The notes under the pieces: model-generated
Databases searched by the model: none
Told to the model about the DNA's origin: nothing
What the model saw: the letters and a program-made list of their open reading frames with translations, nothing else
Translations under genes and position numbers: made by a program
Part shown: positions 1-64,000 of the stretch, one piece after another
How the letters are laid out: each line of letters starts with the position of its first letter
Position numbering within the stretch: the first letter of the stretch is position 1
Origin: Escherichia phage vB_EcoM_G8
Length of the DNA: 64,000 nt
Reading direction: 5' to 3' (one strand)
Sequence record: NC_054915.1

Positions 1-2178
1 TTAGGCCGCAAGGGCCTTCATAGTTTTAGCGATTTGGGAAACTTCATCATCACTTAAAGAGTTGCGATAACCGATGAAGTCGGAAACAATACGGAATTTC
101 TTGGTAAACTCAGCAACCATTTTATCACTATTTTTTGAAGCATTACGTGATAATTCATCAAAGAGATTAGTTACTGTCCAGATGTCATGACCGATGGTAT
201 CTTTTCCACCATTAAAATATACACCCTGTAATGAACTAACCATATTAGCAAGTCGTGTATATTCTTCAGAAACTTCATCTACACTGAAGTACTTCATCAT
301 AAAATCTAACTCAGGATACTTGATAATTTTATCAATATATCGTTTAGCTGAACTTGAATAACCTACATACTTATCATAATCTACATCATCAAAAGCATCT
401 ACATATAAATCACGCAAAGCTTCAAAAATACATTGGCACTGACCGAGTTCTTTTACCTTTTTCTGTAAAAGCGGACGAATAACATAAAATTCATTAATGC
501 CAATAAGATTAGCCATACGAATCAAAATATTCATAGATGGATGACAAATAGATGTAGTACCATCCATAGAGAAAATATCAGAACGATGCATATACGCTAC
601 ATAACCAGTAATTTCATCTGCTTCTGACGTAAGTGTAAATAGTTCCTCTTTTTCCCAGCGCCCGTCTTTAATTTCAAATTTAAATGCAGTAGCAGCTTTA
701 GGACGAGGAGCTTTACTTTTAACTACCTTTGGAATATAGCTTTTAACTAAAGCTTCAATTTCTGACAAATAATGAATGTTAACTTCATCACTTTCAAACA
801 TCGCCATAATATCAGGAAGTAAATCAATCTGCGATTCTACTTCTGGATTAATAAACAGAAGACGCTCATTGTGATGAATATTCAAAGTGTTATTAAATTC
901 ACTATCATCTAACGCACGTGCTAATCCACGGACAATATTAACACGATTTTTAATATTATCAATAACGATATTAATTTTTGTTGCATTAATACCAAACAGA
1001 CGATAACTTGATGCAACGGCTGAAGTTTCATGACTTTGCTTAATGCGTTTCAGTCGAGGGTCAAGATTTACTTCATACACAACTCCTGCATTGCATAACT
1101 TACTGTCAGGTTCAAACATGCTCTGCATCTTTTTATATGACAGATTTTTAGTCGTGAATTTGACTGAATTACTAATCATATAATCTCGAGCAGAATATCC
1201 CATCTTCATCAATTCACGATATGTGTGACGAGGAGATGTAGATTCTTTAAATCGTTTTACATCTTCATTAAATGCTTTCTCACTGAGTTCTTTAACCCGT
1301 TCAATAATGTTTTTACGAGTACGATCATCCAGTGAAAGAGCCTCGCGAGATGGAGCAATATCAAGTGAACCCATTGGAAACTTAATGTAATTCACTTCAT
1401 TGCGAATGCTTAGCCAGTTACGGTCTCTAATAACACCATCGATAGGATAAACAATACCGCCATAGATAGCATATAATCCACCACGATCTGGCCAGTATCT
1501 TTCTGGATTTACGCCATAATAATCATCAAAATCCGGAAAATAATCAATTTCGCGGTCAAGACCATTAATGATAGCCAAATCTTTGAACGGTCGCATGATA
1601 TAAGAAACTTCATAAGCAAAGTTTCTAAAGTCTTTTTCTTCAACTGGAACTACAATTTCAATACCAGTTTTATCATCTGGACCCATTTCTTTCACGAATG
1701 TAGGTTTAATCTGTGGGCCATCACCATCCATGTAAGCTACATAACCACGAATTTCACCTTTATGGTATGAAGTAATACTAAACGTATCAGTATAACTAAA
1801 CGGAGATTTAGAACCTAAACCAAATCCGCCAATGAAATCGTTAGATTCAGCCTTAGATGAACTGAAGTATGAATTATACAAACCAGGAGAATTATCATCA
1901 CCCTGAATATCAAAATCACTCATACCCGGACCAAAATCTCGACAAACAAATCGTGGATCTAAACGTCCAGGAACTTGTATGATAAATTTTTCAGGATTTC
2001 CATTGAGAGCATGGGCATCAATCATGTTGGTAATCAATTCACGGACTACTGCGCGAATCTTGTTTGTATACAAATCAGATGACAGAATTTTAAATACTTT
2101 AGGATTTGCTGCGATGCTAAATGCTTTTGATTTAGAACCATTACCAAGAATTGTTTCTTTTTCAGTGGTGATAATCAT
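1..2178 (-). CDS. rIIA: rIIA protein (rapid-lysis / Rex-exclusion locus)
   Basis: 725-aa ORF with stop at window positions 1-3; N-terminus [16 protein letters not shown] and length match remembered T4 RIIA (725 aa). Confidence 0.9.
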
Positions 2179-2188
2179 AATTTCCTCA

Positions 2189-2392
2189 TTAATTCATATT
2201 ACGCTTAATAACTTCAGCAACTTCTAGTAATTCATCTTTAGTTGCGGTGTCGGATTGAATTTTATCTCTAATATCCTTAAAGCGGTTTTTAAATTCTTCG
2301 GCTTCTCCCATATCGAAAAAGCGTTGAATGATTCTATATTCTCGATGAACTGCTTTATCAAAAAGTTCTAAATTTACTTTATATGATTTCAT
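2189..2392 (-). CDS. rIIA.1-like small protein
   Basis: 67-aa ORF immediately upstream of rIIA, served by early promoter at 2418-2447 and a GAGGA RBS; T4 gene order. Confidence 0.6.
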
Positions 2393-2417
2393 TTCAATAT
2401 CCTCATTTGCCCAATTA

Positions 2418-2447
2418 ATTATACCACATCCTTGTGGTAAAGTAAAC
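2418..2447 (-). promoter_or_regulatory. T4-type early promoter (-35 GTTTAC, 18-nt spacer, -10 TATAAT on minus strand)
   Basis: plus strand reads attata...gtaaac; -35 overlaps gene 39 stop codon. Confidence 0.7.
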
Positions 2448-4267
2448 TATTGGCTCATCCATTCTTTACGAAGGTCAGCATTATCTCCCATGAGCATTTC
2501 AAAAAGCTCTTTCCAGTTCTCAGGAAGTTTAACAACATCATATACTGGGTTTTGAATCATCTCACGATATTCAGATTTTTCCAAAGAGCCAAGTCCCTTA
2601 ATATAACGGATGCTATGTTTAGGTAGAGCATCTTTAGCACTCTCATATTCAGCGACTGTATAAAACCATTCTTGTTTTTTACCGACCTGAGCGATGATTA
2701 CAGGAGTTTTGACAAAACGAATTCGTCCTTGCTCAAACAATTCTGGCCAATTACTAAAAAATCCGAGCAGAGAAGGATAAATGCTTCCTAGACCATCATG
2801 GTCAGCATCAGTCATAATAGCAATATTATGATAATTCAAGTTTTCAGCTTTTTCACCAAGAACTAATCCAGTGATTGCGCAAATATCAAATAGTTCTTTG
2901 TTTTTAAGCATATCAGCATATGACATACCCCAACTGTTGAGAACTTTACCACGTAATGGATAACCACCATGAAGTTCTTTATCACGAACATCAATAAGAT
3001 ATCCGATAGCCGAATCACCCTCAGTCAAGAAAAGAGTAGTGTCAGCATCTTTACCACAAAGATTCGCTTTGATATGTTTATGAACCTTAGCTTTAGAAGC
3101 CTTTTTAGCTGCTTTAGTTTCTGCTGCTTTTTCTGCCGCCAATTTACGAGCTAATGCTGCTTCAATAATCGGCATTAAAATTGCTTCATTATTCAAAATA
3201 GCACGTGAAATCTTTTTAGCATCAAGTTGAATATGACTACGGATTTCACCAAATGGAGAAGTCAAACGCTCTTTAGTTTGAGAATCAAATCGCATGTTTT
3301 TCATATCACGAACAAACATAACGATAGTCAAACATTCTTTAACGCGTGCTTTAGTTACATCAATTTTGAACTTGCGTTTGATTTGTGGAATAAGGTCTTC
3401 ACAAATATCATCCATAACACAGTCAATGTGATGGCCACCATTCTTAGTGTGAATGTTATTCACATAAGTTAATTGACGAAAACCGTCGGGTGAACGACCA
3501 ACCGCAATAGAACAATTTTCTTGTTCTTGAACGATAGCATGTTCATCATACTGTCGTGCATATTTCTTAAAATTGCCCTGAACCTTTTTACCATTAAAGG
3601 TAAATTGAATATCAGGATAAACAACAGCAAGTGTCTGGAGACGATCTAGTGTAATGTCAAGATAAACCTGGGACAGCTCATTAGTTTCAAATGACATAAA
3701 ATCAGGAATGAAAGTAACACGGGTTCCTTTCCATTTTCCAGGAATATCTTCCCATGATTTATTTTCCATGCCGTTTGAACAACGAACTACAATATTATTT
3801 TGACCATCGCCAGTTTCACCGACAAACATCACAGAAAAAATGTTTGTCAAACTAGAACCAACACCATTCATACCGCCGGTGACGCGTTCTTTATCATCAC
3901 CGAAGTTACCACCCGCTTTTGGAATAGTCCATGCAGCAACTGGACCAGGAATTTCTTCACCGGTAGGTGTTTTAACCATCGCTTGTGGAATACCACGACC
4001 GTTATCTTCAACTGTTACTTGATTGTTTTTAATAGTAACATTAATTTTATTTGCGAATTTAAACTTAGTACGAATACCTTCATCTACTGAGTTATCGATA
4101 ATTTCATCAATAAGCTTAACAAGACCAGGTACATACTGAACACTTTCCCATTTACCAAACAGAAAGCGCTCATGCATTTCATTAGCAGAAGAGCCAATGT
4201 ACATGCCGCTACGCTTTTTGATATGTTCAATATCGCTCAGAATTTTAATTTCATTCTTAATCATCAC
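2447..4267 (-). CDS. 39: DNA topoisomerase II large subunit, uninterrupted gp39 (GyrB-like ATPase + Toprim; includes the segment that is separate gene 60 in T4)
   Basis: 606-aa ORF; GHKL ATPase and Toprim motifs; C-terminal portion continuous with N-terminal portion; directly adjacent to rIIA.1 with no mobA/gene 60 between. Confidence 0.92.
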   Translation of the reverse strand: MMIKNEIKILSDIEHIKKRSGMYIGSSANEMHERFLFGKWESVQYVPGLVKLIDEIIDNSVDEGIRTKFKFANKINVTIKNNQVTVEDNGRGIPQAMVKTPTGEEIPGPVAAWTIPKAGGNFGDDKERVTGGMNGVGSSLTNIFSVMFVGETGDGQNNIVVRCSNGMENKSWEDIPGKWKGTRVTFIPDFMSFETNELSQVYLDITLDRLQTLAVVYPDIQFTFNGKKVQGNFKKYARQYDEHAIVQEQENCSIAVGRSPDGFRQLTYVNNIHTKNGGHHIDCVMDDICEDLIPQIKRKFKIDVTKARVKECLTIVMFVRDMKNMRFDSQTKERLTSPFGEIRSHIQLDAKKISRAILNNEAILMPIIEAALARKLAAEKAAETKAAKKASKAKVHKHIKANLCGKDADTTLFLTEGDSAIGYLIDVRDKELHGGYPLRGKVLNSWGMSYADMLKNKELFDICAITGLVLGEKAENLNYHNIAIMTDADHDGLGSIYPSLLGFFSNWPELFEQGRIRFVKTPVIIAQVGKKQEWFYTVAEYESAKDALPKHSIRYIKGLGSLEKSEYREMIQNPVYDVVKLPENWKELFEMLMGDNADLRKEWMSQ

Positions 4268-4316
4268 TTATCCTCGTTTGGTTTCGGGAATATTATACTC
4301 CAATAATCATAAAGCT

Positions 4317-4334
4317 AAAGGCCCGAAGGCCTTT
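4317..4334 (-). promoter_or_regulatory. C(UUCG)G tetraloop stem-loop (6-7 bp stem) between lipoprotein gene and gene 39
   Basis: plus strand aaggcc-cgaa-ggcctt; followed on minus strand by ttggagTATAAT -10-like element. Confidence 0.55.
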
Positions 4335-4603
4335 TATTTAAAACGAATAGTCGAATCCTTGAAGAATAGTCCAGAACATACTGTTCCTTCTACTTTCTGC
4401 CCAGTAGGTCCAATAGCACGAAATCCAGTATGCTGGAAATCATTTTCAGAGCAACCGAACCAATTATATCCAGTGATTTCAATATTAGTAAAACCACTTG
4501 AAGACAAAACTTTGGTTGCATTATCAGCATCAGTACATCCTATTAAAGACACTGCTAATACTAATGCTGCAATAGAACGATTAATATATTTCATAATTTT
4601 CAC
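4334..4603 (-). CDS. putative lipoprotein (signal peptide + lipobox LIGC)
   Basis: 89-aa ORF; N-terminal hydrophobic segment ending in LIGC. Confidence 0.6.
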   Translation of the reverse strand: MKIMKYINRSIAALVLAVSLIGCTDADNATKVLSSSGFTNIEITGYNWFGCSENDFQHTGFRAIGPTGQKVEGTVCSGLFFKDSTIRFK

Positions 4604-4977
4604 TTAAATTTAATGGCTTGAAGAAGACTAATAACTCTCAAGCGGCTTCTTTCATCTTTAACTGTAAAGGAAAGAGGGTCACCAGATTTCATAGTGATAG
4701 TGCATTCAAAATCAAAATCTTCAGGAACTTCTTCGAAGAAGTCAAATTCTTCATCATAAATTAGAACATTACTTTGAAAACTGTGAAGAATTTTTCCATC
4801 ATTTCCAGATGCTGTACTAATCATTGTAACATTATTACCTTTCATATCTTCAACGATAAATTCGCTTGTAGATATTACAGCATTAATAGAACCATTCCTA
4901 TAAATAGCAGACATTAGATATTTCTTTTCTTCGCCTTCGCGAATACGATACTTCTTACCGATTTTAAACATAATCAC
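4600..4977 (-). CDS. hypothetical protein
   Basis: 125-aa ORF, start/stop overlap with neighbours typical of T4 early operons. Confidence 0.5.
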   Translation of the reverse strand: MIMFKIGKKYRIREGEEKKYLMSAIYRNGSINAVISTSEFIVEDMKGNNVTMISTASGNDGKILHSFQSNVLIYDEEFDFFEEVPEDFDFECTITMKSGDPLSFTVKDERSRLRVISLLQAIKFK

Positions 4978-5150
4978 CCTTTAAGTAAGTCGTAAAAACC
5001 ACCATTCACATGCTTAGGAGCGGAAACTAACCGAATAGCAATCCGATGACAATCAGGACATACATCAGTATCCCTTTCAGAAATTTTCTTGATTTTTTCG
5101 TATTCTTTTGCGCAGTCTTTGGATTGACATTTATAATCATAAAGAGGCAT
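4974..5150 (-). CDS. FmdB-type zinc-ribbon small protein (58 aa), not in supplied ORF track
   Basis: hand translation MPLYDYKCQSKDCAKEYEKIKKISERDTDVCPDCH...; two CxxC pairs; coordinates approximate. Confidence 0.5.
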   Translation of the reverse strand: MPLYDYKCQSKDCAKEYEKIKKISERDTDVCPDCHRIAIRLVSAPKHVNGGFYDLLKG

Positions 5151-5152
5151 AA

Positions 5153-5572
5153 TTATTCCTTAAAGTGAGCTTTCAACATCTGATACAAGGACCATGCTTG
5201 TTCATTATTTTCAATAGTAACTTTCATTACCGGGAATTCTGTGAAATCTTCTATTTGTTCTTGCTCTTCCTGCTCTTGTTCTTCAGCAGCCTGATATGGA
5301 TTTTCAACTTCATCAAAGAACCCAGCTTCGTTAGTAGAGAGCCAGATAAAGTTTTCGTCAAGGATATCACCGCCGGCACAACGTTTGAGTACACCTATGG
5401 ATGTCATAATTTTAGTAGGACGCCCAAGATAATCAGCATCTAAAATTTTAAAAGGCTCCATACCTAAACGTCGCGCATAAATTCCGTTATCAGTATGGTC
5501 TTTAATAAAATTTTCTTGAGCTTGTTTATTTTTAAATTGATACCATTTATTAACTTCAAATTTAATAGCCAT
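5153..5572 (-). CDS. hypothetical protein with acidic EQ-rich segment
   Basis: 139-aa ORF. Confidence 0.55.
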
Positions 5573-5787
5573 TAATAAATTTCCTTCCAGTAAGTTGTGC
5601 CGTCTTCAGTAATTTCACGAAATACACCGTAAATTGGCTGTTTATCACCGACTTTCTCATACACATAAACAGAAGTCAAGTGAGTAAACTTGCTAGTATG
5701 TTCCTTTTGAACTACTACCAAATTTGGATCAAATAATACATCTTCAAATTCATCATTAGTGCAGTTCTGAACAATTTTACGTTTCAT
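5572..5787 (-). CDS. hypothetical small protein
   Basis: 71-aa ORF, ATGA overlap with downstream gene. Confidence 0.5.
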
Positions 5788-5885
5788 TACAATTTCCTCA
5801 TTAATTAAACATTGGAGCGATGCGTTTCAGAAGAGTATCAGCACCTTTAGCGAATTTCCATTTTATTCTCCAAGTTGTTTTCTGT

Positions 5886-5927
5886 ATCAGTAGTTGATAT
5901 TGATATAGTACCATAATCAACTACTGA
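5886..5927. repeat. 13-bp perfect inverted repeat (atcagtagttgat / atcaactactgat) with 16-nt spacer containing early-promoter-like tatagtacca motif
   Basis: read directly in intergenic region 5788-5958. Confidence 0.6.
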
Positions 5928-5958
5928 TGTATATAGTTTTATGAAAAAATTTTAAACT

Positions 5959-6447
5959 TTATGCATAGAGAGCATTGCTATAGTGTTTAATCCAACTTTC
6001 AGGAATGACTTTGTATGTTCCTAAAAATACCACATTGTACAGCTTAACACCATCTTCTACCCATTGATCAGTAATGTATCCACACATAGCGCGAGTATAA
6101 ACAGCCTTTCCATCATCTTTGATAAATTTAAATTCACAAGGAGCAACGAACTTGATAGCTTGACCGAGTTTCCACTTAAAGTCTACACCTACGTGCGAAG
6201 TATCAATCGTTTCAATTCCTTTAGCGGGAACAGCTTTCAAAAACGCAGATTCAAGAAATTTCGCGCGAACATAACCAAACTGAGGTTTAGACTTTCCATC
6301 TTTAGGAATGATACGCACTTTTACTTCAGAATCTTCATCTTTAACGCCGTGTTTAAGCTGAATGCTTACAATTTCGACCAATTTTCCTGCTGCTTTAGAG
6401 CGGGATTTATCAGATACACGAGCTAATTCACCAATATTAATAATCAT
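5959..6447 (-). CDS. MotB-like protein (162 aa; either motB or motB.1 of T4 order)
   Basis: length equals T4 MotB; position between gene 39 block and dexA; shares C-terminal TDQW-EDGV-L-NVV motif with next ORF. Confidence 0.55.
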   Translation of the reverse strand: MIINIGELARVSDKSRSKAAGKLVEIVSIQLKHGVKDEDSEVKVRIIPKDGKSKPQFGYVRAKFLESAFLKAVPAKGIETIDTSHVGVDFKWKLGQAIKFVAPCEFKFIKDDGKAVYTRAMCGYITDQWVEDGVKLYNVVFLGTYKVIPESWIKHYSNALYA

Positions 6448-6491
6448 AGTTATCTCTCACTTGTTAAAAAGATTTTATACTCCACAGGACC

Positions 6492-6521
6492 ATTATACTC
6501 TGGTCCCAAGAGTTTGTAAAC
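6492..6521 (-). promoter_or_regulatory. T4-type early promoter
   Basis: plus strand attata-18nt-gtaaac upstream of ORF starting at 6447. Confidence 0.65.
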
Positions 6522-6523
6522 TA

Positions 6524-7066
6524 TTAATTCAAAATAGCTACCACTGCACTACGAGGTACTACGCTAAAATCACCCGCATGAACAACGTTCAGAAGTTCAA
6601 CACCATCTTCAATCCATTGGTCTGTTACCCAACCACAGACCGAAATAAATGGGGTCTTAATAGCTACTGCATGAGTCAAAAGGTCAGTAGGATCAACTTC
6701 TTTGAAGAGGATAAGCTCTGCTTCAAAGACTATAGTTTTAATTACTTCATCATTATCTAAACGGTGTACTCGAATCACGTAAGCTTTATTCTTATCATAC
6801 CAGTTACTTTTTGAAAAGCTTTTAACCACAAACTCGCCTTCACCAAAAGCATTAGTCAATGCTTTATAACCCAAATTTAGTTCAGTAGTTTTAATTTCAG
6901 TTTCAACCAGTTTGTAGGTTTTGCCAATTTCGATGGTCCGAGCAGTCATAAATGTTTCCTTAATTTCTAATGGTTTAACAAGAGTGCCGTACATGCTTGC
7001 TATATCCATATCAAACGGTTTAGCTACCGGATTTGGTATGTATTCAGGATTATAATTAAATTTCAT
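6524..7066 (-). CDS. MotB-paralog protein (180 aa)
   Basis: C-terminal 35 aa clearly similar to 5959-6447 product. Confidence 0.55.
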   Translation of the reverse strand: MKFNYNPEYIPNPVAKPFDMDIASMYGTLVKPLEIKETFMTARTIEIGKTYKLVETEIKTTELNLGYKALTNAFGEGEFVVKSFSKSNWYDKNKAYVIRVHRLDNDEVIKTIVFEAELILFKEVDPTDLLTHAVAIKTPFISVCGWVTDQWIEDGVELLNVVHAGDFSVVPRSAVVAILN

Positions 7067-7068
7067 AA

Positions 7069-7608
7069 TTATCTCATTTCAATAAAATCTACGAGTTCAG
7101 CATGCGATTTGCGGAACATTACTTGGTGCCCACCAATGATAACTTCATCTTCAGGAACTTCGTATACAGCGAGATAAAATCCTTTAGAAGATAATTCTTC
7201 CCGCTCTTCTCGCGTGAACCATCTCATCATATCATATTCGCTAGCGAAAGCAAAATGATAAAGACCTATAAACCATCCTGGAATATGATATTCTACTCCA
7301 ACATAATCTTTCTTGAACTTAGTATTAATTACTTTATTAGCGTTTTTAACTAATAGTTTATCTTCGTGTGGTAAAGGAATTCTTTTATTATTATCGCTAT
7401 GATGCATAAAATTAGGTCTGTCATAACCTACGTGTAATAACCACTCTTCGCTCCATGAATCTATTATACTCCTGTATGGCGTTATTTGAACACAAAGATT
7501 TCGACGTATTGTTATAGCATCTTCATAATCAAGAATACTAAACGATGATTCAACGCGATAAATTTTCATTTTATTATCCTCAGTAGCTATGATGTTATAA
7601 TACCACAA
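7069..7608 (-). CDS. hypothetical protein (true start probably internal MKIYRVESS near 7569, downstream of promoter)
   Basis: 179-aa track ORF; early promoter at 7598-7626 lies inside the 5' end of the track ORF; GAGGA RBS before internal ATG. Confidence 0.5.
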   Translation of the reverse strand: MWYYNIIATEDNKMKIYRVESSFSILDYEDAITIRRNLCVQITPYRSIIDSWSEEWLLHVGYDRPNFMHHSDNNKRIPLPHEDKLLVKNANKVINTKFKKDYVGVEYHIPGWFIGLYHFAFASEYDMMRWFTREEREELSSKGFYLAVYEVPEDEVIIGGHQVMFRKSHAELVDFIEMR

Positions 7609-7626
7609 CTAACCGAGGAAGTAAAC
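7598..7626 (-). promoter_or_regulatory. T4-type early promoter (-10 TATTAT)
   Basis: plus strand ataata-18nt-gtaaac just downstream of dexA stop. Confidence 0.6.
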
Positions 7627-7632
7627 AACTTT

Positions 7633-8316
7633 TTATCGTTTTGTTGGAAGAGACAGAGGATCGCACTCTTCCTCTGACGGGGCATCTTCAAGACCCATAG
7701 CATATCGCAAAGCATACTTCATCATCAGGATGTCTTTCGCACAGTCATGAATAGAATTATGCGCAACGAATCCATCTAAAGTTCCTTTTGGAAGAGGACA
7801 TGTGGTCATATCACGAACAAGGAGAAGTGCTTCAATTCTAGTACGAATATCACGCTGATTCCAGAATTTACATGGTTCTAGCTTAAATGTGTCAAGCTCA
7901 TTCTCAGAAACGCCGTTAAGACGTTGAATATCGCGAATGAGATCGACTAAAATTGGAAAATCAAACGACATTCCACGGCACCAACCTTGAGATTTCCAAG
8001 GATCGATATTATGTGCATTGATGTAATCATTAAATTTTGCAATACCATCGATAGTGCTTACATCTTCATCTGATGGTGCAATATTTTTTCGAGCTTCAGG
8101 GGATTGATTCTTCCACCATTCGATAGTGCTTTTAGTAAAAAGACGATGTCCTTTTTGGCTTTTTAAATCAAATTTGATTTTAATGCCGCGTGAAACTAAT
8201 TCATCAAATGTTTCAACTACTTCTGGATTAGGGTCAAAGGCAATAACAGCCAAATCAATAACAGCTGCTTTTTCACCACTTCCCATTGTTTCAAAATCTA
8301 TAATAAAATCAAACAT
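7633..8316 (-). CDS. dexA: exonuclease A (DnaQ-like 3'-5' exonuclease)
   Basis: 227-aa ORF, same length as T4 DexA; DEDDh-type motifs (FDFETMG, HNSIHDCAKD). Confidence 0.85.
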   Translation of the reverse strand: MFDFIIDFETMGSGEKAAVIDLAVIAFDPNPEVVETFDELVSRGIKIKFDLKSQKGHRLFTKSTIEWWKNQSPEARKNIAPSDEDVSTIDGIAKFNDYINAHNIDPWKSQGWCRGMSFDFPILVDLIRDIQRLNGVSENELDTFKLEPCKFWNQRDIRTRIEALLLVRDMTTCPLPKGTLDGFVAHNSIHDCAKDILMMKYALRYAMGLEDAPSEEECDPLSLPTKR

Positions 8317-8573
8317 TAAATTTTCCTTGCTAAATCGCGAATTTGACCTACAGTATAGTCTTGAATATAAACTTTATTAATAGGCTCATCAATAAATTTT
8401 GCCATAGATTCAATATCTTTTTGTATTTCTTCAAGACTGTATACTATCTTTAAAGCTTTTTCGCGAATAGTAATATTTTCAGGACCCTGATTTTCTTGAA
8501 TGACAGCTTTAACATTTGTCATAAGAGATTTAAACTGGTACCAACTTAATTCAATCATTAATAATCGCCTCAT
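8316..8573 (-). CDS. dexA.1-like small protein
   Basis: 85-aa ORF; paralogous to next ORF. Confidence 0.55.
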   Translation of the reverse strand: MRRLLMIELSWYQFKSLMTNVKAVIQENQGPENITIREKALKIVYSLEEIQKDIESMAKFIDEPINKVYIQDYTVGQIRDLARKI

Positions 8574-8811
8574 AAAGATATCTAATTTCGCCTAAAACGT
8601 AATCATTGATTGTAACAGTTTTCACTTCACCACAAAAGAATTCTAACGCAATTAAATCTCGTTCAATTTCTTCTAATTGAAGCATCAACTTACTAGATTC
8701 AATTTTTACAGTTTCACGATTTTTACCATGAGCAATTTCATAAATTTCGCTAACTTTATCCTGAAGAAGATAAAACTGATCTTTAGTTATTTCCACGAAT
8801 AGCTTCCTCAA
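8551..8811 (-). CDS. dexA.2-like small protein
   Basis: 86-aa ORF; shares LEEIxxDL and DYxxGxIR motifs with 8316-8573. Confidence 0.55.
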   Translation of the reverse strand: MRKLFVEITKDQFYLLQDKVSEIYEIAHGKNRETVKIESSKLMLQLEEIERDLIALEFFCGEVKTVTINDYVLGEIRYLYEAIIND

Positions 8812-8817
8812 ATTTAA

Positions 8818-10137
8818 TCATACATAAAATACATCATAACGACCACGGGTAACACCAACATAAAGAAGTTGTTGGGCCAATTCAGCATCTGCATAATGAA
8901 TACAAGGCGTATAGATGAAAGCACGGTCTACAGACATACCCTGAGCTTTATGGAATGTTGATGCAGGAAGTGCTTTCACTTTACTGAACTGTGATTTAGC
9001 ATCCCAAAAATCACTCCATGGAGCTTTTCCGCCTTTATTCCAATTTTTATAAGTTTCTGCCGTTTTACCTAAAAATAAATTAAACTTATATAGCTCTTCA
9101 TCAGATGAAATTATTTTAATCTTTTCACGATAATATTCATCATCGCCGTAAGTTTCTACTGTTAAATCCCAATGACGAATTAAGTATTCTCCAGAAACAC
9201 CACGAGCTTTAACAAAGGTTGATGTATACTCTGCTTCTATAATACGAACTAATTGTCCGTTATTAAAAATAATTTCTGACACAGGCTTTCCATCAATTTT
9301 ATATGTTTTAATTAATGGTTCCTGCATTACAATAATTTCACCAACAATAAAATCTTTATCAGTTTCAAAAATCTTTTTACGAATAATGCTATTTAACTTG
9401 TCAACAGATTTATTCGTAAATGCCATTACGCGATTTTCAAACAAATCATCTAAAGATTTGACGATTGAAAAATAATTTACCATAAAATCGCGTAAAGCGG
9501 TATCACCAGTAAATCCACGTACTCCATGCCCGTCAACAACTTTATCATAAATCCACTTACCGTTACGAACATCAGTAGCTACATCAATAATAGGAGCATT
9601 ACTGCGTTTAACTTCAGTAAGTTCACACTGATAAAAATCTTTGTGTGTAAAGAATGGACTGATATAAGCAGTGTTTTCTCCTGGGTCAACAGGTCTAATT
9701 TGCTTATTATCGCCTATTCCAATTATAGTACACCACGGCGGGATAGTTGAAAGCAGAATTTTAAATAGCTTTCTATCATACATTGACACTTCGTCGCAGA
9801 TTAATACCCTGCATTTAGCTAAATCTGGTACTTCCTTCTGTTCAAAAAGAACGTTTTCTTCATACGTAACTGGGTTAATTTTAAGAATACTGTGAATAGT
9901 ACTCGCTTCTTTCCCCGACAGTTTTGAAAGAATCTTTTTAGCTGCATGAGTAGGAGCTGCTAAAATAATACCAGTTTCACCCGTAGATATTAAAGCTTCA
10001 ATGATGAACTTAGTAAGAGTAGTCTTACCGGTACCGGCAGGTCCATTAATAGTTACATGGTGTTTCTTTTCTTTAATAGCCTTCATAACAATGTTAAAGG
10101 CATTTTTCTGGCCTTCGGTCAAATCATCAAATGTCAT
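8818..10137 (-). CDS. dda: Dda DNA helicase (SF1B)
   Basis: 439-aa ORF matching remembered T4 Dda almost residue for residue (MTFDDLTEGQKNAFNIVMKAIKEKKHHVTINGPAGTGKTT...). Confidence 0.96.
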   Translation of the reverse strand: MTFDDLTEGQKNAFNIVMKAIKEKKHHVTINGPAGTGKTTLTKFIIEALISTGETGIILAAPTHAAKKILSKLSGKEASTIHSILKINPVTYEENVLFEQKEVPDLAKCRVLICDEVSMYDRKLFKILLSTIPPWCTIIGIGDNKQIRPVDPGENTAYISPFFTHKDFYQCELTEVKRSNAPIIDVATDVRNGKWIYDKVVDGHGVRGFTGDTALRDFMVNYFSIVKSLDDLFENRVMAFTNKSVDKLNSIIRKKIFETDKDFIVGEIIVMQEPLIKTYKIDGKPVSEIIFNNGQLVRIIEAEYTSTFVKARGVSGEYLIRHWDLTVETYGDDEYYREKIKIISSDEELYKFNLFLGKTAETYKNWNKGGKAPWSDFWDAKSQFSKVKALPASTFHKAQGMSVDRAFIYTPCIHYADAELAQQLLYVGVTRGRYDVFYV

Positions 10138-10445
10138 CGTAAATTCCCCGCAATTGGTATACTAACAATACGCCCAGTATCTAAAATTCGCTGATATAAT
10201 CTTTGTGTATCTACATCAGGCTTAACATGTTTAACTTCTATTTTATTAAACCAAAACTTGCGTGGAGTCTCAACTAGTCTTGGAATTCCCATACCTAAAG
10301 CTAGTTTATATTGGTCTTTGAGAGTAGTAAAAACTCTATCAGCAATCTCTCTTTCAAAAAACACAGCAGGACGATGTTCATCAAGTGGAACTGGCGCCGT
10401 AAATCCGTCTTTGTCTCGGTAAACTATCGCGTATACATAAACCAT
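10134..10445 (-). CDS. dda.1-like protein
   Basis: 103-aa ORF in T4 dda.1 position. Confidence 0.55.
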   Translation of the reverse strand: MVYVYAIVYRDKDGFTAPVPLDEHRPAVFFEREIADRVFTTLKDQYKLALGMGIPRLVETPRKFWFNKIEVKHVKPDVDTQRLYQRILDTGRIVSIPIAGNLR

Positions 10446-10446
10446 A

Positions 10447-11193
10447 TTATCCTCGGATAAGTTTAAAAATTGAACAATTTAGCGGGTATCCTCTTTTCAG
10501 TTTAAGTTTATCAATAAAAGACAAGTTTTGATACCGCTCTACACCTTGAATAATTTTATCACACATATCATATTGCATTTCTGCTTCTGACAACTTTTTC
10601 ACAATTTTCCAATCCGAGCCTTTAAGAAGAACGTTCAGTTTAACAACTTCAGCGCCTTCTGCTATGCGAGAACCATCAATACGAGCTTTAAGTGCTATAA
10701 TCCTTAGCTTAATGTCAGAGGTCTGTTTTGATTTAGAAAGCTGAGAAATGTGTTCAATTCGATTTTCACGCTTTTTCTGTATAGCTTTAATTTGATTATA
10801 AGTCTTTTTGATTTTAGCCCATTTCTTTTCATCTAAATTTAGTTTATGAACTTTTTTCGCAGATGAACGACCAATTCGCAAAGCAAATAAATCACGCTTT
10901 TCAATCAACTCTTCTAAAGTATAATCAGAACGAAATGTATTATACTTTTTCTTTACTGCAATAACATTCCCTTTAATGTATCCAACGTTATTATCAAAAC
11001 GTTCTAATGATAATTTCTCTCCTTCAATACGATTATCAAAAGGTTCTCCCGAGTAAGCGCAAACTTTCTGATCTAAAATGTTCTTAATGTAATTGAAGTC
11101 TAAGTTAAAATCTTTAGAACGTCTTTTTGCAGATGCCTGAGTATGCTCTAAACGACGTTTAATTTTACGAATTTGATTATTAGACAGCTTCAT
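10447..11193 (-). CDS. srd: Srd-like protein (T4 srd position; basic protein with HNH-like LERFDNNxGYxKGNV segment)
   Basis: 248-aa ORF between dda.1 and modA as in T4; assignment by position and length. Confidence 0.55.
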   Translation of the reverse strand: MKLSNNQIRKIKRRLEHTQASAKRRSKDFNLDFNYIKNILDQKVCAYSGEPFDNRIEGEKLSLERFDNNVGYIKGNVIAVKKKYNTFRSDYTLEELIEKRDLFALRIGRSSAKKVHKLNLDEKKWAKIKKTYNQIKAIQKKRENRIEHISQLSKSKQTSDIKLRIIALKARIDGSRIAEGAEVVKLNVLLKGSDWKIVKKLSEAEMQYDMCDKIIQGVERYQNLSFIDKLKLKRGYPLNCSIFKLIRG

Positions 11194-11229
11194 ATTTTTC
11201 TCACATCTTACGGACGGTTAACTACTTAT

Positions 11230-11259
11230 ACTATAACATTTTTACCTTAACTTGTAAAC
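11230..11259 (-). promoter_or_regulatory. T4-type early promoter (-10 TATAGT)
   Basis: plus strand actata-18nt-gtaaac upstream of 10447-11193. Confidence 0.55.
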
Positions 11260-11316
11260 AACTTTATGTAAAAATGCTTTAAAACTTTCATGGTATAATG
11301 AATCTAAGTCCTTCCA

Positions 11317-11919
11317 TTATAGATTAAATCCTTCAAAATCAAGAGTATAGATAGTGTATGTTGAATACTTTTTATACTCATATCTATTTGCAATTCTAAA
11401 TACACTTCCAGCTGGTATCATTACTTCTTGTTCATCTGAAACTAATTCCATATTACGATAACGATGGCTATCCGGAAACTTAAAGTTTGGATTGTATTCT
11501 TTACAGCGTAGAGCTTTTATAGCATACTCCTGGAAATTGAATACCATAGGAGCTTTGAATTCAAAAATAACCTGTGTGTTATACTCTAAACCGGAAGCAA
11601 AATGTAGAGCTATATTTTTATCATATGAAGCTGATACGACTTTATCAAATGTAATAATATCAATTCCTTGATTTAACACCTGCTTAGTCTCAGCTGGAAC
11701 ACCTCTCCAAAGAGGTTTATCGTTTGGAACCAAACGAGATTTGATTATTTCATTTAACCAAGTATGGTCATCTGGCTTATTAGTAATACAATGAATTAAA
11801 AGTTCAATTTCAGATAAATTAAACCCTTCAGAAAGTAATTCTTCACGAATAGAAGCACGCACCGATGCATCCATTGATTTTATTTTAAAATCTTTTAGTT
11901 GCATTACTGAGTATTTCAT
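11317..11919 (-). CDS. modA: ADP-ribosyltransferase ModA
   Basis: 200-aa ORF (T4 ModA length) paralogous to adjacent 207-aa ORF. Confidence 0.8.
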   Translation of the reverse strand: MKYSVMQLKDFKIKSMDASVRASIREELLSEGFNLSEIELLIHCITNKPDDHTWLNEIIKSRLVPNDKPLWRGVPAETKQVLNQGIDIITFDKVVSASYDKNIALHFASGLEYNTQVIFEFKAPMVFNFQEYAIKALRCKEYNPNFKFPDSHRYRNMELVSDEQEVMIPAGSVFRIANRYEYKKYSTYTIYTLDFEGFNL

Positions 11920-12539
11920 TCAACTACCTCAATATCATACACTTTAAATGTTCCAAATGAATCGTGTAATTTTTCTTTTGAAATAGAAGTTATTCTATAC
12001 TTTCCAATTGGAATCATCCATTCTTGTTCACGCACAATCATCATTAAGTTATCAGTACGCTCTGAATCTAGCCCATCAGTATCTTCATATGTATACTTAA
12101 ACTCAGTATTAGGAGAAGAAAGTATAATATCGCTGATATGGTCAGAATAATTAAAAGCTTTATCAGTTTTTAAGCGAAGTATTATTTTAGTAAAATATTC
12201 AGCGTAAGAAAAAGAACATGCTGTGAGCAAACTAGTAGTAAATGAATCTACTCTATTCGTTGAAAACACTTCTCCAACTTGTAAATCTTTAATAAGTTCT
12301 TCTGTTGATTTTGATATACCACGATATAACTGATAAGGTGATTTAGTTAAATGCTTTTTAATGATTTTATTCAATTGCCGATGAAGAGCTTCATTCTTTT
12401 TAGCTTCCATACATTGCCAAAGAACAGACTGCTCAAAGTCAGTAAATTTTTCACAGACTTTTTTATACATATCATATTGAAAATCAACGCTTTCAGCTTT
12501 TATAGATAACTGTTCAACATCTGCAAGATTAATAATCAT
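11916..12539 (-). CDS. modB: ADP-ribosyltransferase ModB
   Basis: 207-aa ORF (T4 ModB length); GGAGG RBS; tandem with modA. Confidence 0.8.
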   Translation of the reverse strand: MIINLADVEQLSIKAESVDFQYDMYKKVCEKFTDFEQSVLWQCMEAKKNEALHRQLNKIIKKHLTKSPYQLYRGISKSTEELIKDLQVGEVFSTNRVDSFTTSLLTACSFSYAEYFTKIILRLKTDKAFNYSDHISDIILSSPNTEFKYTYEDTDGLDSERTDNLMMIVREQEWMIPIGKYRITSISKEKLHDSFGTFKVYDIEVVE

Positions 12540-12565
12540 GATAGCCTCCGTATACTTCAGAAGCT

Positions 12566-12595
12566 ATCATATCATCGTTGGGAAGGAAAGTAAAC
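12566..12595 (-). promoter_or_regulatory. T4-type early promoter (-10 TATGAT)
   Basis: plus strand atcata-18nt-gtaaac upstream of modB. Confidence 0.5.
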
Positions 12596-12606
12596 AACTT
12601 TTTGAA

Positions 12607-12789
12607 TTATTTTGCCCAGGGAGCCCAGGGCGGAGGGTCAAGATGGTATGAAGCTAGTTCTTCTAGAAGAGCATCTGGGGCTTCAATTCCATAATTCTGT
12701 AATACTATACGGTACTCTTTCTTATAATCACTGGAATCATTCTGGTTATTCGTAGAATGATTATCTTCTAACATCTCAAATAAATCCAT
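12607..12789 (-). CDS. hypothetical small protein
   Basis: 60-aa ORF. Confidence 0.45.
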   Translation of the reverse strand: MDLFEMLEDNHSTNNQNDSSDYKKEYRIVLQNYGIEAPDALLEELASYHLDPPPWAPWAK

Positions 12790-12797
12790 ATTAATTC

Positions 12798-13268
12798 CTA
12801 GCGATAAAAACCAAATTGACGATTAGCTTCAATAATCTTTCTTTCTTCTTCGGACATTCTCCAGCGTAGTCCAACATCAAAATGAGCCCAGACCATCTTA
12901 ACGAATGCATTTATATCTTTAATATCTTCAATAATGAATGTTTTACTTTTAAAAGGTTGACTCGCTAATTTAACTTTATTATCTTCAAACAGGTCAAAAA
13001 GACCGTATTCATGAGCTCTTTTATAGCCTTTAATAGTTAAAGCCTCAGAAGAAGAAAACGGTGAATCGGTATTATGCAAAATATCTTCAGTATGCTTTAT
13101 AATTAGAATAACATTTTCTGGATATTTTCTTTCTTTTATATCTTTAATTAAACTATCTGGATTTTCTGCTAAAGGAATAATCAATGAGCAATTTTTATCA
13201 AGTGTATTTACTGATTTACCTTCTTTAGACATAAATTCTATTGAATAATGTTTTGCTACTTCAATCAT
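12798..13268 (-). CDS. hypothetical protein
   Basis: 156-aa ORF. Confidence 0.55.
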
Positions 13269-13421
13269 GTGATTTCCTTTTGCCTACTAATGGACCGTCA
13301 GGAATTTTGTTTTCCTGAATGTATTTCTCATTTTCTTCCATCATTTTACTACCGATTTTAAGAAGCAAATCTAAGGCTTCATTTGCTTTAGCTTTAGCCT
13401 CTTCTAACGTCATGTTCTTGT

Positions 13422-13625
13422 TCATGATTTATCCCCATAGATGTCTCTCATCAATTTAAGTGCTGAGCGTTCTAATTTCTTTTCTTTCTCGGCACTAATC
13501 ATTGATTTCATCCATTCTTCCGATTCGTTCTGCATTTCTTTATTTGCTTGTTCAACCCAACCATCATCAATGTACATTGAGTTTGGTCTATTGAACCATT
13601 CAAGAATCTTCTTGAGAGCTTTCAT
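13422..13625 (-). CDS. hypothetical small protein
   Basis: 67-aa ORF. Confidence 0.45.
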
Positions 13626-14097
13626 TTATTTTACCTAAAACAATAGTAGGAGCATTGTCAAATTTATGAATTTTTAGCAAATTTGGATTTAAATTATTCC
13701 ATAAAGAGGTAATAAAATATGATAGCGCACTTTCGTCCGTAATTATAAATTTATTTCCTTTATCTATTTTCCAATCATATATTGAATCATATGAATAGAA
13801 GGATAACGGTTTATTATTATAATATGCTTCAGCAACATCAATATAGTTAGATTTAGTAAATGCTTGAATTGCCATAAATGGAGAATTTTGTACAGTTTCA
13901 ATAATTCCGATCTTTTTAAGTTTTATTTCAACATCTTCTGGAATTGGCATTGAAATAAAATCTTCTACTAGATACATGTCATTGTCATATCTTTTATCAA
14001 TCATTACTGCTACGGTAATTGGAACATCCTTGACAAACGCCATACTAATGCTATTGATAGACATTTCAAACAAAATTGCTTCCATAATTTTCCTCAA
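13600..14097 (-). CDS. hypothetical protein
   Basis: 165-aa ORF. Confidence 0.55.
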
Positions 14098-14435
14098 TCA
14101 CAAGATGTAGATGAACAACTAGAATCACAAGAACTTCCACATGAATCGCCCGTCCATACATGAACAGGAACATTTGTATCATATGAATCAGAACTAGACT
14201 GTGTATTCTGTGTGTTAGATGATGTAGTAGGTGTTGACCAGCGCCAAGGATTTTTATAATATTCTTGGGCTTCTTCATAAGTCATAGTAACTGCTTCTAC
14301 TGTTCCATCTCCCATATAAACATATTCAACTACAGTTAAAGGAAGGTAGTCATTTGAAATAGGAACTACACCTTCTCCGGGAGTTGTAGAGAAAAAATCC
14401 GTAAAGAAACTTTTAAACCAATTAAAGATAAACAT
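14094..14435 (-). CDS. hypothetical protein with Ser/Cys-rich C-terminal tail
   Basis: 113-aa ORF; C-terminus [15 protein letters not shown]...[18 protein letters not shown]. Confidence 0.5.
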
Positions 14436-14647
14436 TACAAAAAGCCTCTTTGAAATTCGACTCTTTGAAATCCACCCCAGTCAGTATATCGCATTTCAGC
14501 ATTGAACTCGACTGAACCATCTGCATGCATCATGAATGAATGCGTGACGACATCACAATCCCAGCTTTTCATACCCCATTTATCAGAGATAGCTTTATCA
14601 AGAACCTTCTGAAGGTCTTCATTCGGTTTAATCCAACGATTTAACAT
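14435..14647 (-). CDS. hypothetical small protein
   Basis: 70-aa ORF, ATGA-type overlap. Confidence 0.5.
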   Translation of the reverse strand: MLNRWIKPNEDLQKVLDKAISDKWGMKSWDCDVVTHSFMMHADGSVEFNAEMRYTDWGGFQRVEFQRGFL

Positions 14648-14716
14648 AGTGCTCTCCTCTATAAGATAATTCTATTATACCACACTCATTTTGATATGTA
14701 AACTGCAAAAACGAAA

Positions 14717-14738
14717 AAGGAACCCCGAAGGATTCCTT
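14717..14738 (-). terminator. C(UUCG)G stem-loop followed by U-run on minus strand, downstream of soc
   Basis: plus strand aaaaaggaacc-ccgaagg-attcctt. Confidence 0.5.
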
Positions 14739-14743
14739 AAATT

Positions 14744-14980
14744 TTAACCACCTATTTCTGTGGGCGTAAACATTGCAGCATTCTTAGTTTTCCAGTCAGC
14801 TGCATCAGAAACTACAGTAGAATATGCCGCCTTTTCAGAAGGAAAGGTCTGATAATGAGAATCTGCAATACGATGCTCGTTAGAATAAATTTCAAACGGA
14901 ACAGAAACTTCCATACCTTTAACTTCTTTGCCTTCACCCGCTGGATGAGTAAAGGTCTTGATGTTAACGAAACCACCCAT
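14744..14980 (-). CDS. soc: small outer capsid protein Soc
   Basis: 78-aa ORF; HYQTFPSEKAAYSTV motif matches remembered T4 Soc; late promoter upstream. Confidence 0.88.
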   Translation of the reverse strand: MGGFVNIKTFTHPAGEGKEVKGMEVSVPFEIYSNEHRIADSHYQTFPSEKAAYSTVVSDAADWKTKNAAMFTPTEIGG

Positions 14981-15010
14981 AATAAACTCCTTTATTGTTT
15001 AATTACAGGT

Positions 15011-15018
15011 GTATTTAT
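15011..15018 (-). promoter_or_regulatory. T4 late promoter TATAAATA for soc
   Basis: plus strand tatttata about 30 nt upstream of soc ATG. Confidence 0.7.
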
Positions 15019-15189
15019 ATCAGTCTTCAATGAAAACTTGTGCCAGGAATTCGTGTTCATCTTGAATTTGTTTATATAAAGCCATTACAGCATTTATATT
15101 AGAGCTATCTACTTTAAGTTGATAAGCATACCACTCGTATAAATTAATTAAAGCTTTTTGACGTCTAATAAATTCTTCTTTGGATATTT

Positions 15190-15402
15190 TCATTTTGAAT
15201 GCTCTATAATTAATTTTAAGGCTTCTTCACTGACAAAAATTTCATCAGGACCTTCTTCTACAACCCAATCAACCCAATCAACCGTACGAAGCTGATTAGA
15301 TAAGAGCTCACATACGAGCTCTTTGTCATAATCTTTAAATAGCTGGTTAATACGTTTCTTGCGGGCTTTCTTAAGTTGGCGTTTATTTAAACGAGCCATC
15401 AA
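15190..15402 (-). CDS. hypothetical basic small protein
   Basis: 70-aa ORF. Confidence 0.5.
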   Translation of the reverse strand: MMARLNKRQLKKARKKRINQLFKDYDKELVCELLSNQLRTVDWVDWVVEEGPDEIFVSEEALKLIIEHSK

Positions 15403-15917
15403 TAACCTCGGTCTTGACGTGAGAAATTTTCGGCATTTTTCAGATAATAAAGTTTAAAGATTTCTTCAGCTGACATTCCAAGAGCAATAAATTTATTCAT
15501 GAAAAAGTGAAATTGGTCAATTAGTTCAAATTTAATTTCAAGTTGATCTTCGGGAGATAAATCTTGAATTTTCTTGGATTGCATTTCAGAATAACGTTTC
15601 TTCCAAGGTTTCCATACAGCAGAAGCTTCTTTTTCACCATTACTCATACCACCAAGAGAAGTATATAGCTCGCGAGTTTCGTCTGCGATATAATCGTCTT
15701 GGTTTCGCAACCAAGCAAGAACTTCTCCTGCAGTTTCAAGTGAATCAGGATGACGATTTGTTTCTGGCTTATCATTAGCCAAACGAATCTGTAAAGACCG
15801 CTGCATATCAAGCATAACCTGCAATGGGTCAATATTGTGCATAATATTCTCAGCATATGCACGAGTTGCTTTATCAACACCTTCGATCAAATGAGCACAT
15901 TCATTAAAGTGAGCCAT
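15399..15917 (-). CDS. 56: dCTP pyrophosphatase gp56 (MazG-like)
   Basis: track ORF 177 aa; start set at internal MAHFNECAHLIEG (171 aa, T4 gp56 length). Confidence 0.88.
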   Translation of the reverse strand: MAHFNECAHLIEGVDKATRAYAENIMHNIDPLQVMLDMQRSLQIRLANDKPETNRHPDSLETAGEVLAWLRNQDDYIADETRELYTSLGGMSNGEKEASAVWKPWKKRYSEMQSKKIQDLSPEDQLEIKFELIDQFHFFMNKFIALGMSAEEIFKLYYLKNAENFSRQDRGY

Positions 15918-15977
15918 TATTTTTCCTTTCAATTCATTAATAAGTTAAATAATTATATCATTTGAGTATGTAAGCAA

Positions 15978-16766
<789 letters not shown>

Positions 16767-16867
16767 TCATTTATTGCAGCAAAAATGAATTATACAATTC
16801 TTCATCATATGTATTTGATAGTAATACTAACACGTTTTGCGATAAATATTAATTTAAAGGAGGACAT

Positions 16868-17068
16868 ATGGTACAAAAATTAATGGCACTTGTTAATGCC
16901 ATAAAAGGTAATAAAAAGCGTATAGCTTTTACTATTTCTGCTATGATAGGAATTTTACTTTGGAATTTTGTTTTATCGCCAGTTGCTATTGCTCATGGCG
17001 TTAGTATTCCAGTAGTTACTCTTGATACATTCGTAGATTTAGCATTTGCTTTAGTTGGGTTAATTTAA
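16868..17068 (+). CDS. small hydrophobic membrane protein on the opposite strand
   Basis: 66-aa ORF with strong RBS aaaggagg 5 nt before ATG; no competing minus-strand ORF in 16758-17064; two predicted TM segments. Confidence 0.5.
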   Translation: MVQKLMALVNAIKGNKKRIAFTISAMIGILLWNFVLSPVAIAHGVSIPVVTLDTFVDLAFALVGLI

Positions 17069-18093
17069 ATCTTAGCATATTTAGATAACCGCATTTTAGC
17101 CATCAACCCCTGGGAAATATTATTTTTCATATATTCCATAATTTGTTCAGGGGTTGCACCTTCCTTTCTAATCATATCATTAACATCTTTTGATTTCCAG
17201 GGGGATTTATCCCAAAACATAACCCTTTCTCCTGCATCAACTAATTTAGTCATTCGCTTAATAGTATCAGGATGACGAGGTTCATTATCTAAAACCCACA
17301 CTCGTCTATCTTTAAATGGAACAACTTCTAGGTCTAATTGACCACCTGTAATAGCTATACCATTTTCAATAAAAAGTGAATCTATAGGTCCTTCTAGAAC
17401 ATATACATCACCATCTTTAACTCGTTCGACTCCATAGATTTTTGTTGCCTCAGGATAAGCTTTGATGGTGATATATTTTTGAGGAGCATCTTTCTTTAAT
17501 GCACGTCCTTGAAAAGACTCAGCTTTTCCATTAGCATTATAAATTGGAATAACAAGACGAGGCTCAGAAATTTCCTTTTTGTATGTTCCCGGTGCTATGC
17601 TATTAACTAATTTAGGCCATTCGGTTGTAAACCAAAGATATTTCCATTTATCCTTTGGAATACAACGAGCTTTTACATATTTTATAATTGGATGATCTTC
17701 CGCCAGTTTATCTAATCTAACACATGACGGAAGAGATTTAATTATTTTCTTCTCGGGTTGTTTAGGAAGTTCTTTAGGTTTTTCTACTGGACGACTTTTA
17801 CCTTTTTCTTTTCTTATTTCAAAGATATACTCACGATATAAATCAGGTTCAAACTCCTTTAAATATATTCCGATTGGTGCATGATAGTTACAGTTATAAC
17901 AATGAATATTTCCTTCATTATTATCACCATAATACCATCCACGGGCTTTATTTTGGTCGGTTTTTGAATCTCCACACACTGGGCATCTAAACCGCAATTT
18001 AAAGGTTGAACTATTATTTACTTGTGTGAATTTAGGTAAATGAGCTAATGCACGGTATGCAAACTCATTATCAATCCAAGGTATTGATGACAT
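17065..18093 (-). CDS. 61: DNA primase gp61
   Basis: 342-aa ORF; zinc-ribbon CPVCGDS...CYNC plus Toprim-like region; T4 gp61 length. Confidence 0.95.
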   Translation of the reverse strand: MSSIPWIDNEFAYRALAHLPKFTQVNNSSTFKLRFRCPVCGDSKTDQNKARGWYYGDNNEGNIHCYNCNYHAPIGIYLKEFEPDLYREYIFEIRKEKGKSRPVEKPKELPKQPEKKIIKSLPSCVRLDKLAEDHPIIKYVKARCIPKDKWKYLWFTTEWPKLVNSIAPGTYKKEISEPRLVIPIYNANGKAESFQGRALKKDAPQKYITIKAYPEATKIYGVERVKDGDVYVLEGPIDSLFIENGIAITGGQLDLEVVPFKDRRVWVLDNEPRHPDTIKRMTKLVDAGERVMFWDKSPWKSKDVNDMIRKEGATPEQIMEYMKNNISQGLMAKMRLSKYAKI

Positions 18094-18095
18094 TT

Positions 18096-18260
18096 TTACT
18101 CTTCTTTTTCTTTAGATTCCTCTTTTTTCTTTTTAGGAATCTGCTCAGGACCTTTATTTACTACAGCGCCTGATGTTGTTCCAGTAGAGATATTTTCAGG
18201 ACTACCGCCTGAATCTCCAGCGACCATATCTTCTTTGATAAATTCTTTATATGTTTTCAT
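18096..18260 (-). CDS. 61.1-like small acidic/lysine-rich protein (54 aa), not in track
   Basis: hand translation MKTYKEFIKEDMVAGDSGGSPEN...; coordinates approximate. Confidence 0.4.
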   Translation of the reverse strand: MKTYKEFIKEDMVAGDSGGSPENISTGTTSGAVVNKGPEQIPKKKKEESKEKEE

Positions 18261-18261
18261 A

Positions 18262-18888
18262 TTAACCTCTATTCATAAAAGCATTAAAAATTTGGTCATC
18301 AATAGAAACATTTACTTTAGACTGTTTTTCGGATGGTAATTCATATCCACATATTACAATTTTGTGATCAATATCAAAATACACAGAAGCAATATGATTA
18401 ATGCTGTTTTCAGTAAAGTCTAAATCAACATCAATATCTTTTTGACCAAAGCCCAAAGGATAAATAATGCGAGTAATTCGATTATCTTTAACAAAGATTC
18501 CACCGACATACTCTGTACTGCGTTTAAAGTCTACACGCCGACGAAATGAAAAATATTCAGGCTCTTTATGAGCTCGGCTCATAGGGCACAACGAATAACT
18601 AGAATAAGAGATGTCAAATCCTACGCCTTCAATATGAACTAAATTGTCATGATTAAACCAATTATAATCATATGCCAAGTCCATTAGATTGTCATATGTG
18701 AAAGGCACCGGATTAACATCATTGGTCACAAGCATATAATTAGCAACTGCTATAATTTCATTATTTTTAACGAATACAAACCGTGATTGATGCGAATGGC
18801 CTGGACCTGCGTTTTCACGATTAATGATATAACACTGGGCACCTTTATATTTGTACGTGTCTTTACACTTGTGCATTTGATAAAACAT
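18262..18888 (-). CDS. gp61.2-like protein (reported anti-DarT factor AdfA homolog in T-even phages)
   Basis: 208-aa ORF in T4 61.2 position; function assignment from literature recall only. Confidence 0.6.
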   Translation of the reverse strand: MFYQMHKCKDTYKYKGAQCYIINRENAGPGHSHQSRFVFVKNNEIIAVANYMLVTNDVNPVPFTYDNLMDLAYDYNWFNHDNLVHIEGVGFDISYSSYSLCPMSRAHKEPEYFSFRRRVDFKRSTEYVGGIFVKDNRITRIIYPLGFGQKDIDVDLDFTENSINHIASVYFDIDHKIVICGYELPSEKQSKVNVSIDDQIFNAFMNRG

Positions 18889-19181
18889 TATTCACCTACC
18901 ACTTCAGCAATGATATTTTTGTTATTAAAGTTTTTATCGCAATACAGAACATAATTATACTGCATTACACCACCAGACTTAAGCTGTTTTTGCACTTCAG
19001 CTTTCATTTCAGGACGATCGCGCTCAACGATATTCATAATATCTGCTTCAATTTGGGTTTCAACCTCAGTCTGATCAGCAGTCATAGACCATTCGCACAA
19101 ATCTTTATCATAACCTGCCATAGCAGGCTGAGCAGCACAAGAAGCTAAAGCAAAAATTGTAGCAAAGATAAATTTTTTCAT
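18888..19181 (-). CDS. sp: Spackle periplasmic protein (superinfection exclusion, gp5 lysozyme inhibitor)
   Basis: 97-aa ORF with signal peptide, T4 Sp length and position. Confidence 0.8.
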   Translation of the reverse strand: MKKFIFATIFALASCAAQPAMAGYDKDLCEWSMTADQTEVETQIEADIMNIVERDRPEMKAEVQKQLKSGGVMQYNYVLYCDKNFNNKNIIAEVVGE

Positions 19182-19208
19182 GATAATCTCCTCAGTAGTT
19201 TATGTTTA

Positions 19209-19239
19209 TATAGTATCTCAATTTCCAACAAAAGTAAAC
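19209..19239 (-). promoter_or_regulatory. T4-type early promoter for sp
   Basis: plus strand atagta-18nt-gtaaac; GGAG RBS downstream. Confidence 0.6.
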
Positions 19240-19241
19240 AG

Positions 19242-19541
19242 TTATTTTAAAACTTCTGCATAATCACATGTTACAAACTGTTTCTCTAGCTTGACGATTT
19301 TACGAAAGTATCTTTTGCATTGACGAATCTGCCGCTTCGTAGGACGTACAGCAAACTTAATAAATTCCACTCGACCAAATGGAGGACTTTCTTCTGCTGG
19401 AATATCTAACACCAATTCCCACGTATCTGCAACAAGTGCTTTGAATTGCGTATTTTTCCTGACGTTATACGGAGTAGGTTTAAATAAAACAATATGCATA
19501 TTATCCTCGGCAATCCACTTCACATACTTTCTTGTCATCAA
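19242..19541 (-). CDS. gp61.4-like protein
   Basis: 99-aa ORF. Confidence 0.5.
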   Translation of the reverse strand: MMTRKYVKWIAEDNMHIVLFKPTPYNVRKNTQFKALVADTWELVLDIPAEESPPFGRVEFIKFAVRPTKRQIRQCKRYFRKIVKLEKQFVTCDYAEVLK

Positions 19542-19683
19542 TGAAAGCTTTAACTAATGCTTTATTAACTTCAGCATACTGAGTAGTAGCCCATTGAACG
19601 TCATCTTTCATCATTGTGGTTTCTTTAGTAAACATGCTTTCATTCTTAAACCACCCCATAAAAACTACCTTTACCAATTCCAT
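19501..19683 (-). CDS. dmd: Dmd (antitoxin against RnlA/LsoA)
   Basis: 60-aa ORF MELVKVVFMGWFKNESMF..., T4 Dmd length and position next to gene 41. Confidence 0.75.
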   Translation of the reverse strand: MELVKVVFMGWFKNESMFTKETTMMKDDVQWATTQYAEVNKALVKAFIDDKKVCEVDCRG

Positions 19684-19712
19684 AACAATCTCCTCATTTA
19701 ACCAACAAGACT

Positions 19713-19742
19713 ACTATACCATAGTCTCGTTAGCTTGTAAAC
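19713..19742 (-). promoter_or_regulatory. T4-type early promoter for dmd (-10 TATAGT)
   Basis: plus strand actata-18nt-gtaaac overlapping gene 41 stop. Confidence 0.65.
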
Positions 19743-21169
19743 TAAAATTTTAATTCATTCGCCAAAGCATCTAACTGAGCTCGAGTGGATTCATTTCTTT
19801 GATAGCGATTCTGTTCAGCCTGAATCTGCTGTGAACCTGCTACTTCACTCACTTCAGTTGGAGTAGAATCTTGTTCAATTTCTACCCATTTCTGATTTCC
19901 CTTTTGAACACCCATCAAAAACTTATTCCACTTATTCTTATCACCATATCGTGATTTGATTTGCTTAATGAGTTGTTGTTCAGCAGCTGCTAGCTCCTCG
20001 GTTTCAATGACCGCAAGCATAAAATCAGCTGTCGCTGGAAGACCAGCAGATTCTGCGATATCACTCATGTTAACATCAGAAGAATCCCAAGCTTGTTTGC
20101 CGACCTGCGCTGCAGTCCAAAGAACAGTTTCGGTTTCAACAGCCAAAGCACGCAATTCCTCTGCAATAGCTTTAACAGTTGTGTAACTATTTTCTGAATA
20201 AACTCTAATGCGGCAAGATTTACAAATACCTAGATAGTCGACAATAATGATTGTTGGAACAAAATTCTTTTTGAGCTTTAATTCATTTAAAAGTGATCGA
20301 AATGTATTAGCGTCTGCTCCACCAGTAGGATATTGCTTAACGATTAAACGACCAAGGGTAGATTTCTCACGCCATTTTTCCATTTTTCCTTTATACTCGG
20401 CGTAAGAAATATGTCCATCATCAATATCGTCAAGAGAAACATCGAGCATATTAGCATCAATACGTTTAGCGCAGACTTCTTCTGCCATTTCCATGGAGAT
20501 ATAAAGAACGTTATGACCAAGCTGCAAATAATCTGCTGCTAATGAACACAATCCTAATGATTTACCAACGTTAACGCCAGCCATTAAAACGTTCAATGTT
20601 CCAGTTTCAGCTCCGCCTTTCGTAATTTTGTTTAGAATTCTGAGTTTAAATGGAACTTTACGAGCTTTATTCATATAAGATAGCCAACGTGCTTCATAGT
20701 CATCCATCCAATCATGACCAACGTAACTATCAAATGAAATAGATAATGCTTGCCGCATGATGTCAGGAATAGCACCAACATCCGGCATTTTCTTATTTCG
20801 TTTTTCCGGAGGAAGCTCAGCATTAGTTTGAATTTCGATTATTTTAGACGTAGCATTAAACATCGCCCTTTGCTGAACATATTTTTCTGTTTCTTTTATT
20901 AACCAACTGTGGTCTTCTGGAGAATCAGCCAGTTTTGAAATAAGTGTTTTTACACCAGAATATTCTGTTTCAGTAAATGAACTATTTTCTAATGCAACAT
21001 TTAACGCATTAATAGATGGAACGCTATGGTACTCATTAACATGAGATTTAATTAATTTGAATGTATTTTTAGCTGGACCACTTTCAAAATATTCTGAATC
21101 CATATATGGCCAAACTTTTGAAAAATAAGCTTGATCAAATATGAGATGAGAAAGAATAATTTCTACCAC
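19742..21169 (-). CDS. 41: replicative DNA helicase gp41 (DnaB-like)
   Basis: 475-aa ORF; Walker A GVNVGKS; T4 gp41 length. Confidence 0.95.
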   Translation of the reverse strand: MVEIILSHLIFDQAYFSKVWPYMDSEYFESGPAKNTFKLIKSHVNEYHSVPSINALNVALENSSFTETEYSGVKTLISKLADSPEDHSWLIKETEKYVQQRAMFNATSKIIEIQTNAELPPEKRNKKMPDVGAIPDIMRQALSISFDSYVGHDWMDDYEARWLSYMNKARKVPFKLRILNKITKGGAETGTLNVLMAGVNVGKSLGLCSLAADYLQLGHNVLYISMEMAEEVCAKRIDANMLDVSLDDIDDGHISYAEYKGKMEKWREKSTLGRLIVKQYPTGGADANTFRSLLNELKLKKNFVPTIIIVDYLGICKSCRIRVYSENSYTTVKAIAEELRALAVETETVLWTAAQVGKQAWDSSDVNMSDIAESAGLPATADFMLAVIETEELAAAEQQLIKQIKSRYGDKNKWNKFLMGVQKGNQKWVEIEQDSTPTEVSEVAGSQQIQAEQNRYQRNESTRAQLDALANELKF

Positions 21170-21178
21170 ACTTACTCC

Positions 21179-21541
21179 TTAAAAGAATTTAAATTTTTTC
21201 TTTGACCTTTTATTAAATGCATCTTGTAGTTGCATTGTAATACATTTTTCTACATGAGGAGCTAACTCAGCTTTTCTTTCTTGGTCAAGAACAGCAAAGT
21301 CCATTACAACCTTTCCATCAACCCAATCCAGTTTAGTTACATACACTATATGTGTAGAACCATCTTCTAGTTTAATGACAATCTCCTGGATAACATTTTC
21401 CATAGCGGATTTAATTATCTTAAGAGACTCATTAAAAAGACGTTCTTTTCTTTCTTCTTCCCCCTCCGAAGAGGGGGATTCATCGATAATTTCTAGATCT
21501 AAGTCTAAATCATCTTTATTCATTAAATTCTTCCATATCAC
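21179..21541 (-). CDS. 40: gp40-like protein (head vertex assembly)
   Basis: 120-aa ORF between 41 and uvsX as in T4. Confidence 0.6.
   Translation of the reverse strand: MIWKNLMNKDDLDLDLEIIDESPSSEGEEERKERLFNESLKIIKSAMENVIQEIVIKLEDGSTHIVYVTKLDWVDGKVVMDFAVLDQERKAELAPHVEKCITMQLQDAFNKRSKKKFKFF
21460..21477 (-). other. perfect 7-bp GC-rich C(UUCG)G hairpin embedded in gene 40 coding sequence
   Basis: plus strand ccccctc-cgaa-gaggggg encoding ESPSSEGEE. Confidence 0.6.
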
Positions 21542-22697
21542 TTAACTGTTCTAGGTCAGTTTCTAAATCAGCTGCTGATTTACTTTTACTTTCTGGAGAT
21601 TTAAATTTTTCAACCTTTGAGTTAATCAATTCATCAACTTCAGCTTCAACAATTTCATTACTATCAATAGCACCTAACTGATAAGCACGTTTAATAGCAT
21701 CTCGGAATGGTTGATGCTTAAATAAAGGACCCCAGAATGTAGTGCAGTTAGTATCTTTTGCACGCCAAGATTTTTCTTCGCGAATCATCTCGCCAGTTTC
21801 TTCGTCAAGAAATTCACGAGCATACCAACCATTTTTAGGTTTTACTACAAATCTTAATTCTAGAGCCATATCTAACAATCCAGAATAAGGATCGATACCA
21901 CCGTCAAATTTAACATCAATAAAGAATTTACTTTTTTCTTTAACGGTACGAGATTTTTCTACATTTAGAACAAATTGATACCCCTGAAGATCAGAACCAT
22001 CTTTAATCTGGCGTTTACCGATAATGAATACGGTATCAGCCGAATACATTACGCCTGTACCACCTGTCATCACGGTTTTACTAAACATTTCAATTGTTTC
22101 AATTGTATGGTTAACCGCAACGCACGGAATATTTTTAATGCTAAAATAAGGAGTAACAATACGGAATAATGACTTCAGTGATTTAGCACGAGTCATATCT
22201 GCCACAGATTTTTCATTCAAGGCATCTTCCGTTTCTTTCTTAGAAGCCATATTACCAATTGAGTCGATGAATACTATAACCTTTTCACCACGCTCAATAG
22301 CTTCAAGCTGATTCACCATATCAATTTTCAGCTGTTCAACTGACTGGATTGGCGTATGAATTACTCGTTCCGGGTCAACTCCCATGGATCGCAAATAAGC
22401 TGGAGTAATACCAAATTCGCTATCATAGAATAGACAAACCGCGTCAGGATATTTGTTCAAATACGCTGCAACCATAGTCAAAGACATATTTGATTTAAAG
22501 TGTTTAGAAGGACCTGCAAAAATAGTTAAACCCGACTGCATGCCGCCATCAATCGCACCAGAAATAGCAATATTAAGCATTGGGATTTTTGTACGGATTA
22601 CATCCTTTTCATTAAAGAATTTAGATGTAGTCAGTTCAGCAGTCATTTTAGAAGTGGAAGCTTTAATCAAACGGGATTTTAAATCTGCAATAGACAT
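21516..22697 (-). CDS. uvsX: UvsX recombinase (RecA-like)
   Basis: 393-aa ORF closely matching remembered T4 UvsX. Confidence 0.95.
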   Translation of the reverse strand: MSIADLKSRLIKASTSKMTAELTTSKFFNEKDVIRTKIPMLNIAISGAIDGGMQSGLTIFAGPSKHFKSNMSLTMVAAYLNKYPDAVCLFYDSEFGITPAYLRSMGVDPERVIHTPIQSVEQLKIDMVNQLEAIERGEKVIVFIDSIGNMASKKETEDALNEKSVADMTRAKSLKSLFRIVTPYFSIKNIPCVAVNHTIETIEMFSKTVMTGGTGVMYSADTVFIIGKRQIKDGSDLQGYQFVLNVEKSRTVKEKSKFFIDVKFDGGIDPYSGLLDMALELRFVVKPKNGWYAREFLDEETGEMIREEKSWRAKDTNCTTFWGPLFKHQPFRDAIKRAYQLGAIDSNEIVEAEVDELINSKVEKFKSPESKSKSAADLETDLEQLSDMEEFNE

Positions 22698-22774
22698 TCA
22701 TTTTTTCCATAGGCATCATTATATTTTCCTCACTGGTTAAAGATAGAGTAATTATAACACAATAAATTTAGGCA

Positions 22775-23623
22775 TTAATCAACTGCTATTGGATGAATAG
22801 CATTAAACTTATGAAATGCTTCTGATTTTTCTTTACGCGAAACACACATGCGAAGAACCTTTAATGGCTCGTCTTCTTCACCCAACGATTTTCGTTTTTC
22901 AATATTCGATGTTTTCCAACGAGCTTGCTCTGGAAACTCTCTATTAATCTGCTCAAGCGCTCTATTATGTTTAGAATTACTACGAATTGAACTGCACCCG
23001 CCAGGAGCTTGTGCTTTTCCAGATACAACTAGATATTTGAACAAGGCCAAATGCGGATAACCTTGATTAATTAAATTGAGAAATGCATACATATCTTCGC
23101 ATAAATCAATTTTTCCATACCCAATTTGTTCTGTCGTAAGTTTTCCGAGGTCATACCACGTATTCGTGAATCCATATGAGTTTTCACGATAATTACCCCA
23201 AGATGAAGTAATTTTAAAAATTGGTAGACGAGCATGGCCATGATAATACCCGCAATCCATGGCATCCTCAACGTATTGAATCAATTCATAGAACTGTTCA
23301 CGAGTTAATTGATTAATTTTATCTACGCGCCGTTTATCGTCTCTCTTTCGTATTGAACTCATACGAATAGTAGTATCATCATCAATCATCCAGATTCGTT
23401 GACCTGCATACATATCAGTAATTGCTTTACGAGTACCGGCAATTCCATTAACATCATCAGGAATAGCTATAATTTTAGCTCTAGACCCATAAGCATCATA
23501 ATAAGCTTTTTCTTCATGTTCACGCACTACAATATGGGGTTCATAATCAGTCGGAAACATATTAAGGGCAGAAACTGCCCCGACGCGCTGATAACTTGGA
23601 ATTACGAATTGAATCATTTCCAC
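22775..23623 (-). CDS. GT-A fold glycosyltransferase at the beta-gt locus (candidate T2/T6-type beta-glucosyl-HMC-alpha-glucosyltransferase)
   Basis: 282-aa ORF; VIPSYQR and DDD (DxD) motifs; sits between uvsX and gene 42 where T4 has 351-aa beta-gt. Confidence 0.65.
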   Translation of the reverse strand: MEMIQFVIPSYQRVGAVSALNMFPTDYEPHIVVREHEEKAYYDAYGSRAKIIAIPDDVNGIAGTRKAITDMYAGQRIWMIDDDTTIRMSSIRKRDDKRRVDKINQLTREQFYELIQYVEDAMDCGYYHGHARLPIFKITSSWGNYRENSYGFTNTWYDLGKLTTEQIGYGKIDLCEDMYAFLNLINQGYPHLALFKYLVVSGKAQAPGGCSSIRSNSKHNRALEQINREFPEQARWKTSNIEKRKSLGEEDEPLKVLRMCVSRKEKSEAFHKFNAIHPIAVD

Positions 23624-24354
23624 TCACCGTTATAATCTTTTTTCACAATATGAGTTTCGCCAGTATTCCACCAATGATCAACCAAGTAAAAATGACGAGA
23701 ATATACATGAAGACTTCCAACATTCCATATAATAGAACCTGCTTTATACTGACGAGTTGAATCGCCGGCATTCAAATCAGATACTAATTTATCTAATACG
23801 TATTTTTGCCATGCATAATCATTACGGAATCCGAAGACCACGTCATTTGAGCGCATGCTTACTACTGCATTGACTTTCTTATCACGAATCAGATACTGTA
23901 CTGTATTAGTACACATGAAATCTGACATGCCATCTTTATTATAGTCAAACTGCATAGATGGACGAGTATAAATCATGATACCACGTCGAGAATCAGGATT
24001 TTGACCAAGTTCAGCTAAACACATATCATACTGGGCATAGTTATCTTCTGACCAGATAGCCCAACCATAATTCGAGTTAATTTCGCCTTTAGAAGATGCT
24101 ACTTGCTGCCAAATCTTCGGTGTTTCACCCGGAATATCTTTAACGAACAAGCTCTTAGATTTATACCATTCAAGTTCACGCTGAATGTATTCATCATTAA
24201 GAGCGCCAAAAATAAACGGTTCATCTGCTACAAATGATGCGCCAATAATTTCAATAGTTTTAACACCAGTTTTATCAACTACGAAATCTTTTTCCTTTAA
24301 TGCAGTTCCCAAATGAAGACGGATTTCTTCAACTGTCATAGAGTCACTAATCAT
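23614..24354 (-). CDS. 42: dCMP hydroxymethylase gp42
   Basis: 246-aa ORF; thymidylate-synthase-like fold motifs; T4 gp42 length. Confidence 0.93.
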   Translation of the reverse strand: MISDSMTVEEIRLHLGTALKEKDFVVDKTGVKTIEIIGASFVADEPFIFGALNDEYIQRELEWYKSKSLFVKDIPGETPKIWQQVASSKGEINSNYGWAIWSEDNYAQYDMCLAELGQNPDSRRGIMIYTRPSMQFDYNKDGMSDFMCTNTVQYLIRDKKVNAVVSMRSNDVVFGFRNDYAWQKYVLDKLVSDLNAGDSTRQYKAGSIIWNVGSLHVYSRHFYLVDHWWNTGETHIVKKDYNGEWK

Positions 24355-24507
24355 TTAAACCTCAATTGATATATTCATATTTAACTTGTAACAGTAATAA
24401 ACCCCAACCTAAAATAATAGTTGGAATCATAAGAGGAACCGTTACACTATAGTATATACTTATTATAATCATCAAGATTAAAAGCAATGCTGCTATAATT
24501 TTGCTTT

Positions 24508-24759
24508 TCATTCCTTCTCTCTGATGATAATTACCTGATTTGGCTGCGCAGACTTTTTAGTTTCACCTGCAATTGACCAAATAAATGTAATAAACCAACC
24601 AATAATTGACCAGTTAAACAGTAAAGACGTGAAAAAGATTCCTACTGTCGATTTTGACCCACGCATCAAGGCGATAAACCATGGAAGCATGTATATAATA
24701 ATAGCCAACACACCTGAAACTAAAACCATAAAAATTGAACCTGCTACTAAAGTTTCCAT
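24508..24759 (-). CDS. imm: Imm superinfection immunity membrane protein
   Basis: 83-aa ORF with two TM segments, T4 Imm length/position. Confidence 0.85.
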   Translation of the reverse strand: METLVAGSIFMVLVSGVLAIIIYMLPWFIALMRGSKSTVGIFFTSLLFNWSIIGWFITFIWSIAGETKKSAQPNQVIIIREKE

Positions 24760-24766
24760 GTTTTCC

Positions 24767-25147
24767 TCACTTAGTCAAATTTTTTACACATGAATTATAA
24801 GAATTCACTACATACTCCATCGGAGCATTTTTACCGGTACGCCATTGGTAATTATTAGCCCAATTAGCCCAAATTTCGGCGCAGTAGTTTTCAATTTTTT
24901 CTTCGCGTGTAATTACATCCGAATTACGATATGCTTGAGCAGATTCATCTGGACGAATAGCTTCGTCAAAATTCGCCTGCATTTGTTCGACTGTTTGCTT
25001 TGGAGCTTCTTTATAACACTTGACATTAGGATTATAAAATTTGCTTGAACAGTTTACAATTTTTCCTACATTAGACTGATTTACTACCGGTCCTTGAGCT
25101 ACACAACCAGTAAGACCTAATGCAATAACCAAAATAGCGATTTTCAT
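24767..25147 (-). CDS. putative lipoprotein (signal peptide + lipobox LTGC)
   Basis: 126-aa ORF. Confidence 0.6.
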   Translation of the reverse strand: MKIAILVIALGLTGCVAQGPVVNQSNVGKIVNCSSKFYNPNVKCYKEAPKQTVEQMQANFDEAIRPDESAQAYRNSDVITREEKIENYCAEIWANWANNYQWRTGKNAPMEYVVNSYNSCVKNLTK

Positions 25148-25157
25148 AATAATTTCC

Positions 25158-25406
25158 TCAAATGCAAGTAGTAATTACTCCAGTAGTGCTTATGCAGGTA
25201 TTACCTAATTGAACACCCAGCGTTCCATTAGTATTCATATGAAGATTATCATCAATTTTTGTTGATACTTTACCATTCATGTGAATAACAGTATTAGATT
25301 CAATCACATTCTGAGTATCATTTTCAATATCAATAAATGGAACAGCTGCTAATGCAACTAAACAAACTGCTAAGCATCCCATAACAATTTTCATTTTATT
25401 CTCCAA
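25158..25406 (-). CDS. small secreted protein (signal peptide); true start probably M5 MKIVMG
   Basis: 82-aa track ORF; GGAG RBS lies inside first codons; downstream of early promoter. Confidence 0.55.
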   Translation of the reverse strand: MENKMKIVMGCLAVCLVALAAVPFIDIENDTQNVIESNTVIHMNGKVSTKIDDNLHMNTNGTLGVQLGNTCISTTGVITTCI

Positions 25407-25428
25407 ATCCGTATTAGTTGATAGTTGT

Positions 25429-25458
25429 ATAGTACCATAGAAGAACAGGGATGTAAAC
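25429..25458 (-). promoter_or_regulatory. T4-type early promoter within repeated promoter cassette
   Basis: plus strand gttgatagttgtatagtaccat...gtaaac. Confidence 0.65.
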
Positions 25459-25545
25459 AGTTTTGTGAAAAATTTTTAGGGAATCCAAAGGGTCCAGAAT
25501 CATCTCTTTTTCATAAGTATAGATTTATATTACTTGTATGAAAAA

Positions 25546-25561
25546 GGGACCTGGAGGTCCC
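25546..25561 (-). terminator. intrinsic terminator downstream of gene 43 (GC stem gggacc/ggtccc followed by U5 on minus strand)
   Basis: plus strand aaaaa-gggacc-tgga-ggtccc. Confidence 0.6.
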
Positions 25562-25574
25562 TAGATTTATTCTA

Positions 25575-28271
25575 TCAGCCAAACAGGAAGTCTAACGAAG
25601 CTTTTTCTTCATAGTCCATGCCAGCCGATTCACACATACCCGCAAGCGGTTTAACAAACGATTTTTGGAACAAAGTTGAGTGGTCAATCCAAGATAGTAC
25701 ATCAGAACGAATTTCTTTTGGAAGTTCTGTACCCGACGGCCAAGCAATGCACTTGTCACCAAATGGATTTCCTTCACGTAATGGAAGAACCATTACTTTA
25801 TTTCCATCCAAAATTGGAGCTACACCCAGACCACTAACAGCTCGACGATAAGTTAGCACCCCACGAATGTGGAACGGGCATTTAAATCCTGGCCAACCTT
25901 TATCATCATATTTCGCTATATCGTTCGCAGTTTTTACTTCAGCAATAACTTTATAGTCAAGTTGACGATATTCTTTCTCGAAGTTCTTGTAATATTCTTG
26001 GACAGACTCTTCACCTTCCTGAAGAATACGACGAATACTTTCTTCGAGAGCTTCTTGCACTGCTTTTGGTGTTGAACTCTGCTGAGTTTCCATACCCATG
26101 ATTTTTAGATGCGGTTCAGCAAATCGTTTATCTTCCATATCATAAACGTTCAGAGCATAACGCTTTTTCGCTTTCCAAAATCCACCTACGCCCTTTGAAC
26201 CAAGCGGAGGGCAAGAAATAGCTTCACGGTCCATATGCATCAGATGCTCGCGGTTATTCATATAATCACATAACTCACGATATGCAACATCAATCATAGG
26301 TTCCATCTTTTTCTTACCGAACTGATTCATGAATTCAACTAAATCGTTCTGCTCTTTGAATCGGTCAAGACCAACTTTTTCAATAACTTTATCTACGCAA
26401 ACATATACCGAATCAGTATCACCTGCTGCGATGAAATCTTCACCGTTAGTTCCGCATACTTTATTCAGATATTCATTAATTTTACGAGCAATCCACTGAA
26501 TACCGACTTGACCAAAAATTGTGATAGCAGTAGCATTTCGCAAATCATAGTAACGGAAATGAATATTACCAAGAGCACCATAAAGACTGTTAATAAGAAT
26601 TTTACGGTTCAGCTGATTTGTGTTAGCAAGTGTAGCTGCTTTTTCACATTCCTCAATCAGACTATTGAGAACAGATTCAGTATAATTCGATAGTTCATTT
26701 AAGAAATCATCACTGAACTTAACATATCGTTCAACTTCTGGTTTAGTTGAACAAGACCCTGCGCCTTTCATAATAATCTTTTTAATAGCTTCGGCATTCA
26801 TTTCTTCAGCGAACATTTTCTTTTTCCAGTCTTTACGCTGGAAAAATACTTTAGCAATTTCCTTTGGAATGATACCTTCTTGATGCTTATCATACATCCA
26901 TCCATTCGGAGAACAAGAATATTCATCACTCGGTTTAGGAGCTGTTCCTGCGATATATTCATGAATTGGATGAACTTTAAACTGACCACGAATAGTTTCA
27001 GGACTAATGTTAACCTGGCGAATAATGCTCGGATACAGAGAAGTCAAGTCAAAACTCATAATGTATCGACGAGCAATTGGCTTAGGTTCAAACACAAATG
27101 CACCCGGAAAACTCTGTTTAACATGCGAACCTTGTTGAGGAATAACCTTATGTTCACCTTTCAATGAGTTAAAAATAATAGCATCCCAAGTTTTAATAGG
27201 ACTCATTACACCAGAAAAAGGCATTTTAGCATAATAAGACATACTTAAAACTAGATCGATAAACCCGCGAATTTTATCAATTGCTTGAACTGATTCTACG
27301 TCAATGATGTTATAACTAATGTATCGTTGATGATTAGTCTCACGAAGTTTATTAATAGGACCGTCGTATGGTAATTTACCTTTTTTGGTTTCATGTTGAG
27401 CAACTGATTCCAAAGAGAATGACGGCAAATTAGTAAAAGCGAATTTCTTGTACAAATCTAAATAATCAAGAATAGATACGCCATCAATAGAATAAATTTC
27501 TTTGCTACCGTACATATTTTGAATTAGTTTAGATTTTACCCGACCGATTGGAGAGAAACGTTTCATACTGCGTTCGCCCAGAATCATTTTAACACGATTC
27601 ATGATATACGGAACGTCAAACCCCTCAATATTCCAACCAGTAAAAATAGCAGGTCGTTTCTGTTCCCAGAGATTGATATATTCCATGAGCATATCACGCT
27701 CATTATCGAATGGCATATAAATTACTCGGTCAAGAATTTCTTGAGGAACTTCATCACCACCTTCACAGTCAAGCTTAGCAGCTAACTTTGCATCCCATTT
27801 TGATACTGAACCATACATTGAATTCAAAAGGTCGAAAACATAAAAACGATCGTCAATTGAATCGTAATGAGTGATAGCATCAATTTCATATTCAGCTTTC
27901 ATTGGGTCAGGAAATTTATCACCAGTAACCTCAATGTCACAGTTAGCTACACGAACAAATTTTCGGTCATAAACAATTTCTGAACCATACGTATCACTGA
28001 TATAAGCGAGTTTAAAATCGTTCATACCGAGAGCTTCGAGACCGATGTCTTCCATTCGCTTCATCCAATCTCGAGCATCTTTCATTGATGGAAATTTTTG
28101 AGGAGCGCAATTTTTACCATAAATGTCTTTGTATTTTGACTCTTCCTTACAATGCCTAAACATAGTTGGAAGATATTCTACTTCACGAGTACGTTCCTTT
28201 CCGTTTTCATCAATATAACGTTCAACAATGTTATTTCCGACTGTTTCGATAGAGATATAAAATTCTTTCAT
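25575..28271 (-). CDS. 43: DNA polymerase gp43 (family B)
   Basis: 898-aa ORF, T4 gp43 length; exonuclease and polymerase motifs (DTDS, YGG). Confidence 0.97.
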   Translation of the reverse strand: MKEFYISIETVGNNIVERYIDENGKERTREVEYLPTMFRHCKEESKYKDIYGKNCAPQKFPSMKDARDWMKRMEDIGLEALGMNDFKLAYISDTYGSEIVYDRKFVRVANCDIEVTGDKFPDPMKAEYEIDAITHYDSIDDRFYVFDLLNSMYGSVSKWDAKLAAKLDCEGGDEVPQEILDRVIYMPFDNERDMLMEYINLWEQKRPAIFTGWNIEGFDVPYIMNRVKMILGERSMKRFSPIGRVKSKLIQNMYGSKEIYSIDGVSILDYLDLYKKFAFTNLPSFSLESVAQHETKKGKLPYDGPINKLRETNHQRYISYNIIDVESVQAIDKIRGFIDLVLSMSYYAKMPFSGVMSPIKTWDAIIFNSLKGEHKVIPQQGSHVKQSFPGAFVFEPKPIARRYIMSFDLTSLYPSIIRQVNISPETIRGQFKVHPIHEYIAGTAPKPSDEYSCSPNGWMYDKHQEGIIPKEIAKVFFQRKDWKKKMFAEEMNAEAIKKIIMKGAGSCSTKPEVERYVKFSDDFLNELSNYTESVLNSLIEECEKAATLANTNQLNRKILINSLYGALGNIHFRYYDLRNATAITIFGQVGIQWIARKINEYLNKVCGTNGEDFIAAGDTDSVYVCVDKVIEKVGLDRFKEQNDLVEFMNQFGKKKMEPMIDVAYRELCDYMNNREHLMHMDREAISCPPLGSKGVGGFWKAKKRYALNVYDMEDKRFAEPHLKIMGMETQQSSTPKAVQEALEESIRRILQEGEESVQEYYKNFEKEYRQLDYKVIAEVKTANDIAKYDDKGWPGFKCPFHIRGVLTYRRAVSGLGVAPILDGNKVMVLPLREGNPFGDKCIAWPSGTELPKEIRSDVLSWIDHSTLFQKSFVKPLAGMCESAGMDYEEKASLDFLFG

Positions 28272-28274
28272 AGA

Positions 28275-28309
28275 TATTCCTTAGTTTATAGCCCGAGTTA
28301 TTAGGCTCT
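28275..28309 (-). promoter_or_regulatory. gene 43 translational operator (hairpin plus adjacent RBS region bound by gp43)
   Basis: minus strand reads AAGAGCCUAAUAACUCGGGCUAUAAACUAAGGAAUAUCUAUG, matching remembered T4 operator. Confidence 0.7.
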
Positions 28310-28331
28310 TGATATATTATACTCCAAATAA

Positions 28332-28345
28332 GGGGCCGAAGCCCC
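28332..28345 (-). promoter_or_regulatory. C(UUCG)G stem-loop between regA and gene 43, followed by ttggagTATAAT
   Basis: plus strand ggggc-cgaa-gcccc. Confidence 0.55.
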
Positions 28346-28349
28346 TTGC

Positions 28350-28718
28350 TTAATTACCAATCGTATATTTAGGAACGAGTTTCCATTCATGTTTTTGTTT
28401 AAAAGAAATAACTCGGAAGTTATTAGTTAAATCTTTCATAAAAGTTCTTTGACCAGGAACGATTTCAATCAGTCCCCAATCTTCTAACAACCATGCAATC
28501 GAATCACGACGAACTTCATCTTCTTCTGTCATTTCAACTTGGCGACCATCCATACGAAGCATTTCTTTAAAATGAACGATATAGTATAGTCCTTTTTTCT
28601 GAAGAATATGACAGGACTGATACAGAACTTTATCTTTATTATTAGCAATTCCCATACGAGTCAAAGTTTCTTTTACTTTCAGAAAATCTTCAGGTTTTTT
28701 AAGAGTAATTTCAATCAT
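28350..28718 (-). CDS. regA: RegA translational repressor
   Basis: 122-aa ORF, T4 RegA length and position. Confidence 0.9.
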   Translation of the reverse strand: MIEITLKKPEDFLKVKETLTRMGIANNKDKVLYQSCHILQKKGLYYIVHFKEMLRMDGRQVEMTEEDEVRRDSIAWLLEDWGLIEIVPGQRTFMKDLTNNFRVISFKQKHEWKLVPKYTIGN

Positions 28719-28719
28719 T

Positions 28720-29283
28720 TTACCATTCCAATGCTAGTTTTTTGAGTTGTTTCTGTTCTTTTACGTTCTTAGTCACTTCTTTCAAAAAATCATCCGTGAC
28801 TAAACCTTTAAGTTCTTTTAATACTAAAGGAAGTTTTCCATTTTTAGTAAGAATTGATTTATAGTTAATTGCATCATTTGTATTAACTTGATACCGCTTA
28901 GCAAGTAACTTAATAATCAATACTTCGGTGGAATCTTCAACTAGTTTTGCCCATTTACCATATCTTTTACCACGAGGAACTGCAGCCATTAGATAATTAA
29001 AATGAGCTTCATCACTTAAGCCTGATCCAATTAAATTCATAGCATATACAGCTGGCATGCACTCTGGAAATTGTGATAATGCATTTTCAACCATGAATTT
29101 TGAATAATCTTTTTGAGCAATAGAGCATTTAGTTTTATTATTAATAGCTCCAATTATTTCAAAAAATTCATTTTCAGCTTTTTCTTTAAAAGTATCAGCA
29201 GCAGATTGGACAGCTGTCCAATCTTTAGAATACCAAGCAACTTGATGCTCGTTTAATTGAATATCATCTTCAAATAAGCTCAT
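28720..29283 (-). CDS. 62: clamp loader subunit gp62
   Basis: start set at internal MSLFEDD (187 aa, T4 gp62 length). Confidence 0.85.
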
Positions 29284-29284
29284 A

Positions 29285-30244
29285 TCACTTCCACTGCATT
29301 TCACATGCTAATTGAATGAAAAGATAAGCTAAATGCAATTCAGTATTAGCTGCAATACCATGATACTGATTATTTTCGCCGACAATTTCGTACATACGAA
29401 TAATACTCTGTGGAGTTACACGTGAATAGATTTCTTCGGCAAGTTTACCTACGAACCACGAATAATCGGCTGCATATTTTGGTGCTAAAGCTCTGAGTTG
29501 TTTAACATCTTTATTTTTGAGAGACTCAAGAACATCATCAATAGCACCACGATCGTTAGTAACCAGTGATAAAATACCAGCATCCAAAACACCTTTAGAT
29601 GAATAACTATCGAGCTCGCCAATAGTTTTACGAAAATCAGGAAAATTCTTTTTAACCAAAGCTGCTACAACTTTCATATCAGCTATAGCAATACCTTCAT
29701 GTTTACAGATTTCGGTCAACCGACGAATCATCTGCTTCATCATTTCAATTTTATCTTCATCGGTCGGTTGACCGAATGTGATAACTCGGCAGCGTGACTG
29801 AAGCGGTTTAATAATACCATCAATATTGTTAGCAGTAATAATAATACTACAGTTTGAGCTGTAAGCTTCCATAAAGGAACGAAGATGTCGCTGAGATTCT
29901 GCTAAACCTGAACGGTCAAATTCATCAATAACGATTACTTTTTGACGACCATCAAATGAAGCGGCGCTGGCAAAATTAGTCAAAGGACCACGAACGAAAT
30001 CAATTTTACAATCTGAACCATTCACAAACATCATATCAGCATTTACATCATGACACAATGCTTTTGCTACAGTTGTTTTACCTGTTCCTGGAGAAGGAGA
30101 ATGAAGAATAATATGTGGAATCTTACCTTTACTTGTAATAGATTTAAAGGTTTCTTTATCAAAGGCGGGAAGAATACATTCATCGATAGTAGATGGACGA
30201 TATTTCTGTTCAAGAATGTGTTCTTTTTCATTTACGGTAATCAT
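29285..30244 (-). CDS. 44: clamp loader ATPase gp44 (AAA+)
   Basis: start set at MITVNEKEH (319 aa); Walker A GTGKTT. Confidence 0.93.
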
Positions 30245-30275
30245 AATTTCCTCATTCAAGTTTTAGTGTAAATTA

Positions 30276-30295
30276 TAGAGGGCCGAAGCCCTCTA
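30276..30295 (-). promoter_or_regulatory. 8-bp C(UUCG)G stem-loop between genes 45 and 44
   Basis: plus strand tagagggc-cgaa-gccctcta. Confidence 0.55.
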
Positions 30296-30982
30296 TTAAA
30301 AATCGTGGGTAGAATCAGCTTCAAGAGCTACTACATAATTCGCGTGTTCACCTTCAAATTTAGCAGCGCCTTGTTTACCTTTTGCCCAGAGCAGAAGTTT
30401 ATAATTTCCTGGTTGCATTTTCATATTTGCCATATTGATAATGAAATTAAATGTATTTTCACCATCATAATCACCAAGAGTCAAAGAATATTTAACACGG
30501 GTCAGAGCAGAATCTTCTACTTTATTAAAACCGTTAATTACGATTTTACCTTCTTTTACCGTGATAGCAATTGTATCAATTTGCAGACCACGAGATACAC
30601 GCAACAGTTGTTGAAGGTCTTCAGCTTTAATTTCAGTAACAACAGATGCTACCGGGAATGGAATTGGTTTATTAGGAGCAACTACTGTACTCGGATCGGC
30701 TGCTGGCCAAAAAATTGTTGAGCGGGCATCAGCAATTTTAATATTTCCATCTTCTGACTGGGAAATTTCTGCATCATCATTAACTAGAGACAGAATACCG
30801 AGAAAACCATTCAAATCGTAAATTGCTACATCAAAATCAATAACGTCAGAAATATTTGCTTCCGCATAAGTTGTACCATTAACTGCGCGAGTCATAATAA
30901 ATTGACCGGATTTAAGCATAATTCCAGAGTTAATAGTAGCGAAATTTTTCAAAATATTCAGTGTATCTTTAGACAGTTTCAT
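30296..30982 (-). CDS. 45: sliding clamp gp45
   Basis: 228-aa ORF matching remembered T4 gp45. Confidence 0.95.
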   Translation of the reverse strand: MKLSKDTLNILKNFATINSGIMLKSGQFIMTRAVNGTTYAEANISDVIDFDVAIYDLNGFLGILSLVNDDAEISQSEDGNIKIADARSTIFWPAADPSTVVAPNKPIPFPVASVVTEIKAEDLQQLLRVSRGLQIDTIAITVKEGKIVINGFNKVEDSALTRVKYSLTLGDYDGENTFNFIINMANMKMQPGNYKLLLWAKGKQGAAKFEGEHANYVVALEADSTHDF

Positions 30983-31007
30983 GTAATTTCCTTCAATTCA
31001 AATGAGA

Positions 31008-31037
31008 TTTAATTTTATAACTAATTTAATAAAGCAA
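31008..31037 (-). promoter_or_regulatory. candidate MotA-dependent middle promoter for gene 45 (MotA box TTGCTTTA, -10 TATAAA)
   Basis: minus strand TAATTGCTTTAT...TATAAAAT about 25 nt upstream of gene 45 ATG. Confidence 0.5.
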
Positions 31038-31427
31038 TTAACGATTAAAATCAGCAGCAATTGTTTCCGCAACAATTTGAGCAGCAACAATTAGACGTTC
31101 ATCTGCATTACCGCAATAATCATCTTCAAGACGTTCACCGCATGAAGTCATAATAAATTTAGCACCGGCGTTTAGGGATTCTGTAGTATGTTTGCGCATT
31201 AGTTCAATCCATTTATTACTTACTTCACGATCGATAGCTTCATAATACGCATGACGAGCAGGTGCAGATTTAATTTTGTTCTGAATAACTTCCATTGCGT
31301 TATCAGAAAGAGACAAAACCCATGCTCGACGAATTTTATTTTGGTTTTGTGGATTTGATTCAGAACGCACGTGTTTTGGCTGAATATCTTTTACGTCAAC
31401 AGTATAATTCACAGTAATTTTAGTCAT
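31038..31427 (-). CDS. rpbA: RNA polymerase binding protein RpbA
   Basis: 129-aa ORF in T4 rpbA position/length. Confidence 0.75.
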
Positions 31428-31436
31428 AATACACCT

Positions 31437-31625
31437 TTAGTCATAATAATCAGTAACAGTCCAAGATTCATTTCTATTGGACATTATTTTTGTATATTCT
31501 GCTTTAAATGCATTCCTAAGCATAGATTCAGTAACTATATGCTCTTCATTAGAAAAATTATTTCTCAGAATATATCGTTTTATTTCAGGAATAGTTAATA
31601 GATGCTGTCCAGTTGAATATTCCAT
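31437..31625 (-). CDS. 45.2-like small protein
   Basis: 62-aa ORF. Confidence 0.5.
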   Translation of the reverse strand: MEYSTGQHLLTIPEIKRYILRNNFSNEEHIVTESMLRNAFKAEYTKIMSNRNESWTVTDYYD

Positions 31626-31680
31626 GTTTTTCCTCCATAGAGATTATACTCTAATAAATTAAAGCATAATCTCTTATAAA

Positions 31681-33363
31681 TTAAACCATTACAGTAAATC
31701 GACCAACTTTCTTCATTTGAAGATGCTGACCATATTCTTGCGGGTCATGGTCTTTATGCGAAATTATAAAAACATTAGTGTTTTTCATTGAATTTATAAT
31801 ATTAGCTACACCTTTAATACCTTCGGCATCAAATGACCCATCAAACACTTCATCGAGTATTAATGTACTAATACTAACACCAGATACAATAGAAGCAATA
31901 TCACGCCAAGTAAATAAAAGAGCAATATCAATTCTTGCTTTTTCACCTTCACTAAATGAAGCATAACTAAAATCTTCGCGACCACGGGATTTAATTGTCT
32001 CATTAAATTCTTCATCTAATGTAAACACATAATCCGCTTCCATTATTTTAAGATAATGGTTAATCTGCTTATTAAATAATGGAATGTACTTTTTAATAAT
32101 AGCACCTTTAATACCAGAATCTTTGAGCATATCAGTCAAAATTCCTCGGTGGTATTTTTCCATTACTAAATTAGTTTTTGTCTTAACAATTTTATCAAGT
32201 TCTTCTTGAAGCAGTGCTATTTCATCAGCATGGTCAATAAACTCAGAAGATGCTTTTTCTATAGCCGCTTTAACTTTTTTAGCTTTATCTACTGCTGCGA
32301 TCAGAGATTGCTTTTTATTGCGAATATCATTTGCCAACGACTGCTGAGTTTTAATATTATCTCGGTATTCATCAACAAGAACTTTTAAATTATCACGATG
32401 TGTTGAAAGCTGTTCAAACGAATGCGTGCATTCAGAAACTTTATCTTTAATTTTAGAAACAACTTTATCACCGGAACTCAATTGTGACAAACAGGTTGGA
32501 CATAATCCACCTTCGTGATACATATTAATGACTTTATTATACGAGTCAATTTTTGATTTAATTAAAACTGCTTCTTGACCGATTTTATTAAATGCATCAG
32601 TCGGGTCTTCATCTAAAACAATATTAACTAATCTTTCATTAGCTTCTTCTATTTCCGATTTTAGCGTTCTAGCTTCTTTTGCCAAATCATCATACATATT
32701 TTGCAGACGAGTAAGGTTGTCACCAGTTAATTTTTTCTGGCGTTCAACATTATCATTATATATTTTAATTTGTTGGATAATACTATCTTTTTTAACATCA
32801 AGCACTTGGTTTTGTGAATTTAATTCACGTATTAGTGCTTTATTAAGCTTATCCATTTCAGCTAATGTTCCTACCTCAAGCAGGTCTTCCACAAGCTTTC
32901 TTCGTGCAGGGGTCGACAAACCCATGAAAGGGGTATACCCTGCTGTACCAAGGACAACAATCTGCTTGAAACTGGCATATGACATTCCGATAAGCTGTTC
33001 AAATTCTGCTTGGAAATCTTTACTGCTGGCAGATTCATTAAGACGTGTACCGTTAACGGTGATTTCAAAAACGTTCGGTTTTTGTCCTCTTTTGATATAG
33101 TACTTTTTCTCATCATATTCCATCCACAGTTCAACTAAAAGTTCTTTCTTATTTGTGCTGTTTATTAATTGACCTTTCTTTACATCACGAAATGGCTTGC
33201 CAAAAAGCCCAAATGTGATGGCTTCTAACATAGTAGACTTACCACCGCCATTTCGGCCAGTAATAAGAGTTTTTTGAACCTTATCTAATTGAATGTCAAT
33301 CCCATTTTGACCAACTGACATTATATTTTTATATTTTACTCTATTAAGTTTAAAATTCTTCAC
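31681..33363 (-). CDS. 46: recombination endonuclease subunit gp46 (Rad50/SbcC-like ATPase)
   Basis: 560-aa ORF; Walker A GRNGGGKST, coiled-coil middle, signature/Walker B at C-terminus. Confidence 0.95.
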   Translation of the reverse strand: MKNFKLNRVKYKNIMSVGQNGIDIQLDKVQKTLITGRNGGGKSTMLEAITFGLFGKPFRDVKKGQLINSTNKKELLVELWMEYDEKKYYIKRGQKPNVFEITVNGTRLNESASSKDFQAEFEQLIGMSYASFKQIVVLGTAGYTPFMGLSTPARRKLVEDLLEVGTLAEMDKLNKALIRELNSQNQVLDVKKDSIIQQIKIYNDNVERQKKLTGDNLTRLQNMYDDLAKEARTLKSEIEEANERLVNIVLDEDPTDAFNKIGQEAVLIKSKIDSYNKVINMYHEGGLCPTCLSQLSSGDKVVSKIKDKVSECTHSFEQLSTHRDNLKVLVDEYRDNIKTQQSLANDIRNKKQSLIAAVDKAKKVKAAIEKASSEFIDHADEIALLQEELDKIVKTKTNLVMEKYHRGILTDMLKDSGIKGAIIKKYIPLFNKQINHYLKIMEADYVFTLDEEFNETIKSRGREDFSYASFSEGEKARIDIALLFTWRDIASIVSGVSISTLILDEVFDGSFDAEGIKGVANIINSMKNTNVFIISHKDHDPQEYGQHLQMKKVGRFTVMV

Positions 33364-33623
33364 AAAAGATTCCTTTTAATGTATCTTTTAGACCATTCTA
33401 TCATATCATCATAATCTAAAAAGTATTCATCAAATTCAGCCATGCAAACAACACCTTGTGCTGCTTTTGATGTGATATAAATTATTCCAACATATCTAGA
33501 ATCTTCTTCGGTATAATCAATATTTGCTATGAATTCATCATTAATGTCAAATGTCGAAAACTTCACAGTATGCATCCTTAATACAAGATACAGCCATATC
33601 TCGTAATGATTTAGGCGTGTCAT
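33360..33623 (-). CDS. 46.1-like small protein
   Basis: 87-aa ORF. Confidence 0.5.
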   Translation of the reverse strand: MTRLNHYEIWLYLVLRMHTVKFSTFDINDEFIANIDYTEEDSRYVGIIYITSKAAQGVVCMAEFDEYFLDYDDMIEWSKRYIKRNLL

Positions 33624-33810
33624 TATCTAAAATGTTGAAGTTAAAAGATACAGCCCAGTCAGTGCAGACTGTAACCTTTTTAATACAATTATCTTCAACC
33701 TCTAGTGGTTCAAACCAATATTCAATAATTTCTTTATGACCAATATCATCTTTTACTTCACATTCAAAATGCTGACTCATCACAACATTTTTAAATTCAT
33801 CAAAAGTCAT
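33547..33810 (-). CDS. 46.2-like small protein
   Basis: 87-aa ORF (overlaps 46.1 ORF in another frame; one of the two may be shorter). Confidence 0.45.
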   Translation of the reverse strand: MTFDEFKNVVMSQHFECEVKDDIGHKEIIEYWFEPLEVEDNCIKKVTVCTDWAVSFNFNILDNDTPKSLRDMAVSCIKDAYCEVFDI

Positions 33811-34826
33811 TGTGTTGCCTCTACATATAGCTGATTTGCATATTGAATAAGTGCTTCACGGTCAGAATCAGTGATGTCTGGAATTGCATTAATATACTCT
33901 TCCATCAACGTCTGAAGAGATTGAACTTCAACTTCTTCACTGTCATCTGACTCGACAGAGTTATCAATTTTTGACACAACTCGTAATGAATGCACAACTT
34001 TTTCTAGTTCAGATTCGAACTTCGTCAGATTTTTGTCTACCTCAGTTACTATAACACGTACTGATAGATTTGTAAAATCTTTATAGTCAATTTTTCCTTT
34101 AAATGGATAATGAATTCTACGATGCCAGGTAGTATTGTTTGGAATAAATTCCATTCGTTCTGTTTCTGTATCAAACATCCAGAACCCACGAGGGTCATTC
34201 TCGTCACCTGCAGTTAGTGTCCATGGTGTCCCAATATATCTGACGTTAGCAGCCTCAGAGATAGTATGGAAGTGACCAGACCACACTTCTTTATAAGTCT
34301 TAAGGAAATCAGGTTCAAGACCATGAGATTTCATTCCTTTATAAAAATAAAATCCGTTCAGTTCCCAGTGACCAACGCAAAAAGAAGCAGATGAAGTTTT
34401 GATGTGTTCAAGAATTTCACCAGTATTTTCTTCACACATCCAAGGAATTAAATCAATTAAACATCCGTCAAAATCTACTGTAGTAGGCTTATCATATACT
34501 TTAACATTAGGATATTTAGCCAAAAGCTCAGTAGAGGCATTTGGATGCATTACATTTTTGTAGTGGAGATCGTGATTTCCTACAATAGTATGTAATGTGA
34601 TTCCAGCATCATCAAGCATTTGAACTATTTCGCGAGCGAACTCCATAGTTTTATGCGTGATTGCTTTTCGCACATCAAAAATATCGCCGTATTGAATCCA
34701 TGTAGTAATTCCATTTTTCTTAGAATATTCTATTGCTTGTTTAATTCCATCAATTTGAATACCGCGAATCCACTCATCATCAGCTTTAACGCCTAAATGC
34801 CAATCACCTAAATTTAAAATTTTCAT
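33807..34826 (-). CDS. 47: recombination nuclease subunit gp47 (Mre11/SbcD-like)
   Basis: 339-aa ORF; calcineurin-like phosphoesterase motifs (GDWH, GNHD). Confidence 0.95.
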   Translation of the reverse strand: MKILNLGDWHLGVKADDEWIRGIQIDGIKQAIEYSKKNGITTWIQYGDIFDVRKAITHKTMEFAREIVQMLDDAGITLHTIVGNHDLHYKNVMHPNASTELLAKYPNVKVYDKPTTVDFDGCLIDLIPWMCEENTGEILEHIKTSSASFCVGHWELNGFYFYKGMKSHGLEPDFLKTYKEVWSGHFHTISEAANVRYIGTPWTLTAGDENDPRGFWMFDTETERMEFIPNNTTWHRRIHYPFKGKIDYKDFTNLSVRVIVTEVDKNLTKFESELEKVVHSLRVVSKIDNSVESDDSEEVEVQSLQTLMEEYINAIPDITDSDREALIQYANQLYVEATQ

Positions 34827-34986
34827 ATATCAAGAACCGTCATTGAAATGCAAAATAAAATTATTGAAATAAATCCATCTGGAGTGCTAAAGAACCCAAT
34901 CCAACATGCTTTAGTGAATAGATAAAATGCAAGAAAAAGTATCACATATCCAAGAAATATCATTATATCAAACTCCGTATAAAGCT

Positions 34987-35004
34987 AAAGGGCCGAAGCC
35001 CTTT
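34987..35004 (-). promoter_or_regulatory. C(UUCG)G stem-loop downstream of agt
   Basis: plus strand aaagggc-cgaa-gcccttt; same flanks as the 4317 copy. Confidence 0.55.
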
Positions 35005-36205
35005 ATTTTGTAATAATGTCAAACTGTTCTTTAAAGCAGAAGCTTGAATCTTGATGCTGATACAAAAATTCATAAGCTTTTTCGCGTTCACGGTCATAAA
35101 GAGTTCGGTCAGATGACAGTTCTTTAATACGCTCGAATGTTGATTCCATGTCATTTTCATCAAACCAAATGATACCGCTATCATGCGAGGTCAAAGGAGT
35201 ATTATCAACACGGAATTTTAAATTTTCGCCAGTAGATTTCCAAAATACCGGAATTGTTCCACATGCACCAAGCTCGAGATGAGTATATTCTAAAGAGCGC
35301 TGTAGATATTTTTTATCCAACTTACTCAACTGATAACCAAATCCGGATTTACTCATGCGTTCAAGCATTTCGCTATTTACATAACGGTCAAGAATTTGCG
35401 TTGGCAAATTAGGAGCAATTTTAATTTGGTCTACTTGATGAAGACGATAATACTCGTATGGAATTCCTTTTTCTTTAATAGGAATGAACGCTGGAGAACG
35501 TTCCAGACCTTCCATAATAGTACTTAGTCCTGCAGGTTTAAGATGTTTTTCATGAAAATCAAACATCTGATAAAAACCTTTCCATGTAGTCGTACGACCA
35601 ATCCAACGGTTGATATTCATGTTAATTTCAGAAACATCTTTCCAGTAGGTTGATCGAACCTTCGCAATATCCATAGGAGGCTGAAAGTTGTATACAGTCG
35701 GTGCTTCTTCAATATCATCAAACAGAGAAACTGTTTCTGGATACCATTCTTTCATCAGAACTTTATTAAAATCGCCATTATCAGAATGACTAAAAATAAC
35801 ATCAGCTCGACGAACAGTTTCTTCTAATCCCAAATTTCGGCGCAAAGAAAGAGAAGAATGGTCATGTTGATAAACTACAACACGAACCGAAGGTTTAATG
35901 TTATCAATAATTTTTTTATAGTTATTAATAGTGTCTTCTTCAACTGAAGTAGCAGGAACTGAATTGATAATTAGAATATCACAATCATTTACCAGCTTAA
36001 GTGTTTTATCGTATTCTTTTGCCAATAAAACCGGAATTGAAAATGATTTATAATCATGCGCACAGTTACGAGTAAATGATTTATCTTTAGCATAAACCAA
36101 AGTTACTTCATGACCATTTTTAATAAACCAATCACGCTGCTCAAGAGAAAATTTAGTTACACCGCAACCTTCAAGACCCCGAGCCATAAAAATGCAAATA
36201 CGCAT
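35003..36205 (-). CDS. agt: DNA alpha-glucosyltransferase
   Basis: start set at MRICIFMARGLEGCG (400 aa) matching remembered T4 alpha-gt. Confidence 0.9.
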   Translation of the reverse strand: MRICIFMARGLEGCGVTKFSLEQRDWFIKNGHEVTLVYAKDKSFTRNCAHDYKSFSIPVLLAKEYDKTLKLVNDCDILIINSVPATSVEEDTINNYKKIIDNIKPSVRVVVYQHDHSSLSLRRNLGLEETVRRADVIFSHSDNGDFNKVLMKEWYPETVSLFDDIEEAPTVYNFQPPMDIAKVRSTYWKDVSEINMNINRWIGRTTTWKGFYQMFDFHEKHLKPAGLSTIMEGLERSPAFIPIKEKGIPYEYYRLHQVDQIKIAPNLPTQILDRYVNSEMLERMSKSGFGYQLSKLDKKYLQRSLEYTHLELGACGTIPVFWKSTGENLKFRVDNTPLTSHDSGIIWFDENDMESTFERIKELSSDRTLYDREREKAYEFLYQHQDSSFCFKEQFDIITK

Positions 36206-36263
36206 AGTTTTCCTCTTTTCATTCAATAAATCATGTAAATAATATTTTATTTTCTATAAAACG

Positions 36264-37058
36264 CTACGAATAGGCCCAAACATATCCATAAGCAATTTTG
36301 CTTTTTCCAGATATGCACTTTTTAATATTAGACATGCATCCTTTAACGGATACAGCTGCGTCTTTAATTTTAGGAAATACTCGTAATAATTTTCCAGTAG
36401 TATCATATTGAAATACTGGCACATTTCTTTTCTGAGTTATCCCACGTTTAGATTTAGACATTTTTTGTTTAGTTGCATTAGACATCCTAGAGGGCTTTCC
36501 TATGTTATCAGAATAATAATATTTCCATTGAAATCCTCCAGCGGTTTTCCTTTTCCCATCTACACATTGTTTAATTGAACTTGAACAGCTATATGACATA
36601 TCTTCTGCAGCATCTGTAATACATCTATATTTGCGAATAAAATTTCCATTTAAATCATATTGATAAATTGGTTTTCCAGCATTTCGTCTAGCGTTAGACA
36701 TGTATTTTTTATTATCATCATCTTTCCAGAACTCTTTCATGCCTTCCGATATTGAGGAAGATACGGCTGTTTTAATCCATCCATACATTTTATTATTTAG
36801 TCTTGTTCCGTCAGAACTATAACACATCATACGAATAGCTAAAGCCAATTTAGGAAGTCTATAAATTTTAAATAATAATAAATGCGCGGTAAAATGTTCT
36901 TCTGGTGTCAAAAGAACTAAATTAGTTTTATCATCTGTACCACCCATACATCTAGGAATTATATGATGAGTTTCAGTATAGTATGTTAAAAGACTTTTAT
37001 CATTGCCTCTGTTTAGTCCTTTTTCGATCAGTAAATTATATATGTTTAAATAATTCAT
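36264..37058 (-). CDS. HNH homing endonuclease with tandem NUMOD-like DNA-binding repeats
   Basis: 264-aa ORF; HNH core HHIIPRCMGGTDDKTNLVLLTPEEH; two repeats of ...QYD..G..+..+.+I.DAA... Confidence 0.8.
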   Translation of the reverse strand: MNYLNIYNLLIEKGLNRGNDKSLLTYYTETHHIIPRCMGGTDDKTNLVLLTPEEHFTAHLLLFKIYRLPKLALAIRMMCYSSDGTRLNNKMYGWIKTAVSSSISEGMKEFWKDDDNKKYMSNARRNAGKPIYQYDLNGNFIRKYRCITDAAEDMSYSCSSSIKQCVDGKRKTAGGFQWKYYYSDNIGKPSRMSNATKQKMSKSKRGITQKRNVPVFQYDTTGKLLRVFPKIKDAAVSVKGCMSNIKKCISGKSKIAYGYVWAYS

Positions 37059-37091
37059 TTTAATTATTTTACCAAAAATTTATAAAGCAAT

Positions 37092-37111
37092 ATAGGAGCC
37101 GAAACTCCTAT
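37092..37111 (-). promoter_or_regulatory. stem-loop upstream of HNH endonuclease gene
   Basis: plus strand ataggag-ccgaaa-ctcctat. Confidence 0.4.
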
Positions 37112-37284
37112 CCGCATAATACGCCATACAAAGGCTCGTTAGAGCTTCTAAATTTTATACGCTTATATGTTATAGTTCCTTCTGCTTTAGCTTTATCATG
37201 AGACTCTTTAAAGCGTCTCATCATTTCTACTTTAGAGGAACGAATTTTATTATAATCTATTTCAGAAGTTTGGGTGTTCATCTT

Positions 37285-37491
37285 TCACAGTTGCCACCAA
37301 TTTTTGACTTGATAAGAATCAACCCACACTTTCATATTAGGGTCTGCTCTTACAATAGGAGGATTAACTTCTTTAATTGAACTATCATGGTATTCTTTTT
37401 CAGAAATTTTCACACAAAGATGACCATTCAAAGATTCAGTAAATCCTGCATTAATTTTAAGACGCTTGAATTTTACGTGTGTAAGCATCAA
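37285..37491 (-). CDS. hypothetical small protein
   Basis: 68-aa ORF. Confidence 0.4.
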   Translation of the reverse strand: MMLTHVKFKRLKINAGFTESLNGHLCVKISEKEYHDSSIKEVNPPIVRADPNMKVWVDSYQVKNWWQL

Positions 37492-37774
37492 TCATATCCT
37501 CAATCTGCGATCTAGTAGTCTTCCAAAGAATACTGATGAGTTCATCGTTATATGGCTGTTTTAGAATATCCCGACTTTTCTTGATAGCATATTCGTATTG
37601 AGCAAAATTATTATTTTCAGCTGCAATCTGAGCGTGCTTATAAAGACGATTCAGTTCGCGTTTGTTTTTAGACAATAACTTATTTGCTTTTCTTTCTGCT
37701 TCAAGACGGTTCTTTTCTTCAATAGAAGAAATAAGCTTTTCCACTTCATCATTAATTTCGGGTTTATCAGTCAT
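37457..37774 (-). CDS. hypothetical protein
   Basis: 105-aa ORF. Confidence 0.5.
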   Translation of the reverse strand: MTDKPEINDEVEKLISSIEEKNRLEAERKANKLLSKNKRELNRLYKHAQIAAENNNFAQYEYAIKKSRDILKQPYNDELISILWKTTRSQIEDMIDAYTRKIQAS

Positions 37775-37775
37775 A

Positions 37776-38021
37776 TTATTTCTCTAATATAAAATAAAAA
37801 TCATCATCTGTTAAATGATACCGATAGTTTAATTCTACACCATTAGATTTAAAAGCGGTATCATACGGATTTTCTGGATCAATATCAATGTCAAGAGCTA
37901 AAACTTCCCTGAGATACATTTTAAGTAAATAGGGAATAGCTTCAACTTCAGGTATTTCTTCCAAGAATCCGGAGAGGTTAATCGTTAGCCTCATATAAAA
38001 AATCCAAACTAGGAGAATCAT
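37776..38021 (-). CDS. hypothetical small protein
   Basis: 81-aa ORF. Confidence 0.45.
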
Positions 38022-38535
38022 CTACAACACTTTTCTTTTCAGCCCCCGGTGTTCTATAGGTTGATTCTTCGTAATGCGTCATTTTATCGTAGATGTCTTG
38101 AATAAAAGTTTCATCTACTAACGCAACCATATCGTCGTCACGACTGTCATAGACATTGTGAACGAAGTAACTATATTTCTTTGCAACTTCCTTACGTTCT
38201 TTTTTAATACGTTGGACGAATGCATTAAAACAAGCTTGAGTTATATACGCATGTGGGTTTTTATATTTCGTTTCATCAAAATTATGAAGCCCCTTAATAG
38301 AAGCTTCTATACCATCTGCAATCATTTCTTGTTTCCAAGACTGGGTGTATCCTGAAAAGTTGAAACGTTTAGATAAGCCTTCTGCAATAAGCATAATGGC
38401 TAATCCGATAGTATCATTCTGACGAACTACTTTATTTGGGTCTTTATTATTTGCTAATTCTGTTTTCCAATCAATAATAGCCTGTAAAAGCTCTTTATTG
38501 TTTACGTAATTATATTTAGGCTTAGTTTCTGACAT
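37978..38535 (-). CDS. 55: late-transcription sigma factor gp55
   Basis: start set at [23 protein letters not shown] (185 aa), matching remembered T4 gp55. Confidence 0.95.
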
Positions 38536-38613
38536 TTTCACCTCTTAGCTCAATTCATAGATCTATTATATCATAATATTTGAAGATCTATCTTAAAGCA
38601 TAGAGGATATCAG

Positions 38614-38883
38614 TTATCTAAGTAAGCAGTATGCTTGGAACACTTTCTCCATCATCTTTTTAAATTCATGAATATCTATGTAATGATCATTAATATCAGC
38701 GCGATATAAAAAGTCTAAAAACTTTTTATGGGTATTAGAATATTTACTTCCAGTTAATTCAGAAACATGGCTTTCCCAATATCCAACACCAGTTTTATTT
38801 GGGAAAAATGAAATTTTCATGTATTGGTCAACATAGAAAATACCAAAATTTTCAATAGCAATAGAAATATTAATTAATTTCAT
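38614..38883 (-). CDS. hypothetical protein (55.x series)
   Basis: 89-aa ORF. Confidence 0.5.
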   Translation of the reverse strand: MKLINISIAIENFGIFYVDQYMKISFFPNKTGVGYWESHVSELTGSKYSNTHKKFLDFLYRADINDHYIDIHEFKKMMEKVFQAYCLLR

Positions 38884-39095
38884 ACATTCATCAACTTAGC
38901 CGCTTCAAGAGCTGCATCTAGTGAATCAAATTGGTCAACATATTCAATCAATTCGCCGTAATTGGCATATAACCACCATTGGCTAAATTCATACTCAAGG
39001 ATGAATCCATTTCCTTCAATTTGAGTTAAACCAATGCCATTTGTATTTACTTCATATCCAGCAAGACGCAAATCGTTAATAAGAGCTTCGTTCAT
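38880..39095 (-). CDS. hypothetical small protein
   Basis: 71-aa ORF. Confidence 0.5.
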   Translation of the reverse strand: MNEALINDLRLAGYEVNTNGIGLTQIEGNGFILEYEFSQWWLYANYGELIEYVDQFDSLDAALEAAKLMNV

Positions 39096-39097
39096 AA

Positions 39098-39424
39098 TTA
39101 TACCTTAGTAATTTTCAGGTCTGCAAATTTTTTCTTGCGTTGATTTTTCATACGACGAATAGTTTTATCGGAAATTTCATGCTTTTGATAAGCTTTAGAT
39201 TCTACGCCAAAAGCTTTAACATCAAATTCTGACAAGATATATTGAACCAACAATTCACGGACAGTGTTGCGTCCAATCTTCTGATCATTCTGTTTCATCA
39301 TTTGATGAAGCTCTTTTTCCCATTTATCCAAAATTTGAGGAGTTACAATATCGCCTTTTTCTAGCAAAGAAACTACTTTATCATATGCGTAAGAATTAAT
39401 GACGTTTTTAATTTGAATAGTCAT
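39098..39424 (-). CDS. hypothetical protein
   Basis: 108-aa ORF with GAGG RBS. Confidence 0.55.
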   Translation of the reverse strand: MTIQIKNVINSYAYDKVVSLLEKGDIVTPQILDKWEKELHQMMKQNDQKIGRNTVRELLVQYILSEFDVKAFGVESKAYQKHEISDKTIRRMKNQRKKKFADLKITKV

Positions 39425-39463
39425 ACATTATCCTCAATTACGTTAAAATTTTATTATCCAAAA

Positions 39464-39479
39464 AAGGGCCGAAGCCCTT
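39464..39479 (-). terminator. intrinsic terminator: C(UUCG)G stem-loop followed by U6 on minus strand
   Basis: plus strand aaaaaa-gggcc-gaa-gccctt. Confidence 0.6.
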
Positions 39480-39678
39480 AGCTAAACTTTTTGGCACCCT
39501 TCCAGCCTTCGTACATCATTGCGGCTGATATTAATATTGCTCCTGAGCAACTTGAATATTTGTGATTCCAAAACCAGTTTAGAAAAACTTCGTCATCAAT
39601 ACCTTGTGCTATCATATTTTCAAAGAACTGACGACGAGCTTCAGCAATTCGCTGCGATAATTTAGATTCAGGATTCAT
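39478..39678 (-). CDS. hypothetical small protein
   Basis: 66-aa ORF. Confidence 0.5.
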   Translation of the reverse strand: MNPESKLSQRIAEARRQFFENMIAQGIDDEVFLNWFWNHKYSSCSGAILISAAMMYEGWKGAKKFS

Positions 39679-39894
39679 TTAAATTTTCCAGTTACCGTTT
39701 TCATCAATAAATTTAATCCAGTCATTTACTGACCACTTGGTCGTATCGCCTTTTGGAGCAATATTTAAAGTGTATAATCCTTGTTTAAAAAGCATTCGTT
39801 TGATATTCATATTTTCCTCAGCTGTAACGATAACACTCGTTTGATTTACGTTTAGCAACTCGTTGAGAAGTATTATAATCAAAATCATCGTCAA
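39679..39894 (-). CDS. hypothetical small protein
   Basis: 71-aa ORF. Confidence 0.45.
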   Translation of the reverse strand: MTMILIIILLNELLNVNQTSVIVTAEENMNIKRMLFKQGLYTLNIAPKGDTTKWSVNDWIKFIDENGNWKI

Positions 39895-40156
39895 TGTAAA
39901 CTGATTTTTTCAACTTTCTTACTTCACCACGTAATTGGCGATTTAGCTCATCTTTAACTTCTGAATCAATACCTTTCATTCTACGCCATTTATCTGAGCG
40001 AAAAATGTTTTCAACCATATCTTTATGACTTACACCATCAGGAGCTTTACGCTTTCCGAAATAGTCATAATCACGTACTTTTAAATCTTTACGACGATAC
40101 GTTTTACCCATGGAGTTTAATTTCCTTAGCAACTGAACTAAATACAGCACGATCAC
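39818..40156 (-). CDS. basic protein (true start probably internal MGKTYRR near 40109 with AAGGA RBS)
   Basis: 112-aa track ORF. Confidence 0.5.
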   Translation of the reverse strand: MIVLYLVQLLRKLNSMGKTYRRKDLKVRDYDYFGKRKAPDGVSHKDMVENIFRSDKWRRMKGIDSEVKDELNRQLRGEVRKLKKSVYIDDDFDYNTSQRVAKRKSNECYRYS

Positions 40157-40280
40157 AAACCATGCGTTTGTTCCATTTAATCACAGTATAATGAACATCT
40201 AGATCATCGACTGCTGTAACAATAACGATATGTCCGTTAACACGATAGTACTGGTCAATTTTAATCTCTTTATCAACCAT
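40107..40280 (-). CDS. small ORF (about 58 aa) downstream of early promoter, not in track
   Basis: hand translation MVDKEIKIDQYYRVNGHIVIV...; GAGG RBS; coordinates approximate. Confidence 0.4.
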
Positions 40281-40310
40281 ATCAATTCCTCAAAGGTAAT
40301 TCATATGTTA

Positions 40311-40340
40311 ATAATACCACGGTTTGAACTTGTTGTAAAC
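40311..40340 (-). promoter_or_regulatory. T4-type early promoter (-10 TATTAT) in repeated cassette
   Basis: plus strand ataata-18nt-gtaaac followed by conserved gtaaacaactttgtgaaaaat. Confidence 0.6.
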
Positions 40341-40421
40341 AACTTTGTGAAAAATATTTTAGGGAATGATAAGAAAGGAACGATAGCTTAGAATGGTAAT
40401 ATACAGAATGTGAGAAAGAAA

Positions 40422-40435
40422 GGCCCAGAGGGCCC
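40422..40435 (-). terminator. GC stem-loop immediately downstream of nrdH-like gene
   Basis: plus strand ggccc-aga-gggcc. Confidence 0.45.
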
Positions 40436-40438
40436 GTC

Positions 40439-40762
40439 TTAATCTTCTATGATATCTCTATCATATCCAAGTGAAATGAGAGTTTCTTTGAAGTGTTTAA
40501 TGTTCTTTTGTCTAGAATCATTAATGAAAATGACTGGATAACGAATGTTAAGAGATGTGAATCCAGCGCGTTTAGCAAGAGATACAATCAGTGGACGATC
40601 ATACTCAATCTTACCGTTATTTGTAAGAACTTTATAGAAAGTAAAAGGAGCATTGAGCTCCTTTAGAAGTTTTGTAACTGATTGACATCCAGGACAACGA
40701 CCTACTTCATCTGGAATTCCATAGACTTCAATCTTATTCTTTAAGTTCGAGTTTTGTTCCAC
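40439..40762 (-). CDS. nrdH: NrdH-like glutaredoxin; start uncertain (possibly GTG at about 40762)
   Basis: C-terminal about 95 aa of track ORF has glutaredoxin CPGC motif; N-terminal part of the 150-aa track ORF is low-complexity and overlaps a better ORF in another frame. Confidence 0.55.
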   Translation of the reverse strand: MEQNSNLKNKIEVYGIPDEVGRCPGCQSVTKLLKELNAPFTFYKVLTNNGKIEYDRPLIVSLAKRAGFTSLNIRYPVIFINDSRQKNIKHFKETLISLGYDRDIIED

Positions 40763-41045
40763 GAGAAATAATTCCTTGGTAAGCCCAATAAGGAGGATTA
40801 ACAGAATCCTCACCAGAGTTTTCTTCAGGAAAATAAACCTGGATAACAAATCCAGACGCATCAAAGGTAAAATAAACCGTAGGTAGTTCACCTAACAATT
40901 CGGCACGAGTATTAATTTCTTCGAGATCTCGTTCACGTCCAGCCCAAAAACTAGGATTTAGACTACATTCGTAAAAATAATAGTCATTACCGAACATATC
41001 AAAACCCTTCCAACTCTCTACCACATACCGCTCAAAACTAATCAT
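40734..41045 (-). CDS. hypothetical protein
   Basis: 103-aa ORF. Confidence 0.55.
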   Translation of the reverse strand: MISFERYVVESWKGFDMFGNDYYFYECSLNPSFWAGRERDLEEINTRAELLGELPTVYFTFDASGFVIQVYFPEENSGEDSVNPPYWAYQGIISRGTKLELKE

Positions 41046-41047
41046 AA

Positions 41048-41263
41048 TTAAGCCTTTTTATCAAGAACAGAATTCAGCTTGTTAGTAATTTTATCCAGAC
41101 GCTCATTGAACTCACTAGAAGATAAGCCCTTTTCTGGAGAAATCAAACTAATCACGAAAAATATAGCAATAAAAGGAATAAGGAAAATAGCTCCAACTGC
41201 CATAAACAAAAAGAATGTTACAGTTGTAAGAAAATCAGCTAAACCTTTACGAAATTTATACAT
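41048..41263 (-). CDS. small membrane protein
   Basis: 71-aa ORF with one long hydrophobic segment. Confidence 0.5.
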   Translation of the reverse strand: MYKFRKGLADFLTTVTFFLFMAVGAIFLIPFIAIFFVISLISPEKGLSSSEFNERLDKITNKLNSVLDKKA

Positions 41264-41378
41264 ATTTTACCCTTAATTGATTAACCAAGCATTGATAAGC
41301 ACTAAACTATATTGCGAATAAAATTCTGGACCAAAATGAAAAATCATATCATTTATAGTATCCATAATGCAATTCAAT

Positions 41379-41849
41379 TTAATCATGTTTCCACACCCCA
41401 TCGGTATTTGACCAAAGTCGCTGATTATCTGATCCTCGCCACAGCTTTTTAGTCGGAAGATTTTTCTCATACTTCCCATCAATAATAACATCAACATATT
41501 TAAGCATTTCTAGTTGTTTAATATCTTCAAACTTATATCCTGCCCACAACCAAATGCTTTTATTGGGATAAAGATTTTTAATAGTTTGAACCACAGAGTG
41601 AATCACGTCTCTGTTATCAGGATAAAGAGGGTCACCTCCGGTTATAGTCAATCCTTCTATATAATCATTATTCAAACATTCAATTAATTGTTCTAGTGTT
41701 TCACCAGTGAATGGAATACCATTTCTAGCATTCCATGTTGATTTATTATAACACCCTTCACATTTATGCAAACAACCCGTAACGAAAAGAACGACCCTGC
41801 AACCAGGGCCATTCACAAAATCGCAAGGATAAAATCTATCGTAATTCAT
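41379..41849 (-). CDS. nrdG: anaerobic ribonucleotide reductase activating protein (radical SAM)
   Basis: 156-aa ORF; CxxxCxxC cluster in FVTGCLHKCEGCYN. Confidence 0.9.
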   Translation of the reverse strand: MNYDRFYPCDFVNGPGCRVVLFVTGCLHKCEGCYNKSTWNARNGIPFTGETLEQLIECLNNDYIEGLTITGGDPLYPDNRDVIHSVVQTIKNLYPNKSIWLWAGYKFEDIKQLEMLKYVDVIIDGKYEKNLPTKKLWRGSDNQRLWSNTDGVWKHD

Positions 41850-43119
41850 TGATGCTTAACCCTATGCATGATTTCTTTATTTTTACCGAGATTAAATCCG
41901 CGTTCGTTCGGGTTTCCAAGATATCCGCATGTTCTTCTTATTGTGTTCATCTTTTTAGGATCAGTTTCTCCACAAATAGAACAAACAAATCCGTTTTCAG
42001 TAGGAGTCATTTCATGGGTACTTCCGCATGTAAAACATTTATCTACCGGCATGTTAACACCAAAATAATCTAAATGTTGTGCAGCATAATCCCACACAGC
42101 CTCAAGACCTTTTAAGTTATTTTTCATATCAGGAAGTTCAACATAAGAAATGTGACCACCTGTCGCAATGAAATGATATGGCGCTTCACGAGAAATCTTT
42201 TCAAACGGAGTAATATTTTCTTCTACTGAAACATGGAAACTGTTAGTGTACCAGCCTTTATCGGTAACATCTTTTACACTTCCATATTTTTCTGTATCGA
42301 GTTTACAGAAGCGATAACAAAGGTTTTCAGCAGGAGTAGAATATAAACTAAAAGCAAATCCGGTTCTTTCAGTCCACTGTTTAAGATGAGCATTCATTTT
42401 AGTTAAAATTTCTCGTCCAATACCACGACCAACAAGAATATTCAATTCGTGAATACCTATGTATCCTAGGGACACTGAACTTCTACCGTTTTTAAATAAC
42501 TCAATTATATCGTCATCAGGTTTAAGACGAACCCCGAATGCACCTTCTTGGTAAAGAATAGGAGCAACAGTCGCTTTAACTCCTTTTAAGGAATTGATTC
42601 TACACATCAATGCTTCAAAACATAAATCCATTCGTTCATTGAACAATTCGGCAAATTTCTGTTCATTGAACTGTGTTCCAATATAAGAATCTAACGCAAT
42701 ACGAGGAAGATTCAATGTTACAACGCCAAGATTATTACGTCCATCAAGAATTTCATTACCAGTCGAATCTTTCCATACGCTCAAGAAACTACGGCAACCC
42801 ATTGGAGAAACAGGAATAGATGAACCAGTGATAGCTTTATTATTCTTAGCTGAAATAATATCAGGATACATTCTTTTGCTTGCACACTCTAGAGCAAGCT
42901 GCTTAATATCATAGTTCGGATCGTCTTTATAAAGATTAACACCTTCTTCAACGAACATAACAAGTTTAGGGAAAATAGGAGTTATCCCGTCACGACCAAG
43001 ACCTTTAATACGATTTTTCAGAATTGCTTTCTGAATCATTCGTTCAGTCCAGTCAGTTCCCGTACCAAATGTAATTGTTACAAAAGGTGTTTGCCCGTTT
43101 GAACTGAATAACGTGTTCA
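41846..43119 (-). CDS. nrdD: anaerobic ribonucleotide reductase NrdD, exon 2
   Basis: contains glycyl-radical motif RRTCGYLG and C-terminal Zn-ribbon cysteines; joined to exon 1 gives 605 aa. Confidence 0.88.
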
Positions 43120-43146
43120 CTTCATCAATGTGTTCAGTAGAGTTCG

Positions 43147-43923
43147 CTACTTCTCTACCCGTTTATATGAAACAATGTAATTTGGATAATTGTCATCTAA
43201 ACACAAATCTTTAATACGACTTGGGTGGAGTTTTAAATCTTTAGCAGCATCCACAAATGATTTATAGATATTGTCATTTATTTTAACATATTCTGGGACG
43301 GGATGAATTGTTATTTTTATATCTATAACATTTGGATGATTACTAACCTGTTCTTCAGAGCATTTAAGAAATTTTGCAGCTGATTTAAAACTTCTAAATT
43401 TATTTCCGGATTTTAAAGCTATAGAAACAGTCTTTTTAGCCGTTCTACTACCAATATTATTTTTAACATGAGCTTCACTTCTACTATTATTTTTATAATG
43501 CTCAATCAATTTCTCTCGTATCTTATCTTTATGTTTTAAAGATAAGATTTTACCTTTATGGGCATTACTAAGTTTTTGCTTATGTTCTTCTGAATCCGGA
43601 TATTTGTTAAATTTATATCCACCTATAGATTTATTAAGAATAAATTCGTTATTAAAATATTTCCTAATAAGCATTTCTTCATGTTTAAGGGCCGATTCAT
43701 AAGAATCAAAAACTTGAAGAATTATCCACTTAGCTTTATAATCTTTAAGCTTTTCTTTAACAAGCTTAGATGACGAATTGTATTCTTTCCAATTTGTATC
43801 TTTACCATATATAGTTTTGAATTTTTTAAAACCTATATAAAAAGACTTATCAGGAAATCTTACCATATAGGTAAATGCTACAGAATTGGCAAGTTTTAAG
43901 CTTTTTCTTAATTTCCATTTCAT
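43147..43923 (-). CDS. intron-encoded GIY-YIG homing endonuclease (I-TevII-like)
   Basis: 258-aa ORF inside intron; GIY-YIG-like FTYMV...FYIG N-terminus; length equals I-TevII. Confidence 0.8.
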   Translation of the reverse strand: MKWKLRKSLKLANSVAFTYMVRFPDKSFYIGFKKFKTIYGKDTNWKEYNSSSKLVKEKLKDYKAKWIILQVFDSYESALKHEEMLIRKYFNNEFILNKSIGGYKFNKYPDSEEHKQKLSNAHKGKILSLKHKDKIREKLIEHYKNNSRSEAHVKNNIGSRTAKKTVSIALKSGNKFRSFKSAAKFLKCSEEQVSNHPNVIDIKITIHPVPEYVKINDNIYKSFVDAAKDLKLHPSRIKDLCLDDNYPNYIVSYKRVEK

Positions 43924-43930
43924 CGTTTCA

Positions 43931-43955
43931 CCTCGTATTCATATTTATACGAGGA
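43931..43955 (-). promoter_or_regulatory. late promoter TATAAATA inside an 8-bp hairpin that would sequester the I-TevII RBS in read-through transcripts
   Basis: plus strand cctcgtat-tcatattta-atacgagg; tatttata at about 43942-43949. Confidence 0.65.
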
Positions 43956-44152
43956 TAAACAGCTGCATGTCACCATGCAGTTCAGACTATATCTTCAACT
44001 CTTAGAGTTGTCTGCCGTTTCGGGTCGCTTGACCCTACTCCCTTACATTCATCAGGGATAGTCGTTGGGCATTTACAGCTACTGCTGATTTAGCAACGGA
44101 TTGTCTCAGTGAGAGTTTCCCGTTTTAGGCAGATTTTACATGAGCTTGACTT

Positions 44153-44696
44153 ACGTTAACTCATAAGCTTGGAATGCATCGTATACGTCTTTTTCTGTTT
44201 TAGATTGAGCATAATTCAACGCATCAGCGATTTGCCATTTTTCTGCATCCTCAATATGTTTTGCATAGGTGCGTTTAACATAAGGAGAAAGTACTTTATC
44301 TACATTCGCAAATGTAGTTCCGCCATACTGGTGTGAAGCAACTTGTGCAGTAATTTGTGCCATAATTGCAGTAGCAACACCAATCGATTTAGGCGTTTCA
44401 ATTTGAGCATTGCCTAATTTAAATCCGTTCTCAAGCATCCCCTTTAAATCGACTAAACAGCAATTAGTAAAAGGCAATGATATACTGTAATCTAAATCAT
44501 GAAAATGAATTAATCCAACATTATGGGCATTTACAATATGACTTGGAAGAATACGACAAGCGATATGTTTAGAAACAATACCGGCCATTAAATCTCTTTT
44601 TGTTGGAAAGACGCGAGAATCTTTGTTGGCGTTTTCTGTATTTAATTCTTTATCTTTATTTGAAATAAAATTTAAAACATCTTTTTCTAAAGACAT
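44153..44696 (-). CDS. nrdD: anaerobic ribonucleotide reductase NrdD, exon 1
   Basis: 181 codons from MSLEKDVLNF... to ...AYELT before the inferred 5' splice site. Confidence 0.85.
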
Positions 44697-45508
44697 AATT
44701 CTAATTTATCCTTTTGAAATTCTTCGTCTAAATATGGGTTCCAACCCATTTTAAACCTTTTGATGAAATTATCAATTCTAAATTTCGGTAAGTTTAAATC
44801 CACAAAAATAGATGATTTACTTTTAAAATCTGGACTTAAATAATCATATAAAATTTCTGCGTATTTTAACCATAATATACAAGTACCAGATTTAATTGCT
44901 CTCGGAGTTTTCCAAGGTTTTACACCATACATCGGATTTCCACTTCCTTTATGCCTGATAGAAGATGAAATTCCAATTTTAATTTTAGCTTCCTTTGTAT
45001 GCGAAAATCCACGATGTGGATTTTCTTTCCAGTATTTTTTAGAAGCTTCTGATATTTTCTTTCTGGCTAAATTAGTATGATGCTTTCCATAAAATCCATG
45101 ATTTTTGCCTTTATTACGATTTCTTTTAATCATGGTTATTGATTGCTTTTCTCTAGTTTCTTTAGAAGGAGAAACACCGTACGTTGTAAATTGACCATCA
45201 GCATATGCTAAATTAAAATACTCTTTATTCCATATATCTTTTTCTATATTCTTTTGAAATTCAGCTTCAATGCTAGTTATTTGCTCATCTCCGACTAATT
45301 GAAAATATAATATTTCAACTTTCGGCGTTTCTTTCAACAGGGCTTTTTGAAATTCGGAAGATGACGAAGACGAATAATAAAATTTACCATTTTTATCAAT
45401 AATATTCGTTCCGTCAAAAGTGCAATTAGTTTTACTTCCAATGTAATAATATGGCGGGGTTTTAGCATTAATTCTATTAATAAATGATAGTTTATATACT
45501 ACATTCAT
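44687..45508 (-). CDS. Seg-like GIY-YIG homing endonuclease with NUMOD3-like motifs
   Basis: 273-aa ORF; VYKLSFINRINAKTPPYYYIGSKT GIY-YIG module; overlaps gene 49 start side and nrdD start. Confidence 0.75.
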   Translation of the reverse strand: MNVVYKLSFINRINAKTPPYYYIGSKTNCTFDGTNIIDKNGKFYYSSSSSSEFQKALLKETPKVEILYFQLVGDEQITSIEAEFQKNIEKDIWNKEYFNLAYADGQFTTYGVSPSKETREKQSITMIKRNRNKGKNHGFYGKHHTNLARKKISEASKKYWKENPHRGFSHTKEAKIKIGISSSIRHKGSGNPMYGVKPWKTPRAIKSGTCILWLKYAEILYDYLSPDFKSKSSIFVDLNLPKFRIDNFIKRFKMGWNPYLDEEFQKDKLELCL

Positions 45509-45978
45509 TTTAAACTCTTTCTAAGCTGCTTCTTGAATGAAGCTATTAATTGTGTTTTGGTGTCAGATTCATTATATTCAAATCCTCTTTGAAGCATCTC
45601 GGCCATCATTTCCTCTTTTCCTAAACGAGAAAATTCCTTTGATTTATCTCCAACGAAGTTAGGGTGAATATTATTTTGGGTGTAATCGGATTTTAAATAA
45701 GTAAGTAAATTTTCTAACCATTCAAGATAATCAACACCTTGCCCCTTTAAGCCAGAACGATTAAATTTATGTTTCATTTGACCTTCTGCGGCATTGCAGA
45801 GATTACAAAGCAATCCACGTACCTTTCCTGCTTTTGGTCCATTTAATTCATGGTCATGGTCGAGGTGATTAGCTTGAACATCAGGATTTAGTTCTCGTTG
45901 GCAAATTAAGCATTTACCATTTTGTGCATCATAAAATTTCTGTTTTTCTTCTTTATATAATTTGCCAGTCAATAACAT
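45505..45978 (-). CDS. 49: endonuclease VII (Holliday junction resolvase) gp49
   Basis: 157-aa ORF; zinc-binding CxxC..HLDHDH..CNLCN; T4 gp49 length. Confidence 0.9.
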   Translation of the reverse strand: MLLTGKLYKEEKQKFYDAQNGKCLICQRELNPDVQANHLDHDHELNGPKAGKVRGLLCNLCNAAEGQMKHKFNRSGLKGQGVDYLEWLENLLTYLKSDYTQNNIHPNFVGDKSKEFSRLGKEEMMAEMLQRGFEYNESDTKTQLIASFKKQLRKSLK

Positions 45979-46019
45979 AATAAACCCTTACCTTAAATAG
46001 ATAAGGGTATTTATTATTT

Positions 46020-46523
46020 TCAAGTATTGTAAAACATTTGATTCAATCGCTTATATTGCCGAATCTTTTGGTCAGAAAAAGAAATTTGAGTTTCAAGCCA
46101 TTCAATATATTCTGCCGCAGCTTGCATCAAATTTCCTTCATAGCCATCGTTATTTTCTTGTGCAGCTAATTTAGCTAATGCGTATGAAATACGTTCACCT
46201 TGAAAATCGGCTTTAGGTTTATGAATAGCTTGATCAACTCGTTCTACAACTTCTTCAATTTCGCCATTTTCGACTGATTCAGTATTCCACAAACACCAAT
46301 ACGTAATTAGCTTATCGTAGATGTTAATAATCTTTCCATCAGAAAGTTCAATTTCAATAATTCCAGTATCAGGTTCTATATCATCTTCACATTCTTTTAC
46401 AAGTTCACGAACTTTAAAGACAGTACCTGCACTAAGTTCCGGCCAGTAATTACATAGCTCTTTATCAGCACGATTAATTCTAAACCACTTATCTACTGTA
46501 ATCATGTCCCATCTCCATATCAA
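46020..46523 (-). CDS. hypothetical protein (possibly pin-like by position)
   Basis: 167-aa ORF. Confidence 0.5.
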   Translation of the reverse strand: MIWRWDMITVDKWFRINRADKELCNYWPELSAGTVFKVRELVKECEDDIEPDTGIIEIELSDGKIINIYDKLITYWCLWNTESVENGEIEEVVERVDQAIHKPKADFQGERISYALAKLAAQENNDGYEGNLMQAAAEYIEWLETQISFSDQKIRQYKRLNQMFYNT

Positions 46524-46627
46524 TTAAGTCATTTATCGTTGGTTCATTATATACTGTTTCTTCATCAGTGTAAACCGGTTCTTCCGGCTCTGGCTCTACA
46601 GTTTCCCATCTAGCCGCCCACCAAGGT

Positions 46628-46837
46628 TTAACCCCGAAGCTTATTAAGTTCTTCATAATCAATCCAGGATTCTAATCCTGATGGCAAATCAGATTCAATT
46701 TCCCAAAGAAGTTCTTCAATTTTATGAAGACGATCTAGTTCTTCAGCAGGAATAGTAACCACTGACGGAGCTCTTGCTACATTAATATCGTAAATCATAT
46801 TTACCCCAGTTTGACCATACAATCGCCGTATTTCCAC
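46628..46837 (-). CDS. hypothetical small protein
   Basis: 69-aa ORF. Confidence 0.45.
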   Translation of the reverse strand: MEIRRLYGQTGVNMIYDINVARAPSVVTIPAEELDRLHKIEELLWEIESDLPSGLESWIDYEELNKLRG

Positions 46838-47016
46838 TTAGAAATAGACTTTTCACCATTAGAATAATAAACTTCAAGTTTAGCACGATTATTTTTAATT
46901 TGAATAACCTTTGCTGTCATCAAAGTTCCATACCCATAATAAACTGCAACTTCATCACCTACATATACCGCGCTTCCGCGGTAGTCATGGATATAATCAG
47001 TTCCTTCAAGCATCAT
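46801..47016 (-). CDS. hypothetical small protein
   Basis: 71-aa ORF. Confidence 0.5.
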   Translation of the reverse strand: MMLEGTDYIHDYRGSAVYVGDEVAVYYGYGTLMTAKVIQIKNNRAKLEVYYSNGEKSISKWKYGDCMVKLG

Positions 47017-47276
47017 TTAAAGTATTCCCGCAATTGGTCAAATCCACCAATATGACTTCCATCAGGAGCAAATACCTGAGGCATTGTTAAGCCGATTTGA
47101 GTATCACGACCTAGTTTAGTCAGAAGCTCAGCAATTTTCTCATCATCAAAAACACCTTTTTCCGGCATAATGTTGATAAATTCAAACGGTTGTTTCTTCA
47201 CTGTCAAAAGACGTTTTGCATTATCGCAATACACGCATTTGTGGATGTTGCTATCATAACCATATACTTTAAACAT
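47013..47276 (-). CDS. nrdC: thioredoxin NrdC
   Basis: 87-aa ORF MFKVYGYDSNIHKCVYCDNAKRLL... matching remembered T4 thioredoxin. Confidence 0.95.
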   Translation of the reverse strand: MFKVYGYDSNIHKCVYCDNAKRLLTVKKQPFEFINIMPEKGVFDDEKIAELLTKLGRDTQIGLTMPQVFAPDGSHIGGFDQLREYFK

Positions 47277-47277
47277 A

Positions 47278-47535
47278 TTATTCCTTAATTCCTAGTACTT
47301 GTTTAAAAGTCTCGTCGTAATCAAGACTTTGGCCCGTTTGTTCTTTATGTTTGTATATAATATCACTTACTTCCGATAGCATATTTTTATATGAACGAGT
47401 TAAAGCTGATTTAAGCACGCTGTATCTATCAGGAAATTTACCGTGTTCATTATAATAAGCTATTGCTAATTCACGGACTGCCTTTTCAGCAGTCTCCATA
47501 TATTCTTTACGCTTTGTCATTTTCTTCTCGGTCAA
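47278..47535 (-). CDS. hypothetical protein
   Basis: 85-aa ORF. Confidence 0.5.
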
Positions 47536-47803
47536 ATCGGTGTTTACAATGGCGACATTTATAACGAAGATTACTAGTCTGCCAATGAACTAATTGTACC
47601 TGTTCAGTACCGCATTCAGGACAATTAGGAACGTTTTTAGAAGCCCTTTCGCGACGTTTAACCATAGCCATAATGGCATCCCATGCTGGAGGTTTAAAAT
47701 CTAAATCGTCAGTAACTAGCAGTCCTTTATCAAACCCAACGCATGGAGTCCATTCAGGAAAATCTGAAGCTTCGGCAATATCTTCTAATAGACGCTTTTT
47801 CAT
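47507..47803 (-). CDS. zinc-ribbon protein
   Basis: 98-aa ORF; CPECG...CRHCKHRF. Confidence 0.5.
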
Positions 47804-48729
47804 TTCAATACCTCAATAGCATTGCGTAAACCATTTGCTTTTGCATTAAGAGCTTTTAACAATTTGGTGTGTTCTGCAATTTGGGCTTCAACTTCAATCA
47901 AACGAGCATTGAGATATTCGCGTTCTTCACTCAGATTATCAGCCTTTTCTGCTTTAGGTTCTTTTACAACTTGCTTATATGTATTAGGGTTCTTCAGTTT
48001 AATTAGAATGCGTGAACTGTATAACATTGAACCATTATCTTCGGTTTCGTCATACATTTCCACTACGTCCATCATCTCCACCATCGTGCAGAGTTTATAA
48101 GACAACGAACGAATAATTTTGTTGTGCTTATTAATTTCTCTAGCTGTCATGGTGCCGAGATTACGTGAGTAATAATAAGGAACCTGGATATTAATTAATA
48201 CTGATGAACCACCTGGCTTGTGTGTTACTTCATCAGCAATAACCCAATCCTTAACATGAACTGTATTTGTACGGTCATCGCCCGCGGTAAATAGTTTACG
48301 AGCATGCTTAAAAAGCATATTCACTTGGTCATTGAATTGACAAGCGAATTTATCAGCAAATTTAGTTTCGGGAATGGTAGATAACCAATCAGCCAAATGG
48401 GTCTTTTTAACATCGTTAACAATAGTAAATTCAACCAAATCGGTTATAGATGTCTCAGATTTAATGAAGCTCGGCTTCATAAAGTTTTTAATGTTATCAC
48501 TAGCTACAGTAGAAGATAACAGACGAGAACGTTTAAACCATTGAAGCAAATTGCCTAACGAATGAGAATAAGCGTTTTGAGTATCTTTACAGATATGATT
48601 TTCCTGGCCAACATATTGAAGGAAATCACGAAGAATATTATTGATTACTGCCCTGTGTCCTATCTGATAATTACGATGTTTAGTAATAAGACTGTCAAAA
48701 TAATCAATATAATGTTTACGAGTTTTCAT
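47800..48729 (-). CDS. hypothetical protein with C-terminal coiled coil
   Basis: 309-aa ORF. Confidence 0.6.
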   Translation of the reverse strand: MKTRKHYIDYFDSLITKHRNYQIGHRAVINNILRDFLQYVGQENHICKDTQNAYSHSLGNLLQWFKRSRLLSSTVASDNIKNFMKPSFIKSETSITDLVEFTIVNDVKKTHLADWLSTIPETKFADKFACQFNDQVNMLFKHARKLFTAGDDRTNTVHVKDWVIADEVTHKPGGSSVLINIQVPYYYSRNLGTMTAREINKHNKIIRSLSYKLCTMVEMMDVVEMYDETEDNGSMLYSSRILIKLKNPNTYKQVVKEPKAEKADNLSEEREYLNARLIEVEAQIAEHTKLLKALNAKANGLRNAIEVLK

Positions 48730-48781
48730 GTTCTTCTCACTTTGTTAATGATTTGTACTCCGAGCTATCCTTGGCTTTAAA

Positions 48782-49258
48782 TTACTTAATTAACTGTAAA
48801 GCTTGTTCTAGACGATCAAGACGATTAACGGATTCTTCCCAAATCTTTTTAGCCTGCTCATATTCTTTCTGCGCTTTATTAGAAATTTCTAGAACTTCCT
48901 TATAAGCTTTTTCTAATGCAATAACTTCTGGACGAATTTCTACCGGTTCAGGTGAATCATCAAGACATTCCATTAGTTCCTCAAGGGTAGTTTCTTCTTT
49001 AGGAGTATTCACAATTTCATCACATTTTTGTTGGTAAATTTCTTTATCAGTAGGTGAATAAGCACATTTCACTTCACGAAGACTAATTACAATTTTATAT
49101 CCTTCCCAACCGCATATATTCTTAAAAGGATAAGTATGAATATTTTCTACTGTTTCCATACAAAGTAATGCGGTCTCTAATTGACGAGTTATAGTGCTAG
49201 CAATTGAGAAAAATTTATTAATGTTCTTTTGGTTAGCTTCTGGTGTAAAAAAATCCAT
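48782..49258 (-). CDS. hypothetical acidic protein
   Basis: 158-aa ORF. Confidence 0.55.
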   Translation of the reverse strand: MDFFTPEANQKNINKFFSIASTITRQLETALLCMETVENIHTYPFKNICGWEGYKIVISLREVKCAYSPTDKEIYQQKCDEIVNTPKEETTLEELMECLDDSPEPVEIRPEVIALEKAYKEVLEISNKAQKEYEQAKKIWEESVNRLDRLEQALQLIK

Positions 49259-49835
49259 AATTCACAAAAATAGATACTTTATTTTTATCAAGTTCATATT
49301 CTTTTATGATAATCATATCAGAAGCCAAAGGATGAATTTGACGATAATCGCCATAACATAATTTAGAAGCTGATTTTAGAATTTGTCCTTTGAAAAGTCT
49401 GAAATTACTAATCCAACGACGAGTAAAAACATTCTCAGGGTCTTCTTTGACATTAAGATGATAAGAATTAACATCACCGAACCAATTATATCCTACTACA
49501 TCTTTGGTTCGTTTAATTTCTTTCCCAAAATTACCAAGAATATCCCGATTAACCAAATATGAAAGAAGACGAGACTCTTTAAAGGTTTTCTTGATAACAT
49601 CTTTATCTACACGGCTAGAAATTTTACGAATTTCATGAATAAATTTAGTAGAAGAAACAATACTTGCATCAACACTATTGAGCCATTGATTTATAATAGA
49701 AAGAACGATATTTTGACCAAACATCGGTATAGCTTTATCATCAATAACGCTATTGAATGATTTGATATATTCGTTACGAGTCATAATAATCTCCTCAGTA
49801 GAAAGTAAAAACATTATACCACATCCTTGTGGCAA
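49233..49835 (-). CDS. hypothetical protein (true start probably internal MTRNEYIKS near 49784)
   Basis: 200-aa track ORF; promoter overlaps its 5' end; GAGGAG RBS before internal ATG. Confidence 0.55.
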   Translation of the reverse strand: MPQGCGIMFLLSTEEIIMTRNEYIKSFNSVIDDKAIPMFGQNIVLSIINQWLNSVDASIVSSTKFIHEIRKISSRVDKDVIKKTFKESRLLSYLVNRDILGNFGKEIKRTKDVVGYNWFGDVNSYHLNVKEDPENVFTRRWISNFRLFKGQILKSASKLCYGDYRQIHPLASDMIIIKEYELDKNKVSIFVNYGFFYTRS

Positions 49836-49842
49836 AGTAAAC
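49813..49842 (-). promoter_or_regulatory. T4-type early promoter, near-identical to the 2418-2447 copy
   Basis: plus strand attataccacatccttgtggcaaagtaaac. Confidence 0.65.
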
Positions 49843-50867
49843 TAGTTCAGTGCATTTAGTGCATTGTTCAGTTTAGAACGTTGCTTTGTCAGATTTTGAA
49901 CCCTTGACTGAGCTTGTTCTAACGCCTTTTCAGCTTCTAGCACTTCATTGGTCGCTTTAACGAGTTCATCATCTACTGCCTTAAGAGACTTCTCAATCGC
50001 GTCAGCGTGCCATTTTTCTACAGGTTTAAAATTTGAATTTTCAGTAGGAAGAAAATTCACTTTATTGAATTTCCATGCATCCTTATTACCTGAACTATAC
50101 ATCCAAAATTTAGGATCGTTTGATAAGTAATTGGATAAATTTAAATTTAAGTTATCTTGTACTTCTTGCTTTTTCTCTTGCGGGACTTCGTCCTTTCTCA
50201 AAAAATCGTATTTAAATGAAACGATCATATCAAGTTCATATGATGTTGTATCTAACTTAAATCGTTCAAAACGATGTAAAATCTTAGATTGAACAGCAGC
50301 AACAACATCCATATACTTAAATGCTTCTGTCAACTGTGATTTAAGGCATTCACAAATTGAAAGAGAATTTTTTGTATTAGGTTTAAAGCTAATTTGTGCA
50401 GTTCTATTATTTTCTTTAGATGGTCTTACTTCCATCTGAAGAGTATAACCATCAAATTTCAGATTCTTTAAGTTAATATCAGAACCTTTTAATCGACTAG
50501 CAGTAGACAAAATTTGCTTTAATTGTTTACGGAATAGAGCAATAAATCTCCATTCAAGACGATAATGATTTGGATTAAAAAATCCTGTTGATAAATCGAC
50601 CTTACTCTGACCAACGCCTTGAACAAATAGAGGATTTTTATAATCAATAGTTTTACAGAAATCGGTGAGCTGCTCACGAGCAGTCATTTGTGTAATATAT
50701 CCCGCTTTACTAAAATGACGTAACCATTCACTGCTATTCATATACTTAAAGTGAATGGAACTATTAACTCTATCAGGGTCTAAATTATTTTCACACAAAA
50801 ATGTCATAACATTACGGGTATAGCTGGCATTACGAACCATATCTTCAATTTGAGAACGAGTTTTCAT
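49842..50867 (-). CDS. hypothetical protein with C-terminal coiled coil
   Basis: 341-aa ORF. Confidence 0.6.
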   Translation of the reverse strand: MKTRSQIEDMVRNASYTRNVMTFLCENNLDPDRVNSSIHFKYMNSSEWLRHFSKAGYITQMTAREQLTDFCKTIDYKNPLFVQGVGQSKVDLSTGFFNPNHYRLEWRFIALFRKQLKQILSTASRLKGSDINLKNLKFDGYTLQMEVRPSKENNRTAQISFKPNTKNSLSICECLKSQLTEAFKYMDVVAAVQSKILHRFERFKLDTTSYELDMIVSFKYDFLRKDEVPQEKKQEVQDNLNLNLSNYLSNDPKFWMYSSGNKDAWKFNKVNFLPTENSNFKPVEKWHADAIEKSLKAVDDELVKATNEVLEAEKALEQAQSRVQNLTKQRSKLNNALNALN

Positions 50868-50875
50868 GGTGTTCC

Positions 50876-51799
50876 TTAAGATTTAAGTAAATCAACAATT
50901 TTAATTAATTTTTCACGTTCAGATTTAGCTTTACTACTCAATCCAGATAGTCTGAAAATTTCATCGTCATATTGTTGAATAGAAATATTCAGCTCTTCAA
51001 TTTGCTTATTAAAATAATCAATTTGTTCAGAATGTTTTTCGTTACTACGAACTGGTGCAGGTTTTGTAGGCAATTTAGTTGAACTGGATTCATCCGGGCG
51101 ATAAATTAAAATACAACTTGAACCAATCGGACATTTAGCACCAGACACATATTCTAATGTTCCAGCTTCTTTTAAAATTTCAAAAGCTAAACAGAGATGA
51201 TGACCCATATTGGCATAATCTGTAGAGTGAGCTCTGACGTAATAATCATCTCCACGAGTGCTAAATTTAAAGCATTTAAGGTCTTCTGTATTATTGGTCT
51301 TAAAAATCATTTGTTTATCTAGACCTTTAGCCAATCGAGCGCCTAATGCTAATAATCGTCGTTGATTTTCCCACAAATCTGCGATCATTTGGTCAAATGA
51401 TAATTTTGGCATTAGTCGACCATAAAGGTCATATCCTTTATTATAATTGCGAAGAATTTCACTCGCGTTAATGCGAGACAACGCTCCAATTTTATTAAGG
51501 GCTTTCATGATGCGATTAGATAAAAGCATTCCAGATCCGTTTGTTCGTTGTAAATGTTTTTCTAATCCAAATCCAATATCAACTTTAAACTTATCTAAAA
51601 TTTCGGCGTGAACATCTTTATCAATAACATTTAAATTTAGTACTGGGTTAAATTTATGAAAAAATTTATCTGACTCGTCGCGTTGAAGTACAGTCCATTC
51701 ATTTGATTTTTTATTAACTAAAGATTTAATTACTGCATTGACATTATTAATTGCTACTGACATATTTTCCTCACTCAATTTCAATTTTACTAAATACAC
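50876..51799 (-). CDS. hypothetical protein with C-terminal coiled coil
   Basis: 307-aa ORF. Confidence 0.6.
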   Translation of the reverse strand: MYLVKLKLSEENMSVAINNVNAVIKSLVNKKSNEWTVLQRDESDKFFHKFNPVLNLNVIDKDVHAEILDKFKVDIGFGLEKHLQRTNGSGMLLSNRIMKALNKIGALSRINASEILRNYNKGYDLYGRLMPKLSFDQMIADLWENQRRLLALGARLAKGLDKQMIFKTNNTEDLKCFKFSTRGDDYYVRAHSTDYANMGHHLCLAFEILKEAGTLEYVSGAKCPIGSSCILIYRPDESSSTKLPTKPAPVRSNEKHSEQIDYFNKQIEELNISIQQYDDEIFRLSGLSSKAKSEREKLIKIVDLLKS

Positions 51800-52178
51800 A
51801 GAATATGATGGAACAGACTATATAAGCACCACACACAGATTGAACTAATACCATTCCAAAGAACCAAATAATATTATCAAACAATGTCTGTTTTACGTCG
51901 AAAGGACGTAAACTTACAGTAATATTATCGCCTTTTTCTATTGAAGAATACATCTCTGGTGAAATATATTCACTAAATCTATAACCGTCATTTAGTTCAT
52001 ATACAGCAATAAACGATAAACTAGACCCCTTTCCTTGAGTTCCTGTAAGGGTATTAACTACAGTAACATCATAATCTTTATAATGCATATAATCATTAAT
52101 AGCATAATAACCATATGCAATTACTATACATAAACAACATATCAATAAATTCAATCTTTTAATTATCAACTGTTTCAT
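51771..52178 (-). CDS. membrane protein (N- and C-terminal TM segments)
   Basis: 135-aa ORF. Confidence 0.5.
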   Translation of the reverse strand: MKQLIIKRLNLLICCLCIVIAYGYYAINDYMHYKDYDVTVVNTLTGTQGKGSSLSFIAVYELNDGYRFSEYISPEMYSSIEKGDNITVSLRPFDVKQTLFDNIIWFFGMVLVQSVCGAYIVCSIIFCVFSKIEIE

Positions 52179-52233
52179 AATAATCTCAATTAAAAGGGCT
52201 TAGAACCATTATACCATCCTTGGTATAAAGCGG

Positions 52234-52761
52234 TTATGCGAGTACCGTCTTTAACCGTTCTTCAAATTTCCGAAGAGTATTCTGGCGTTCAGCTCTTTGC
52301 TTTTTGTAAGTTTCAATACGCTCTGAAATGAGAGTGTATCGTTCATTTACTGATTCTTTCATAAAATCAGGAATTTCACGAGAAGCTTTAATCTCGTCAA
52401 ATTTATCAATAACAGCTTGCTCTTCAGCAATTAAGTTATCATACATCAAAATATCTTTCTTGATGAACTCAATATCTTCTTGAGTTACACGAGATAATTT
52501 AGATGCTTTATCCTTTTTGTACTGTTCATTAGTATCACGAGACCAGTGTAATGTACGATTTTTATTCGTATTCTTGTAAATTTCTACAATACCAATCTCA
52601 TCAATAATAACGATCCAATTCCAACGGGATTTGTAAATTTGTCCTCCATCAACCGTGATTTCACCTCCGATTGAGATGTCATTAAAGAACTTGCTTTGCG
52701 CTTCAGATTTAAATTTACCATCATTGTAATTTACCAAGTTGAAAATATCTTTAGCGTTCAT
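52234..52761 (-). CDS. hypothetical protein
   Basis: 175-aa ORF with GGAGG RBS downstream of early promoter. Confidence 0.6.
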   Translation of the reverse strand: MNAKDIFNLVNYNDGKFKSEAQSKFFNDISIGGEITVDGGQIYKSRWNWIVIIDEIGIVEIYKNTNKNRTLHWSRDTNEQYKKDKASKLSRVTQEDIEFIKKDILMYDNLIAEEQAVIDKFDEIKASREIPDFMKESVNERYTLISERIETYKKQRAERQNTLRKFEERLKTVLA

Positions 52762-52789
52762 TTTGTGTTCCTCCGTAGTTGATAGTTGT

Positions 52790-52819
52790 ATAGTACCACA
52801 GAGGAACGGTCTTGTAAAC
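52790..52819 (-). promoter_or_regulatory. T4-type early promoter in repeated cassette
   Basis: plus strand gttgatagttgtatagtaccaca...gtaaac. Confidence 0.65.
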
Positions 52820-52821
52820 CA

Positions 52822-53136
52822 CTAAAAGAAACTTCTTTCACAATTTTTTCCACTGAACCAAGCGCTCACTGCTTTCTTAGTCTCAGGAGCAGTGTTATCC
52901 ATAAACCATTCAAAGGCAGCCTTTTTATGATTCTGGAGGGCTTCTCGGGCTTTAATCTGCTCACGGTCTATTAACACTAACATATGAGCCTTTCTTGTCA
53001 CCATGGGCTTCTTATGATTTTTTGAATACTCCCAATCATTTGTCCATCGCATCGTTGTTGCGAATTGAAGTACAGCTTCTTTAATTTTAGTTTCGTAAAT
53101 TTCACGAGCCTTTGAGTATAACATCATTACCTCCAT
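52822..53136 (-). CDS. hypothetical protein
   Basis: 104-aa ORF. Confidence 0.5.
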   Translation of the reverse strand: MEVMMLYSKAREIYETKIKEAVLQFATTMRWTNDWEYSKNHKKPMVTRKAHMLVLIDREQIKAREALQNHKKAAFEWFMDNTAPETKKAVSAWFSGKNCERSFF

Positions 53137-53226
53137 TTACCAGTTTAATTCTAGTCATCTTTTTAATGGCAGTCCATATAATCTATTTCTGAACTGCCTT
53201 TTTGTCTTAGAAGTCCTCTTATGAAT

Positions 53227-54207
53227 TTATTTCAGAAGAGTAACCGTAGCAATTTCTTCCCAATGGTTTTTGTCGGTCATAATAAAGTCAGCAAGATAAA
53301 GAGCAGTACGCAGTGAAACATTGCGTAAACGATTAACATTGACTTTCATCCATGATAATGCTTTATAAGTTTCTTCATCAGAAAGACCGCGCTTTTGCAT
53401 CATGTCGGTTGAAAGAATAACATCTTCAACCCTGACCATAATTTCTTCATTAGTGTGAACACCCAAATCCAAATAAACTGAGCGGGACACTAATGCTTGT
53501 AAATGTGGAGCAAGTTTAGTACCACGGTCTAATTCGCGGTCAATGTCAACGTTTGTGATAAAAACAATCGTTCCTTTAAATTCAAACTCACGCTCAATGC
53601 CTTTTTCTTCTAAGTAAGAAGATGCAGTGCTCCAGCAGACTTTACGGGTCTCTCCAGTGTCCAGAGCGGCTTTTAGAAGATTAAGAATGTCCATATCAGA
53701 GAAAACATCCACATCATCAATCAAAAGGACAGAATTCTCTTCACGATTATTCCAAAGCTGTTCATAAAGACCGATACCAGAGATTTTACCATTAATGCTT
53801 TTATACTCAATGTATCCATTATCATTTGCTTTATTTAAAGCTTTATCTAAAGAATATGTTTTACCAATACCTGCTGCACCAGAGATAATTAATGAACGAA
53901 TGTTTCCGTTAATAATACCATTCGTCATCATTCCCATAACATTAAATCTTTTATTAATGCGGGTTTTCATATCTTCATACGATTCTTTAACTTCTTCAAC
54001 TTTTACACCATCATATGAAATGTCTGATTTGTAAACCCAAACACCGCGACGTTTACCGTCAATTTCAACAAAAACTTTACCATCTCCTTGTGCATCTACC
54101 GGAGCATTATCTGGGAACCATTCACCTAAGAGCTCAAAAGTTCCAGAGATTTCTTTACCAAAGTAGATACCCTTATTGATAGTTACAGTTTTCATTTTAT
54201 TCTCCAA
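53227..54207 (-). CDS. P-loop (AAA-like) ATPase; true start probably M5 MKTVTIN
   Basis: 326-aa track ORF; Walker A GAAGIGKT, Walker B LLIDDVD. Confidence 0.65.
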   Translation of the reverse strand: MENKMKTVTINKGIYFGKEISGTFELLGEWFPDNAPVDAQGDGKVFVEIDGKRRGVWVYKSDISYDGVKVEEVKESYEDMKTRINKRFNVMGMMTNGIINGNIRSLIISGAAGIGKTYSLDKALNKANDNGYIEYKSINGKISGIGLYEQLWNNREENSVLLIDDVDVFSDMDILNLLKAALDTGETRKVCWSTASSYLEEKGIEREFEFKGTIVFITNVDIDRELDRGTKLAPHLQALVSRSVYLDLGVHTNEEIMVRVEDVILSTDMMQKRGLSDEETYKALSWMKVNVNRLRNVSLRTALYLADFIMTDKNHWEEIATVTLLK

Positions 54208-54229
54208 ATCCGTATCAGTTGATAGTTGT

Positions 54230-54259
54230 ATAGTACCATAAAGCTTTATGCTTGTAAAC
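54230..54259 (-). promoter_or_regulatory. T4-type early promoter in repeated cassette (about 85 percent identical over about 95 nt to the 25390-25480 copy)
   Basis: direct sequence comparison. Confidence 0.65.
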
Positions 54260-54289
54260 AGTTTTGTGAAAAATTTTTGAAATAAAAAA

Positions 54290-54307
54290 GGGAGCCCGAA
54301 GGCTCCC
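54290..54307 (-). terminator. intrinsic terminator: 7-bp C(UUCG)G stem-loop plus U-run, downstream of nucleotidyltransferase gene
   Basis: plus strand aaaaaa-gggagcc-cgaa-ggctccc. Confidence 0.6.
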
Positions 54308-54309
54308 TA

Positions 54310-55320
54310 TCATTTATAATAACTTCGGTGGTTTTCAAGATAGACCTTCTCAAGGAAGTCATCCCAGAAACTCATGTCTACTGTTTTAGGCATACCATTC
54401 TTAGAAGCTTCAGTAGATGCTGCTTCTACTTGATCGACCACATCTTCCAAAAACTCTTGAACTGTTTTAAATGGATGTTTACCCAACTTCACGTCGAGAA
54501 TAAATGGAGCATCTTGGAGTGGATAAATCAAGTCGCCAGTTTTGTAAATTTCCAATAGTTGAAGTCCACCACGACAAGCATGACTTAGTGCTTTCCAATC
54601 AATACCTTCATTAGCTTCGGCCTTACGAGCACGTTCACCATATTCAGCATCTAATTTGTTCAGTGACTGCTTAAGCTCAATAAGAGAAAGCGTTGTCTGA
54701 TATTTACGACCCAGCACTGTATAGAACGTTTGTGGACCTGTTTTCTCATGATTATGGAACACCCATTCACAGAATTCGTTTTCTGGAAGACGATGCTTAA
54801 TATCTTCAACTTTAGTACGACGCTGCTTAATGGAACCGTCTTCTTGGTAATCAACCCATTGCTCAGGGATTTGATTAACTACTTTCAATACATCATGTAA
54901 TGCAGCCAAACGAGAACCCTTGACGCCGTATTTAGAAGCTTGCTTGCGGACATATCCTAAATAGGATTTCATGTTAGTCGTATAAAAACGAGAACGGTTG
55001 TCTTGAATAAACTTCCACACATCAGGCAAATCAGATTTAACTACTAGTTCAGGTGGAGTGTGAAGCATATCCAATGCTACAGTTTCACCATCTGCTGCTA
55101 ATTTAAAGAAATATTTAAGACTGTATAGTTCATGGTCAATATCATCTTTAGTGTTTTTAGATGATGTGTTGTTGGTGTTTTTACTCATGTGCTCTTTAAC
55201 GTTACCGGTCAAGATATCACGAGCATGAGGGACATAAATTTCTTTAAAATCGACGTCAGATTCAGGAGTAGACGTTCCATAAAGGTGGCTACCAAAATAA
55301 GACTTAACTACAGTTTTCAT
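54310..55320 (-). CDS. nucleotidyltransferase-fold protein (Pol-beta superfamily GS...D.D motif)
   Basis: 336-aa ORF; N-terminal YFGSHLYGTSTPESDVDF. Confidence 0.6.
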   Translation of the reverse strand: MKTVVKSYFGSHLYGTSTPESDVDFKEIYVPHARDILTGNVKEHMSKNTNNTSSKNTKDDIDHELYSLKYFFKLAADGETVALDMLHTPPELVVKSDLPDVWKFIQDNRSRFYTTNMKSYLGYVRKQASKYGVKGSRLAALHDVLKVVNQIPEQWVDYQEDGSIKQRRTKVEDIKHRLPENEFCEWVFHNHEKTGPQTFYTVLGRKYQTTLSLIELKQSLNKLDAEYGERARKAEANEGIDWKALSHACRGGLQLLEIYKTGDLIYPLQDAPFILDVKLGKHPFKTVQEFLEDVVDQVEAASTEASKNGMPKTVDMSFWDDFLEKVYLENHRSYYK

Positions 55321-55504
55321 TATTCCACCTAATCATTTCAAGATATTGAACTAACTTAGCTTTAGATTTATCCAAATCCTTTTTAGCTGCTTCTATACCG
55401 TCGTATGAATATCCTTCACAATGCTCAACTGCTAATTGATATGAATCTATTTCAATATCACGTGCTAATTTAATGATTTTTTCAAACTGTTCGCGTGTTA
55501 GCAT
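55304..55504 (-). CDS. small helical protein (MxTREQ family)
   Basis: 66-aa ORF. Confidence 0.5.
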   Translation of the reverse strand: MLTREQFEKIIKLARDIEIDSYQLAVEHCEGYSYDGIEAAKKDLDKSKAKLVQYLEMIRWNNENCS

Positions 55505-55506
55505 AC

Positions 55507-55746
55507 TTAAACTCTCGTATTATGATCGATAATTTCATCAAGAAACATATCTAACGCTTCTACAGCATTATTAACTTTATCTTCAAGTTCTTCAATACTT
55601 TTATTTGCAATGCCTGACGAAAACCAAGCAAAGTCACTAAGTTCCTCATCTGCTTTACGAATTAAAGCTACCAATTCCTTAATTTTATCCGCTTGTTCGA
55701 TACTAATCATTATTCCACCACATATGAAAGAGAGAATATTGCACAC
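55507..55746 (-). CDS. small helical protein (paralog family; start probably internal MISIEQ)
   Basis: 79-aa track ORF. Confidence 0.5.
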
Positions 55747-55943
55747 GCCATGTGAGTTGCAACTTCATCACACATATTATAACGTTTCTTAAGAAGTTCT
55801 ACAAGTTCTTCACTAGTAACTTCATCCATGTCGACGAAAAAATCACCATTAATGATGACGTAGATATTTCCTTCTTGATTGAGTGCTTCAATTTTCATGA
55901 TGTTCTCCTCTTTATCCGATAGTTGTATAGTACCACAGCTCAA
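55710..55943 (-). CDS. small protein (start probably internal MKIEALNQ, downstream of promoter)
   Basis: 77-aa track ORF; promoter overlaps its first codons. Confidence 0.45.
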
Positions 55944-55956
55944 ACGGAAAGTAAAC
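55927..55956 (-). promoter_or_regulatory. T4-type early promoter in repeated cassette
   Basis: plus strand gatagttgtatagtaccaca...gtaaac. Confidence 0.6.
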
Positions 55957-55970
55957 CGGTAAAATGAAAA

Positions 55971-55988
55971 AAGTCTCCCGAAGGAGAC
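55971..55988 (-). terminator. intrinsic terminator: 7-bp C(UUCG)G stem-loop plus U6
   Basis: plus strand aaaaaa-gtctcc-cgaa-ggagac. Confidence 0.6.
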
Positions 55989-55993
55989 TAACG

Positions 55994-56380
55994 TTATTCG
56001 AGGGAAAGAAGATATTTACTCTGGTAAAACATTCCAGTAATATCATCTATCGTGCTTTGAATGGCTGGAGGCATTTCTTTGTAAATGCTGTTAGATTGGT
56101 CTAGTATGCGATCAATCATTTTAATTGTGTCGGTAGGAAGTTTACTAGCATCTGGAATTGAAGGTGTGTATTTTCTACCAGAATACCCCAAATATTGCTC
56201 ACCAAATTTATCAATCAAATCTGGCAACTCGGAAAAAATAAAATCGTATGCTTTGTGTCTAGCATAACTTTTAGTTTCAAAATGTGCAGAATGAAAATAA
56301 GCTTGTGCAGCCATTAATAAACCTAAGTATTCATCTGCCTTTGAAGGTTTTCCACTTTGTGAAAAGTCGCTGAATTTCAT
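55994..56380 (-). CDS. hypothetical protein (rI.-1 position)
   Basis: 128-aa ORF. Confidence 0.55.
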
Positions 56381-56670
56381 TCAGTCTCCAATTTAATGTT
56401 CATAATTCTAGCGTATGATTGTGCCATCTCCGCGCCTCGCTCTATACATTCAAAATCAGAAGAGCACGGGTCATTTTTATAGGTCGTTCTCATAAAACTA
56501 TAGAATTGTTCAGACGATTCTACGCTTTTATTTTCAAAAAGCATATAAACGTGCCTAATACCAGATTCCATAAATTTATCAAAATGAGGATCGACATTCG
56601 CTTCAATCGATGGAGATAAAACAAATGACAATCCTAGCATGGCAAATAGTGCCGTTGCTTTTAAGGCCAT
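56377..56670 (-). CDS. rI: lysis inhibition regulator RI-like periplasmic protein
   Basis: 97-aa ORF with N-terminal signal-anchor, T4 RI length, located just upstream of tk as in T4. Confidence 0.7.
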   Translation of the reverse strand: MALKATALFAMLGLSFVLSPSIEANVDPHFDKFMESGIRHVYMLFENKSVESSEQFYSFMRTTYKNDPCSSDFECIERGAEMAQSYARIMNIKLETE

Positions 56671-56682
56671 AAAGGCCTCCTA

Positions 56683-56895
56683 TCATTTTTGCCCTGTATT
56701 TACTTTATGCCGGTGCACGGCCTTAACTTTATCAAGGTATTTTTCAAAATTTCGCAATCTAGTATAGTCTGCCGGAGATTGGTTGAGTGATACTTCTCGA
56801 CGCAAAGCTGAAATGATATTTCCAACTTCCCTACGAATTTCATCTAATTGAAGAACAGTAAGATTGCGAAGTTGCTTTTCAGTTAATTGTAGCAT
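56683..56895 (-). CDS. hypothetical small protein (rI.1 position)
   Basis: 70-aa ORF. Confidence 0.5.
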
Positions 56896-56937
56896 ATATA
56901 CCCCTTTAGTTAGATAAACCTATTTATAACTTTTGCA

Positions 56938-57519
56938 CTAACCGAGCTTTTTAGTTAATTCATTCCAATGTTTTCTACACAAAGAAACATAAATTTCATC
57001 ACCAATACAGATTTGATTACCTTCTTTAACTGGTGTTCCATCTTCCATTAATCGAGCTGTCATAATCGCTTTTTTACCGCAATGACAAACTGCCTTTAGT
57101 TCAATAAGTTTATCTGCAATCGCCAAAAGTTCTTTAGAACCTTCAAACAATTTTCCAGCGAAATCAGTCCTTAATCCATAAGCCATAACAGGAACATTAT
57201 ATGTATCAACAATTCGGCTCAATTGATGCACCTGTTCAGTTTTTAAAAACTGGGCTTCATCTACAAATACGCAATGAATATCTTTTTGTGCTTCAGCCCA
57301 TTTATAGAACTCGAAAATATCCATATCATCTGTAATAATATTCGCTTCCTGTTTAATTCCAATGCGAGAAACAACTTCACAGACAGAATCGCGAGTATCA
57401 ATAGCAGGCTTAAGAACTAATACACTCATTCCACGTTCTTTATAATTATGTGCAGCAGTCAAAAGAGAAGCAGATTTTCCAGCATTCATTGCTGCATAAG
57501 TAAAAATTAAACTCGCCAT
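56938..57519 (-). CDS. tk: thymidine kinase
   Basis: 193-aa ORF; P-loop AAMNAGKS and zinc-ribbon cysteines; T4 Tk length. Confidence 0.95.
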   Translation of the reverse strand: MASLIFTYAAMNAGKSASLLTAAHNYKERGMSVLVLKPAIDTRDSVCEVVSRIGIKQEANIITDDMDIFEFYKWAEAQKDIHCVFVDEAQFLKTEQVHQLSRIVDTYNVPVMAYGLRTDFAGKLFEGSKELLAIADKLIELKAVCHCGKKAIMTARLMEDGTPVKEGNQICIGDEIYVSLCRKHWNELTKKLG

Positions 57520-57520
57520 C

Positions 57521-57709
57521 TTAGTCCTTAGTTAAATTTTCTAAATATGTTTCTAAATCATTTTCAGCTTTATCGATAGATTTTACTAATTCGTAATATG
57601 TTTCGTCATCTCCGTATTCAGAAGATAATTCAAAAGACAAATCCTTTTCTAAACTAATAATTTCACTAACTAAAAATAATATTTCGTTCTTTTGTTCGCG
57701 AGTAATCAT
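57521..57709 (-). CDS. tk.1-like small helical protein
   Basis: 62-aa ORF; paralog of next ORF. Confidence 0.5.
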   Translation of the reverse strand: MITREQKNEILFLVSEIISLEKDLSFELSSEYGDDETYYELVKSIDKAENDLETYLENLTKD

Positions 57710-57891
57710 AAGGAATTTATATAATCAATGAGTTCTTGTTCTTTATTATCGAATTCTTTAGAAAGTTCTTCGTACTCGTTTGCACTAAAAGGACCGCATT
57801 CATTACAAACTTTTTCCAATTCACTATTTTTATCCATAACTTCGTGGATAAGAGAAAAGAGTCTGTCTTTTTGTTCTTTACTTAAACTCAT
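57706..57891 (-). CDS. tk.2-like small helical protein
   Basis: 61-aa ORF. Confidence 0.5.
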   Translation of the reverse strand: MSLSKEQKDRLFSLIHEVMDKNSELEKVCNECGPFSANEYEELSKEFDNKEQELIDYINSL

Positions 57892-58057
57892 ATATTAATT
57901 TCCAGAAGTTTTAAAATAATTCGCTTTTGCTTAAATATTTCCATAGTTAAATGATCAGTATCTTTTTGGCCAATTCCAATGGCAAAACCTTTATTAGCAG
58001 CGAGTTCAATTAAATTATCAAGTTCACGTGACACTTCATATTGTAACTCAGAACTAT

Positions 58058-58270
58058 TCATTTCGGTTTACCTTCTTTAACGAAATCTGGATAAGGATAA
58101 AATCCCGAATAAAATCCTTCACCTTTATGATTGATGCATCCTTTATTAGAACAATAGCACCAATAATCGAAATCACAAGCCATTTCATCGTTGCATAAAG
58201 CAAAAACAACTGGCCATTTACACTTTTCACAGTGGGCATTTTTAAGAATACTAGTTTGGCTCATAACCAT
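58058..58270 (-). CDS. cysteine-rich small protein (putative metal-binding)
   Basis: 70-aa ORF with 9 Cys; preferred over overlapping 58054-58239 frame. Confidence 0.45.
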   Translation of the reverse strand: MVMSQTSILKNAHCEKCKWPVVFALCNDEMACDFDYWCYCSNKGCINHKGEGFYSGFYPYPDFVKEGKPK

Positions 58271-58488
58271 GTCACCTTTAAGCAGTATTCTTCTACATGC
58301 TGTTTACGACCTTTCTTATCAATAAAGGTATATTCAACGAATGTTCCAATGTAGTCTTTATCTACATCATGTGGACTATTAATTGGACATTTAGTACGGC
58401 AAATGCGCTCCCATTGACGAATAATTACTGCCTTATTCTTTGGGTCATATGGATGTGGATAATGTATATTCATAATAATGGTTCCCAA
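58261..58488 (-). CDS. hypothetical small protein
   Basis: 75-aa ORF. Confidence 0.45.
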   Translation of the reverse strand: MGTIIMNIHYPHPYDPKNKAVIIRQWERICRTKCPINSPHDVDKDYIGTFVEYTFIDKKGRKQHVEEYCLKVTWL

Positions 58489-58937
58489 TCAACAATCACA
58501 ATTTCTAATTTAGAGGAATATGTATCTAAAATCCCCTCAATAATATCCCAGTTCCCTTTACCTATGCCTGCACCAATCCTAGGCATATAGATTGTAGGTT
58601 TAATCAGTTTATTTTCACCAAACTCATTTAATTCTAACATACAATTCATTAAAGCGGAATATTCAAAATTTGGTCCTGGTTGAAATTGAGTATAAAGATT
58701 AAAGCAGTAAGCTTTATGAGTCCTAAAGTATTTTTCATAGACTGAATAAGAACCAAGTTTAGTTACATCACCCCATTCAGTCTGTAATTTATCAGCTTCC
58801 AAAATTTTAGGGAAAGCTTTGGTTAATTGACCTGCGACTCCAGCTTTCATCGTATGAAAACAATTGCATCCATGCGCAATATTTTTACCTTCAGTGAAAA
58901 GGGCGACAATATCGCCCTTGATATATTTTACAATCAT
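58470..58937 (-). CDS. macro-domain-like protein (putative ADP-ribose binding/hydrolase)
   Basis: 155-aa ORF; glycine-rich motifs GCNCFHTMKAGVAGQ and IGAGIGKG resembling macro domain loops. Confidence 0.5.
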   Translation of the reverse strand: MIVKYIKGDIVALFTEGKNIAHGCNCFHTMKAGVAGQLTKAFPKILEADKLQTEWGDVTKLGSYSVYEKYFRTHKAYCFNLYTQFQPGPNFEYSALMNCMLELNEFGENKLIKPTIYMPRIGAGIGKGNWDIIEGILDTYSSKLEIVIVDWEPLL

Positions 58938-59275
58938 TTAGTACTCAATCCTCGATTATAAGAATCTACCAAACGGTCAACCATTGAATGACAAGCGGCT
59001 TTATCTTTCTCCTCCGCAACTGAACATTCTAAGGTATTCCACTTTTTAGCATATCGTTTTAATAATGTATCGTTTTTGTATCTGCTTGATTTATCTCTTT
59101 CTCCGTCTTTATATGCATATATTAATTTCTGCGCAAATTCAGCTTGGCATGCTTTATTTTTCCCACAATAATCTGCCGCAGTGCGATTTACATATTCTCT
59201 AATTTCAGTATATGATGTATCTGCTAACGCAGAAAATGAAATTAATCCTATACATAAAACCAAAATTTTAGTCAT
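58934..59275 (-). CDS. secreted protein (signal peptide, 4 Cys)
   Basis: 113-aa ORF. Confidence 0.55.
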   Translation of the reverse strand: MTKILVLCIGLISFSALADTSYTEIREYVNRTAADYCGKNKACQAEFAQKLIYAYKDGERDKSSRYKNDTLLKRYAKKWNTLECSVAEEKDKAACHSMVDRLVDSYNRGLSTK

Positions 59276-59813
59276 TTACTATTTCCAAAAGTTTATTATT
59301 TTTAAGGTAATTAGCCTTTTCTAGGACTTCAGAAGCATATTTAGAACCTGCTTTAACATTCCATCCCGAATTATAAGAGGATATTGCTTTTCTTATATCG
59401 CCCTTATGTATATTTAACCAATAAGAAAGTTCAATGTACGCCCAGGAAGCTGAATTGGACCGTTTATTCAACATTCTTTTTATTTCAGCATCGGTCATAT
59501 TATAACCAAGTTCCTTAACTCTTGCTCGCATAGTAGGCAAATAATTTTGGAACATTCCGTAGGCGTGATGCTTTGGTTTAGATTTTAAATTAACTCCGCC
59601 AGAGCTTTCTTGCCATAAAATAGCAGCCATTATATGACCTAATCCGCTCTTGTGGATATTTTTGTGTGTTTTATATTTTCCATCCTTAGAAAATTGTTCC
59701 CCGAATTGATACGCGTAACGCATGTTATCGAGTTGGACATTACTGAAAGTATGCTCGGAGCTATGTGCCATCATTGAAATGGCCAATAGACCAGCGAGTA
59801 GTGCTTTTCTCAT
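59268..59813 (-). CDS. secreted lytic-transglycosylase-like protein
   Basis: 181-aa ORF; signal peptide; ESSGG...YGMFQ resembling SLT catalytic motif. Confidence 0.5.
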   Translation of the reverse strand: MRKALLAGLLAISMMAHSSEHTFSNVQLDNMRYAYQFGEQFSKDGKYKTHKNIHKSGLGHIMAAILWQESSGGVNLKSKPKHHAYGMFQNYLPTMRARVKELGYNMTDAEIKRMLNKRSNSASWAYIELSYWLNIHKGDIRKAISSYNSGWNVKAGSKYASEVLEKANYLKNNKLLEIVND

Positions 59814-59820
59814 GCTTACC

Positions 59821-60282
59821 TCATTGAGTTTTAATTACTGCTTTAGAAGCCTTTCCTGGTAAACGACGACTGTTGATAATTGCCATCCTGCATTGAAGTG
59901 ACGGGTTTTTGAACTTCTCATTAGGCTTACAAACCGTAAATCCAAGCCAAAGATTTCCATCTGTAATTTCCAAACGCCCAGGACGATATTCAACCCCATC
60001 AATAAAATCCTCGTCAATGTCAGGACGCGGAGGCATACTCAGGAATTCATTAACTTCTAAAACATGGTCTTTTATTTTATGGAATAATTCAAAAACATAT
60101 GTCTCATCAATCTCCCGTTGAATTGCACGATCAAGAAGATGTTGAGAATATTTTAGATGAAACGATGAGACTCCTGCTGCTTTTGATGCCTCACGAATCT
60201 CATTGTTAATTTGACGAAACTCCGACTCAAAGTGACGACGAAGCTTATTTCGACGGATAAAAACTTCTGTATTGATAGTCAT
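59821..60282 (-). CDS. regB: RegB endoribonuclease
   Basis: 153-aa ORF, T4 RegB length; early promoter and GGAG RBS upstream. Confidence 0.88.
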   Translation of the reverse strand: MTINTEVFIRRNKLRRHFESEFRQINNEIREASKAAGVSSFHLKYSQHLLDRAIQREIDETYVFELFHKIKDHVLEVNEFLSMPPRPDIDEDFIDGVEYRPGRLEITDGNLWLGFTVCKPNEKFKNPSLQCRMAIINSRRLPGKASKAVIKTQ

Positions 60283-60309
60283 GTTATTCTCCTCTTAACT
60301 GATAGAAAA

Positions 60310-60339
60310 ATTATACCACAGTCAAGAGGAAAAGTAAAC
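60310..60339 (-). promoter_or_regulatory. T4-type early promoter for regB
   Basis: plus strand attataccacagtcaagaggaaaagtaaac. Confidence 0.65.
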
Positions 60340-60341
60340 AG

Positions 60342-60662
60342 TTATTCTTTAAATCTGATCAATTTATTCATAGACTTTGAAACTTCTGCACGAACCTCAT
60401 GTAAGTTTTTAAGCTGTTCAAGACGCTGTTCATAGTAAGCAATTTCATCTTCTTCGAGACAGTCCTGTGAATCTTCTTTAAGATAGCGTGCATAGTCCTG
60501 GAAAGCTTTACGGACTACTTCCTGGAAGTCATCAAGACTTTGAATTTTCTTAGGAGCGGCAGATACACGACGAGGGGCAGTATAATACTCATAACCAAAC
60601 CCTGCACTTAATTGAGCCATTAGTATTTTTCCTCTGGTTGGAACACAGCACGGCAAGCCCAC
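60342..60662 (-). CDS. hypothetical protein (vs.x series)
   Basis: 106-aa ORF. Confidence 0.5.
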
Positions 60663-60922
60663 ATACTTGCTTCTTTGAGTTTCGTTTTAGCAATAGTTAA
60701 CTGATCGAGGCTTTCGGCGTAATTCTTCGCGAGTTCATCATCTTCACAGCTATCAAATGCTTCCCAGAATTCATCGTATAAAGCGTCAAAGATAAGTCCT
60801 AAACGAACTTCAGCGTCTTTGATAGCATTCACTTTACCGATTTTCTCTTCAGTATGCGGCTTATAACCCTTAATATCTTCAATCATATTTGACTTCCTCA
60901 CCAGTACATAAATCATATTCAA
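60620..60922 (-). CDS. hypothetical protein (vs.x series)
   Basis: 100-aa ORF. Confidence 0.5.
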
Positions 60923-61100
60923 CTAAACGAATAGGTTCATGAATGCCATATCCCTGAACAGAAATTTCTGTCGTAGGATAAATTCCATCAATATCACCCA
61001 TATTCCACGCTTCGTTAAATTGCTGTTCGCCTGAATTACTAAACCATTCGGCGAAAGCATTTAGCACATCTTCAGAACCTTCAATAATTATCTTTGCCAT
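60879..61100 (-). CDS. hypothetical small acidic protein
   Basis: 73-aa ORF. Confidence 0.5.
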   Translation of the reverse strand: MAKIIIEGSEDVLNAFAEWFSNSGEQQFNEAWNMGDIDGIYPTTEISVQGYGIHEPIRLVEYDLCTGEEVKYD

Positions 61101-61462
61101 TACAAACTCTCGGTAAAGGTACGAGCGATAACGTCGCGCTGCTGTTCCGGAGTCAGAGAGTTAAAGCGAACTGCATAACCGGATACACGGATGGTCAGCT
61201 GCGGATATTTTTCCGGATGCTTAACTGCATCTTCCAGAGTTTCACGACGCAGAACGTTAACGTTCAGGTGTTGACCACCTTCAATTTTAACTGTAGGCTG
61301 TTGCTCAATTTCAATTTCACGGGCATGCAAACCATAGAAAATTTCTGGGTCTACAAAAGAGTCCTCTTTAAAGGTTTTAGAGACAATAATTCGTGCTTGA
61401 ATACCATCTTCAAAATAAATAGTACCTTTATGTGTGCCTTCAAGAATTTGATATGCTTTCAT
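61100..61462 (-). CDS. autonomous glycyl radical cofactor (GrcA/YfiD-like; T4 Y06I-type)
   Basis: 120-aa ORF; C-terminal 60 aa ...[59 protein letters not shown] matches remembered E. coli GrcA and PFL glycyl-radical domain. Confidence 0.9.
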
Positions 61463-61469
61463 ATAAACC

Positions 61470-61850
61470 TCAATTAGAAAATAAATTTATCCAAGATTGT
61501 TCTTTAATTAAAAATGGCTCAGAATCATATGCCATTAAACTCTGTGTGATTAGTCCTTTAAAAGGCCCATCAATAAATTCCATGGTAAAATATGGAATTT
61601 TATTCATTAGCCGTGCATTAGGAGCAGTACATAAAACTCTGCATCCTTTGAATACACCTTTTTGTAATTTGTATTGCTTGGGATAAAATTCGCTCAAAAT
61701 GTTATTATTTGCTAAAATTTCAAAATGATTCACCAATTTATTTTTAATAGTTTTTGGCGAAAAATAAAGATATTCGAAAAGCTGAGTGTCTGTCATCATT
61801 GCATTCCGATTACGAAAAACTGTGGACGAGTAATACCACCAATACAACAT
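61470..61850 (-). CDS. hypothetical protein
   Basis: 126-aa ORF. Confidence 0.5.
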
Positions 61851-62338
61851 TTAATATTACAGCAGCAGCAGTGTACAGTGTCAATATGGACACTATAAAT
61901 CTTATCCATATCAGGAGATTTGACAGGCTCATCAATTATATACAAAATTCGCGAAAGCGATAAACCTCTGAACTTGCTTCCTTTATTACCAATAAAACTG
62001 CGTACAGAATCAGTAAATAAACGAAAACGTATATCATCATTAGAATAACGCGAAAATTCCTTTTTAATGTTATTTGCAGAAATTTTAGCGTAAGCTGAAG
62101 TATTAGAAAGAACAATAACTGTTCCGCCATCATACAACCAATTAGCAGCAAAGTTAGTCACAGCAATTGATTTACCGGATTGACGTCCACCGTCTAGTCG
62201 AAGTGTGCAATACTGTTTAAGTAAGTCTTCAAATGGCGGGATATATTCGTTTTTACAAATTTCTTCTACTCTAGCATCAGAATGGTGTGTAAAAGCATTC
62301 ATCAGGGATAGATAAGGACCAGTTAAAAATGTTCTCAT
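61796..62338 (-). CDS. hypothetical protein with P-loop-like GGRQSGKS and C-terminal CCCC cluster
   Basis: 180-aa ORF. Confidence 0.5.
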   Translation of the reverse strand: MRTFLTGPYLSLMNAFTHHSDARVEEICKNEYIPPFEDLLKQYCTLRLDGGRQSGKSIAVTNFAANWLYDGGTVIVLSNTSAYAKISANNIKKEFSRYSNDDIRFRLFTDSVRSFIGNKGSKFRGLSLSRILYIIDEPVKSPDMDKIYSVHIDTVHCCCCNIKCCIGGITRPQFFVIGMQ

Positions 62339-62503
62339 TTCTTCTCTCTAAATTTGGGCCATTCCGTGGCGCATGAATTGTCCATTTCTGTATTTACCCA
62401 TTACCGCACTTGGGCTCGACCTTATTACAGGTTGGCGGGAATCCCTCATAGAATCATGAGGTCCAGGTTGTTCCCATTTTATTTGAATGTAAATAGGTCT
62501 GAG
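62339..62503 (-). other. GC-rich structured intergenic region (nested stem: GGGAA...CCUCAU-loop-AUGAGG...UUCCC)
   Basis: read directly; no ORF on minus strand; composition contrasts with AT-rich flanks. Confidence 0.5.
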
Positions 62504-63082
62504 TTAGGAATTACGGGCTGCATTAGCAACGGCGTAAGCGTACTGGACATTAGCGTCTTTAAACGTACCTTTAGAGGTATCTATTTCTGCCTTAAAGCCG
62601 CCTTTAGCCATAACATCGGCAAATTCTTTACGGAAAGCCATTGCATCAAGACCTTTCCATGATGATTTATGCTTGGCAAATTCAAGACCAGCGTAGTTGA
62701 CAGCCTTAGCTAATTTATTATCAATAACCCATTTACCGGCTTTAGGCACAAACTTCGGGCCTTTTTGTTTAGAGAACAGTTTTAAATTCCAGCGACGAAG
62801 GTCACTGTCGGCTTTAACAAAAGCTGCGTCTAAGTTACTAGCAACAACATCTTCAATATGGGCAAATTTAAGTCCGTCAACTTCAATATTTAGATCGTTA
62901 CGCCAGCGAAGTCCTTCCCAAGCGAAGGCTTTAAAGTCGGAAGCCTTTGTAGCTAAGTACCGTTCAATAGGAGCTGTTTTAGGGTCAAAGCCGTTTCCCG
63001 ATCGGTAGGTCCACTCATCTTTATTAATGCCTTTGGCCTTTACTATAGAAGCTTCGGCAATAAATTCTTGATAGGTTTTCAT
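62504..63082 (-). CDS. internal protein, IPIII-like, with N-terminal capsid targeting sequence
   Basis: 192-aa ORF starting MKTYQEFIAEA (CTS shared by T4 internal proteins). Confidence 0.75.
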   Translation of the reverse strand: MKTYQEFIAEASIVKAKGINKDEWTYRSGNGFDPKTAPIERYLATKASDFKAFAWEGLRWRNDLNIEVDGLKFAHIEDVVASNLDAAFVKADSDLRRWNLKLFSKQKGPKFVPKAGKWVIDNKLAKAVNYAGLEFAKHKSSWKGLDAMAFRKEFADVMAKGGFKAEIDTSKGTFKDANVQYAYAVANAARNS

Positions 63083-63143
63083 GTGTTTCCTTGTTTGTTT
63101 TGATAGAGTAATTATACCATATTAATACTTAAGCGTAAACCGT

Positions 63144-63404
63144 TTAAGCTTTACTGCCAGAAATAATTCCGAAGTTGTTAAAATCATATCCAATATCGTC
63201 AACATCTACTTTAGGACTTGCTACAACATAAGCAATTTCACTACGTTTTGCACAGGTGTTGATTTCTTTACCATCGCCACCTAAGAAAGAATACCCATTA
63301 CGTTTTAATGAGCCAAAGTCTTCCGCATCACCAATGAAAGCTTTAACTTTAAATTTAGAACCTCTGGCATCTGCTTCAACGATAAATTCTTGATACATTT
63401 TCAT
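63144..63404 (-). CDS. internal protein with capsid targeting sequence
   Basis: 86-aa ORF starting MKMYQEFIVEA. Confidence 0.7.
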   Translation of the reverse strand: MKMYQEFIVEADARGSKFKVKAFIGDAEDFGSLKRNGYSFLGGDGKEINTCAKRSEIAYVVASPKVDVDDIGYDFNNFGIISGSKA

Positions 63405-63410
63405 TTTTCC

Positions 63411-63524
63411 TTAGTAAATTGATTTACCAAAGTATTTGTACCAAGTCGGACGTTGATCAATTTTTTCATCTAAGCGTGCTTGATTTATCGCAATGGACGC
63501 TTCGGACGGGTCATAATTTCCTCC
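63411..63524 (-). pseudogene. denV: 3' remnant of denV (endonuclease V / pyrimidine dimer glycosylase), last about 37 codons only
   Basis: frame reads ...[37 protein letters not shown] matching remembered T4 EndoV C-terminus ...[38 protein letters not shown]; upstream part replaced by promoter sequence. Confidence 0.6.
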
Positions 63525-63541
63525 AAGTAGTTGATGAATGT

Positions 63542-63571
63542 ATAGTATCAAAACCCTTGGAGGAAGTAAAC
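63542..63571 (-). promoter_or_regulatory. T4-type early promoter immediately upstream of denV remnant
   Basis: plus strand atagta-18nt-gtaaac. Confidence 0.6.
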
Positions 63572-63573
63572 AA

Positions 63574-63855
63574 CTATTTTTCTGAAGCGCCTGAAATATA
63601 TTTTTCAAGACGTTGTTTCATCAGTGAGCCGTTCTTAGCGATTTCTTCCGGTTTATCGCACATACGCAACAAGGCTTCAAGCTTAACGATATCACTGGTG
63701 CGCTCAAATTTGCGAGTATCTATCTTACTAGCAAGTTCAGAAATACGTGCTAATAGACTTTCAGCTTCAACCAAAGCTGCACCTAGCTTAGTTGCAAATG
63801 TGTCAGTAGCTTCGTTAAGAATAGATTCTGATAAAAATTCACTATATGTTTTCAT
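63574..63855 (-). CDS. internal protein with capsid targeting sequence
   Basis: 93-aa ORF from [11 protein letters not shown]; ATGA overlap with stop of gene e. Confidence 0.65.
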
Positions 63856-64000
63856 ATATACGCTTTCCAAGTTCCTGTTTTAAATGTTGAGATTACGCGT
63901 TTCGCGCGATTAGGTGTCTGACGATACCATTTAGATTGGGCTAGATTTACTGCTGCTTCATCCCAGCGTTTTTGTTGGAGCATACGTAAAGAATTAGTAA
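63852..64000 (-). CDS. e: lysozyme e, C-terminal 49 codons (gene continues beyond window end)
   Basis: translation ...[47 protein letters not shown] matches remembered T4 lysozyme C-terminus. Confidence 0.85.

Follow-up and report, generated by a model that had tools for sequence, protein, structure and literature searches.

A free-standing GIY-YIG homing endonuclease gene between gene 49 and nrdD of T-even phages and the nrdD 5' allele linked to it

In Escherichia phage vB_EcoM_G8 a Seg-like gene lies between gene 49 and nrdD, and its product is probably an active, or recently active, Seg-type homing endonuclease that cuts T4-type nrdD within the first ~250 nt, a presumably resistant nrdD allele being co-converted with it. 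The gene was analysed in a 64,000-nt window of this genome (NC_054915.1), a genome segment of a T4-like phage (Tequatrovirus), and is an uncharacterised member of the known T-even Seg class. It already bears the generic annotation "homing endonuclease" in about 48 public genomes, and no publication describing an endonuclease at the 49/nrdD position turned up in literature searches. How homing endonucleases are understood in general does not change with this analysis; new here are a linked nrdD allele of 231 nt, the spread of the gene across genera, a series of decay products and the prediction of a target in T4-type nrdD (nt ~165-255).

The first-pass annotation had described a 273-aa ORF wedged between gene 49 and nrdD and overlapping both neighbours by a few nucleotides. 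This arrangement was confirmed on the minus strand of the window (Table 1): the ORF starts in an ATGA overlap with the gene 49 stop codon, and its last 10 nt overlap the start of nrdD. GenBank has the encoded protein, at 100% identity, as QBQ79965.1, 'homing endonuclease [Escherichia phage vB_EcoM_G8]'. At the nucleotide level gene 49 matches its T4 counterpart by 98-100% up to the stop codon, where the insertion lies, and the first exon of nrdD (from 44696) matches PF13597 in Pfam. The statement that gene 49 stands next to nrdD in T4 proved right as well. In T4 (AF158101.6) nothing separates the two genes, the stop codon of gene 49 and the start codon of nrdD sharing an ATGA; the genes abut directly in most relatives, and the same direct overlap occurs in many other T4-like genera. 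Since the ATG of the endonuclease gene occupies the position of the nrdD ATG in T4, its translation is likely to be coupled to that of gene 49 through the ATGA overlap. The translation start region of nrdD, including a candidate AAGGA (44709-44713), lies inside the endonuclease gene; a distant homologue described below has a like layout, with AAGGA 6 nt before the nrdD ATG.

Table 1. Features of the gene 49/nrdD region of vB_EcoM_G8 (positions in the window).
Feature	Position	Strand	Basis
Gene 49 (endonuclease VII), upstream neighbour	45505..45978	-	Pfam PF02945 and PF09124; identity profile against T4
ATGA overlap of gene 49 stop and endonuclease start	45505..45508	-	Sequence
Free-standing homing endonuclease gene, 273 codons plus stop	44687..45508	-	ORF; protein match to QBQ79965.1
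GIY-YIG nuclease domain, residues 1-105; conserved Y5, Y22, G24, E81, N99	45194..45508	-	
NUMOD3 motif, residues 130-153	45050..45121	-	Pfam PF07460, E 5.5e-8, above cut-off; profile match to 1i3j
C-terminal region, residues ~195-273, presumed target-specific DNA-binding domain	44690..44926	-	Alignment; low pLDDT; genomic context of P0018
10-nt overlap of endonuclease 3' end and nrdD start codon	44687..44696	-	Sequence
Endonuclease-linked nrdD 5' allele, nrdD nt 1-231, codons 1-77	44466..44696	-	Site comparison; tract search
Remainder of nrdD exon 1, mosaic	44159..44465	-	Mosigvirus-like to ~44380; 100% T4-identical from ~44320
nrdD group I intron, 1033 nt, with I-TevII (43147-43923)	43126..44158	-	100% identical to T4
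nrdD exon 2	41846..43125	-	

No dedicated T4 late promoter (TATAAATA) was found near the gene, the nearest TATAAATA motif (43942-43949) being that of I-TevII. Twelve sigma-70-like sites were counted in 44400-46200, against 9.7 +/- 2.8 in shuffled sequence; this is no excess over chance, so no promoter is claimed. The 'promoter' annotated at the 49/endonuclease boundary in phage Lutter is an unverified prediction. Many T-even free-standing endonuclease genes are promoter-less and overlap the upstream ORF (PMC2988022), and the present gene may likewise be a promoter-less cassette that is co-transcribed with gene 49. The last ~100 nt of gene 49 (window 45505-45600) are 93-100% identical across genera and the remainder of the gene 65-84%, both with and without the endonuclease; this conserved end is possibly a translation start region for the next gene, or else a recombination hot spot.

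The proposed Seg-like character of the protein and its GIY-YIG module are borne out by the SegG match, the conserved motif residues, the I-TevI profile match and the fold model. BLASTP against T4 SegG gave 40% identity over residues 1-126 (E 5e-27) and no similarity past residue 126, and residues 1-125 fall in a "homing endonuclease" family of PHROGs (E 4e-34). Pfam and NCBIfam made no GIY-YIG domain call; their matches were NUMOD3 and a sub-threshold TIGR01453. Conservation among 28 aligned homologues is complete at N99 and 90% or more at Y5, Y22, G24 and E81. These residues are the tyrosines of the GIY and YIG motifs, which read VVY5K ... YY22IG24, the glycine, the metal-binding glutamate and the structural asparagine. 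The profile built from this alignment matches the catalytic domain of I-TevI (1ln0, E 0.004), with E81 and N99 aligned to the ERENF and YNIA segments (E75 and N90 in I-TevI), and also its DNA-binding domain (1i3j, E 2e-5). The AlphaFold model has a pLDDT of ~95 over residues 1-105 and is poor after residue ~180; strands 2-8, 21-26 and 63-70, modelled at pLDDT ~95, make up a three-stranded sheet. The confident part of the model matches I-TevI and resembles the solved GIY-YIG domains, ~21% of the structurally aligned residues being identical between I-TevI and the endonuclease; a Foldseek search returned no significant match. No arginine equivalent to R27 of I-TevI was found in residues 25-50. 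It is absent from the whole SegG-like sub-family, including T4 SegG, which is listed as an active endonuclease (PMC2988022, Table 1), and K26 may take the place of the R27-type arginine.

The NUMOD3-like repeats noticed at the first reading were recovered by Pfam as one motif (33.0 bits, cut-off 20.4), which belongs to a helical linker and DNA-binding region of residues ~115-200. The C-terminal region, whose structure is poorly predicted, is presumed to be the domain that binds the specific target. The C-terminal end motif GWNPYLDEEFQKDK is common to P0016 and P0018, the latter located in the SegG slot.

T4 SegG (gene 32.1), a free-standing GIY-YIG homing endonuclease that lies between genes 59 and 32 and cuts gene 32, is the closest characterised relative, and the 49/nrdD endonuclease is by sequence comparison a paralogue of it. 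Besides the nuclease domain, both proteins have the YIGSK..NC..F and Y.SS motifs and lack an R27-type arginine; both are free-standing, located upstream of the (presumed) target gene and encoded by an ORF that holds the expression signals of the downstream gene (PMC2988022). The C-terminal GWNPxLDxEFQK motif is shared with some SegG-slot proteins, such as P0018. In contrast to T4 SegG, the protein occupies the slot 49/nrdD instead of 59/32, is 63 residues longer, contains NUMOD3 repeats and has another C-terminal region. Orthology with SegG was rejected, because the locus differs and the similarity is limited to the N-terminal part of the protein, and the 'SegG' label given to the gene in phage JK42 is for these reasons a misnomer. 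A further 273-aa protein (L057 4001-4822), encoded in another T4-like contig with gene 5 on one side and a 5.1-like gene on the other, combines the same nuclease domain (56% identity, N-terminal half) with a different C-terminal half, which suggests domain shuffling among Seg genes.

Comparison of the 49-nrdD junction across T4-like genomes, the check that the first-pass annotation had suggested, revealed that the insert is sporadic. A 2.3-kb region around the gene matched 696 phage records, and endonuclease DNA, 97-99% identical in each, was present in 48 of these ~696 records with the locus. The observation named beforehand as counter-evidence, the same ORF at this position in all relatives including T4, is not what was found, because the gene is sporadic and absent from T4. 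This sporadic presence and the location of the gene outside any intron or intein support the proposal of a free-standing homing endonuclease inserted between conserved genes. At the protein level a gap separates the copies (at least 92% identical) from all other proteins (below 60%), and in a collection of 5.8 billion proteins the family has 82 members in a single tight cluster, with a few distant relatives outside it.

Carriers were found in two genera and include vB_EcoM_G8, fPS-2, PTE-Eco15 and Lutter in Tequatrovirus and 348Ecol098PP, JK42, AV109, ST0 and JM17 in Mosigvirus. Gene 49 is ~81% identical between the two genera, whereas the endonuclease gene is 97-98% identical (range 97-99%), and the relationships among the copies cross genus lines: the copy of fPS-2 differs at 9 sites from that of the Mosigvirus 348Ecol098PP and at 11 from that of the Tequatrovirus PTE-Eco15. 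Such near-identity across genera, in copies that do not follow the genus, is a signature of recent horizontal spread, and the gene thus appears to have moved independently of the phage backbone. Nine copies from different phages were all intact; third codon positions account for 27 of the 42 variable sites among them, and pairwise dN/dS values range from 0.05 to 0.47 (mostly 0.1-0.2). This pattern shows purifying selection and speaks for a retained function.

The gene travels with a distinctive 5' end of nrdD. In the window the first ~380 nt of nrdD are 53-83% identical to T4, and from ~44320 through the whole intron the identity is 100%. All carriers, in both genera, have one haplotype over nrdD nt 1-231. 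Its distance from the T4 type amounts to 86 of 231 nt and 29 of 77 aa (37% and 38%, respectively), against 13 of 240 nt between the non-carriers of Tequatrovirus and Mosigvirus in the same stretch. Divergence is greatest at nt 119-218, not at the junction, and the 3' end of gene 49 is alike in carriers and non-carriers. Right after nt 231 the carriers become mosaic, with switches to host-type sequence at varied points from nt ~231 to ~320 that cluster at nt 231-255. When the tract of nt 1-231 was searched for on its own, exactly 48 records were retrieved, namely the 47 gene carriers and phage OLB35, the sole record with the linked allele that lacks the gene. A synthetic "endonuclease-deleted" junction found no match above 88% identity among non-carriers. 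The possibility that the tract is native Mosigvirus sequence was rejected, because Mosigviruses without the gene (L014 and L015) have the T4-type allele. We presume that the linked allele is a cleavage-resistant version of the target region. The invariant tract could persist because it is too divergent for internal recombination, in which case its right edge need not mark the cut.

Decay products of the gene were also recovered. In the Mosigvirus OLB35 (MH992122.1; L047 1830-1877) the gene is deleted and its first 22 nt are kept as the new 5' end of nrdD, the NrdD protein beginning with MNVVYKL (endonuclease codons 1-7), after which the frame continues at codon ~9 of the linked nrdD allele. 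The sequence of this junction is that of a deletion scar, in the single such record of the collection, flagged UNVERIFIED in GenBank. In a second Mosigvirus, FL18 (PP400780.1; L063 1937-2605), endonuclease codons 1-202 run in frame into the final ~18 codons of nrdD, and as a result of this ~2-kb deletion nrdD is absent from FL18. The most distant case is a metagenomic contig of a more remote T4-like phage (L059, Logan SRR27536177, 2188-3180), in which the order is gp49, a native nrdD 5' remnant of 55 codons, a frameshifted homologue 55-66% identical to the endonuclease, and a complete nrdD. The left junction of this cassette lies inside nrdD, at nt ~165. The 5' end of the complete nrdD shares "ELNTENANKD..VFPTKRD" with the allele of the window, unlike the native remnant of the same contig, and from codon 77 on it is 97-100% identical to nrdD of a relative, L035. 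Since this distant homologue also has a private nrdD 5' end, the pairing of the endonuclease with such an end is old. The relative L035 (IMGVR_UViG_2706796082_000001, ~4202-5105) has an in-frame insert of ~300 aa in its own NrdD, at PFTN|CC (codon 78/79, nrdD nt 234). This insert has Cys as its first residue, GN at its end and a LAGLIDADG-like motif, and it matches the Pfam intein splicing domain weakly (E 2e-4, below cut-off).

These records document the life cycle of a homing endonuclease at one locus with unusual completeness. They range from the empty site of T4 and the invaded site in two genera to a clean deletion scar in OLB35, the loss of nrdD by a large deletion in FL18 and, in L059, a frameshifted relic accompanied by a duplicated remnant of the target gene.

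The site at which a free-standing T-even endonuclease cuts lies in a neighbouring gene, hundreds of bp away from where the endonuclease gene is inserted, and when the break is repaired from the carrier genome the whole stretch from the cut to the endonuclease gene is co-converted (PMC2988022). In the mechanism that we propose for the 49/nrdD gene, during mixed infection with a gene-less phage the protein would make a double-strand break in T4-type nrdD, within the first ~250 nt, and the genome with the endonuclease gene would serve as template for its repair. Homology for this repair would come from the 3' end of gene 49 and, on the opposite side, from nrdD past nt ~231, and the recipient would gain both the endonuclease gene and the nrdD 5' segment that belongs to it, which is presumably uncleavable. 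Given that the gene 49 side is alike in carriers and non-carriers, the differing site should lie in nrdD nt 1-231 or at the junction, and nrdD itself, rather than the intergenic junction, is the likely target. The end of the L059 remnant at nt ~165, together with the host-type switches at nt 231-255, points to a cut at nt ~165-255, most plausibly beside the conserved block that codes for PFTNCC. C79 of this block is an active-site cysteine of T4 NrdD. Because a tract that is 37% divergent would be passed on in one piece whatever the location of the cut, the cut position is proposed with moderate strength. The 10-nt repeat GTTTAAAATG, which occurs at the gene 49 end and in the endonuclease 3' region, was considered as an insertion scar and rejected, since it is not conserved in L059.

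Three other explanations were weighed against this mechanism. According to one of them, the gene once encoded a homing endonuclease but has lost its cutting activity, is kept for the nrdD start embedded in it and spreads only by ordinary homologous recombination between co-infecting T-even phages. The nrdD ATG and its candidate ribosome-binding site do lie inside the endonuclease gene, although this embedding accounts for the last ~30 nt and not for low dN/dS over 273 codons, and OLB35 shows that a clean deletion is viable. The missing equivalent of I-TevI R27 would agree with a loss of cutting, against which stands the conservation of the catalytic Tyr, Tyr, Glu and Asn. As the flanks are alike from genus to genus (96-100% identity over the last ~100 nt of gene 49 and 93-98% in nrdD past nt 231), general recombination could move the gene, but passive recombination leaves unexplained why the allele and the intact gene remain linked without a break in 47 records. 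We consider this explanation unlikely.

It also seems to us quite improbable that the endonuclease, while active, recognises, in the manner of intron-encoded enzymes, a site across the intact 49/nrdD junction that is destroyed by the insertion, the divergent nrdD tract being a leftover of the donor lineage. The characterised T-even enzymes of the free-standing kind cut away from their own position, inside the adjacent gene (PMC2988022). The endonuclease ATG is placed exactly at the position of the T4 nrdD ATG and the junction sequence is conserved across genera, both in keeping with a junction site; the native nrdD remnant of L059, however, runs to codon 55, past the junction, and the divergence peaks well inside nrdD instead of at the junction. 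The highly divergent tract would be co-inherited whatever the cut position and so fits a junction site too. Finally, the possibility that the ORF arose by chance in AT-rich DNA or is an artefact of annotation, for which it could be said that Pfam gives a short NUMOD3 motif only, is refuted by the homology to SegG, the selection pattern and the fold match. The frame is intact and conserved in dozens of genomes, its substitutions are biased to third positions and its confident model matches I-TevI, so that the probability of this reading is close to nil.

The preferred reading, a Seg-type endonuclease directed against the 5' part of T4-type nrdD, can be carried further, to a more speculative form that we regard as rather doubtful. 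The element would then be a two-part mobile cassette, made up of the endonuclease and a replacement nrdD 5' end (codons 1-77) that have long co-evolved and together invade the nrdD coding region, with the cut at the active-site PFTNC79C block, the same spot as the intein-like insert of L035 (nt 234). If this were true, selfish elements with no relation to each other would have come, by convergence, to use the same spot of class III ribonucleotide reductase.

Intronless homing of the SegF, SegE and MobE type offers a close parallel to the 49/nrdD endonuclease: in both cases the gene is sporadic, lies between conserved genes, overlaps the upstream ORF and is linked to a variant allele of the neighbouring gene (PMC2988022). 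The linked tract described here differs from those in being unusually divergent and invariant across two genera. I-TevI, the endonuclease of the td intron, is unlike the 49/nrdD protein in being intron-encoded and in cutting within 25 bp of its insertion site. The SegH/mobC slot between nrdD and nrdG and I-TevII in the nrdD intron are comparable in that homing endonucleases parasitise nrdD at both, and nrdD of vB_EcoM_G8 thus has, in its group I intron with I-TevII, another homing element that is independent of the first. Beyond similarity at the level of NUMOD3 the 49/nrdD protein is unrelated to I-TevII (BLASTP E ~1) and to the endonuclease in the nrdD/nrdG slot of fPS-2 and FL18 (E 0.019 with that of FL18), and its own slot is a different one. 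Phage fPS-2 has all three, that is, the 49/nrdD endonuclease, I-TevII and an endonuclease in the mobC/SegH slot. In these phages nrdD is open to attack from three sides. For phage engineering and therapy cocktails it matters that such genes bias the inheritance of neighbouring markers in mixed infections.

Several minor observations were made in the same region. In vB_EcoM_G8 the nrdD stop and the nrdG start overlap directly as ATGA (window 41846-41849), and the mobC/SegH slot is therefore empty, while T4 has mobC there; GIY-YIG endonucleases occupy this slot in fPS-2 (L002 1124-1858) and FL18 (L063 1114-1944). The stretch 43120-44320 of the window, which covers the last part of nrdD exon 1 and the 1033-nt intron with its I-TevII gene, is 100% identical to T4 between flanks of 95-98%, and looks like a recent co-conversion tract of intron homing; directly next to it lies the tract that is linked to the 49/nrdD endonuclease. 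The small genes downstream of pin (T4 49.1-49.3 region, window 46600-47020) are unalignable with T4, with flanks 95-100% identical, and appear to form a replaced hypervariable block. In phage UPWr_E4 (PP418987.1; L048 1874-3042), gene 49 is present upstream of nrdD in two tandem copies with a small ORF between them.

Follow-up and report, generated by a model that had tools for sequence, protein, structure and literature searches.

The two copies and their genes

Two stretches of near-identical DNA precede two unrelated genes in the window, by which we mean the whole stretch of 64,000 nt that was analysed. Copy A sits between the orthologues of nrdC.11 and nrdC.10, and copy B between gene 43, which encodes DNA polymerase, and an ORF of 78 aa, after which come imm.1 (DUF5481) and imm. 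The genes at both copies lie on the minus strand. The nrdC.11 orthologue is an RlaP-type nucleotidyltransferase (Pfam, E 1e-11), and the NrdC.10 orthologue has Walker A and Walker B motifs, its matches to AAA/STAND families in Pfam all being sub-threshold. The elements of the two copies, together with a third copy (cassette C) and the regB gene of the same window, are as follows.

Copy A
54289..54308, minus strand, rho-independent terminator hairpin of nrdC.11 (terminator scan and folding)
54253..54278, minus strand, UP-like block and -35, AAAAATTTTTCACAAAACTGTTTACA (the -35, TTTACA, is 54253-54258)
54230..54252, minus strand, 17-nt spacer, TGn (54236-54238) and -10 (TACTAT, 54230-54235)
54206..54229, minus strand, discriminator and 5' leader (folding and alignment)
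54195..54205, minus strand, SD (GGAG 54202-54205) as part of GGAGAATAAAA, identical to the RegB/S1 11-nt consensus
53227..54195, minus strand, nrdC.10 orthologue, 322 aa when read from the ATG, with Walker A (GAAGIGKT) and Walker B (LLIDD) motifs

Copy B
25545..25562, minus strand, gene 43 terminator hairpin, separated from the UP block downstream by about 67 nt
25452..25477, minus strand, UP-like block and -35 (TTTACA is 25452-25457)
25405..25451, minus strand, spacer, TGn, -10 and leader (locus-specific spacer 25440-25451; TACTAT 25429-25434)
25394..25404, minus strand, SD (GGAG 25401-25404), the exact RegB/S1 consensus GGAGAATAAAA (ATG 25392-25394)
25158..25394, minus strand, 78-aa ORF with a hydrophobic N-terminus (MKIVMGCLAVCLVALAAV...), absent from T4

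Elsewhere in the window
5855..5956, minus strand, cassette C, third close member of the A/B leader subfamily, between motB and cef
59821..60282, minus strand, regB endoribonuclease gene (PF10715, E 5.9e-69)

In both copies a G+C hairpin followed by a T-run lies upstream of a promoter composed of TTTACA, a 17-nt spacer and TACTAT, with TG before the -10. The hairpin of copy A has an 8-bp G+C stem, a UUCG loop and a T-run at 54283-54288; it folds with -16.2 kcal/mol (z -3.3) and ends 10 nt from the UP block. The locus-specific part of the copy A spacer is 54241-54252. Judged from the position of the -10, transcription of copy A would start at about 54223, and that of copy B probably at about 25422.

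A repeat search of the whole window paired 54185-54278 with 25384-25477 at 88% identity over 94 nt, ungapped, and blastn with copy A against the whole window returned copy B (88.3% over 94 nt, E 6.8e-30), a match far above chance. An earlier note on this DNA had described about 95 nt of roughly 85% identity between 54190-54280 and 25390-25480, and had named pairwise alignment as the check; that alignment, at 88% and ungapped, shows the description to have been essentially right. The identity is very unevenly spread. Counted block by block, 5' to 3' along the gene strand, the A/T-rich UP-like block with the -35, AAAAATTTTTCACAAAACTGTTTACA, is identical at 26/26 positions, the TGn/-10/+1 region, TATGGTACTATACAACTA, at 18/18, and the stretch from SD to ATG, GGAGAATAAAATG, at 13/13, and the 17-nt leader agrees at 16 positions, while the 12 nt of the promoter spacer agree at only 3. 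Mismatches are concentrated in that spacer, and the functional blocks are 94-100% identical. Past the ATG, five of the next 6 nt still match; beyond them the figure is 4/17, and A and B are unrelated. The shared promoter, leader and GGAG RBS of the earlier note are all present, but the six shared codons that it added are reduced to ATG AAA and a few nucleotides: the common coding part reads ATG AAA A(C/T)T GT, giving MKTV in NrdC.10 and MKIV in the 78-aa protein.

Promoter class and counterparts in T4

In T4 early promoters, further consensus regions accompany the UP, -35, TGn and -10 elements (Hinton 2010, PMC2988021); Nolan et al. (2006, PMC1524935) place GTTTAC at -36 to -31 and an A-rich stretch at -40 to -44. 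Copies A and B carry the UP element, the -35 (GTTTAC), TGn and the -10 in the correct register, and resemble the T4 class in having GTTTAC at about -36 to -31, A-rich DNA upstream, TGn, TAnnnT and a position 5' of early-strand genes. We found no difference of substance; the combination of TACTAT with ACAACTATC marks a sub-type and not the whole class. A generic sigma70 scan does not set the region apart from shuffled sequence, with 12 sites around copy A where 10.9 were expected. It is the extended T4-specific pattern, together with orthology, that supports the promoters. In its strict form (GTTTAC, 14-16 nt, T[A/G]N, TAnnnT), this pattern is matched by 15 sites of the window. All of them are on the gene strand, with an SD and an ATG following at a distance of 20-40 nt; a variant at 5913 brings the number to 16.

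Among the 120 pairs that can be formed from 16 promoters, aligned on their -10 elements, A and B stand out with 76% identity over 115 nt; the median is 40%, and no other pair exceeds 56%. The A/B pair is closer than the consensus of the promoter class requires. Cassette C joins them in its -10 (TACTAT), in GGAGAATAAAA at 5861-5871 (GGAG 5868-5871) and in its ATG, after which only a 4-codon ORF follows. The core TGGTACTATACAACTATC is also present in two neighbouring promoters, 52819 and 55956, and the sub-type defined by a TACTAT -10 and a ACAACTATC +1 region comprises 4 promoters of the window, or 6 with the variants at 63571 and 5913. The leaders of the other early promoters in the window are quite unlike the A/B leader.

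The window is Tequatrovirus DNA, about 97% identical to Tequatrovirus genomes (97-98% at both loci, in many genomes) and collinear with T4 from T4 position 12, with small indels and with homing-endonuclease genes missing. T4 has both cassettes at the same loci, before nrdC.10 and imm.1, and its orthologous promoter sites are nearly identical to A and B; in a search that 677 records matched, related genomes contain the cassette at 5-8 places each. In time-resolved omics data, T4 nrdC.10, imm.1 and cef are early both as RNA and as protein (PMC9697503 supplements).

Orthologous copies resemble each other more than paralogous ones do. Copy A of the window and copy A of T4 agree at 106/108 positions, whereas A and B agree at 94/111 in the window, 86/112 in T4 and 89/113 in an IMG/VR relative. 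Each locus also keeps its own spacer from phage to phage (AGCATAAAGCTT at A, CTGTTCTTC-type at B). On these comparisons the A/B pair is old, a recent duplication being ruled out, and its history points to purifying selection that would have acted on every block but the spacer. The repeat is real but ordinary, the cassette being well known from T4-like phages, where it stands before many unrelated early genes; T4 has the same two copies. A test for gene conversion or concerted evolution of the two copies gave no support, given the greater likeness of orthologues and the stable locus-specific spacers. Variants of the leader with ACT or ACTACT are common to several loci, and slippage could explain them.

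Leader RNA, predicted RegB sites and start codons

The consensus for RegB/S1 is given as the 11-nt GGAGAAUAAAA by Durand et al. (2006, PMC1702504) and by Uzan and Miller (2010, PMC3014915); the former describe RegB/S1 as acting on single-stranded RNA and report 26 cleaved RegB sites in T4 (Durand et al. 2006, PMC1702504). The 11-mer GGAGAATAAAA, matching at 11/11 positions, occurs exactly three times in the window where 0.13 occurrences were expected (54195-54205, 25394-25404 and 5861-5871), and all three are the SDs of cassettes A, B and C. Because the exact 11-mer stands at all three SDs and regB lies in the same window, the messages of the three cassettes would be among the most RegB-sensitive early mRNAs. 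The A and B sites resemble the RegB/S1 targets of T4 in that an exact 11-mer doubles as the SD, in that it lies in an unstructured, intergenic early-gene leader and in that the genome contains regB; they differ in that the T4 targets are cleaved, whereas the A and B sites are predicted here from sequence.

The leaders of A and B, with an inferred length of about 28 nt, have MFEs of -2.7 and -3.1 kcal/mol; relative to shuffled sequence their z-scores are +0.48 and +0.56. Both are predicted to be unstructured, with the SD unpaired or weakly paired. The 17 nt of leader before the SD are nevertheless conserved beyond the known requirements of promoter or RegB, and conservation that exceeds the apparent needs of promoter and SD would suit a structured cis-regulatory RNA, be it an attenuator or an element that binds a protein or an sRNA. 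We consider such an element very improbable: the two leaders fold no better than their shuffles, no Rfam family reaches threshold (the weak matches all fall on the terminator hairpin), and RegB/S1 needs single-stranded RNA. Common descent is the simplest reason for the conservation of the leader, although a function of its own is conceivable. The earlier note had both proteins begin with MENKMK, a reading that arises because the ORF lister starts at the first ATG, GTG or TTG past a stop, and translation from the upstream TTG (54205-54207 in copy A, in frame with the ATG at 54193-54195) would make the shared MENK extension real and the copied unit a true gene-start module. TTG can serve as a start codon, and A and B both have it in frame, but it consists of the TT before GGAG and the first G of GGAG itself, and an overlap of this kind leaves it without an SD of its own, while the ATG of both copies follows 6 nt after GGAG. 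T4 nrdC.10 and imm.1 are annotated from the ATG; the codon is altered in the cassette B region of T4, which reads GGAGAATGAAATG and would yield MENEMK; and in cassette C the identical TTG...ATG arrangement leads into a frame that is closed after 4 codons. A TTG start is thus hardly credible, and the sequence evidence indicates that NrdC.10 and the 78-aa protein start at the ATG, not at the TTG.

Cassettes A, B and C, with the cassette of T4 e.8, have a near-identical 5' UTR and a perfect RegB/S1 11-mer. It is conceivable, though we think it unlikely, that these four form a distinct immediate-early sub-regulon in which the 17-24 nt between -10 and SD are functional and the cassettes are dedicated 'gene-docking' sites. 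On such a reading the -10-to-SD stretch might be, for example, the binding site of an early factor or a preferred site of crossover.

A possible RegA site at the start of the 78-aa ORF was rejected. There, AAAATTGTTATG agrees with the T4 RegA SELEX consensus at 12/15 nt, which is not above chance: the window contains 15 RegA-like matches with at most 3 mismatches where 14.2 were expected, and 5 matches to a 12-mer with at most 1 mismatch where 2.2 were expected.

Relation to PeSL and probable gene exchange at the cassettes

An element of the same build is known from T4-like phages as PeSL (promoter-early stem-loop), which consists of a stem-loop terminator, an A/T-rich block, a sigma70-like promoter, an SD and a start codon (Arbiol 2010, PMC2839356; Comeau 2014, PMC4122927), with the PST/T4 promoter consensus TTTACW-N17-TAYWAT (PMC2839356; PMC4122927). 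Copies A and B have this full composition, including the SD and the start codon downstream of it. Their TTTACA-17-TACTAT fits the consensus, the A/T-rich AAAAATTTTTCACAAAAC lies upstream in both, and the hairpin of copy A is the stem-loop part of the element. Like PeSL, the cassette occurs in several copies per genome before unrelated early ORFs, and it is linked to indels between close relatives whose junctions fall in the zone from the -10 to the SD or ATG. It departs from the described element at copy B, which follows gene 43 on the border of the conserved replication module and does not lie in a hyperplastic region, and whose stem-loop, about 67 nt upstream of the promoter, is more loosely attached than that of copy A. 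The mini-circles formed at PeSLs have been demonstrated for RB49/phi1, not for the phage of the window; their crossovers were sequenced between the -10 and the SD or ATG (Arbiol et al. 2010, PMC2839356). T4 and its relatives are already known to have such elements, with this promoter class, a RegB-sensitive SD and a role in gene shuffling.

Comparison of genomes places one extended cassette before at least six different genes in T4, the window and IMG/VR contigs: nrdC.10, imm.1, the 78-aa ORF, e.8 (MDNYGELF...), and two genes whose products begin MKFKFYYAKHK... and MSKVTYIIK.... In IMG/VR, exact matches to the -10/+1 core were present in 15 stretches, which belong to six T4-like contigs. The cassette of T4 e.8 is chimeric, with a B-type upstream half and spacer and a C-type leader. 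At cassette B the window has 233 nt more than T4, comprising the 78-aa ORF. This extra DNA separates the leader from imm.1, and each of its two junctions carries ATGAAAAT; deletion between these repeats gives the arrangement of T4 and of IMG/VR contig L005, in which the cassette is fused directly to imm.1. Within cassette A, vB_EcoM_G2540 and one IMG/VR contig have an insert of two ORFs and a second promoter, which has CTATCAAAACAAA at both junctions and lies between the -10 and the SD. Direct excision by A x B recombination would be lethal, since the two copies are separated by 28.8 kb that include essential genes.

We conclude that A and B are, very probably, paralogous copies of the T4-type early promoter-leader cassette (PeSL). 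The present analysis establishes the anatomy of the copies, their family and its occurrence in T4, the junctions of the indels and the exact match to the RegB consensus; early expression, the specificity of RegB and recombination at PeSLs are taken from the T4 literature. Under this model, unmodified host sigma70 RNA polymerase would fire from TTTACA-17-TGnTACTAT right after infection. For copy A the early unit would start at nrdC.10, and for copy B at the 78-aa ORF, with imm.1 and imm following. Being A-rich and unstructured, the leader would favour efficient initiation at the ATG (MK...) and not at the TTG. RegB with ribosomal protein S1 would then cut GG^AG in the SD region, GGAGAAUAAAA, and the cut A and B messages would be inactivated within minutes. 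The near-identity of the copies would reflect common descent and purifying selection on the functional blocks, the spacer alone having drifted. Because the copies place long exact homologies at gene starts, they could serve as crossover points for the insertion, deletion and swapping of genes among T4-like phages. RegB cleavage at the A and B sites, and crossovers at these particular copies, are what we infer from this model.

Two other histories could produce so similar a pair. Each site might have been selected independently towards a single optimum, with neither shared ancestry nor recombination; such pure convergence would explain why all known functional blocks are conserved and the spacer is not, and extended consensus regions are known in T4 early promoters. 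We nevertheless regard it as unlikely, as the +1 region and leader agree at 34/35 positions without a known sequence requirement while the leaders of other promoters differ, as chimeric copies exist (T4 e.8), and as indel junctions fall inside the cassette. Less probable still, to the point that we give it very little weight, is a recent, one-off segmental duplication that placed the 5' region of one gene before another. The 88% identity and its abrupt end a few nucleotides into each gene are what such an event would leave; yet T4 and IMG/VR relatives have both copies at the same loci with the same locus-specific spacers, the mismatches are clustered in the spacer instead of scattered, and further members of the family are present. 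The earlier note had pictured a regulatory cassette copied together with a gene start. A cassette that reaches the start codon of unrelated genes is indeed what the alignment reveals, but the one-off copy finds no support, because the family is old and multi-copy and includes T4.

Recognition of A and B as paralogous PeSL copies is of direct use for annotation: it fixes the starts of nrdC.10 and of the 78-aa ORF at the ATG, marks where early transcription units begin and predicts which messages are shut off by RegB. The two loci also provide two clean natural cases of gene gain or loss exactly at a cassette, namely the 78-aa ORF in comparison with T4 and the two-ORF insert of G2540.

The 78-aa ORF next to cassette B

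Cassette B, a copy of the T4-type early promoter-leader unit, opens a short reading frame that is missing in T4 and found in several relatives.

25158-25394, minus strand: 78-aa ORF with a hydrophobic N-terminus; indel segment, 25148-25380

Both junctions of this segment carry ATGAAAAT, which points to short-homology recombination, either losing or gaining the 78-aa ORF, as the event that joins cassette B directly to imm.1. The start of the ORF (25377-25391, minus strand) reads AAAATTGTTATGGGA and matches the T4 RegA SELEX consensus aaAAUUGUUAUGUAA at 13 of 15 nt, 12 of them contiguous; according to a review, this consensus has no exact natural match in T4. Across the window, the number of matches to the RegA consensus showed no excess over chance.

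The stretch that separates cassette B from the gene 43 terminator holds an inverted repeat, with TATAAAT (25523-25529), resembling the T4 late promoter TATAAATA, in its loop.

25506-25546, minus strand: inverted repeat of 14-16 bp, CTTTTTCATACAAGTA ... TACTTATGAAAAAG

Other members of the cassette family

A third copy, cassette C, has a perfect GGAGAATAAAA and an ATG, as do copies A and B.

5855-5956, minus strand: cassette C, between motB and cef

Its ATG opens an ORF of only 4 codons (MEIR*); the T4 counterpart is in another frame and has 11 codons (MENSLKVLILF*). Cassette C looks like an orphan gene start remaining 5' of cef; cef is served by a separate SD, 60 nt farther downstream.

Outside the window, the T4 cassette 5' of e.8 resembles cassette B in its upstream half and spacer but has a cassette C leader, and looks like a recombinant of cassette family members.

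T4 ~70.67 kb (~34.6 kb in L003, the T4 stretch compared): cassette 5' of e.8

Cassette A, 5' of nrdC.10, is interrupted in relatives by an insert that contains a second early promoter and two small ORFs of 49 aa and 87 aa. CTATCAAAACAAA flanks the insert at both junctions, its position being between the -10 and the SD, and in other phages this locus carries a DUF4031 annotation.

657-1232 of the Escherichia phage vB_EcoM_G2540 stretch: insert within cassette A, also in an IMG/VR contig (L014)

regB, the topoisomerase gene and further differences from T4

A dedicated early promoter (GTTTAC at 60339) precedes regB, whose SD region reads GAGGAGAATAACATG. Both features are consistent with reports that the regB mRNA undergoes self-cleavage and autoregulation.

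59821-60339, minus strand: regB with its upstream region

The T4 interval 2794-3910, with the 50-nt translational bypass as well as 60.1 and mobA, is missing from the window, which leaves the large subunit of the topoisomerase unsplit.

2447-4267, minus strand: single 606-aa ORF spanning T4 genes 60 and 39

Several homing-endonuclease segments of T4 (mobC, mobD to mobD.2a, the segA/beta-gt region and the segF/soc region) are gone or replaced, and small inserts are specific to the window relative to T4.

4597-4968, 38609-38868, 57893-58259: small window-specific inserts

Finally, short hairpins with GGGCCGAAGCCC on the plus strand, whose gene-strand form has a UUCG tetraloop, sit in intergenic positions within the replication gene cluster.

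28327-28353, 30274-30300, 34984-35010, 39460-39486: short G+C hairpin family

Follow-up and report, generated by a model that had tools for sequence, protein, structure and literature searches.

Phage T4 lacking both adfA and adfN was found by Johannesman et al. to be still resistant to DarTG2, from which a further anti-DarTG2 factor was predicted (PMC11825919). In the HIDEN-SEQ preprint of November 2025, tk.4 was the single transposon-sequencing match on a DarTG2 host; insertions in tk.4 were depleted specifically on that host, and a clean tk.4 deletion rendered T4 sensitive to DarTG2 (bioRxiv 10.1101/2025.11.20.689424). The authors noted the structural similarity of the product to Mycobacterium tuberculosis (Mtb) DarG and renamed the gene adfM, for anti-DarT factor Macrodomain, and went no further than “seems likely” on the enzymatic removal of ADP-ribose from DNA (bioRxiv 10.1101/2025.11.20.689424). 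Assignment to the macro domains dates from a 2006 comparison of T4-like genomes, in which the orthologues of tk.4 gave a match to the A1pp (macro) domain (PMC1524935). The RefSeq label for tk.4 of T4 is “phosphatase; contains A1pp phosphatase motif”, and further GenBank labels include “macro domain containing protein”, “high-affinity ADP-ribose binding module protein” and “Poa1p-like”.

Gp104 of phage PhiKZ was likewise, and independently, named AdfM and removes DarT2-made ADP-ribose from DNA in vitro (Cell Rep 2026, PMC13309987). Among relatives encoded by cells, SCO6735, in which Gln85 takes the place of the catalytic Lys, is quicker than DarG or TARG1 at cleaving the thymidine-ADP-ribose that DarT forms on DNA, and it rescues cells from the toxin; its Q85A variant is inactive and its N27S variant nearly so (PMC9411070). 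The mechanism proposed for SCO6735 is one in which Gln positions the distal ribose and a water held by the protein backbone acts (PMC9411070). TARG1 also takes thymidine-linked ADP-ribose off DNA (PMC8501950).

The gene considered here is the tk.4 orthologue carried on a 64,000-nucleotide stretch of Escherichia phage vB_EcoM_G8 (NC_054915.1), referred to as the window. The gene, its macro assignment and, for T4, its anti-DarTG2 role have already been described; the additions of the present analysis are modest and comprise a probable Gln-type active site, the use of one name for two unrelated lineages, and a loop allele.

Identity and fold of the tk.4 product

The gene and its two flanking genes are arranged as follows.

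58470 to 58937, minus strand: tk.4 (adfM), encoding a stand-alone macro domain of 155 aa
58934 to 59275, minus strand: vs (valyl-tRNA synthetase modifier), the upstream gene, whose stop codon overlaps the tk.4 start
58261 to 58473, minus strand: tk.3, the downstream gene, 70 aa (Pfam DUF7202, E = 2e-38), whose start codon overlaps the tk.4 stop

The ORF listing of the window gives tk.4 an ATG start. Its product is equal in length to T4 Tk.4, shares 152 of 155 residues with it (98% identity) and matched PHROG 335 with E = 7.8e-65. This high identity, together with the position of the gene between vs and tk.3, places the product in the T4 Tk.4/AdfM orthologous group. The surrounding 2.8 kb matched 664 phage records, with at least 98% identity to many Tequatrovirus (T4-like) genomes.

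A search with the product revealed 168 homologues, and the family profile and all conservation figures given below derive from an alignment of 110 of them. Pfam Macro (PF01661) exceeded its gathering cut-off of 22 bits with a score of 25 (E = 1.9e-5), with residues 22-132 aligned to profile positions 2-113 of 118. Searching the sequences of PDB entries with the single protein returned BT1257 (4e-8), Poa1p, TARG1/OARD1, SCO6735 and the DarG macrodomains, and the 110-homologue profile strengthened these matches to 8e-20 for BT1257, 1.5e-16 for TARG1, 1e-15 for SCO6735, 3e-14 for Poa1p and 7e-14 for Mtb DarG. A single-sequence AlphaFold model was unusable (pLDDT 38), and an AF2 model based on the multiple alignment was used instead (pLDDT 96.3, pTM 0.91). 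This model has the three-layer alpha/beta/alpha macro fold, and Foldseek comparison with the PDB placed TARG1 (E = 2.3e-10), Poa1p (1.6e-9), BT1257 and DarG at the top with TM-scores of 0.7-0.8, every top structural match being a macro domain. The nearest relatives by both structure and sequence (TARG1, DarG, SCO6735 and Poa1p) are members of the ALC1-like class. The product of 58470-58937 is thus an orthologue of T4 Tk.4 with a macro fold of the ALC1-like class.

An earlier note on this DNA had read the 155-aa ORF as resembling a macro domain from its glycine-rich loops, and had named a structure prediction without a macro fold as grounds for abandoning that reading. Both loops are present, at residues 22-36 and 119-130; the resemblance is borne out by the Pfam score, the confident model and its structural matches, and the comparison, now run, yielded the macro fold. 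That the product binds ADP-ribose is predicted from the alignment of these loops with those of ADP-ribose-bound structures.

Active site in comparison with characterised macrodomains

Three segments of the protein bear on its chemistry.

58830 to 58874, minus strand: substrate-binding loop, residues 22-36 (HGCNCFHTMKAGVAG), with H22, the conserved Asn25 and the G-x-G motif
58686 to 58694, minus strand: Y82-T83-Q84, with Gln84 at the position of the catalytic Lys
58548 to 58583, minus strand: phosphate-binding loop, residues 119-130 (PRIGAGIGKGNW)

In the substrate-binding loop, H22, G23, C24, N25 and C26 are nearly invariant among the 110 homologues, and G33 and A35 are invariant; the G-x-G motif of this allele reads K31-A32-G33. 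N25 aligns with Asn27 of SCO6735 and Asn23 of PhiKZ gp104, and mutation of either the former (PMC9411070) or the latter (PMC13309987) lowers activity. In the phosphate-binding loop, whose aligned counterpart in SCO6735 and BT1257 reads PRIGCGLAGG(T/K)W, P119, I121 and G124 are invariant and G122, G128 and W130 nearly invariant. Y82 and Q84 were found in 110 of 110 homologues. Gln84 fell, in every alignment, on the catalytic Lys of TARG1 (K84, in “ITK”), DarG (K80) and PhiKZ gp104 (in “PTK”), and it also aligns with the “GQ” of SCO6735 and BT1257.

The pattern of Gln plus a conserved Asn at the catalytic position is common to Tk.4 and the SCO6735/BT1257 proteins (PDB 5E3B, 2FG1 and 2AFC), and Tk.4 retains the SCO6735-equivalent His22, Asn25, Gln84, Gly122 and Gly124. 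The likeness has limits. Identity to SCO6735 and BT1257 is only 21-29%, and the extended mobile loop after the Gln that defines these two proteins, ∼5 residues longer than in DarG or TARG1, is 4-6 residues shorter in the Tk.4 family. The DNA-contacting Lys34 and Lys89 of SCO6735 have no equivalents in Tk.4, and SCO6735 and BT1257 are chromosomal, whereas Tk.4 is phage-encoded. The Lys84/Asp125 catalytic dyad of human TARG1 is replaced in Tk.4 by Gln84 and Gly126, on which Asp125 falls. In yeast Poa1p, the position of Gln84 is occupied by Ser.

Judged from these alignments, T4 AdfM would belong with the Gln-type (SCO6735-like) active sites and not with the Lys-type DarG branch. This assignment bears on the design of catalytic mutants, for which Q84A or N25A would be the choice in place of a lysine mutant.

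The PADLOC and NCBIfam DarG models were the sole matches to the protein in their libraries (1.7e-7 and 1.7e-5, respectively). Membership of the DarG antitoxins (NCBIfam NF048014) was nevertheless rejected: the score of 24.3 bits fell far short of the equivalog cut-off (250), and the match covered model positions 2-146 of 338 only; the C-terminal DarT-binding domain is absent, as Tk.4 stops at residue 155; the catalytic Lys80 aligns with the invariant Gln84; and there is no adjacent darT, the neighbours of tk.4 being vs and tk.3. The phosphate loop also differs, reading PPLGxGNGGL in DarG (M. tuberculosis 5M3I, T. aquaticus 5M31/5M3E and T. africanus 7OMU) and PRIGAGI in Tk.4.

Two distant homologues deposited as bacterial MAG proteins (Bacilli, Culicoidibacterales; L014 1927-2397 and L015 5001-5480) were inspected for a nearby darT, and none was present near either; both lie on T4-like phage contigs. 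These contigs carry Rnl1, PNKP, a Dda-like helicase, a T4 spanin and dCMP deaminase, and are probably phage contigs that were binned into the MAGs, so that the bacterial labels of these two homologues were not taken as a sign of a toxin-antitoxin origin.

PhiKZ gp104 and Tk.4 are both stand-alone phage macrodomains that counter DarTG2, and the conserved Asn is common to them. Identity between the two is only ∼17% (hhalign probability 96.6%), gp104 is of the Lys type and lies much nearer DarG (E = 9e-25 to Mtb DarG), and gp104 is imported into the phage nucleus (PMC13309987). The active-site type, the closeness to DarG and the low identity of gp104 imply that AdfM of T4 and AdfM of PhiKZ come from distinct lineages within the macro superfamily. 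The name AdfM consequently now covers two unrelated lineages of macrodomain, that of T4 Tk.4 and that of PhiKZ gp104.

Probable removal of DarT2-made ADP-ribose and competing explanations

The earlier note had suggested that a phage macro domain could reverse host defences based on ADP-ribosylation, and had named hosts expressing DarTG as the test. For the 98% identical T4 orthologue, this suggestion is supported by the HIDEN-SEQ match and by the sensitivity of the knockout, so that the test named is in effect already in print. With good, though not complete, confidence, the product is considered to be the T4 Tk.4 (AdfM) orthologue, an ALC1-like macro domain that most likely hydrolyses thymidine-ADP-ribose on phage DNA by Gln-type chemistry. 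In such a scheme, host DarT2 would place ADP-ribose on thymidines of single-stranded phage DNA and so block replication. Tk.4/AdfM, with its two glycine-rich loops on either side of the bound ADP-ribose, would cleave the thymidine-ribose bond, restoring the DNA, and would in effect be a phage-borne orphan antitoxin. By analogy with SCO6735, Gln84, held by Asn25, would position the distal ribose for a reaction mediated by water. Both the enzymatic removal of ADP-ribose from DNA by Tk.4 and the Gln/water mechanism are inferred from these characterised relatives.

An alternative, regarded as unlikely, is that Tk.4 counters DarT2 chiefly by binding and inhibiting it, or by masking the product of the toxin, and not by hydrolysing ADP-ribosylated DNA. 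The catalytically dead variants SCO6735 Q85A, DarG K80A and TARG1 K84A all inhibit DarT in vitro, and SCO6735, the Gln-type relative, is the strongest inhibitor (PMC9411070). Against this, Tk.4 is without the C-terminal DarT-binding domain of DarG (155 aa compared with a 338-position model), and Asn25, Gln84, Gly122 and Gly124 are strictly conserved across 110 diverse homologues, which points to selection for catalysis. Binding of DarT2 is plausible as a secondary activity of Tk.4.

Still less probable is that the main substrate is a small ADP-ribose derivative, such as ADP-ribose-1''-phosphate, O-acetyl-ADP-ribose or an immune signalling nucleotide, in place of macromolecular ADP-ribosylation. 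A small-molecule substrate is the historical annotation and also what Iyer et al. predicted in general for the Macro domains of phages. The T4 phenotype, however, is specific to DarTG2, a DNA-modifying system, and the “A1pp phosphatase” annotation stems from the name of the domain and not from an assay. To our knowledge, T4 RNA repair yields no Appr1p, which also counts against a small-molecule substrate.

Three other genes in the window are relevant to the remaining explanation or to the DarT response.

11317 to 11919, minus strand: ORF of 200 aa, presumably modA given the lengths of the T4 proteins (PHROG 832)
11916 to 12539, minus strand: ORF of 207 aa, presumably modB on the same grounds (PHROG 832); the pair spans 11317 to 12539
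18265 to 18888, minus strand: orthologue of T4 gene 61.2, which we take to be adfA (tblastn, 98% identity over 208 aa)

Matches of the first two ORFs to PHROG 832, “RNA polymerase ADP-ribosylase”, were obtained at 1.6e-33 and 2.6e-41, respectively, which agrees with the earlier note's placing of ADP-ribosyltransferase genes at 11317-12539; a Pfam search of the two ORFs gave no match. The further proposal of that note, that the macro domain tunes the phage's own modifications, found no support: that Tk.4 erases or tunes ADP-ribosylation of host proteins by Alt, ModA and ModB (or RNAylation by ModB) merits hardly any credence, because the presence of tk.4 and modA/modB in one genome is uninformative when all Tequatroviruses have both, 46 kb separates the genes, neither a tool result nor a paper connects tk.4 with ModA/ModB, depletion of tk.4 insertions is specific to the DarTG2 host, and the characterised ALC1-like relatives, so far as we know, act on Glu/Asp- or thymidine-linked ADP-ribose and not on the Arg-linked kind that Alt and Mod produce. 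In its favour, at least one macrodomain, MavL, is arginine-specific (PMC10951314).

AdfA is an anti-DarT factor of T4-like phages (PMC11825919, PMC13309987), and the 61.2 orthologue at 18265-18888 gives the window a second such factor. A role of Tk.4 against the mRNA ADP-ribosyltransferase CmdTAC was also considered and is unlikely, because CmdTAC is reported to be a robust defence against T-even phages (PMC11618068), although these carry tk.4.

Loop allele and gene neighbourhood

Comparison of tk.4 with its T4 counterpart revealed 17 nucleotide differences in 468, over half of which are clustered.

58833 to 58851, minus strand: 19-nt patch holding 9 of the 17 differences from T4 tk.4 (tk.4 nt 87-105, codons 29-35)

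At the protein level the patch accounts for G31K and S32A, which convert M-G-S-G of T4 to M-K-A-G; it also holds four synonymous changes. The differences from the T4 protein are A15T, G31K and S32A, the last two lying in the substrate-binding loop, where Gly31 is the first glycine of a usually conserved M-G-x-G motif and is Lys here. T4 laboratory sublines vary at Ser36Gly in the same segment of tk.4 (PMC8573959).

Haplotypes were counted with two megablast queries of 40 nt, each with the variant codons at its centre. At least 43 phage records had the K-A nucleotide haplotype (RB51, RB68 and wV7 among them) and at least 167 had the T4 haplotype, that of T2 among them; the K31/A32 protein allele is also that of T6. 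A scan of IMG/VR for tk.4 relatives gave 10 loci, too few for allele frequencies. The clustering looks like a short recombination patch rather than point mutation, and loop alleles appear to be exchanged among T-even phages in this form.

Residue 31 is K, A or F in several distant members of the family, so G31K is probably tolerated. Lys31 would be adjacent to the site that corresponds to Lys34 of SCO6735, a residue in contact with DNA. The T4 allele examined against DarTG2 was G31/S32, and the K31/A32 allele is presumed to work like it. A common natural allele nonetheless changes a conserved G-x-G motif, which matters when the T4 (G31/S32) result is extended to T6-like phages. A bolder reading, which we offer tentatively and hold to be rather improbable as a whole, is that the MGSG and MKAG loop alleles differ in substrate range or in the DarT2 variants that they counter, as a small arms-race cassette, and also that the chemistry is of the Gln/water kind and not the lysine-based DarG reaction that the preprint presupposes in comparing the protein with DarG.

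The order tk, tk.1, tk.2, two small ORFs, tk.3, tk.4, vs, vs.1, regB is the same as in phage T6; T4 has this order without the two small ORFs. Pfam confirmed RegB, the SLT domain of Vs.1 and DUF7202 (Tk.3) among the neighbours, and the Tk.3 product has no differences from that of T4. The vs stop and the tk.4 ATG share ATGA at 58934-58937, and the tk.4 TGA and the tk.3 ATG share ATGA at 58470-58473. Overlaps at both ends of tk.4 fit a translationally coupled gene block, and translation of tk.4 may thus be coupled to that of vs and tk.3 within the minus-strand block.

A promoter and terminator scan of 56800-62500 gave no excess over shuffled sequence, with 21 promoter-like sites compared with 22.8 expected. 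The best minus-strand sigma-70-like match, at 60338-60310 (TTTACT, 17-nt spacer, TG, TATAAT), is just upstream of regB and, in a scan not above chance overall, could drive a regB/vs.1/vs/tk.4 block. Codons 7-13 of tk.4 contain a GC-rich inverted repeat (58899-58919) whose stem is 8 bp long (AAGGGCGA...TCGCCCTT); it was flagged as terminator-like on the plus strand, and such sites were region-wide no commoner than in shuffled sequence.

The two small minus-strand genes between tk.2 and tk.3 (57888-58061 and 58058-58270) are present in T6 and absent from T4. One is RB32ORF110c-like (57 aa, phrog_3452), and the other is RB32ORF111c-like (70 aa, Cys-rich, Pfam PF23895 “Phage zinc binding domain”). 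At 113 aa, Vs is shorter than its T4 counterpart (115 aa): two residues are missing where the predicted signal peptide ends (SFSASASADT in T4, SFSALADT here). It also carries a C-terminal R-to-K change.

Follow-up and report, generated by a model that had tools for sequence, protein, structure and literature searches.

An internal segment identical to Escherichia coli grcA in the vs.6 (GrcA) gene of Escherichia phage vB_EcoM_G8 supports host-to-phage recombination onto an older phage homologue

The stretch of DNA analysed, called the window, comprised 64,000 nucleotides of the Escherichia phage vB_EcoM_G8 genome (G8; NC_054915.1). It was a Tequatrovirus sequence, 96-97% identical to Escherichia T4-like phages, and its early region regB-denV was 96.9% identical to that of T4, with homologues of the T4 proteins vs.7 (99% identical) and vs.8 (95% identical) found by tblastn. 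The open reading frame at 61100..61462 on the minus strand encoded a 120-residue GrcA/YfiD homologue, as assigned from the open reading frame list, Pfam, TIGR04365, PDB entry 6owr and synteny with T4 vs.6. It was flanked by homologues of vs.5 and vs.7, as T4 vs.6 is, and its product was identical to T4 vs.6 (Y06I, NP_049730) at 118 of 120 residues, with Q54 and R73 in G8 and P54 and H73 in T4; position and identity both placed it in the T4 vs.6 orthologue group. The T4 orthologue is named GrcA in GenBank/RefSeq records. A Shine-Dalgarno sequence read from the DNA (GAGG, 61468..61471, minus strand), 5 nt upstream of the ATG, overlapped the TGA of the vs.7 homologue (61470-61850), and the stop codon overlapped the ATG of the downstream vs.5 homologue (60879-61100) in the sequence TAATG. 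The phage gene was in an operon with overlapping start and stop codons, whereas E. coli grcA is expressed from a host promoter. A scan for promoters and terminators around the gene returned counts no higher than in shuffled sequence. Farther along the same early region, tblastn with T4 DenV (138 aa) matched only residues 96-137, at 63414-63539 and with 74% identity; the N-terminal two thirds of denV were missing, and the region held the open reading frames 63411-63608 and 63574-63870 (-). A 98-residue internal-protein-like open reading frame with the motif MKTYSEF… was directly upstream of this denV remnant.

At ~14 kDa, the stand-alone G8 protein was small and in essence no more than a glycyl-radical domain. 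Pfam returned Gly_radical (PF01228; 67 bits, cut-off 22.2) and no other domain in the 120 residues. The NCBIfam GrcA equivalog model TIGR04365 (spare_glycyl) aligned with residues 20-120 and scored 154.9 bits, below its cut-off of 170, because the N-terminal half had diverged. The best PDB match was YfiD (6owr; E = 9e-42), followed by the C-terminus of PflB (residues 697-759; E = 5e-26). Residues 92-96, RVSGY, fitted the glycyl-radical motif RVxG[FYW], and the codon of the predicted radical site, Gly95, was computed to lie at 61178..61180 on the minus strand, equivalent to G102 of E. coli GrcA and G734 of PflB. PMC8683613 presents the glycine of the PFL/YfiD motif as the established radical carrier, and cites Wagner et al. 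2001 for the activation of both YfiD and T4 Y06I by PFL-AE and for the restoration of O2-cleaved PFL by both. Activation and repair of PFL would be expected of the G8 protein too, from its 118/120 identity to Y06I. Host PflA would place the radical on Gly95, and the activated phage GrcA would dock on O2-cleaved PflB, replacing the lost C-terminal fragment; this repair should sustain fermentative acetyl-CoA and ATP formation in microaerobic infected cells in which host expression is shut off. The gene, its family and its PFL-repair role are already known, and the interest lies in the DNA-level pattern.

Residues 61-120 of the phage protein were identical to residues 68-127 of E. coli GrcA at 60 of 60 positions (BLASTP; PDB 6owr), as the initial annotation had claimed for the C-terminal 60 residues, whereas residues 1-59 were about one third identical to the N-terminal region of GrcA. 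The two proteins were of the same overall size class and shared the RVSGY motif, the phage protein being 7 residues shorter. In the DNA, three segments were distinguished, all on the minus strand. The 5' half (gene nt 1-178, residues 1-59; 61285..61462) was AT-rich, of the phage lineage, and had no blastn match in 5,426 complete E. coli genomes. The following 172 nt (gene nt 179-350, codons 60-117; 61113..61284), hereafter the patch, matched E. coli grcA perfectly and would be host-derived. The 3' tail (ACC GAG AGT TTG TAA; 61100..61112) differed from the E. coli codons ACT GAA AGC CTG by 4 synonymous changes, confined to the last four sense codons, and pairwise alignment gave no other difference from grcA 3' of the patch. 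Counted over gene nt 179-363, blastn identity to grcA was 97.8% in 5,426 of the 5,426 E. coli genomes, and megablast of the whole 64 kb against the E. coli collection gave 61096-61284 as the sole match.

Composition changed at the same place. The GC content was 0.497 in the patch, against 0.337 in the 5' half and 0.343 in the whole window (z = 3.6), and GC at third codon positions (GC3) rose from 0.20 in the 5' half to 0.43 in the patch. A GC content as high as that of the patch occurred in only 0.02% of 173-nt windows, and its GC3 was reached by only 0.6% of 58-codon windows in the minus-strand open reading frames of the window. The contrast drawn in the initial annotation between GC-rich, host-like 3' DNA and an AT-rich, divergent N-terminal half was therefore borne out, and the pattern greatly exceeds what chance would give. 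The one other 173-nt segment that was equally GC-rich, 19981-20153, was inside a 475-residue open reading frame (19742-21169); it was ruled out as a second host patch, with no megablast match in E. coli.

The 5' junction was sharp. The phage read GTT AAA A|TT GAA GGT and E. coli GTT CGC G|TT GAA GGT, and upstream of nt 179 the similarity to E. coli grcA was lost entirely. At the other end, a GAG AGT ending, in the form GAG AGT (CTA), was common to Mosigvirus, Slopekvirus and Pseudotevenvirus genes, and the ending of the G8 gene was therefore phage-type. The initial annotation had proposed that a host 3' segment was grafted onto a phage gene by recombination; the host segment on a phage gene held, but the host-identical DNA is an internal patch and not a 3' graft, since the last four codons are phage-type. 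T4 vs.6 shared both the E. coli-identical patch and the 5' junction with G8, but matched E. coli through codon 118 (nt 354), 4 nt past the end of the G8 match (nt 350), and ended in ACT GAA AGT TTG. Gene nt 354-360 (61103-61109) carried mixed E. coli-type and phage-type bases among Tequatroviruses (GAA/GAG, AGC/AGT, CTG/TTG/CTA), and at the adjacent tail sites 357/358 all four combinations occurred, a four-gamete pattern. The mixed tail codons suggest variable conversion end-points or recurrent mutation; as recurrent mutation could give the same four-gamete pattern, it is no proof of repeated exchange. The 5' half was 88-90% identical in nucleotide sequence to that of Mosigvirus, 77% to Karamvirus and 73% to Jiaodavirus. 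This T-even ancestry of the 5' half, together with the alignment of the whole protein to GrcA, points to a complete and old phage grcA homologue as the ancestor, of which the middle-to-3' part was overwritten.

Synonymous divergence of the patch from E. coli was 0.02 (dS) in this phage and averaged 0.05-0.06 over 20 Tequatrovirus and Mosigvirus genes. The allele closest to the patch, out of about 160 from enterobacteria, was that of E. coli. Over the patch, host alleles differed from each other in step with relatedness (E. coli vs Citrobacter 92.9%, E. coli vs Salmonella 84.2%), and phage and E. coli were 97.8-98.9% identical, depending on the span counted. The nesting of the patch within Escherichia and its host-like GC and GC3 indicate the direction host to phage. 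Pseudotevenvirus EC-F2 encoded the identical 58-residue peptide over codons 60-117 (dN = 0) with a dS of 1.47 to E. coli; since the same peptide was compatible with saturated synonymous divergence, the host identity of the patch does not follow from protein constraint. In Karamvirus and Slopekvirus the dS of the patch region to E. coli was 1.8, and the segments of the gene were discordant, the dS between the window and Karamvirus being 0.53 for the 5' half but 2.1 for the patch. These comparisons support the reading of the gene as a host/phage chimera, in which recombination probably placed a copied segment of E. coli grcA in a phage homologue that was older and had already diverged.

Judged by synonymous sites the transfer is young, and it is recent only when set against the separation of the T-even genera. 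The recent recombination suggested at the outset agreed with the dS of 0.02, but the patch was not private to this phage, being present in about 640 records including T4 and RB69. An excess of identity to E. coli grcA over other T-even homologues, which the initial annotation had anticipated, was absent in comparison with close relatives and large in comparison with the other T-even genera (75-83%).

A blastn search of 50,697 phage records with the E. coli patch as query gave a bimodal distribution of identities, with 637 records at 95% or more, 8 at 90-95%, 298 at 80-90% and 566 at 60-80%; database-wide statements here rest on these bands. The highest band took in T4 and RB69. Base-by-base reading covered about 20 genes from Tequatrovirus and Mosigvirus and a few from other genera; among the Tequatrovirus and Mosigvirus genes, that of Escherichia phage Nami (91.9%) alone fell outside the high group. 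The patch was absent from Krischvirus and Slopekvirus, and also from Karamvirus, Pseudotevenvirus and T5-like phages. The unconverted state is represented by the GrcA homologues of Karam-, Slopek-, Pseudoteven- and Krischvirus, of T5-like Demerecviridae and of jumbo Vibrio and Erwinia phages. These were the same small glycyl-radical protein with the conserved C-terminal peptide, but their 3' halves were 70-87% identical to any sampled host allele and saturated at synonymous sites.

Three observations on distribution counted against host-to-phage conversion as the main reading. Krischvirus and Slopekvirus infect E. coli and yet had no host-like patch. The E. coli allele persisted in Tequatroviruses whose isolation hosts were Hafnia, Salmonella and Citrobacter. 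Nami (MZ502380; vs.6 at 1521-1883), an outlier among Tequatroviruses, had a patch dS of 0.24 to E. coli, with 9 synonymous and 3 non-synonymous differences, including N67H and, beside the radical motif, I91S. Several of the variant bases of Nami were in the phage-type state of other genera, and its patch could be an older one, could have recombined with an unconverted allele, or could contain sequencing error. Two further sequences were noted outside these genera. A group of ~150-kb metagenomic phages (e.g. IMG/VR 3300008607_000007, grcA at ~1501-1893) had a 53-nt perfect run to grcA of Haemophilus parainfluenzae and 83.6% identity to it over the patch, and this Pasteurellaceae-phage group may have a partial or older host-derived patch. 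The 'viral' contig IMG/VR 2706794630_000006 encoded a complete GrcA of host type (MITGIQITKA…) with 91% identity to the gene of Yersinia, and probably represents host DNA or the flank of a prophage and not a phage grcA.

A parallel patch was found in phages of Klebsiella. The Jiaodavirus genes (Klebsiella phages 15882-6-3 and KPV15) had a GC step from 0.37 to 0.55. With a first host sample of 80 species without K. pneumoniae, the best identity of the Jiaodavirus patch was 87-90%. A K. pneumoniae-type allele was then taken from enterobacterial contigs of the metagenome scan, its encoded GrcA being exactly GRCA_KLEP7, and the Jiaodavirus patch was 96.0% identical to it, including a perfect run of 131 nt from the same 5' junction onward (AAAA|GTT GAA GGC). 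The dS of the Jiaodavirus patch was 0.17 to the K. pneumoniae-type allele and 0.62 to E. coli. Used as the query against the phage database, the K. pneumoniae-type patch matched 77 records at 95-99% and 61 at 90-95%, and among the matches listed all of those at 90% or above were ~166-168-kb Klebsiella or Raoultella phages; E. coli phages were at 85-88%. The two residues in ETL(E/L)DAV(K/E)HP that differ between E. coli and Klebsiella GrcA agreed with those of the respective host in every converted group of phages. By these sequence comparisons the Jiaodavirus patch is clearly a second, host-specific replacement. The grcA patches of Salmonella enterica and of non-pneumoniae Klebsiella, used as queries, found no phage record at 95% or above, and the lack of a Salmonella-type patch implies that replacement, though recurrent, was not universal.

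Tequatrovirus and Mosigvirus were 77-79% identical over the wider region, and the dS between them was 0.45 in the 5' half of vs.6 and 0.106 in the patch, the latter no more than within a genus; between the window and RB69 the difference between segments was significant (Fisher p = 0.001). When six Tequatrovirus loci were aligned with seven of Mosigvirus, 12 differences were fixed between the genera in gene nt 39-170; nt 171-359 had none, and from nt 360 differences were again dense (probability of no fixed difference in the island about 1.6e-6 at the upstream in-gene density). The edges of the island shared by both genera fell within about 9 nt of the two limits of host identity. Independent conversion predicts this coincidence, because conversion extends only as far as homology. 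The phage patches were star-like around the E. coli allele, with a dS to E. coli (0.05-0.06) about half of the phage-phage value, and in the genes read base by base no site was fixed in the phage patches against E. coli. Within the two genera the dS was 0.11 and 0.08 in the patch and 0.14 and 0.06 in the 5' half, and the likeness of these diversities indicates that conversion was infrequent relative to the divergence within a genus; ongoing conversion at high frequency within genera was not supported. The patch was probably acquired more than once.

A single host-to-phage conversion, followed by spread from phage to phage between the E. coli-infecting genera and with a separate origin of the Klebsiella-phage patch, is an alternative suggested by the identical 5' junction (AAAA|TTGAAGG) in Tequatrovirus and Mosigvirus, two genera that share hosts and are known as mosaic. 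The 88-90% identity of the vs.6 5' half between the genera, against 77-79% in the flanks, also hints at an earlier exchange. This alternative was nevertheless judged unlikely. Genus-fixed differences persisted to nt 170 and resumed at 360, and with fixed differences so near both edges of the patch, exchange between phages would have needed both crossovers exactly at the limits of homology to the host. No phage-specific derived site was common to all patches, and Jiaodavirus provided an independent event that gave the same junction.

Explanations that dispense with recombination, or with transfer altogether, fared worse than repeated conversion. An ancient acquisition of grcA, with purifying selection freezing the 3' synonymous sites, is suggested by the near invariance of the C-terminal 60 residues in hosts and phages and by the biased codons of grcA, a highly expressed host gene. 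EC-F2 and related phages, however, had the identical peptide at a dS of 1.5, the patches of E. coli and Salmonella differed by 16%, the boundaries were knife-edge, and the Klebsiella phages matched the Klebsiella-type allele instead; the synonymous divergence of EC-F2 and the Klebsiella-type patch of Jiaodavirus refute this explanation, which was held to be extremely improbable. Host reads mis-assembled into the phage contig would account for a patch 100% identical to the host, phage preparations being contaminated by host DNA. But within one open reading frame the patch was bordered by phage sequence at either end, and its recurrence in 637 independent records, the reference genomes of T4 and RB69 among them, with the same frame and junctions and with lineage-specific substitutions, refutes mis-assembly and leaves it a next to negligible probability. 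Concerning function, the protein might be a spare glycyl-radical domain for the phage NrdD and not for host PFL, as the phage encodes both NrdD and NrdG and an early comparative paper speculated on a role of vs.6 in nucleotide metabolism (PMC1524935). The domain was instead of the PflB/GrcA type, with the match to PflB 697-759 given above and a C-terminal domain identical to host GrcA; the same PDB search returned no NrdD structure at E <= 0.001, the C-terminus of the NrdD in the window had a different sequence, and T4 Y06I complements PFL according to PMC8683613. The nrd genes, which the initial annotation had placed a few kb away and noted as also relying on glycyl radicals, were in fact at 41382-44696, about 16-18 kb away, with nrdD split into exon-like parts (44154-44696 and 41849-43120) and followed by nrdG (41382-41849). 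Nothing linked the gene to NrdD, and a role for the protein there was considered very improbable. The insert in nrdD contained an open reading frame resembling a GIY-YIG/NUMOD1 homing endonuclease (43150-43923).

Homology-limited gene conversion from the host chromosome into the phage grcA, probably repeated and acting on a gene already known for PFL repair, was thus retained as the likely explanation. The mechanism is suggested by the sequence pattern together with the recombination behaviour of T4. T-even phages have very active homologous recombination and fragment the host DNA, and T4 recombines efficiently with homologous resident DNA, as in plasmid marker rescue and with insertion/substitution vectors. 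In a fully phage-type grcA homologue, nt 179-350 would have been overwritten by E. coli grcA through homologous recombination during infection. A fragment of host grcA would pair with the phage segment, about 78-83% similar, and then be copied in, and the tract would end where similarity collapses upstream of codon 60 and, downstream, near the end of the gene. The junctions would be sharp and reproducible because conversion is limited by phage-host homology. A patch once identical to the host could also ease later conversions, which would hold it near the host allele. The similar diversity of the patch and the 5' half within genera, together with the E. coli allele in the isolates from Hafnia, Salmonella and Citrobacter, indicates that conversion was occasional and not routine.

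The closest known evolutionary phenomenon is the intragenic recombination of psbA and psbD. Mosaic cyanophage psbA and psbD genes formed by host-phage intragenic recombination were reportedly described by Zeidner in 2005. As with psbA and psbD, a host-derived metabolic gene in a T4-type phage has exchanged segments with the host copy. In T4-like cyanophages, intragenic host-phage recombination in these genes was accompanied by patchy G+C content (Sullivan 2006, PMC1484495). The kinds of evidence used for psbA were also found for grcA, namely synonymous identity near that of the host with diverged flanks, discordance between segments, a host-to-phage direction and recurrence. Unlike psbA and psbD, grcA has an enterobacterial host and supports fermentation; it has a single patch of near-100% identity that ends at the limit of homology, and the alleles filling the position of the patch came from different hosts in phages of E. 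coli and of Klebsiella. Transfer of grcA from phage to host was not evidenced here, again unlike psbA and psbD. The literature search found no description of the grcA DNA patch or of its host versions; the main T4 review (Miller et al. 2003, PMC150520) was outside that search and may hold an earlier mention. E. coli GrcA (YfiD) itself shared with the phage gene the 172 nt as well as the C-terminal 60 residues.

For practical use, grcA was chosen as a Straboviridae PCR marker in a 2026 typing scheme (PMC12845203). The conserved 3' part of grcA is identical to host chromosome sequence in the ~640 Tequatrovirus/Mosigvirus-type records, which is a warning for such PCR typing, and host-contamination filters and read mappers will also match the patch. 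The patch is at the same time a possible marker of the evolutionary host, with the limit that isolates from Hafnia, Salmonella and Citrobacter keep the E. coli allele.

T-even phages, which destroy the DNA of the host, are regarded as genetically isolated from it. The grcA locus nevertheless presents clean, homology-bounded copying from chromosome to phage, with parallel cases in phages of E. coli and of Klebsiella. A broader reading, offered tentatively and with somewhat less than even expectation, is that enterobacterial chromosomes and strictly virulent T-even phages recombine at a standing hotspot in the 3' part of grcA, where the patch, once seeded, is copied again from the main host of the lineage. 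If so, the patch would be a host barcode, of the E. coli type in Tequatrovirus and Mosigvirus and of the K. pneumoniae type in Jiaodavirus, and it may persist for its exact fit to host PflB/PflA or to codon usage. The classic T4 system would then contain a natural and measurable case of gene conversion from host to lytic phage.

Follow-up and report, generated by a model that had tools for sequence, protein, structure and literature searches.

A predicted pseudoknotted RNA conserved upstream of vs.8 in T4-like phages and among the tRNA genes of unrelated phages

Non-coding phage RNAs of ~80–140 nt encoded in or near tRNA clusters have been described as rnaC and rnaD ("species 1 and 2") of T4 and as sRNA1 and sRNA2, two small RNAs of phage PAK_P3 (PMC4933390). 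Here we describe an element of 120 nt in Escherichia phage vB_EcoM_G8 that would likewise be a small non-coding phage RNA, and whose homologs in other phages lie in or beside tRNA arrays. Sequence comparison found no similarity between this element and T4 rnaC or rnaD, which were rejected as relatives on that ground. The PAK_P3 RNAs were rejected as homologs because the core of the element is absent from both of their sequences. Unlike these RNAs, the T4-like element is located outside the tRNA cluster, and it is known here from sequence alone. An Rfam search, suggested by the initial annotation of the locus, gave no hit: the intergenic gap holding the element matches none of the 4227 Rfam 15 covariance models at E values up to 10, nor did Rfam 15 return a match at the element in the homologous sites L005, L006, L007, L040, L074, L175, and L176.

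The stretch of DNA analyzed (the window; 64,000 nt) is a segment of a Tequatrovirus (T4-like) genome, and a 451-nt query spanning 62200–62650 is 100% identical to Escherichia phage vB_Eco-B1.1. The gap of 165 nt (62339–62503, as first delimited) extends from the stop codon of an ipIII homolog (192 aa; CDS 62504–63082, minus strand) to the ATG of a vs.8 homolog (180 aa; CDS 61796–62338, minus strand); both flanking genes lie outside the RNA. All genes around the gap share the minus strand, on which e (lysozyme), three small internal-protein-like ORFs, and the ipIII homolog precede the gap, and the vs.8 homolog, vs.7, and vs.6 (a GrcA homolog) follow it, on to regB. The G+C content is 43.6% in the gap and 50.8% in the 120-nt element versus a window average of 34.3%, and only 1.7% of 165-nt windows reach the level of the gap, which bears out its early description as GC-rich between AT-rich flanks. 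ARAGORN found no tRNA or tmRNA gene in the 64-kb window, a promoter scan found no promoter-like site in 62339–62503, and no Pfam domain was found in Vs.8, Vs.7, or the protein encoded downstream of the element in rV5-type phages.

The gap first drew attention for a nested stem, GGGAA...CCUCAU-loop-AUGAGG...UUCCC, which is present, with its inner arms at 62444–62449 and 62456–62461. Taken alone, this hairpin could have arisen by chance. When the gap is shuffled 2000 times, 116 shuffles (5.8%) contain a perfect nested hairpin of 5+6 bp, and the folding energy is close to that of shuffled sequences on both strands (z = +0.29 and −0.09), with subconstructs similarly unremarkable. This result, along with a T-rich run that follows the stem on the plus strand of the window (AUUUUAUUU), is what speaks for a chance hairpin or a plus-strand intrinsic terminator. 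We regard that explanation as extremely unlikely: the T-run is missing in T4 and PST, a terminator scan of 61700–63200 returned 0 terminator-like sites, and the covariation and G·U pairs described below point to the minus strand. It is conservation and covariation across phages, rather than the single sequence, that raise the feature above chance. The hairpin is merely the 5′ quarter of the element, and the best-conserved part lies downstream of it, in P2 and the CGAGC...GCGGUAA junction (62401–62432).

The whole predicted RNA (GGGAACAACCUGG...GGAAUGGCCC) occupies 62356–62475 of the minus strand, in the region of about 64,813–64,935 in T4, and is supported by checked pairs and by a conserved alignment block (A1, A2). 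Its dot-bracket structure and coordinates in the window were confirmed base by base. Reading 5′ to 3′ on the minus strand, the P1a 5′ strand GGGAA (62471–62475) pairs with UUCCC (62437–62441), and P1b forms the inner hairpin CCUCAU-GAUUCU-AUGAGG (62444–62461), recognized as an inverted repeat and through its alignment variants. The P1 internal loop CAACCUGGA holds the 5′ pseudoknot strand CUG (62464–62466), which pairs with CAG (62388–62390), as supported by covariation and the base-by-base check. P3 (CCA, 62433–62435, with UGG, 62398–62400; alignment A3) closes a three-way junction, inside which lie the P2 hairpin ACCU-GUAAUA-AGGU (62419–62432; consensus hexaloop G-U-R-R-N-A) and the junction CGAGCC-CAAGU-GCGGUAA (62401–62418). 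Within the junction, CGAGC and G-GGUAA are invariant in A3 and the middle is variable. The pseudoknot joins the loop or internal loop of P1 to bases lying a few nucleotides beyond P3 on its 3′ side. A 3′ extension specific to T4-like phages (AAAUGGAC..., 62356–62387), conserved in 47 of 47 T4-like sequences, ends in a small hairpin, GCC-ACGGAAU-GGC (62358–62370), whose pairs are 98.8% paired.

The initial annotation called the region ORF-free, and this is roughly true, save for a 33-codon ORF (62348–62449, minus strand) within the gap that is annotated in the identical phage vB_Eco-B1.1. In T4, vs.8 is annotated as a gene of 219 aa with its start, AUGAGGG, inside P1b, and in the window this frame is open through the element except for one TAG. 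Such annotations are the case for a protein-coding element, which would supply either the first 39 codons of the T4-annotated Vs.8 or an independent peptide of 33 aa, a reading we find scarcely credible. Translation of the window places the in-frame TAG (62348–62350, minus strand) nine bases before the ATG at 62338, closing the T4-annotated frame. Frame-changing indels of 1, 5, and 9 nt precede the ATG in W143 and PST, and five sequences (KP179, L036, L042, L051, and L167) have 1-nt deletions in the most conserved segment. T4-like phages have inconsistent start codons or none, and in many phages the open frame reaches back just 0 to 4 codons from the vs.8 ATG. For these reasons, the annotated T4 vs.8 start very probably lies 39 codons too far upstream, and the gap's ORF of 33 codons is, on the same comparative grounds, not a gene. 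The nucleotides are moreover near-identical across phage families that have no such protein in common.

Matches to the gap occur in 1030 phage records, and in 541 of these the match covers 80% or more of the gap. Among T4-like phages, a conserved block (~120–135 nt) always sits directly upstream of vs.8, 10–30 nt from its start. The gene preceding the block varies: ipIII in the window, ipII in W143, ipIV in PST, denV in T4, and other internal-protein genes in VR20, S16, and KP179. A core of ~40 nt (CCUGUAAUAAGGUCGAGCC.AAG.GCGGUAAUGG) is 93 to 95% identical in phages unrelated to T4, including rV5-like and Pseudomonas phages. In the rV5-like Vequintavirus naswa, the element lies ~100 nt upstream of a gene that is followed by a tRNA cluster. 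The core is inside a tRNA array in Pseudomonas phage PsgM04F, and between tRNA-Met and tRNA-Arg in Pseudomonas phage KIL1; in the N4-like Klebsiella phage KpCHEMY26, it lies in a non-coding stretch of 1 kb that follows a tRNA array. It is also carried by the 45-kb coliphage Ivi and by further viral and metagenomic contigs. Homologs in or beside tRNA arrays are on the same strand as the tRNAs, no protein gene is constant as a neighbor across families, and the 3′ extension is absent from families that are not T4-like.

A covariance model of the core (R1) gave one match in the 64-kb window (62387–62444, minus strand; 74.2 bits, E = 7.7e−18); the window sequence was in the R1 seed alignment, and BLAST from naswa alone also recovers the T4-like copies. 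On KpCHEMY26 and Ivi (L175, L176), which were not in the seed, R1 scores ~55 bits (E ~1e−12), and chance matches of the 14-nt search pattern reach at most 24.6 bits under the same model. This pattern, CGAGCCNNNGNGCGGTAA, by itself yields mostly chance matches in viral contigs, which were filtered by context and R1. No bacterial copy was found in 5,426 E. coli genomes, and the core pattern had no match in representative genomes of 185,579 species. A near-identical core across phage families that is absent from bacterial genomes suggests strong selection to interact with something that these hosts share. The element is duplicated in PKO111 (two copies) and in L115 and L127 (tandem copies), and Pu-Krd-SF5 has lost its 5′ two-thirds (P1–P3) and kept the 3′ extension. 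The distribution, read from sequence comparison, shows a family, apparently shared by horizontal exchange, in several unrelated groups of virulent phages of gamma-proteobacteria.

Pairing was assessed in two alignments, A3, with 51 distinct cores from all phage groups, and A4, with 28 T4-like sequences (types B and F) over the full structure. In A3, 88.5% of cells are paired versus 80.3% in shuffles, a level that 0 of 500 shuffles reach, in a control that ignores sequence relatedness and is inflated by it; slid partners score lower. In A4, 96.4% of cells are paired versus 87.1% in shuffles and 29 to 45% with slid partners, and the covariation score is 0.245 versus 0.077. Two of the five A4 shuffle measures are not significant, namely both-side changes (101/500) and further pair types (305/500). 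As relatedness between sequences is not accounted for in the shuffles, stronger arguments come from the slid controls and the multiple pair types.

Compensatory changes are found in P1, P3, and the pseudoknot, so that the covariance check across related phages proposed at the outset came out in favor of a structured RNA. In P3, the pair 12–45, formed by the base just 5′ of P2 and the base just 3′ of GGUAA, occurs in A3 as AU29/UA9/UG8/CG4 with 1 unpaired, and the pair 11–46 occurs as CG40/UG5. The entire P3 helix is swapped in group F (CUGGU/A(G)CCAG) and in phage Ivi (GCG/CGC). P2 is paired in all 51 cores of A3 and nearly invariant, with a sole double change in KIL1 (GCCA/UGGU); its loop varies among GUAAAA, GUGAAA, GUAGAA, GUAGCA, GUAACA, and AUAAUA. 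KpCHEMY26, which is outside A3, reads CAAGC where the A3 cores have CGAGC. The sequence of P1 differs in every group, yet P1 is always a hairpin ending 0–5 nt before P3, with at least nine different closing stems across groups. These include GGGAG/CUCCC in VR5, GGGG/CCCC in naswa, GGAAC/GUUCC in L040, GAGGG/CCCUC in Ivi, GAAUGU/ACAUUC in PsgM04F, and AAAGGC/GCCUUU in type B. Within T4-like phages, the P1 pairs 5–52 and 14–50 covary (A4), and one P1a pair is GC18/CG9/AU1. P1b reads CCUUAU/AUAAGG in L047, a change from C-G to U-A, and a U·G pair occurs in L002 and L046. The many U·G pairs (UG14, UG10, and UG8) would be A·C mismatches if the plus strand were read, and the RNA was assigned to the minus strand because of them.

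RNAalifold found the pseudoknot unprompted in A4, as a long-range helix of 3 bp joining the P1 5′ internal loop to a segment 7–8 nt past P3. All 28 T4-like sequences are paired here, as CCG/CGG, CAC/GUG, CGC/GCG, or CUG/CAG, with pair types of CG13/AU7/GC5/UA3 and GC16/CG12. The window carries the invariant CUG/CAG form, and the block CAACCUGGACC, shared with group F, anchors the homology. Equivalent positions are complementary in other groups (CCAG/CUGG, AGGG/CCCU, CGGA/UCCG, CUCCGG/CCGGAG, AAACCA/UGGUUU, and AUAGCA/UGCUAU). Outside T4-like phages, pseudoknot helices of 3 to 4 bp are individually no better than chance, and the 6-bp helices of Ivi, L109, and KIL1 (L137) have p ~0.03–0.11 each. 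On this comparative evidence, we take the predicted pseudoknot to be established in T4-like phages and plausible outside them, where positional consistency argues for it. Two further helices were discarded. An alternative junction hairpin, GCCC/GGGU, has uncompensated C-to-G changes in several lineages, and a GUAA/UUAC helix proposed by RNAalifold is invariant, absent from the type of the window, and in conflict with the covarying P3. A candidate helix in which junction GYGCG pairs with UGYGC in the 3′ domain changes only by transitions opposite G and is not transferable to other groups.

Together, the alignments show that the minus strand from 62475 to 62356 encodes a predicted non-coding, pseudoknotted RNA that belongs to a phage family conserved in sequence and structure. 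We are highly confident that the element is a conserved, structured, non-coding RNA. The fuller reading, in which this member of a conserved pseudoknotted non-coding RNA family is a small, stable RNA that acts in trans, we rate at somewhat better than an even chance. The initial annotation had suspected a functional structured RNA, and the conserved pairing with its compensatory changes agrees; the roles it proposed (small RNA, RNase processing site, or protein-binding element) are each candidates.

The order of strands in this RNA (P1a, pseudoknot strand, P1b, P1a′, domain, pseudoknot strand′) is that of a compact nested double pseudoknot, the arrangement also found in HDV-like ribozymes. With ~15 invariant junction nucleotides, and with sites between cistrons and within tRNA arrays, where RNA processing happens, it might suggest an RNA that cleaves itself, or is catalytic in some other way, and so processes the transcripts of polycistronic units or tRNA arrays. 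Hallmarks of the HDV-like fold are missing, however. HDV-like P1 helices are 6 to 7 bp long and start with G·U, whereas P1 of the element has 4 to 6 bp and starts with G-C or A-U. The HDV-like inner helix has 3 bp, whereas that of the element has at least 6 bp and does not occur in the group E and Ivi types. The 3-bp P3 with P1.1 is also lacking, and neither P1.1 nor a catalytic C can be assigned. P1b is wholly missing in the PsgM04F, KpCHEMY26, and Ivi types, no cleavage site is identifiable in the sequence, and no Rfam ribozyme family, HDV-like ribozymes included, matches. We consider catalysis decidedly improbable; the nested double-pseudoknot order and the invariant junction nevertheless keep a catalytic or ligand-binding role under consideration.

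A cis-acting leader is the second function to be weighed. The element would then be the 5′ leader of vs.8, serving as a riboswitch-like aptamer, a translational operator, or an mRNA-stabilizing fold over vs.8-vs.7-vs.6 (GrcA). In T4-like phages it lies 10–30 nt upstream of the vs.8 start, in more than 1000 of their genomes it is fixed next to vs.8, and the terminal hairpin of the 3′ extension, placed just before the ribosome-binding region, survives the deletion of P1–P3. The topology also recalls the ZTP (pfl motif) riboswitch (RF01750), in which the internal loop of the first hairpin likewise forms a pseudoknot with a tail past the second subdomain, and T4-like phages have a pfl-like gene (GrcA) downstream of the element. 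The element differs from that riboswitch in having no ZTP consensus nucleotides, covariance-model match, or expression platform, and in not being a 5′ UTR in other phages. Against a leader role more generally, no vs.8 homolog lies downstream in other phage families, where a promoter-like site, a tRNA, or a bracketing stem directly follows the element. A search for alternative pairings of the terminator or anti-Shine–Dalgarno kind found none, and the Rfam riboswitch models gave no match even at E values up to 10. We judge a leader role to be unlikely; it is kept alive for T4-like phages by the fixed place before vs.8 and the 3′ extension.

The same locus invites an explanation at the level of DNA, in which the element is a module boundary and serves as a recombination anchor for shuffling hypervariable internal-protein genes. 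The promoter-early/stem-loop (PeSL) cassettes of T4-type phages mediate such shuffling (PMC2839356, PMC4122927) and, like the element, have a conserved intergenic stem-loop bordering a hyperplastic region. T4-like genomes cease to be homologous exactly at the 5′ edge of the element, the two PKO111 copies flank an internal-protein gene, and in Pu-Krd-SF5 an early-promoter cassette replaces the 5′ part. Unlike a PeSL cassette, the element contains no early promoter, has a complex covarying fold, and is conserved far beyond T4-type phages; in W143, PKO111, and Pu-Krd-SF5, the early-promoter cassettes lie outside it. Compensatory changes and strand-specific G·U pairs indicate selection on RNA pairing, and the core is kept in phages with no internal-protein locus. 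An anchor role, which may be a side effect of conservation, is very unlikely to be the explanation.

We return to the reading of the element as a stable RNA that acts in trans. This activity, considered by itself, has slightly less than an even chance in our estimation, and the evidence comes from other phages. In L045, an rV5-related contig, promoter-like sites lie on both sides of a ~170-nt unit that holds the element, with 11/12 and 10/12 consensus matches, and naswa and Ivi have a promoter-like site directly after it. Long inverted repeats bracket the element in KpCHEMY26 and L150 (AGUGCUCUU..GUUGUGA/UCACAAC..AAGAGCAUU), and a 7-bp inner closing stem recurs across group E copies. By inference from analogy, the bracketing repeats may resemble the processing stems around rRNAs. 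From this context, that is, the promoter-like sites, tRNA arrays, and bracketing inverted repeats of other phages, we infer the discrete small transcript that the initial annotation had envisaged. A self-contained accessory RNA acting in trans is favored because the element can have its own promoter-like sites and bracketing repeats, is duplicated or lost, and has no constant neighbor.

In the mechanism we propose, the RNA would be transcribed here within the ipIII-to-vs.8 message, would fold independently of translation, and would, as a small and stable molecule, work in trans. A recognition surface for a conserved cellular or defense factor of tRNA or translation metabolism could be formed by the invariant junction together with the P2 loop, with P1 and the pseudoknot acting as scaffold only. 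The 3′ extension specific to T4-like phages would possibly couple the element to vs.8 expression as well. To our knowledge, classical gels of T4 stable RNAs reported only tRNAs plus species 1 and 2, and the RNA may for that reason not accumulate in T4. That the element recurs among tRNA genes, and in one phage near a candidate tmRNA, points to a link with translation, tRNA metabolism, or tRNA-targeting immunity. Tentatively, the element may represent a new class of small pseudoknotted phage RNA, found in T4 as well and passed horizontally between five or more unrelated lineages of virulent phages, that would act as a decoy or sponge for a conserved host factor of translation, tRNA, or defense, or as a ribozyme or aptamer of a new kind, within the tRNA/tmRNA toolkit of phages.

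We found no description of the element in the literature on vs.8, T4 small RNAs, phage structured-RNA catalogs, and HIDEN-SEQ. With no Rfam 15 match either, the family is apparently undescribed, and it could be an unnamed entry in a bulk catalog of predicted phage RNAs, e.g., that of PMC10690425. T4 is among the most studied viruses, yet the element has stayed unannotated there within a mis-started gene. Translation, tRNA metabolism, and tRNA-targeting immunity are active questions in phage–host conflict, for which the element offers a defined, testable RNA with helices, targets for compensatory mutation, and natural deletion and duplication variants. The analysis also yields a corrected gene model for T4 vs.8 and a covariance model with which more than 1000 genomes can be annotated.

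Several likenesses to translational RNAs were seen. tmRNA and tRNA-like RNAs are, like the element, pseudoknot-rich and near tRNA genes, and in KpCHEMY26 the element is also near a candidate two-piece tmRNA. The element differs from them in having no tRNA-like domain or tag reading frame, in agreement with negative ARAGORN and Rfam results; ARAGORN called no tRNA or tmRNA at the element in the other loci. The P2 loop contains UAA, UAG, or UGA, which recalls the stop-codon loop of tmRNA helix 5 and fits a UNR U-turn equally well. In the window, the bases of the P2 loop are those of the GUAAUA hexaloop of 23S rRNA helix 44 in the GTPase-associated center. Mimicry of this center was rejected, as the alignment score of 17 is below the shuffle mean of 20.3 and the loop varies in homologs. 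By eye, and as leads weakened by the variation of the matching positions in homologs, the element also resembles the 16S 530 loop, with which it shares GCGGUAAU, and the tRNA-Tyr anticodon loop (CUGUAA).

In T4 (NC_000866), the annotated start of the vs.8 gene model, which predicts a 219-amino acid product (64,253-64,912; locus L004 3254-3913), lies within the RNA element, and the corresponding part of the window is 62339-62449. Comparison with homologues and analysis of the reading frame indicate that the true vs.8 start is ATGAGAACA, 39 codons downstream of the start annotated in T4, giving a product of ~180 amino acids. On the other side of the element, the region between e and ipIII in the window lacks denV and ipII. 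Two additional small ORFs, both on the minus strand, are found between e and ipIII (63144-63404 and 63574-63870), carry an N-terminal motif resembling a capsid-targeting sequence, MK(T/M)Y(Q/S)EF, and are probably further internal proteins of this hypervariable locus. The vs.6 homologue (61100-61462, minus strand) is homologous to a gene annotated as GrcA in related phages, and its C-terminus appears to resemble that of E. coli GrcA/YfiD, the autonomous glycyl-radical cofactor.

The number of element copies varies among phages. Klebsiella phage PKO111 (L031) has two, at 668-823 and 1190-1350, on either side of an internal-protein gene. Two further genomes carry two copies in tandem (L127 9016-9185 and L115 5087-5255), the second being more diverged in each (44.1 and 29.8 bits, respectively). 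Escherichia phage Pu-Krd-SF5 (L033 1145-1280) is a natural deletion of helices P1, P2, and P3, with a T4 early-promoter cassette (GTTTAC...TATATT) in their place; of the element, only the 3′ extension preceding vs.8 is kept. BLAST revealed the same pattern in AV114 and LF82-8. The 3′ extension itself contains an additional inserted hairpin in the T4-like copies of group F (L076, L113, L115, L127, and L174). This hairpin covaries (CUAGC/GCUAG, CCACC/GGUGG, and CCAUC/GAUGG) and is flanked by AUCAG/CUGAU.

Positions 2 to 4 of the P2 loop (62423-62428 in the window, and its homologues) are UAA, UAG, or UGA in all seven loop variants, and a sense triplet in none. These triplets are compatible with either a UNR U-turn or a stop-codon-like signal of the kind present in helix 5 of tmRNA. 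Separately, the array that includes an element copy with the P2 loop GUAGAA in L080 also encodes a phage tRNA with the amber-suppressor-type anticodon CUA (9535-9610), named tRNA-Pyl by ARAGORN.

The N4-like Klebsiella phage KpCHEMY26 (MN163281) contains a candidate two-piece tmRNA at L175 2960-3090. This region scored 33.7 bits against the permuted-tmRNA model RF04321, under its gathering score of 47, and ARAGORN made no tmRNA call there. The aligned region reads GCA AAC GAU GAU GUU GUU CUG AUG GCU GCU UAA, equivalent to the tag ANDDVVLMAA, and a T-arm-like sequence, UAGGUUCAACUCCUAAACCA, is located ~70 nt upstream.

In N4-like and related noncoding arrays (L175 2490-2640 and 2700-2730; L150, L124, and L074), long inverted repeats with the arms AGUGCUCUUuuCGUUGUGA ... 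UCACAAC..UAAGAGCAUU enclose each RNA module. The 5′ arm includes UGCUCUUU, which matches the beginning of the rrn boxA consensus. The repeats may be RNase III-type processing stems, antitermination signals, or both. In rV5-like copies (L005 1425-1460; L040, L045, and L056), the motif CCCYUAGAGGGCUUGAWAGUGC is conserved 5′ of the element, and in the L040 group it is present a second time, 3′ of the element.
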